Source of the DNA: Chrysomallon squamiferum
Lineage: Eukaryota; Animalia; Mollusca
Direction: 5' to 3'
DNA length: 64,000 nt
Assembly (NCBI GenBank): GCA_012295275.1
Contig: CM022671.1
Span: 6,882,001-6,946,000, forward strand
Part shown: in pieces, positions 1 through 64,000 of the stretch
Numbering within the stretch: position 1 is the first letter of the stretch
Layout: each line of letters opens with the position of its first letter
Notes under the pieces: model-generated
Databases searched by the model: none
Told to the model about the DNA's origin: nothing
What the model saw: only the letters and a program-made list of their open reading frames with translations
Position numbers and translations under genes: made by a program

Positions 1-115
1 ATTTAATTGTACAGGTATGTCTGTTTTGTAATGTAATTTTAATTGTATAGTGTAATTTTGATTGTTTTTATTGTATTATTTGGTAATCTCATTGTGTTTG
101 TGTTACATATTCCAG

Positions 116-18185
<18,070 letters not shown>

Positions 18186-18307
18186 ACAACATGGCAGTCA
18201 GGACTTTCTGAAAATCTCAGTAGACTTCAGTCTAAAATTTATTTTCATTATTACCTTTGATTTCAGTGATACGCTTAATTAGTGTTGTCATCATCGTCAT
18301 CATCATG

Positions 18308-18366
<59 letters not shown>

Positions 18367-18380
18367 GATTATTATTTTTA

Positions 18381-18412
<32 letters not shown>

Positions 18413-18998
18413 TTTATTGCTATGATCGTTGATTATCAAGTCTGTGAAAAATTCAGAGTGTGAAAGATTTTAAGTTTGTGTTGTGTTAGTTACAGACAAT
18501 AATTGTTACCTGATACAGGTGAGAAAGAACTACAGCAGTACATCAGACTGTCAGTCCTTAAATATTAAAAACATAAACATTCACTAGTATATTACATCAT
18601 GAAATTTGGTTTCTGATTTATGACTTGATGAACAGTGATAAAAAAAAAAAATGAAATGTAATTCATAAATTAATAACCATAGTTCATTAGGAATTGCAAT
18701 ATGGTTAATAAATGAACTGCCAGAGATAATTTTGAAATGATGAAATGATATGTGATTCATGATTTATTTTGTTACAAAATGATGGGCTACAATCAGGTGG
18801 TTTTCTAGATTATTTCAGTAGATTTCATATTTAGCTGTAAGGTGCTTACAAAATAGACTTTTTACAAGCAGTGATAATCTGTTTCCACATTTTCAGTAAT
18901 ATTTTAATTTTTGCTTCCATGTTTTCCATTTAATTTTGTGAGGAGTGTTAAAAGAGAAATTTAGAAAATACAAACATGTGCTACAACTGTGGACTTTA

Positions 18999-19008
18999 TA
19001 AAATAAAT
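18999..19008 (+). terminator. Candidate poly(A) signal of IARS1
   Basis: AATAAA ~0.8 kb past the stop codon, followed by T/GT-rich sequence. Such hexamers are common in this AT-rich DNA. Confidence 0.35.
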
Positions 19009-20670
19009 ATAATATTATTTAACAATTGTCTGTAGTTTTTATGGTTATAATTATGATTATTATCACCCAGTTTTTTTTGCTGTTTTAATAAAATATATGG
19101 TAAAACATTTATGATAATATTCACGAATAGATTCATAAATTAAAATGAGAAGAATTTCTCGTTATTTTGACGCTAGAACAAATGTGTACTGATCATATAA
19201 AATACAGTTCATTTTTGTTCTGTCACATTAACCAGTGTAGCTGTTAACACTCACATATTTAATTTAAATCAAGTGAAATAAGCAGGAAATTAGAAAATTC
19301 CTTTTATTTATTTATTTATTTAAGATGTTATTGACACTTTAGTGATACAAAATAACGCATAAAATAGTAACACTGGTGATAAATGATGAAATGTTGGAAT
19401 TCTGTCGTCCTCTGTTTATGTAGATTCAAAAATAAACGAGAATGTTCGCTGCTACGGTGGTACAAAACTGGCAAAGCTAAGGCATTTTTACAAATGTTTT
19501 TCTTATTATTGTCAAATAAAGATGTTATCTGCACCAATCATGACATATTCAGTCACAATGAAGTTTAAAAAATTCACAAAAATAATGCATTTCAATGTCA
19601 AAAATCCGCAGTCAAACTACGGGAATTTTTGTCTTCGAAAAATGTCAACCTTAATTCATTAAAAATGTACATCAAGAGATAGGTTTATCAGATTTGCTGC
19701 TTCTGTTCAATAGTGTGTTCTTTTTATATAGTCTATAATGAAGATAGACTTACTGAATTAAATGTGTTGTTGGACAGTTTCATTCTTTAGTTGAAGTTAT
19801 GATCATTTCGAATGAGGAAGAGTTGTCGTTCTTGAATAAGAATAATTTTTTTTTTTTTTAAATTTTTATTATTTAATTTTTTTTTTTTTTTTTTTTCTAT
19901 TATTATTATATTTTGCTGTTTCGCAGAGTATCTTCCCGAGGAATTATTTTTCATAGATCGGGCAATACTATTTTACTACGACAGGCTATTCAGCAATAAA
20001 TACGTGTGTTATTTATCAAACAAAGCAGGCTGTGAAATAAAAGATATTTAAATAGAATATTTAAATAATCTGTTCAGCGTAATAGACCGTTTTAATTTTT
20101 TACGATTTTTTTTTTTTTTTTTTTTTTTTTTTTCATTTGTCATTTTCACCAATTTACCTGTTTCGCTTTATTTTCGGATTTTTACTTGCGTCTTTGTAGG
20201 AAATTCCCCGAATAAAATAAACTGATATGTGGTTATATTTCTGAAGAAAAAGAAGAAGAAGAAAGAAAAAGTTTCGTGTGTCCCTAGCGGCCGGTAATAA
20301 AAGTTTATATTCTGCTATTTTAACTTCAAAACACTTGAAAAGAATTCATTACAAAGAAAATATATTAAACAAAATTAAAACAACAGTTGAAAGTTTCAAA
20401 TTAATTTTACAACAAACACCGATGAAGTGTTCTATATATTGTGCAAACTGTACTAGTGAAATTTGGCAAAGGAAATCATTACATATGGAAAACTCACTTG
20501 TAAAGAAATGACCTCGATCTTTATTAATTAAAAATTTATAGATTTACTGATGTGAAAACAGAAATACTGTTTCAGAATAGTAAACAACAACAGAATAAAC
20601 AATATTTATTATTTTATTCGTTTATGATAAACTGGAACGTATCTGACAGTTCCTTGATTCGCCGTGACTT

Positions 20671-29703
<9,033 letters not shown>

Positions 29704-31821
29704 GTTGAACTGCTCTGACCAGAACCTCTACACTTTTTATTTTCATTTATTTGTTTATACAAATACCCAGCCTGCTGATAGAGGGCGCCACACTTTCTCA
29801 CCATCGAGTGTTGTGGAGAGCTGTAGGAGATAATTTCAAAAGTTTAATCTTATTGGCTGTTATTCCATACACACTTCATTTGATTCGAATCCAAACTTTC
29901 GTCAGGCGAGTGTGTTTGTTTTAATATTTTCTTTATTTGTGAAAAGAATTACACACAAAGTAAGACGGAGTGAGTGAAAAACTACTAAATTATTAATACG
30001 GGTTTTAGTCTGAAATTTCCTTTATCTTAGCAAATATTTTTTTAAAAATGATGGCTGATCTGTTTAGCTCGGACTCTGTTGTTGAATAAACGAGTTTGTG
30101 TTTACTCTGTAATACTTCATAATATTATATACCCGTGTAATCAATATCAAAGTTTAAAAGAGAAGACACAGAGGTCTCTGTCTTGCACGGACACCCGTGG
30201 ATCCGAGCAGAAGTGTCCTCTCAACAGTAGGGACAAAAATCACAGACAACTGTTTTGAAGATATTTACAATCTTTATTCTCATCCGTCATACAAACAACA
30301 AACACAGCGAGCATCACTGTAGACTCGTTCCTAAATTAGAATTGCAAAACGTATCGAGATCGTAGATGGAAGTAAATAAAACTTATTTTGCATGTCATAA
30401 TAATAAGCATAAAGTATGTTTGTTTTAAAGGATATTGTGGTTTGAAACCCAGACAAAGCTACAATCTGTGCCAGCACAACGATCTTTTCGACCTCAAAAG
30501 TTCCGCTAAGACAGTGTTTATAAAACATAAACATACATGGGAATGATGTTGTATGTTTGGTTTATCAAAGTTATGTACCAAATAGGTTAAATTCGCAAGT
30601 TCTGGCAGACAAACGTTTGTGACTGGACAAAACAAAACTCCCTGCATGCACTGTGCATTGCTGGAAATATTGTATAAAGCTGCAACACAATAAAAACATT
30701 TATTTTGGAGAAAACAAATCCAAACTGGTAGGACTGTCCGCTTTGGCACTGGAATATTAATTTTTAAAATTCCTGTTTCACACAAATACTGACACAGAAA
30801 CACTGTACACACACTTACACCCACAAACACACAATCAGGTGTTATAAAAACACTTTACATATACACACATCCACACAGTGAGATGAAATTATATTACAAG
30901 CAACTTAGCAACAATAAAAAAAAAAAAAAATTCAGAAGTTAAACTTCCCATTATTAACAGTAGGATCTGCTGTTATTTTCTCAGTTACCTGATATTTCTA
31001 TTAACTTGTATCGATTATAAATTAGCTATCGTCGACTAGAATTTAATATTACATTATTGTGACCTTCACCTCAGTCGCCTTTTTTTTTCTTTGAAAAACA
31101 TCCCTTTGTTTTTTTCAGTATTTCATATCAATTGTCTGTCTGGTGATTTACTGTAAAAGACAAAAAACGAAAAAAAGACATGAAATCTTTTTTTTATTTA
31201 AAAAAAAAAAAAAACCCACCACTAATATGGATTCAATGAAAAAAAAAAAATATATATATATAATAATAAATGATTACATAAAACGAAAAAACGAAGAAAA
31301 AATAGAAACAAGAAGAAAAAAAATAAATATTACACAACTAAAATATATTTAAAACAGCAGCTATATTAATAACAGTAATACAATTCCAATCAGTTTAAAG
31401 AGAATCCTCTCTAATAAAACATCTTGTGACTTGTTTTGCACAGGCAAACGAAGAAAACGGATTTAATGACACAGATGATGTCAGTTTACTTGTCAGAACA
31501 CACTAACGAGACTTCTACTGGCGTCTTGGGTTTTGCTGCAGACAAAGGAAAAACAGTATAGAGTTACTTTATTAATTCACAAAATCGCTTCAGTTAGATC
31601 AGAGAGACTGTTTCTTTGTTTCTCAAAATTACCCATCTCGGTGACTGGTTACAATACATCGTACACCAGCAGTAGTGTTGTACCTGTTCTTCTTCCCGAT
31701 TTCATCTCTTTATAAGCGAGTGAGATTATTTAACAAAAACATCTAGAAACGAGATTTCAAAGAATAAAACATGTATGCGATAATCTAAGCTTATCCTTTA
31801 TTTCTTTCTTCGTTTATTTTC

Positions 31822-31936
<115 letters not shown>

Positions 31937-31952
31937 GATATATGCTTTCTGT

Positions 31953-32025
<73 letters not shown>

Positions 32026-32242
32026 CATTTCTTAGACGTATATTTAATCACTTTTTATCATTACCCTCGTACATGCTGTCCTGTGACCATCAAAAAATCA
32101 TTTCGACCAACTGAAAACGTTAAGTAAAAATTTAACAGCAGACTGTGTTAAGTATGAGTACGTCATTAAGTAAAATATTTATTTTTCTTCCTTCTGTTGT
32201 GAGTCAGATCCTGTACTCAAAGTTCATTTTACTAATATTGAT

Positions 32243-32281
<39 letters not shown>

Positions 32282-32568
32282 CATTTTTTTTTTTTTTAAA
32301 TGTCCTTCGTAATATCGAATTACTCTCCACCTCTCAGAAGTAGTTTCAGATGATTTATGAAAGATTATACACCTGCTTATCTTAATACAACTTCACTTAC
32401 TGTGTCAAGTGTTTACAGTCATCCCCACACGGCGTCGTTGAATATTGTTGTTTGTTTTTGGTTCTCGTAAAACCATCAGTAACATTAAGATAACTATTAA
32501 TTTATTTTTATTATTTTGTTTTGTAGTAAATAAATAAAGTGTTAACGAGGATTAATTTATTTTCTGTT

Positions 32569-32603
<35 letters not shown>

Positions 32604-33145
32604 TTTTTTTTATTTTTTATTTTTTTTTGGAAATGATGTAAGATAAATCTTGACGTTATGTTTCAACGTTATTTTTCCAATTAAAAATTAAATAAATAAA
32701 TAAATAAAAAAATTCTACGCTGCTAATTTTTTCCACTAATAAAACCCAGCAACCAAGTTACATAGTGTTATAAATCTCTGTATGATTGATTAAACATCAG
32801 CAGTTTAAGAAAACAACATTTCAGTTACTAGTGTAGTTAGTTAGCCACTCACAGCCGATAACAAATTAGACAGTAATTTGGTACATCTGTAAATAATGTA
32901 AATAATCCCACAGTTGATACACTTTTAGCACGTTTTACATAAGGATCAGTTATGTATTTAATTTAATGTATATATTATGTGTGCATGTTGTAATCAAACG
33001 AATGTGTGTGTGTGTGAGTGTGTATGAATATGTATATGTTTCAAGCATATATATAGGCGTAAGTGTATATTAATGTGTGCTTTTTTAAACTTATGTGTTT
33101 GTATATGAGTGTTTATGGTTATTAGACTATATTGACTCAGTGACA

Positions 33146-33202
<57 letters not shown>

Positions 33203-33666
33203 ACTTTCATGGCGTCTGATTTTCTCTGTCACACGTTTTCCTGTTTTTAGTTTTTAATGTTTTATTTTGTTTTTTAAATGTTTTATTTCAAAATGAGAAA
33301 AATTTAAGAGAAAGATACCAGTGTGAGTGGCCAGCTTAAATTACATTTCTCTTAAAAAAGTAACCGTCGCAGATGTTGTCTTCTTCCAGTTTAAACTCGA
33401 ATGTGACGTCTGTGATGTTGTCGAAGTAATAAATTAAAAAAAGATGACGCTGTTAATACAGATGCGAATAGTTAGTCCGGAAATGAAATTTATTTTCTAT
33501 CGTGTTTTCTAATTTAAAGAAAAGAAGCCAAAAAAACAACAACAAAAAAAAATATTATTATTTTGAATTGTTTCAAAGCTTTTTTTTTCTTGGTGACAAA
33601 TCTTTGTAAACTATAAAATATGCTGTGGTTTGTGTACATAAGTCTACAGTAATCTCTCTCTCTCTC

Positions 33667-33797
<131 letters not shown>

Positions 33798-34308
33798 GTT
33801 TGGGTACAATTTGTTATTTTATCAACACTCAACAGAAATAAATAAACAGTGACGTATAAACAACTTGTTTTCCTAGCAACGAAAAAGATCCATTACGTCA
33901 TTATTTTGAAACCAAGTAATTTTGTTACCGATTTCGTATGTTGCTTGTAACGTTTTCTTCGTTTGTTTTGAATAACAATTTACTTTCTTATTTAAATGTA
34001 TGGTCTTCCAAAGGTACCACACGATACTGATTTATTTAATAAATCTATGAAATATTTATAACATAATTATGAATATTTATGACATAATTGTGAATATTTA
34101 TGACACAATTATGAATATTTATGAAATCGTAAACACGTTAAATTAGAATCGCTTGAGAGTTAAAAGAGAAAACAATTCGAATGTTTGCAGTTATTTATTT
34201 CATCGAAAAACTCACACACAGTAATAAAGAGAAAAGTGACAGAAGCAGTTTAAAAATTCCACTTGAGGTCGTCAAACTAAAGTTTGTAAATCGAAATGAC
34301 GTGACTCG

Positions 34309-34487
34309 TTAGCAGTTTCCGAGGACACAGCTCTTCAGTGATTGGTCCCATTTCAAACCCTCAGCACAGCTCATCACATACAGCTGTCCGTTGACGCACC
34401 TGTTGTACTTGTGACAGTCGCTGTTTCCATAGTAACCGCTAGTCCTTCCGGTACAGAAGTTTCCTGAAATTTAAACGTTTATGAAAC

Positions 34488-34530
<43 letters not shown>

Positions 34531-34693
34531 CAGCAATAATAACAACAATAATAATAATGATTATGATGATGATGATGATGATGATAATAATAATAATAAT
34601 AATAATAATAATATGAAAAATATAAATAATGGAATTAGTAGTGGTGGTAGTAGTAGTTAGTAGTTATATTAATAATAATAATAATAATAATAA

Positions 34694-34724
<31 letters not shown>

Positions 34725-37700
34725 AAGACAAAGAAAAACAACTGGTAAAACTGTTTAGTAGTGTTATAATTAAAAAAAAAAATTGATTTACTTGGTGCGG
34801 GCGTCGTCGTTGTGGTAGTTGTGGTTTTCTCGACGTGGACGCAGGTCAGAGAACGCTGTGACCAGATGGTGGCGTCAGGACAGACGTGAAGGACGGCTCG
34901 GCCGACTGAACACTGGTAGAAACGTCGTTTGTTGTGCGCGTGCGGCAGAAACGTAACAGCAGCCTCAGGACAGCGATCTGAAAATACGTGCAGTGTCGTG
35001 TTAACACGTGTACTATCACTCGTATCACACGTGTACTATCAGACGTATCACACGTGTACTATCACACTATCACACGTGTACTATCACACTATCACACGTG
35101 TACTATCAGCCGTACCACACGTGTTCTATCAGCCGTATCACACGTGTACTATCACACTATCACACGTGTACTATCAGCCGTACCACACGTGTTCTATCAG
35201 TCGTACCACACGTGTACTATCAGCCGTACCACATGTGTACTATCAGCCGTACCACACGTGTACTATCAGCCGTATCACACGTGTACTATCACACTATCAC
35301 ACGTGTACTATCACACTATCACACGTGTACTATCAGCCGTACCACACGTGTTCTATCAGCCGTATCACACGTGTACTATCACACTATCACACGTGTACTA
35401 TCAGCCGTACCACACGTGTTCTATCAGCCGTATCACACGTGTACTATCACACTATCACACGTGTACTATCAGCCGTACCACACGTGTACTATCAGCCGTA
35501 TCACACGTGTACTATCACACTATCACACGTGTACTATCACACTATCACACGTGTACTATCAGCCGTACCACACGTGTTCTATCAGCCGTATCACACGTGT
35601 ACTATCACACTATCACACGTGTACTATCAGCCGTACCACACGTGTACTATCAGCCGTATCACACGTGTACTATCACACGTGTACTATCACACTATCACAC
35701 GTGTACTATCAGCCGTACCACACGTGTTCTATCAGCCGTATCACACGTGTACTATCAGCCGTACCACACGTGTTCTATCAGCCGTATCACACGTGTACTA
35801 TCACTCGTATCACACGTGTACTATCACACTATCACACGTGTACTATCAGCCGTACCACACGTGTACTATCACACTATCACACGTGTACTATCACACTATC
35901 ACACGTGTACTATCACACGTGTACTATCAGCCGTACCACACGTGTTCTATCAGCCGTACCACACGTGTACTATCAGCCGTACCACATGTGTACTATCAGC
36001 CGTACCACACGTGTACTATCAGCCGTATCACACGTGTACTATCAGCCGTACCACACGTGTACTATCAGCCGTACCACACGTGTTCTATCAGCCGGTGTTT
36101 TTAACTATCAGCTATCGTCCTATCAGCCGTATCAACGTGTACTATTTTACTATCACACTATCACACGTGTACTATCAGCCGTACCAACGTGTTCTATCAG
36201 CCATCACACGTGTACTATCAGCCGTATTATCAGCCGTAACACGTGTACTATCGCTCGTATCAACGTACTATTATCACGTGTACTATCAGCCGTACCACAC
36301 GTGTTATCAGCCGTATCACACGTGTACTATCACACTATTTTTGTACTATCAGCCGTACCCACGTACTACTATCACCGATGTTTATTTACTATCACACTAT
36401 CACACGTGTACTAGGTCGTACCACACGTGTTCTATTTACGTTATTATTCGTGTACTATATATTTACTATCACATGTACTATCAGCCGTACCCACGTGTTT
36501 AAGCCGTAAAATCAGCCGTACCAAAGAATCAGCCGATTACTATCAGCCGTATCACGTGTACTATCAGCCTGTACTATCACTGTAGCACGTGTTCTATATA
36601 AACAAATCAAGTAAATGTACTATCAATAAACACGTGTTCTATCAAAATCAATGTACTAATGAACGTGTACTAAGCCGTATCACACTATCACATACAGACA
36701 TGTTTAACACACTATCATCTAGATCCAACTTTAACAACTACCACCTACACCCATTTTTAACGCACTATCACCTACAGCTATTTTTAACAACTGTCACCTA
36801 CAACTATTTTAAGACACTATCACCGTTGTTTATTTATTTACTTTCAAGATAGGTCATAACTGATTTATTATTATTCTTTATATTTTAAAATTATTATTGT
36901 ACTTTAACAAAATATTCTAATAAAGAATGATTACCAAATATCAAGCTTCTGTAATCACTGTAGCATAAAAATTATCTAAACAAATCAGTAACTGAATAAA
37001 TAAGAAAATGAATGAATGAATGAATAAATAAAATAAATAAATAAATACTTTCCTAATATTATTTATACTGAACTTATTATCATCGTACGTACCTCCGCAT
37101 TCTTCTTCATTACAGGTCACAGTTCTATTCTCACTGGCCTCTCCCTCACAGTCTGCTCCCCCGTACTGAGGGGTGGGGTTCGTGCACTCCCTTTCTCTGT
37201 GTTGTGCTTTTGTGCCGCTGCCGCAAAGCACGTTGCACTCGTCGTAGTCAGTCCACGCCGTGAACTCACTCCAGCCGCCGTCAACTACGTCAACAGCAAC
37301 ATCTTAATACTTGTATGTTAATTTATTTACATCAACTACGTGAACAACAACATCTTAATACACAATATGTTTATTTATTTACATCATCTACGTCAACAAC
37401 ATCATCTTAATACTTGTATGTTTATTTATTTACATCAACTACGTCAACAACAACATCTTAATACACAATATGTTTATTTATTTACATCAACTACGTCAAC
37501 AACAACATCTTAACACACAGTATGTTTATTTATTTATATCCACTACGTCAACAGCATTTTAATACATAATATGTTTATTTATTTACATCAACTACGTCAA
37601 CAACATCTTAATACTTGTATGTTTATTTATTTACATCAACTACGTCAACAGCAACATCTTAATAGACAATATGTTTATTTAATTACATCAACTAGGTCAT

Positions 37701-38135
37701 ACAACATTCTAATTACGTATATCAGAAAATAGGTCACAGATGAGTTAGAACCACTGTAGACTATTTAACAAGTAACAAAAATACTGAACTCTGTCGACTC
37801 GGTTTAGAGAAAATTCTTACTTGGACAATGGTTTGTGTTGCATTCTCTCTCTTCTCCGTCTGTCGAGTCTCCTTCACAGTTGGCTCCTCCATAAGCAGGA
37901 GCTGGATTAGTACAAGTTCTAGACCGAGACCTCGCCTGTGATCCGCCTCCACACGTGACAGAGCACGTGGACCAGTCTGACCAATCGCTGAATTCTGACC
38001 ATCCACCATTAACTGAAACACAAACGGATAACTGATTTTAGTGTCTGTATAAATATTTGTAACCAAAACAGTTTACAGTTTCTGTGCTTTTAACAGTGAA
38101 TTTATTTATTTATTTAGTTAGTTAGTTATTTAACT

Positions 38136-38166
<31 letters not shown>

Positions 38167-38196
38167 TTTTTTTTTTTTTTTTTTTAATTTTTTTTT

Positions 38197-38227
<31 letters not shown>

Positions 38228-40088
38228 TTGTTTGTTTGATAAAGAAGATGAATATGACAAGAAAGTTAATGAGGACAAGGAAGGTGAAGTGATAAACTCA
38301 CTAGGACACGGCTGTGTGTTACAGCGTCTTGTTGAGCTGTCGGTGTCGCTGCCAGAACAATCAGCTCCGCCATAAGCTGGCGCTGGATTGGTGCACGTTC
38401 TGCTCCTAGATCGTGATTGGCTGCCTCCAGCGCATGACGCCGAACACGTGCTCCATTCTGTCCAATCATCGTAGTCGCTCCAGCCTCCGTCAACTTAAAC
38501 CGAAAAAAGAAAATGAATATCACTTTGTGTCAGGGAATTCTTAATTAAACATTTATGCTAAAATCAGTGAAAAAAAAAGAAAAAAAAAGAGTTTTTATTG
38601 AAATGTGTGTGAAATAAGTGTTTATGATAAAACAGTCAAATAAATGTTTGTTGATTTCAGTTAAATAAATATTTTTGCGGAAGTTGGTAAAACTAATTAC
38701 TGATATCAGTGAAATATGTATGTATGTATGAATGTATTTATGTATTTATTTATTTATTTATTTATTTGTTTATTAGTAGTAGTATTTAAAGTAACAGTGC
38801 CTCAAGACACGTTTTAACGTGAGGGGTCACATTTTCACCTGGGCAGTGATTTCTGTTACAAGGTCTTGTTTGCTGCCAGCTGGACTGGCCAGAACAACTT
38901 CGGCCATTACAAGATGGTGCCGGGTTGGTGCACGTGCGTGACACAGTTTGTGACTGTGTTCCTCCTCCGCACGTGACACTGCACGTGCCCCACGAGCCAT
39001 ATTTAGTAGCACTCCAGCCTCCGTTCACTGAAAAAAAAAAAAAAAAAATTAAATAATAATCATAATAATAAAGCTAAAAGGCTTAAAAACAGACTGATTT
39101 CATACGGAAAATAAGTAACTTGACGTAATTATTATCGAGTCTTCTAAAAAGAAGAAGTCAAACAACAAAAACAACAACAAAAAAACAAAAAAAAAAATCC
39201 AACAACAACAAAAGAACAAAACCACAACAACAAATAAAAAATTAGGTCACAATCGTTTTTCATTGTTAATGGTTAAAACGTTTCTTACGTTCATGAATGT
39301 TTATTTGTGGTATAAGTATAAACACGGTAACATTATTACGTCATTACATTCTTTGATTTACTTTTTTAAAATATTGTAATAATCGAAAATCTTTTTTATC
39401 TCTCTCTCTCGTTTTTATATCACTTAGTGTAGTTATTTAACTAAGTTCGTATATTACTAAGTGTATTTTTTTTTAGCTAATTCAGTATATCACTATGTTT
39501 TTATTTAACTAAGTATATTACTTAGTGTAGTTATTTAATTAGTATATTACTAAGCGTAGTTATTTAACTTACTATATCACTGTGTATTGTTATTTAACGA
39601 AGTAAGTATATTATTAAGTGTAGTTATTTAACTAAATTAATATATCACTATGTGTTGTTATTTAACTAGGCATATTTCTTAGTTTAGTTATTTCTTAGTA
39701 TATAACTAAGAGTAGTTATTTCTTAGTTAGTATATATCTGAGAGTAGTTATTTAATCGGGTTAGTTAACACACTATTAACTACATCGGTACTGTTACCTG
39801 GACAACAGTGTGTGTTACATCTTCTTGATTCTTTCGTTGTAGAGCGGGCACCACCACATAAACTACTACAGCGGACATACTTGGTTCTGGACTGCAGACC
39901 TCCCCCACAGGTAGACGAGCACGTGTCCCACCCTCCGTATGTAACACTTGGAGCTGCCCAAAATGAAATGCATTTTAATAATAAATCTCTTTTTTTTTAT
40001 AAATTTTAGTAAACAAAATAACACAACAACAACAACAACAAAAACAAGAACTATGATGATGATGATGATAATGATAATAATAATAATA

Positions 40089-40134
<46 letters not shown>

Positions 40135-41360
40135 GAAGAAGATTAAGGTGAGAAAATAATAAAAGTCTTACCTGGACAGGTACGTTGTTCATTTCTGTAG
40201 CAGGTGTACGTATACGACCTATAGGTACAGGTAAATGTGAACTCAATGTTTATTTCATTGTACTAGTAAACGAATATTTATTAACACAACATTTGTTGTC
40301 TGTACACAATTTAAAAAAATATTTATTAACATAACGTTTATTGTCTGTACACAGTATTAAAATATTTATTAACGTAACATTTGTTGTCTGTACATAATTT
40401 TAAAAAATATTTATTAAGCTAACGTTTATTGTCTGTACACAATATAAAACTATTCATTAAAATTAACGTTTATGGTCTGTATACAGTATAAAAATATTTA
40501 TTAATGTAACATTTGTTGACTGTACACTGTTAAAAAATATTTATTAACATAACGTTTATTGTCTATACACAGTGTAAAAATAGTTTTTAACATAACGTTT
40601 ATTGTCTATACCTAGTATAAAAATATTTACTAACAAAACATTTATTATCTGTACACAGTAATAAAAACATTTATTAACACAAAGTTTATTGTCTGTTTAC
40701 AGTAATAAAAACATTTCTTGTAATAAAGTGTATTGTCTGTTTACAGTAATAAAAACATTTATTGTAATAAAGTGTACTGTCTGTTTACAGTAAAACAACC
40801 ATTTATAAACATAAAATTTACTGTCTGTTTACAGTAATAAAAACATTTATTAACATAACGTTTAATGATTTGTAATTTTCTTTTCGTTTGAGTTAAATAA
40901 TACGTTTCTAAATCAAACAAACGAGCGAAGACAAGACAGACAGAAATGACGAAGGAGGTTAAAGCAAGTACAGACCTGCGACATCTACTCCAGCCCCAGA
41001 ATCCACATCTTGTGTTTCTGTAACCAGTGCAGGTTCTGCGTGCGCGGTACGTGTACGTGCGTGGACACCTTAACACAGAACATTTATATGTTACAGTGGT
41101 CGACACAAAACTTGACGTTACAGTAAACTGTTACTTGTTATGTTACAATGTTTAACGTAAAAAAAAAATGAAAAAAAAAATGAAATAAATAAATAAATAA
41201 ATAAATAAATAAAGAAAAAAAAGAAGAAGAAGAAGAAGAAGAAGAAGAAGAAAAAGAAGAATTAGTAGTAGTCGTAGTAGTATTCAACATCGACTTACGT
41301 GGCGACGACAGCCACAAGGACAAGACTGAGCGACAGCAGGTACAACGTCACAGAAGCCAT
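34309..41360 (-). CDS. Gene B: secreted TSR / CBM14 protein (~487 aa; signal peptide, Cys-hairpin module, 5 TSR, CBM14 + Thr linker + CBM14)
   Basis: Exons: 41360-41299 ([21 protein letters not shown]), 41068-40976, 40218-40172, 39953-39798, 39027-38839, 38493-38302, 38012-37821, 37284-37093, 34977-34792 (DRCPEAAV...RFYQC...[14 protein letters not shown]...[11 protein letters not shown]), 34463-34309 (FCTGR...[11 protein letters not shown]...[19 protein letters not shown]). Total 1464 nt in frame. Confidence 0.88.
34998..36720. repeat. 22/23-bp minisatellite with an ACACGTGT palindrome
   Basis: Units TATCAGCCGTAYCACACGTGTAC and TATCACACTATCACACGTGTAC; decays after ~36090; abuts the acceptor of exon 34977. 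Confidence 0.95.
37281..37720. repeat. ~52-bp tandem repeat containing the minus-strand acceptor + exon start (~8 copies)
   Basis: Unit TCAACTACGTCAACAACAACATCTTAATACTTGTATGTTTATTTATTTACA. On the minus strand it reads ...GACGTAG|TTGA, the real acceptor of exon 37284. Confidence 0.9.
39420..39770. repeat. Degenerate ~30-35-bp AT-rich tandem repeat
   Basis: Recurring TATATTACTAAGTGTAGTTATTTAACT. Confidence 0.75.
40270..40865. repeat. ~41-bp minisatellite, also present in paralogous intron 53880-54030
   Basis: Unit AAAATATTTATTAACATAACGTTTATTGTCTGTACACAGTAT. Confidence 0.85.
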
Positions 41361-41412
41361 GTTCACCTACAGATATGAGTTTCCTCTCTCTCTGTCCACC
41401 TGTTTAATACTG

Positions 41413-41465
41413 CACCGAGAAATCAAAGTAAACAGAAGTAATCCAGGATTAGGCAATGAAAAAGG
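41413..41465 (-). promoter_or_regulatory. Conserved upstream block of gene B with palindrome TAATCC-A-GGATTA
   Basis: CACCGAGAAATSAAAGTWAACA..AGTAATCCAGGATTAGGCAAT is shared with 54571-54620 upstream of gene C. Confidence 0.45.
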
Positions 41466-42828
41466 AGTGTCCAGTTGACGGCTGAAAGTGAGGGAAGAAT
41501 GCAGACAAGTCAAAGGGGGATCTGTCTGAAGTGGATTGGGAAATACCGAGGGTGAAGGGGACTGATTGGTATCAGGCGCGGATTCAAGGTGGGGGATTTG
41601 CTTTCTAATTTACTACTTTCTGGTCAGAATCTAGAGACGTGTTTATTAAGATCATAAACAACATCACACTTTCTCAACACAAACATCGCATTTTTTTATC
41701 ATCAGTTCTTTCTTATTGTCTACTTCGACCATAGGTTGATCGGCGGTATTTCCCTAACTATAAGGCCTCAACAACAATTTTTAGCATTCATGTCTCAATA
41801 TTAGCATCGGTGAATCTGAAAACCAACAAATTAACTAAACGTGGCCTTGTGAGATTCTGTTTACACATGACGTAAAAATAAATCAGTCTTCAAGCAATAC
41901 TGAATAAATAACAAGACGGAGATGAGAACTTTGAAGTATTTGCATAATGAAATTCAGAGTTTCGTACTACGTAGATCTCACATTAATCTGCTGCATAAAT
42001 GTGTACAGAAGAGGTAATATTTCTTGGAATACAGACAAATAGCCTCACGTGAACGCACTTTGTGATTTCAATAAGTTTTTGTGTAAACAGACCTTGTACT
42101 TTCTGTACAAATAAATAAATAAATACACAGACAAATATCCAGAGATATTTTAGCCTTTAATTTGCACGTATAAACTTGCTTTCTCGTAAATTTGAATTCA
42201 GCAAACGTTAAGAGCGATAAAATTTCAATATTCATGCAAACTGAGAAAATCATTTTCAGTATAAACGTTTCTACATATAATAAATGTTTTTCACCTATCC
42301 AGTTTTTTATATATTTAACACGTAATAAATATTTCTTACCTATCCAGTTTTTCTACATATTTCTCACCTATCCAACATATTTAGTAACAAATATTTTTCG
42401 TATCCACTTTTCTACATTTCGTAAAAATATTTCCATTCTTCTAAACATTTAACACTTAATTATTTTGTTGTTGTTATTGTTGTTGTTTTTGTTGTTTTGT
42501 TGTTGTTGTTGTTACGGTTGTTTTTGTTATTTTTATTATTATTGCTGTTTTTGTTACTGTTATTGTTGACATTATTGCTTTTGTTATTATTATTGCTGTT
42601 AATGTTGTTATTATTGTTTTTGTTCTTATTATTGTTGTTGTTGTTGTTGATGTTGTTATTATTGTTTTTGTTACTATTATTATTATTGCTGTTGATGTTA
42701 TTATTGTTTTTGTTACTATTATTATGGTTGTTGTTGTTGTTGTTGTTGCTGTTGTCGTTGTTGTTGTTATGACAGTCACTGAGACGTTTCTCGTTTCAGC
42801 CTGCACTCAACAATTTGTGTGCCACGGG

Positions 42829-54549
<11,721 letters not shown>

Positions 54550-54570
54550 CTTTTTCACTCTTTAACACCG

Positions 54571-54620
54571 CACCGAGAAATGAAAGTTAACAATAGTAAT
54601 CCAGGATTAGGCAATAAAAA
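54571..54620 (-). promoter_or_regulatory. Conserved upstream block of gene C with palindrome TAATCC-A-GGATTA
   Basis: Homologous to 41413-41465. Confidence 0.45.
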
Positions 54621-54653
54621 TGAAATATCCGATTGAAATAAGGGGATGTCGAG

Positions 54654-54716
<63 letters not shown>

Positions 54717-54859
54717 TATGAATATATGTTTATATGTATTATGAATGCATACGCGAGCACTTTTCACCACCATTTTTACTTTAATTAAAGCCATTGATAT
54801 ACCCTAATAGATTAGTTTATTTTTTAAATTTGGATTCACAAAATGTTAACTTCAAATTT

Positions 54860-55075
54860 TATATTTAATACGTAACAAATATTTTTCACCTATCCAGTCT
54901 TCTACAAATTTAACACGTAACAAATATTTTTCAACTATCCTGTCCTCTACATATTTAACACGTAACAAATGTTTTCACCTATCTAGTCCTCTATATATTT
55001 AACACGTAACAAATGTTTTCACCTATCTAGTCTTCTACTTATTTAACACGTAACAAATGTTTTCACCTATCTAGT
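54860..55075. repeat. ~43-bp tandem repeat, also upstream of gene B (42270-42450)
   Basis: Unit AACACGTAACAAATRTTTTCACCTATCYAGTCYTCTAC.TATTT. Confidence 0.8.
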
Positions 55076-55828
55076 TATTTTGATCAGAAAATGGACACTG
55101 CTAGAAAGTAGATGTTGTGAAACTTCAAAAGAGATGCGCTTATTTTGAAAATATAACGTTTACAATGATTGAATAATTTCCTGTATATATTGATGTATTC
55201 TTTAGTAGTCTTGTTTTGTTCTGTGTATTTAGTAATCTGTCAGGCAAGGTAAAAAAAAATTATTTTATTCACTAGACAGATAGATTCACAGCGTTAATAA
55301 GCTGTTTGACGTATTTCATCCTGTTTAGTAAAACATTTTCTCTATATCAGTGTCCTAATAATAACTTTCTGAAATCACTTATTGAAATTGTAATTATTAT
55401 AATTATTTTTATTATTATTATTCTTTATTTTTATTTTTAATAAGAAGACAGCTCTGCAGTAACACACTGTCATAATAATCTTTTTTTTTCATTATTGGCC
55501 TCGGACTAATAACCTTTAAATAACGAACCGAATAAAATTGAGTTATTAAAAATATATTCCATTATCAGACGTGTCATCTGATCACATGGAAGTGCTTGCT
55601 AACAGAAGTAACAACAAAGTGCTAGGAAAACGGTTGATAATGGGATTATTTACGTAAAATGTTTTACTAAAATATGCGTATATTTAGTCTATCTATACAC
55701 AGTATGTTATATCGAAGCTAAAACGTGGGGATGATTCCAACAAAAAACATTAAAGAATGTTAGCACAGAGCCTGCAACCATGCATATCAGATGAAATATT
55801 TACTGTTGATTTTGAGGTGAAAATAAAA

Positions 55829-55867
<39 letters not shown>

Positions 55868-56090
55868 ATTCATTGTCAGAAAAATTTATTTTGTAATAAA
55901 CTATAATTACAAAAAAAAAAAAAACATAAGAAAAACCCAGCCACTTTAAATATTAAAAGTTTACAGAGTATAAATTATTATTAGTAGTAGTATTATTAAT
56001 AATAATAATAATAATAGTAACAAAGTTTTTGTTTACTTCACACAACTAAATGTGTTACCTACACAAAAGAAAGCGACGAAGACTACTTAC

Positions 56091-56151
56091 ACAACGACAA
56101 CCGTCGCAAGACAAAACTGAACGCCAACGGATACAGCGTCGCAGAAGCTAT
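56091..56151 (-). pseudogene. Orphan degenerate signal-peptide exon of the B/C family
   Basis: AAC ATA GCT TCT GCG ACG CTG TAT CCG TTG GCG TTC AGT TTT GTC ... GTAAGT aligns with gene B exon 1 (AAC ATG GCT TCT GTG ACG TTG TAC CTG CTG TCG CTC AGT CTT GTC ... GTAAGT). ATG has become ATA and the exon is 1 nt shorter; no downstream exons found. Confidence 0.7.
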
Positions 56152-56456
56152 GTTAACCAGAAGGAGCAGAGCTGTTCGAGGATCTGAGAATTTGGCTTTG
56201 TACAGTGCAATATATACCCGTATATACCCGTCAGACAGCACTGCTTACTAACAGGTCCGACTCCGCTGCAGATTTCGGGGGGGGGGTGAGCTTGCTCAAA
56301 ATTAAATCTGATACTTTCCGGCAAACATTGTCAACCTTCAGATCACATCACTTGATCGTTATCGAAACGTTTTTAAAAATTAAAATACAGAGTTAATCAT
56401 ATGCTTGATAATTGTTTTAATTGTGTGTTTATAAACTGGATATAAGTTATAAAATG

Positions 56457-57103
56457 TAAGTAATGTTTATATCTAGATCGTAGTTTACATCCAGATAATA
56501 TATATTTACTTGTAAATCGTAAATTTTTTATTTTTTTATTTTTTAAATCATAATGTTTATACTTAAATCGTAATATTTTAATCCAAATAGTAATATCGAC
56601 ACTCAAGTTGTTGTCGTAGTTGGGTTATTTCGGTGAAACACGTCACAGAGGGCGATTCTCTCCACCTGCGGTCCCTCACCCCCCCCAGTGTTTTACAGTT
56701 TGCCCCCTGTCTGTTTTCAAAAAGTCAAAAGAAAAGAATGCAGCTATTTAAATCATTTTAAAAAAAATCTCCAATACTTCTAAATAACTCGTGACATCAC
56801 AGAGTGGCTTTTTATATTAAAAATAATAATAATAAAGAAAAAAATATATTATTCAACCTTCTTTTTATTTATTTCCATTATAGTTCATTGCATATAACTC
56901 ACTCTCTCTTCTTGTGTTTTTTTTCTTTAAAAAATAAATAAGAAAAATAAGAAAAAAGAAAAACATAAAAATAATATGACAGTGCGTTAAAAGGTTTTAT
57001 AATACATCAGTGTTTTAAACGACTTGTATGAAGACATCGCCCTTTGAGAGTCATCTTGTATTTAATATCACACAACAACAGCAGCAACAACAACAACAAC
57101 AAC

Positions 57104-57145
<42 letters not shown>

Positions 57146-57414
57146 CAATAATAATAATAATAATAATAATCATCATCGTCATCATCTGAAACTGAGACGT
57201 GCATCCTCCATGTTTTTAGTTATTTGTAAAATTTATCTATTTCAACTTTTTAATAATAAAAAAGTTTTATTAAAGACATAAGTTTATTACGATGAGATGA
57301 AATTGAAGATTGTTACGTCGATGTATTTTATAGATAGTGTGGTGAAACTAGTCTGATGTACATTTTGTAAACTGCTCTTCACATTTCTAGTTTTGTTTTT
57401 CATTTCAATTATAA

Positions 57415-57457
<43 letters not shown>

Positions 57458-57546
57458 TTAAGTAATGTTTATATCTAGATCGTAGTTCACATCCAGATCG
57501 TAATATTTACTTATAAATCGTAATTTTTTTTTATTTAAATCATAAT

Positions 57547-57552
<6 letters not shown>
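56457..57552. repeat. Two copies of a ~100-bp dispersed repeat (56457-56560 and 57459-57552)
   Basis: Shared AAGTAATGTTTATATCTAGATCGTAGTTYACATCCAGAT...TAAATCGTAA...AAATCATAATGTTTATA. Confidence 0.7.
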
Positions 57553-57587
<35 letters not shown>

Positions 57588-58144
57588 AGTCTCGTTGAAA
57601 TTTGATAATGTGCGTCATCTTTGAACTGTAGTAGCTTTAATCGAAGACGACACCGAGTTTCATGCCTAATCATCCCATTGAAGTAACAGAAGCAGTAGTA
57701 GCTGCAGCAGCAGTAGTTGTTGTCGTATTAGTAATACTAGTAGTAATAGTAGCAGCAGTAGTAGTAGCAGTTATGGCAGTAATCGCAGTAGCAGTAATAA
57801 TAGTAGTTGTTGTTGTGGTGGTGGTAGTACTAATAATAGTAGTAATAAATAGAAGCAGCAACAGCAGCAGCAGCAACAGTAATAGTAGTAGTAGTAGTAC
57901 TGGTAGTTGTGGTAAAAGTAGCAGCAGTAGTAGTAGTAGTAGTAGTGCTGCTGGTAGTAGTAGTAAGAGCAGCAGTAGAAATAGCAGTGGTAATTGTAGT
58001 AGTAGTAGTAGTAGTAGTAATGGTAGTGGCAGTAATTGTAGTAGTAGTAGTAGTTGTTGTAACAACTATGTGTAGAAAACTAGACAATGACTCATATTTG
58101 ACTAGGTTTTTAATTCGTGTAATTTTTCCCTTGTAATGATCAGC

Positions 58145-58244
<100 letters not shown>

Positions 58245-59122
58245 GAATAAACTATATTAAATGTTGTTGACAGAACGACTGACAAACTAATGTGTGTTTT
58301 TTGTTGTTGTTTTTTTGTGTTTTTTTTATGTGTTTTTTGTGTAACTTACAGTGTGCAGATCTGTCTTTCCCACTGGAATTATTTTATTTACAACAGTCTG
58401 CATAATGAATTTCAGACTAAAAGCGTACTGTGATCTAAACTAAACAAAGCCGATGTAGAATTAAATGTTTCCGAATCAGTTACAAAAGATCTGGGCGTGT
58501 TACGATATACTGTTTTAAGTTCAAACTTTATTCAAGGCTGAATTTAGATTTGAGAAAATTACGAGGTATTACAAACTAATCTCTGCTTTCTGGTTACACC
58601 TCAATTCATTCACTGAGATCAGCAGAGCGAGACGGGGTTTCCACTTGGATGCAAATAGAAGGCAGTAATAATTAAAACCAAACTGAATAACCCGAGATGA
58701 CTGAAGAAAACAAGCTAAATTTGGTTTTTATCTTGTAAATCTATCTAAAGTGGTGAATTCAGCAAACTGAGGCCAGAGTGTGTGTGTTTGCATTGAACGG
58801 AGAAAGTCAGGCGTGAACTGATGCGCAAATTCGTCGTAAGTTACACCTATACAGCTCACAAAAAAAAAAAAAAAAAAAAATACAAATTAATATTACAGTA
58901 GTATAAAACGAATGCGTACAACAAAACTCAGTAATCAACAGAGATATTTAAAATGTTTTGGAATTTTTTTCTCTTGTTTTGTAGTTTTCAGCTTTGTTCG
59001 AAACTGGTGGTGTGTAAAATTTTACGGCATCTTTAATGTGCGATTTCATTAATGTGCGTGTTTGTGTGTGTTTGTGAATATATACAGTTACTGAATAATA
59101 TATCATAATGTTAACTCTTTCC

Positions 59123-59219
<97 letters not shown>

Positions 59220-59749
59220 AAATAAAATATATTACATTTCGAATACGACGAAATATATATTCATTTTGACTGAAAATGCATATGACAACTGCTAATATAT
59301 ATACACAGAGGACACACACACACACACACACACACGTACATATACATATATCATATATATTATTTTTATAGCGATTGCGTGAAAGGATATATTATTTCAC
59401 AGGTTACTCTTATCAAATAGCAACAAGCGGTATTGCATTTGTACCTTCCCATATCATGAGAACTCAATTTTCCCCGTCATATCTCAGATTGTTAATTCTA
59501 ATCGATATCGTATTTTGAACTGTTTCTTCCTAAGTTTAGTCAATAAAACAACAAAAAAAAACAAAGCAAAAAAACACCGAGTTAAACGACAGTTTATTTC
59601 TCAGTATTGTAAAAACATAATTTTGTTTCTTGTACAGATTCCCACTGACAATGCAAACCAGCAAGATAAATAACCACATAATTAAACTAATTCACACATA
59701 TATTCCCACTGACAGTTAAAGTATGCAAACCATGGACGGGGACGCGTTA

Positions 59750-62700
59750 CTAAAAGAAACACTTTCCGTTGGAAGCCAACTGACACTGTTTGGTCTCATC
59801 GTTCCACGCATGCGCAGACGGACACTTCCTTTCGACGACTCGATGACCCATCAAGCAGAAAATGAACTTGTTGCACTCGTCAGGGTGTGGCTGGTTCAGG
59901 CCTCGCCTCAGGTCGCACGAGACCGGCGCGCACCGTTCAGCCGTCTGCTTCCACGTGCCGAGATCGGGGCACGTGGCGAGGCGCGCCACCTGGTGGTCGT
60001 CGCATTCGTAGTAAAGATGACTGTCTTCGGCGTGCGGGTGGAACCTGCGTTCTCCTTTAGGGCAGAGATCTGATAACAGAGGACGAGGTTATCATCATCA
60101 GTTTCATCTGAGTTATCATATTAATCATCAACATCATTTTTATTTATTGTCACAGTTATCATCACAGCAACCGCTATAATTATCGTATTATAATGTTTCA
60201 TTCTAATAATCGTTATAATATTATAATCATCATCATATTAATACTTATAATTTTATTTATCATCAAAATAGTCATTATAATGCTAATAATCATCACAGTT
60301 ATCGTTGTTGCTGTTGTTGTTACCTCCACATGGCTGGGTGTGGCACGGTCCTGGGTTCTGGAACTCTACGCTGACCCCCTCACACTGTTTGCCGCCGTAC
60401 AGAGGGGCGGGGTTGGAACACGATCTGCTCCTGGAAAGGTTCGTTTGCCCTCCCCCACAGAGAACTGGACATTCGTCCACTGGGGTCCAGTCGTCCCACT
60501 CTGTCCACTGCCCATGAACTGAGGCAAAAGAACAACAGTAAGAAAAATAAATCAATCAATGTAATAAAATATATTAAAATAAAGTAAAATTGTTTTATAA
60601 TAAAAAAATAAATAAATAAAATAATAATGTTAAAATATTAAAAATAAAATTAAAATAAAAGTTAAATTTTTTTTTAATTTAACTAAAAGTAAATGAAATA
60701 CAAAATTAAAAAATACTTTAAATGATTTTATCACACACACACACACACACACACACACAAGTTAAAGGTATACACACTTTAGTATCACATACACATGCTT
60801 ACTTTAATACAATTATATCTAACCATACACATCTAACTAATAATCTCTACCTAATTATATAACCTAACAATTCGTACATATTGTGTATAAAAGTATGTGT
60901 ATTATATGTAATGTTGTTCAATTTTATTCTTTTTTTTTGCTATTTTTTATCGGTTTTGCTGTATTTTCTGTATGCGGGATGTTTAAATGATAAACTATTT
61001 TTCTACATTAAAACCCGACACACTCACTTGGGCACGGTTGTGTGTTGCATTCTCGTTGTTCTTCCTGAGTTGCTTCCCCTACACAATCAGCGCCGCCATA
61101 CTGCGGTTCGGGGGCGGAGCATGTCCTAGACCGCAACCTTGTCTGTGATCCGCTGCCACAGGTCACCGTGCAGTCAGTGTAGGGACCCCAGTCACTAAAC
61201 TGGCTCCAATGACCGTCAACTGTAAACAAGACAACGCTAAATTATCGGTGCACTGTTTAAATAAACGTTCCTGTGCTATTTATTTAAACTGACGTTCTCA
61301 CTGTTTTCCAGGTAGCATGTTACTTACAGTGTATTTAAAACAGTTTTATACCTAATTATCACATGATTTGTTTTGGCCCGCTTAAATAATATTCGCTTCA
61401 AGTGTCGCCCACCGAACTCTTTTTTTTTTTTCTTTTTTTTTTCAAATCGTGTTCTGATTGGTCGATTGTTTACGATTTCTTGTAAGATAAGTTGTAATCT
61501 CGTGATTTGTTTTACAACAATCAAATTATTTACCTAAATGATTCAGTCTGTTTGTTACATAACATTTATACACGTTTTCTGCGCGACTTGCCGATTCACC
61601 GCTATTTTCGATTTCGGAAGACGCATAAATACTAATTGATTTCCTTAGCACAAAATCGAGAATGCAGTGCGTTAAACCAATCGCTAGAATGCGCAGCGCA
61701 ATCTAAAGATGGAGCAAATCGACAAAACGTTCTGAACACATACACACAAACAGTAGTTATAACTGAGTTACCATAAATTTAATTTTATATATATAAAAAA
61801 AATCACTCGGCCTTGGGTTAATCAACAGTCGTCTTCATTGGATTCAGTTTCAGAAATGACACAACATGTACATATTTCTCACTTGAACCTGTTTTCATCT
61901 TTATAGCTGTGCCTGTACAGCTGAACAATATACAGAAAATAAACAACATAAACAATATTATAAATTCAGTTACCAGGGCAGTGTTGTTTGTTACATTCTC
62001 TGACGTCAGTCTGTGACAAAGTATCACACTCTTTCCCGCCATATTTTGGAGGCTCGCACGTTCTGGTTCTCTGGAAAGTCATTTGTCCAGTTCCGCATGA
62101 TTTAGTACATTCGTCTATTGGTTCCCATGACGACCATTCTGACATCACTGCGTCAACTGTGAAAATAAGTATGTAATTATATAAGTAAAGTAAGTAAGTA
62201 AATAAATAAATAAATAAATAAAAAATTAAAAGTTATAAAACTTAAAATTAAAAAAAAAAAAAAAGATGGGATTGTAGACTAAGATTTATATATTCTTGGT
62301 TTCACAAATGATGCGTTTTATTTCCCTGCAAAACCAATTCTATGTTGTCGTTGTTTTTTTGTTTTTGGTTTTTTTTTTTGTTGTTGTTTGTTTGTTTGTT
62401 TGTATGAAATACAGTGGTACCTCGACATACGAGTGCCCTAACTTAAGAGTTTTCCGCGTTACGAGCAGTCGCTTTGGTGATATTTTGCTTTGAGTTGCGA
62501 GGCAGTATCCAAGTTACGACTGAGCTTCAGAAACGCCGCCGCTAGTTGGCGCAACGAACAACACAGCATTCGGACAGCATCCCGCGTTTCACTCGTTTAC
62601 TTCACGTGGTTACCTCGTCGTGGAAGCATCTCTGTTGTGTTGTGTTCGCGTTTTATGTAGTATTTTGCTAAATTTCTTTTTTTTCTGACCATGGAATCGT

Positions 62701-63568
62701 AAGAAAGTGAGTGCAAAGGACAGTGCTGAGAAGAAGAAGCGGATGACATCCATTGAATCAAAGCATGAAGTCATAGAAAAACATGAGCGAGGTGTGCATG
62801 TAGTCGACTTGGCTAGGCAGTCCGAGCGTAGTACTTTTACGATATGTACCATACTGAAGCTGTAACTCCAGCCAATGGCGTTAATATAATTTATGTGATC
62901 TCCAAGATAAATACACTTTACAAAACCAGTTTATTTCTTTACATTCTCTTTTATTTTGTTTTTATATAATATTTGTCATTTATAAATACATTTGTTACCA
63001 AAAAAAAACACGTTTTTAGGGGCTGGAAAAAATTAATGGTATTTCAATTAATTTTAGTTGGAAAAATTGATTTGATATACGAACATATTGAGCTACGAGC
63101 TCGGTCACGGAACGAATTAAACTCGTAAGTCAAGGTACCACTGTATATGAATACAGCTTAATAATGTGCATATAACAAACGAATAAAATTTAATTTTATA
63201 TATATAAAAACAAATCACTCGGCCTTGGGTTAATCAACAGTCATCTTCACTGATTCAGTTTCAGAAATGACACAACATGTACGTATTTCTCACTTGAACC
63301 TGTTTTCATCTTTATAGCTGTGCCTGTACAGCTGAACAATATTTAGAAAAAAAAAAAACATAAACAACATTATAAATTCAGTTACCAGGGCAGTGTTGTG
63401 TGTTACATTCTCTGACGTCAGTCTGTGACAAAATATCACACTCTTTCCCGCCATATTTTGGAGGCTCGCACGTTCTGGTTCTTTGGATAGTCACGTGGCC
63501 GGTTCCGCATGATTTAGTACATTCATCTATTGGTTCCCATGACGACCATTCTGACATCACTGCGTCAA
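59750..63568 (-). CDS. Gene D (5'-partial): TSR-repeat / tandem CBM14 protein
   Basis: Phase-1 TSR exons 63568-63386, 62156-61974 (near-duplicate), 61219-61028 and 60518-60324. Last exon 60069-59750 encodes DLCPKGE...LYYEC...CPDLGTWKQTAERC plus CDLRRGLNQPHPDECNKFIFC...CPSAHAWNDETKQC...GKCFF*. Confidence 0.85.
62412..63143 (+). mobile_element. Non-autonomous Tc1/mariner-superfamily (Tigger/pogo-type) DNA transposon
   Basis: Inverted termini CAGTGGTACCTCGACATACGAGT ... ACTCGTAAGTCAAGGTACCACTG with a TA target-site duplication on both sides. Internal 62701-62860 translates KKVSAKDSAEKKKRMTSIESKHEVIEKHERGVHVVDLARQSERSTFTICTILK, a CENP-B/psq-type HTH transposase N-terminus; no DDE domain. Confidence 0.9.
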
Positions 63569-63814
63569 CTGAAAAAAAAAAATAACAGCAGTAGTAGCAC
63601 TAGCAACGACAACAAAGTGACGTTACCAGTAGTACTAGTGGCGGATAATAGTAGTAGTAACAGTAGCAGTAATGGTAATATGGTAGTGGAAGTAATGACA
63701 GTAGTCGTAATTGTGGTAGAGCTGGAATAAGAAGAATAATGTGATAAGAATTTATAAAAACTGATAATAGCAGTGAGCTTTTGACATAATATACATATAC
63801 ACGCATACATAAAG

Positions 63815-63894
<80 letters not shown>

Positions 63895-64000
63895 ATAATA
63901 GATGTAGTAGTAGCAGAAGTAGTAAAGTTACGAAATAACAGAAAATGGAGAGAAAAAAATCAATATGTTATTTATTAACGTATTACTGAATAATATAACA

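What the first reader, a model, noticed from the sequence alone, without database searches (positions are those of the whole stretch)
40172..41068. N-terminal module with mirror-symmetric, co-varying cysteines: predicted disulfide-laddered beta-hairpin
Seen: B is [46 protein letters not shown] (C-11-C-7-C-7-C-7-C-7-C). A is [35 protein letters not shown] (C-3-C-9-C-7-C-9-C-1-C). C is [46 protein letters not shown] (C-5-C-5-C-7-C-7-C-7-C-5-C-1-C). Spacing either side of the central 7-residue aromatic loop is equal (9/9, 7/7). Gene C has two extra Cys relative to B, at mirror positions (5/5). Inference: nested disulfides staple a long Arg/Tyr/Thr-rich antiparallel hairpin with a Trp/Phe tip. This recalls tachyplesin/protegrin-type hairpins and, loosely, EMI domains.
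Basis: partly seen in the sequence, partly recalled or inferred. Interest (0 to 1): 0.8.

Follow-up and report, generated by a model that had tools for sequence, protein, structure and literature searches.

The report
Shortened EMI-like hairpin on snail chitin-binders
Three neighbouring snail genes for predicted secreted chitin-binding proteins start with a short cysteine-rich module that is predicted to fold as a two-stranded hairpin and is likely a trimmed version of a known animal matrix-binding domain (EMI) that annotation misses, not a free antimicrobial peptide.

Summary
The cysteine spacings are as written, and gene B's module splice is seen in RNA contigs of 4 of 4 runs (one study). 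Splicing of A and C is untested. Gene B encodes signal peptide, module, five TSP1 repeats and two CBM14 chitin-binding domains; its closest hit is Gigantopelta aegis "coadhesin-like". Limpet and oyster proteins carry the module too. AlphaFold gives one long hairpin (pLDDT 80.6); disulfide pairing was not readable. No Pfam family or clear solved fold matches. A scan for the aromatic tip motif found intron-split genes for full-length EMI domains (7 of 14 exon-like hits have a CCxG[WYF] exon, against 0 of 106 other hits). These share the tip, mirrored arms and intron phases 2/2/1. Outside the tip no sequence similarity is detectable, and the EMI CC tail is absent. Best reading: a shortened EMI-like hairpin with extra cysteine pairs, the likely binding head of a chitin-anchored matrix tether. 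Not a canonical EMI member, and not a tachyplesin-type peptide. The scan has noted unrelated cysteine-ladder hairpins in phage and bacterial DNA; this family was not among the notes returned.

The parts
41299..41360 (-). Gene B exon 1: start codon and predicted signal peptide (hydrophobic, 21 residues; judged by eye)
   Evidence: RNA contig depth in this bin for 3 of 4 runs
40976..41068 (-). Gene B exon 2: first strand and aromatic tip of the module (4 Cys), phase 2 to 2
40273..40864 (.). 44-bp tandem repeat (13.5 copies) filling most of intron 2; non-coding
   Evidence: skipped in RNA contigs
40172..40218 (-). Gene B exon 3: return strand of the module (2 Cys), phase 2 to 1
37093..39953 (-). 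Gene B: five TSP1-repeat exons (39953-39798, 39027-38839, 38493-38302, 38012-37821, 37284-37093)
34309..34977 (-). Gene B: two CBM14 chitin-binding exons (34977-34792 with Thr-rich linker; 34463-34309 to stop)
   Evidence: the ortholog P0001 has two CBM14 stretches
28780..29703 (-). Gene A: signal exon 29703-29639, module exons 29335-29255 and 28805-28780 (35-residue module, 6 Cys); predicted splicing
   Evidence: limpet relative P0006
20674..28462 (-). Gene A remainder: 12 TSP1 exons and a CBM14-like exon; predicted
53783..54549 (-). Gene C: signal exon 54549-54488, module exons 54264-54172 and 53829-53783 (46-residue module, 8 Cys); predicted splicing
44500..53525 (-). Gene C remainder: reduced TSP1 exon, tandem TSP1 exons (one frameshifted, one truncated) and duplicated CBM14 exons; predicted

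Best explanation
The module is the N-terminal head of predicted secreted TSP1-repeat/CBM14 proteins of a gastropod; it is predicted to fold as one long beta-hairpin, likely stapled by nested disulfides, and is likely a shortened EMI-like domain that has lost the CCxG[WY] tail. Shown: exons, spacings, gene B splicing, domain order. Inferred: pairing C1-C6, C2-C5, C3-C4 in B, with a fourth pair in C where B has Tyr opposite Arg. In A, B and C every spacing is odd, so all cysteines would lie on one face of the strands along with most Tyr, while Thr is concentrated on the other face. Arms shorter than in full EMI (13-24 residues on the first arm, against 23-25) would be stiffened by extra cross-strand pairs. 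Mechanism (inferred): the CBM14 pair grips chitin, the TSP1 repeats act as a rod of variable length, and the cationic, Trp/Phe-tipped hairpin at the far end binds acidic matrix proteins or glycans. The protein would thus tether a chitin scaffold to a protein or mucus layer.
For: AF2 of the G. aegis module: strands 5-22 and 28-45, mean pLDDT 80.6, five models 80.6 to 52.8. Equal Cys per arm in 9 of 9 modules and co-varying arm lengths. Tip-motif scan: 120 loci returned; 14 are exon-like by a splice rule, 7 of those 14 have an exon with CCxG[WYF] within 600 nt, against 0 of the other 106. Two of the three CC-exon pieces of that gene family that were scanned hit Pfam EMI positions 46-69 at E 0.015-0.022, below the cut-off; EGF exons follow. 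Those EMI domains read C-25-C-7-C-24-CC and C-23-C-7-C-22-CC, so they are mirrored too. They share with A, B and C a phase-2 acceptor just before the first Cys, a phase-2 donor just after the tip and a phase-1 end. EMI is single and N-terminal (PMC3342094, PMC11949838, passages). EMI-like domains of 47-51 residues without the CC exist (MFAP2/5; bioRxiv 10.64898/2026.05.13.724420, first part and passages). The C1-XXXX-[S/T] O-fucose motif is present in 5 of 9 modules, including A, B and C.
Against: The EMI loci were found with the tip motif, so tip identity is circular. With the tip masked, the profile match falls from probability 88.9% to 2.5%, and 1 of 18 arm-only comparisons reached p < 0.05. 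No Pfam EMI hit for any module piece. The 7 EMI loci represent only about two gene types, their splice sites are predicted, and the scan read 16 of 64 parts of the collection. The full-length model is low-confidence over the module (pLDDT about 30). Thr is frequent in the arms (17%), so the fucose motif is weak evidence. No ligand or tissue data exist here.
Confidence: 0.62

Rival explanations
1. An independently evolved molluscan cystine-ladder hairpin that resembles EMI only by convergence at the tip.
For: No similarity outside the tip. No Pfam, PDB-sequence or fold match. The profile search of 1.84 billion representatives gave 2 hits at E <= 0.001: one G. aegis protein and one repetitive ORF that looks spurious.
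Against: Same tip, same three intron phases and same N-terminal position as full EMI genes. That profile also missed true relatives (limpet, oyster, the second module in P0003), so it is insensitive.
Confidence: 0.2
2. A tachyplesin/protegrin-like cationic hairpin that acts on microbial membranes, either tethered to chitin or cut free.
For: B module has 11 K+R against 1 D+E, 9 aromatic residues and an aromatic tip; predicted hairpin. Chitin-framed barrier membranes exist in animal guts (PMC6109156, listing and abstract start only).
Against: Spliced in frame to TSP1 repeats in 4 of 4 RNA runs. It is 35-53 residues, against about 17-18 for those peptides (recalled). The full EMI domains found here have the same tip and Tyr/Thr/Arg-rich arms. 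B vs C dN/dS is 0.64, like the TSP1 exons (about 0.6), so there is no sign of arms-race evolution.
Confidence: 0.12
3. A degenerate TSP1 repeat that kept strands B and C and gained a long inserted loop.
For: The module ends in Cys-Pro like the neighbouring TSP1 exons and has Arg-rich alternation. The language-model look-alikes of the oyster module were TSP1 clusters, at scores of 0.80 or less, a lead only.
Against: Profile of 9 modules against 13 window TSP1 exons: probability 0.4%. No WxxW strand. Two exons of phase 2/2/1, whereas TSP1 exons are single and phase 1/1.
Confidence: 0.06

Closest known systems
EMI domain (Pfam PF07546; EMILIN/multimerin, MEGF10, EGFL7, SCO-spondin)
   Same: Single, N-terminal, after a signal peptide; Cys-rich with antiparallel strands; tip motif and intron phases shared with full EMI genes found here; C1-XXXX-T in A, B, C.
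   Different: 33-53 residues instead of about 80; no CC / WRCCPG(Y/F)xGxxC tail; one or two extra Cys pairs inside the arms; no Pfam hit; followed by TSP1 repeats and mostly CBM14.
EMI-like matrix-binding domain of MFAP2/MFAP5 (also SNED1, VWA2; bioRxiv 10.64898/2026.05.13.724420)
   Same: About 47-51 residues, disulfide-rich antiparallel structure, lacks the CC, low sequence similarity to EMI, extracellular matrix context.
   Different: No Pfam hit of any kind for our modules; structural superposition and O-fucosylation could not be tested; different host proteins.
'Coadhesin-like' / 'SCO-spondin-like' TSP1 proteins of G. aegis (XP_041347701, XP_041347702, XP_041349174), Patella caerulea and Ostrea edulis
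   Same: Orthologs or close relatives with the same head module and TSP1 array; CBM14 in the gastropods.
   Different: Their names come from the TSP1 repeats; the head has no domain annotation; the oyster protein lacks CBM14.
Tachyplesin / protegrin beta-hairpin peptides (recalled)
   Same: Cationic, aromatic, predicted disulfide-stapled hairpin.
   Different: Those are short free peptides cut from precursors; this is a 2-3 times longer domain of a large modular protein.

Membership tests
EMI domain (canonical) | Single copy at the N-terminus of a secreted protein | tested here: met
   9 of 9 modules directly follow a predicted signal region; the oyster one after a short spacer
EMI domain (canonical) | About 80 residues | tested here: not met
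   33-53 residues; definition from PMC3342094 passages
EMI domain (canonical) | C-terminal CC motif, WRCCPG(Y/F)xGxxC | tested here: not met
   absent in 9 of 9 modules
EMI domain (canonical) | Match to Pfam PF07546 | tested here: not met
   no EMI hit at E <= 10 for 4 whole modules or 3 exon-2 pieces; whole spliced A, B, C modules were not scanned
EMI domain (canonical) | Two long antiparallel strands held by three disulfides | tested here: inconclusive
   hairpin predicted; pairing not readable; no EMI chain among fold matches, and PMC11990869 states no EMI crystal structure is available
EMI domain (canonical) | C1-XXXX-[S/T] O-fucose motif (PMC11949838) | tested here: inconclusive
   5 of 9 modules, 4 of the 5 being close kin; 7 of 7 full EMI loci
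EMI-like (MFAP2/5 class) | About 50 residues, disulfide-rich, antiparallel, no CC | tested here: met
   size, Cys content and predicted fold
EMI-like (MFAP2/5 class) | Structural match to EMI models; O-fucosylation by POFUT3/4 | not testable with these tools
TSP1 repeat | WxxW strand, six-Cys TSR pattern, single phase 1-1 exon | tested here: not met
Tachyplesin/protegrin-type peptides | Short free peptide released from its own precursor (recalled) | tested here: not met
   in-frame splice to TSP1 exons; proteolytic release in vivo not excluded
Tachyplesin/protegrin-type peptides | Membrane-disrupting antimicrobial activity | not testable with these tools
   needs assay; PDB sequence searches skip chains under 20 residues

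The most novel reading that the evidence does not exclude
Molluscs carry an unrecognised family of 'mini-EMI' cystine-ladder hairpins whose reach is tuned by paired indels and paired cysteine gains. Mounted on chitin-anchored TSP1 rods, they act as cationic grips for microbes or acidic glycans at chitinous surfaces of vent snails and other molluscs. This would show the EMI fold to be a telescoping hairpin and give a tethered-hairpin recognition system.
Probability: 0.2. Interest if true: 0.62.

Novelty: new variant of a known kind. Interest (0 to 1): 0.36.

Why it matters
It adds an unannotated, compact branch to the EMI/EMI-like fold, present in two gastropod lineages and a bivalve and missed by Pfam. 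Natural variants with 3 or 4 predicted disulfides and different arm lengths make the minimal EMI core, and whether POFUT3/4-type O-fucosylation extends to it, directly testable. It also gives a domain-level hypothesis for a class of molluscan chitin-binding TSP1 proteins now labelled only 'coadhesin-like'. The building blocks are all familiar, so the surprise is moderate.

Tried and rejected
Word-index protein searches found only G. aegis with the module as query (1 of 12 and 2 of 2 candidates). The limpet and oyster relatives appeared only via the TSP1 region (25 hits of 69 candidates, read by eye). P0004 was dropped as a repetitive ORF with no cysteine ladder. PDB sequence searches: 0 hits at E <= 10. 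Fold searches: no Foldseek match at E <= 0.001 and best VIA Z 3.1, generic hairpins only; this is no evidence of a new fold. ESM Atlas: no usable hit for the G. aegis module. Full-length model uninformative (mean pLDDT 46.6). Homodimer prediction: no answer, score 0.00, neither for nor against. Positive selection between B and C: not found. Shell/sclerite protein: in the supplement of PMC11871041 the 'coadhesin-like' shell protein is an astacin-CUB-TSP1 protein, and no protein carried both PF00090 and PF01607 in the rows seen (15 of 17 and 15 of 15; file cut when stored, one file unreadable), so there is no support for a hard-part role. In one search locus L073 was spliced to a wrong acceptor and was left out of the comparisons; 5 AT-rich exon-like loci showed no CC exon in the DNA held (4 of them hold under 500 nt downstream), and 2 GC-rich ones look like chance. 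No whole genome was held, and the genome index did not complete, so range in other animals is open. Literature: searches (EMI terms) found no description of this module; one search was too loose to count.

Full report
Setting. The window is AT-rich, microsatellite-rich animal DNA. An isoleucyl-tRNA synthetase gene lies on the plus strand (Pfam hits at about 17 kb). A tandem cluster of TSP1/CBM14 genes follows on the minus strand. The nearest named relative of gene B is Gigantopelta aegis 'coadhesin-like isoform X2' (P0001), so the source is likely a peltospirid vent snail (inference).

Observation. Gene B reads signal peptide, 46-residue module, five TSP1 repeats, CBM14, Thr-rich linker, CBM14, about 487 residues. 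RNA contigs of 4 of 4 runs (one study) join exon 2 to exon 3 and exon 3 to the first TSP1 exon, and one 1570-nt contig runs from exon 2 to the last exon. Splicing of A and C was not tested with RNA. Mirroring is exact only for inner pairs, and in a single module it is not much beyond chance (P 0.19, 0.045, 0.27).

Relatives. G. aegis has B-type modules in P0001 (and its isoform P0005), P0002 and P0003, spacing 11-7-7-7-7. A second gene apparently fused into model P0003 has spacing 6-6-8-8-5. Patella caerulea P0006 has an A-type module (3-9-5-9-1) before TSP1 and CBM14. Ostrea edulis P0016 has a longer one (10-13-7-14-3) before TSP1 repeats. All 9 modules examined have equal numbers of cysteines on both arms, and inner arm lengths co-vary (r = 0.95, n = 4, related sequences). 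Between A and B both arms differ by two residues. In C a Cys pair stands where B has Tyr opposite Arg. The module is as conserved between gene B and G. aegis (39 of 46) as the next two TSP1 repeats (41 of 52, 44 of 63).

Fold. AlphaFold2 on the G. aegis module with a 6-row alignment gives two 18-residue strands around a 5-residue turn, mean pLDDT 80.6, pTM 0.39. Disulfide pairing cannot be read from that output, and the strand ends suggest staggered rather than directly opposed cysteines. The full-length model was uninformative. Fold searches returned only generic hairpins.

What it is. No Pfam family matches the module. Of 120 loci, 14 are exon-like by a fixed splice rule; 7 of these have a CCxG[WYF] exon within 600 nt, against 0 of the other 106. 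Where the splice could be built, the domain is C-25-C-7-C-24-CC or C-23-C-7-C-22-CC, followed by EGF exons. Two of the four CC-exon pieces scanned give sub-threshold Pfam EMI hits (E 0.015, 0.022); none of the six first-half pieces does. These genes have a phase-2 acceptor just before the first Cys, a phase-2 donor just after the tip and a phase-1 end, like A, B and C. So full EMI domains are themselves mirrored hairpins with this tip, and the snail module looks like one with shortened arms, extra Cys pairs and no CC tail. The caveat is circularity: the loci were selected on the tip, they represent about two gene types, and with the tip masked no similarity remains (probability 2.5%). The non-circular evidence is the CC enrichment, the intron phases and the position.

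Literature. PMC3342094 (passages) defines EMI as about 80 residues, N-terminal, with WRCCPG(Y/F)xGxxC, and notes that EMILIN1's EMI is in exons 2 and 3. PMC11949838 (passages) gives the C1-XXXX-[S/T] fucose motif and two antiparallel strands. PMC11990869 (passages) lists SCO-spondin among EMI proteins and says no crystal structure exists. bioRxiv 10.64898/2026.05.13.724420 (first of 8 parts and passages; its supplements are closed and could hold the alignment needed) describes EMI-like domains of 47-51 residues lacking the CC. PMC11871041 (passages, supplement rows) gave no sign that a TSP1+CBM14 protein is in peltospirid shell or sclerite proteomes. PMC10381214 and PMC13425148 (passages) added only context. 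No paper on this module came up in searches.

How it likely works. Inferred from domain order: CBM14 domains anchor the protein on chitin, TSP1 repeats (5 in B, 12 in A, tandemly expanded in C) form a spacer, and the hairpin at the free end presents a Trp/Phe tip and Arg/Tyr-rich strands (B: 11 K+R, 1 D+E). By analogy with EMI and MFAP2/5 domains it would bind other matrix proteins or acidic glycans and cross-link a chitinous layer. A role in gripping microbes is not excluded. Origin from a TSP1 repeat is unlikely (probability 0.4%), and there is no sign of positive selection between B and C (dN/dS 0.64).

Verdict. Real and expressed (gene B). It likely works like an EMI/EMI-like interaction head, fails canonical EMI membership on size, CC motif and Pfam, and is best filed as a new compact variant. 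Interest 0.36.

Noticed in passing
window 46114-52400 (minus): Gene C carries TSP1 exons in about 1.05-kb tandem units, three encoding an identical repeat; the copy at about 50257-50529 is frameshifted and the one at about 52200-52400 is truncated. Recent expansion, decay or assembly error; unresolved.
   Followed up: partly
window 53391-53525 (minus): Gene C's first TSP1 exon is shortened and has a changed cysteine set compared with the matching exon of gene B.
   Followed up: partly
window 44500-45480 (minus): Gene C's CBM14 exon occurs twice, near-identical, differing in the length of an Asp run.
   Followed up: no
window 59750-63600 (minus): A fourth TSP1/CBM14 gene (D) whose 5' end lies beyond the window; whether it has the module is unknown.
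   Followed up: no
window 16905-17656 (plus): Two exons of the IARS1 gene each hit the IARS1 ubiquitin-like domain; large intronic minisatellite arrays at about 10-15 kb and 35-36.5 kb.
   Followed up: no
P0003 (XP_041349174), around residue 1070: The RefSeq model appears to fuse two tandem genes: a second signal peptide and a divergent module (6-6-8-8-5) follow the first CBM14.
   Followed up: partly
L025:1225-1380 (also L079, L107): An EMI-like first exon with 31 residues between the first Cys and the tip; no CC exon found in the 1.5 kb held downstream of L025.
   Followed up: partly
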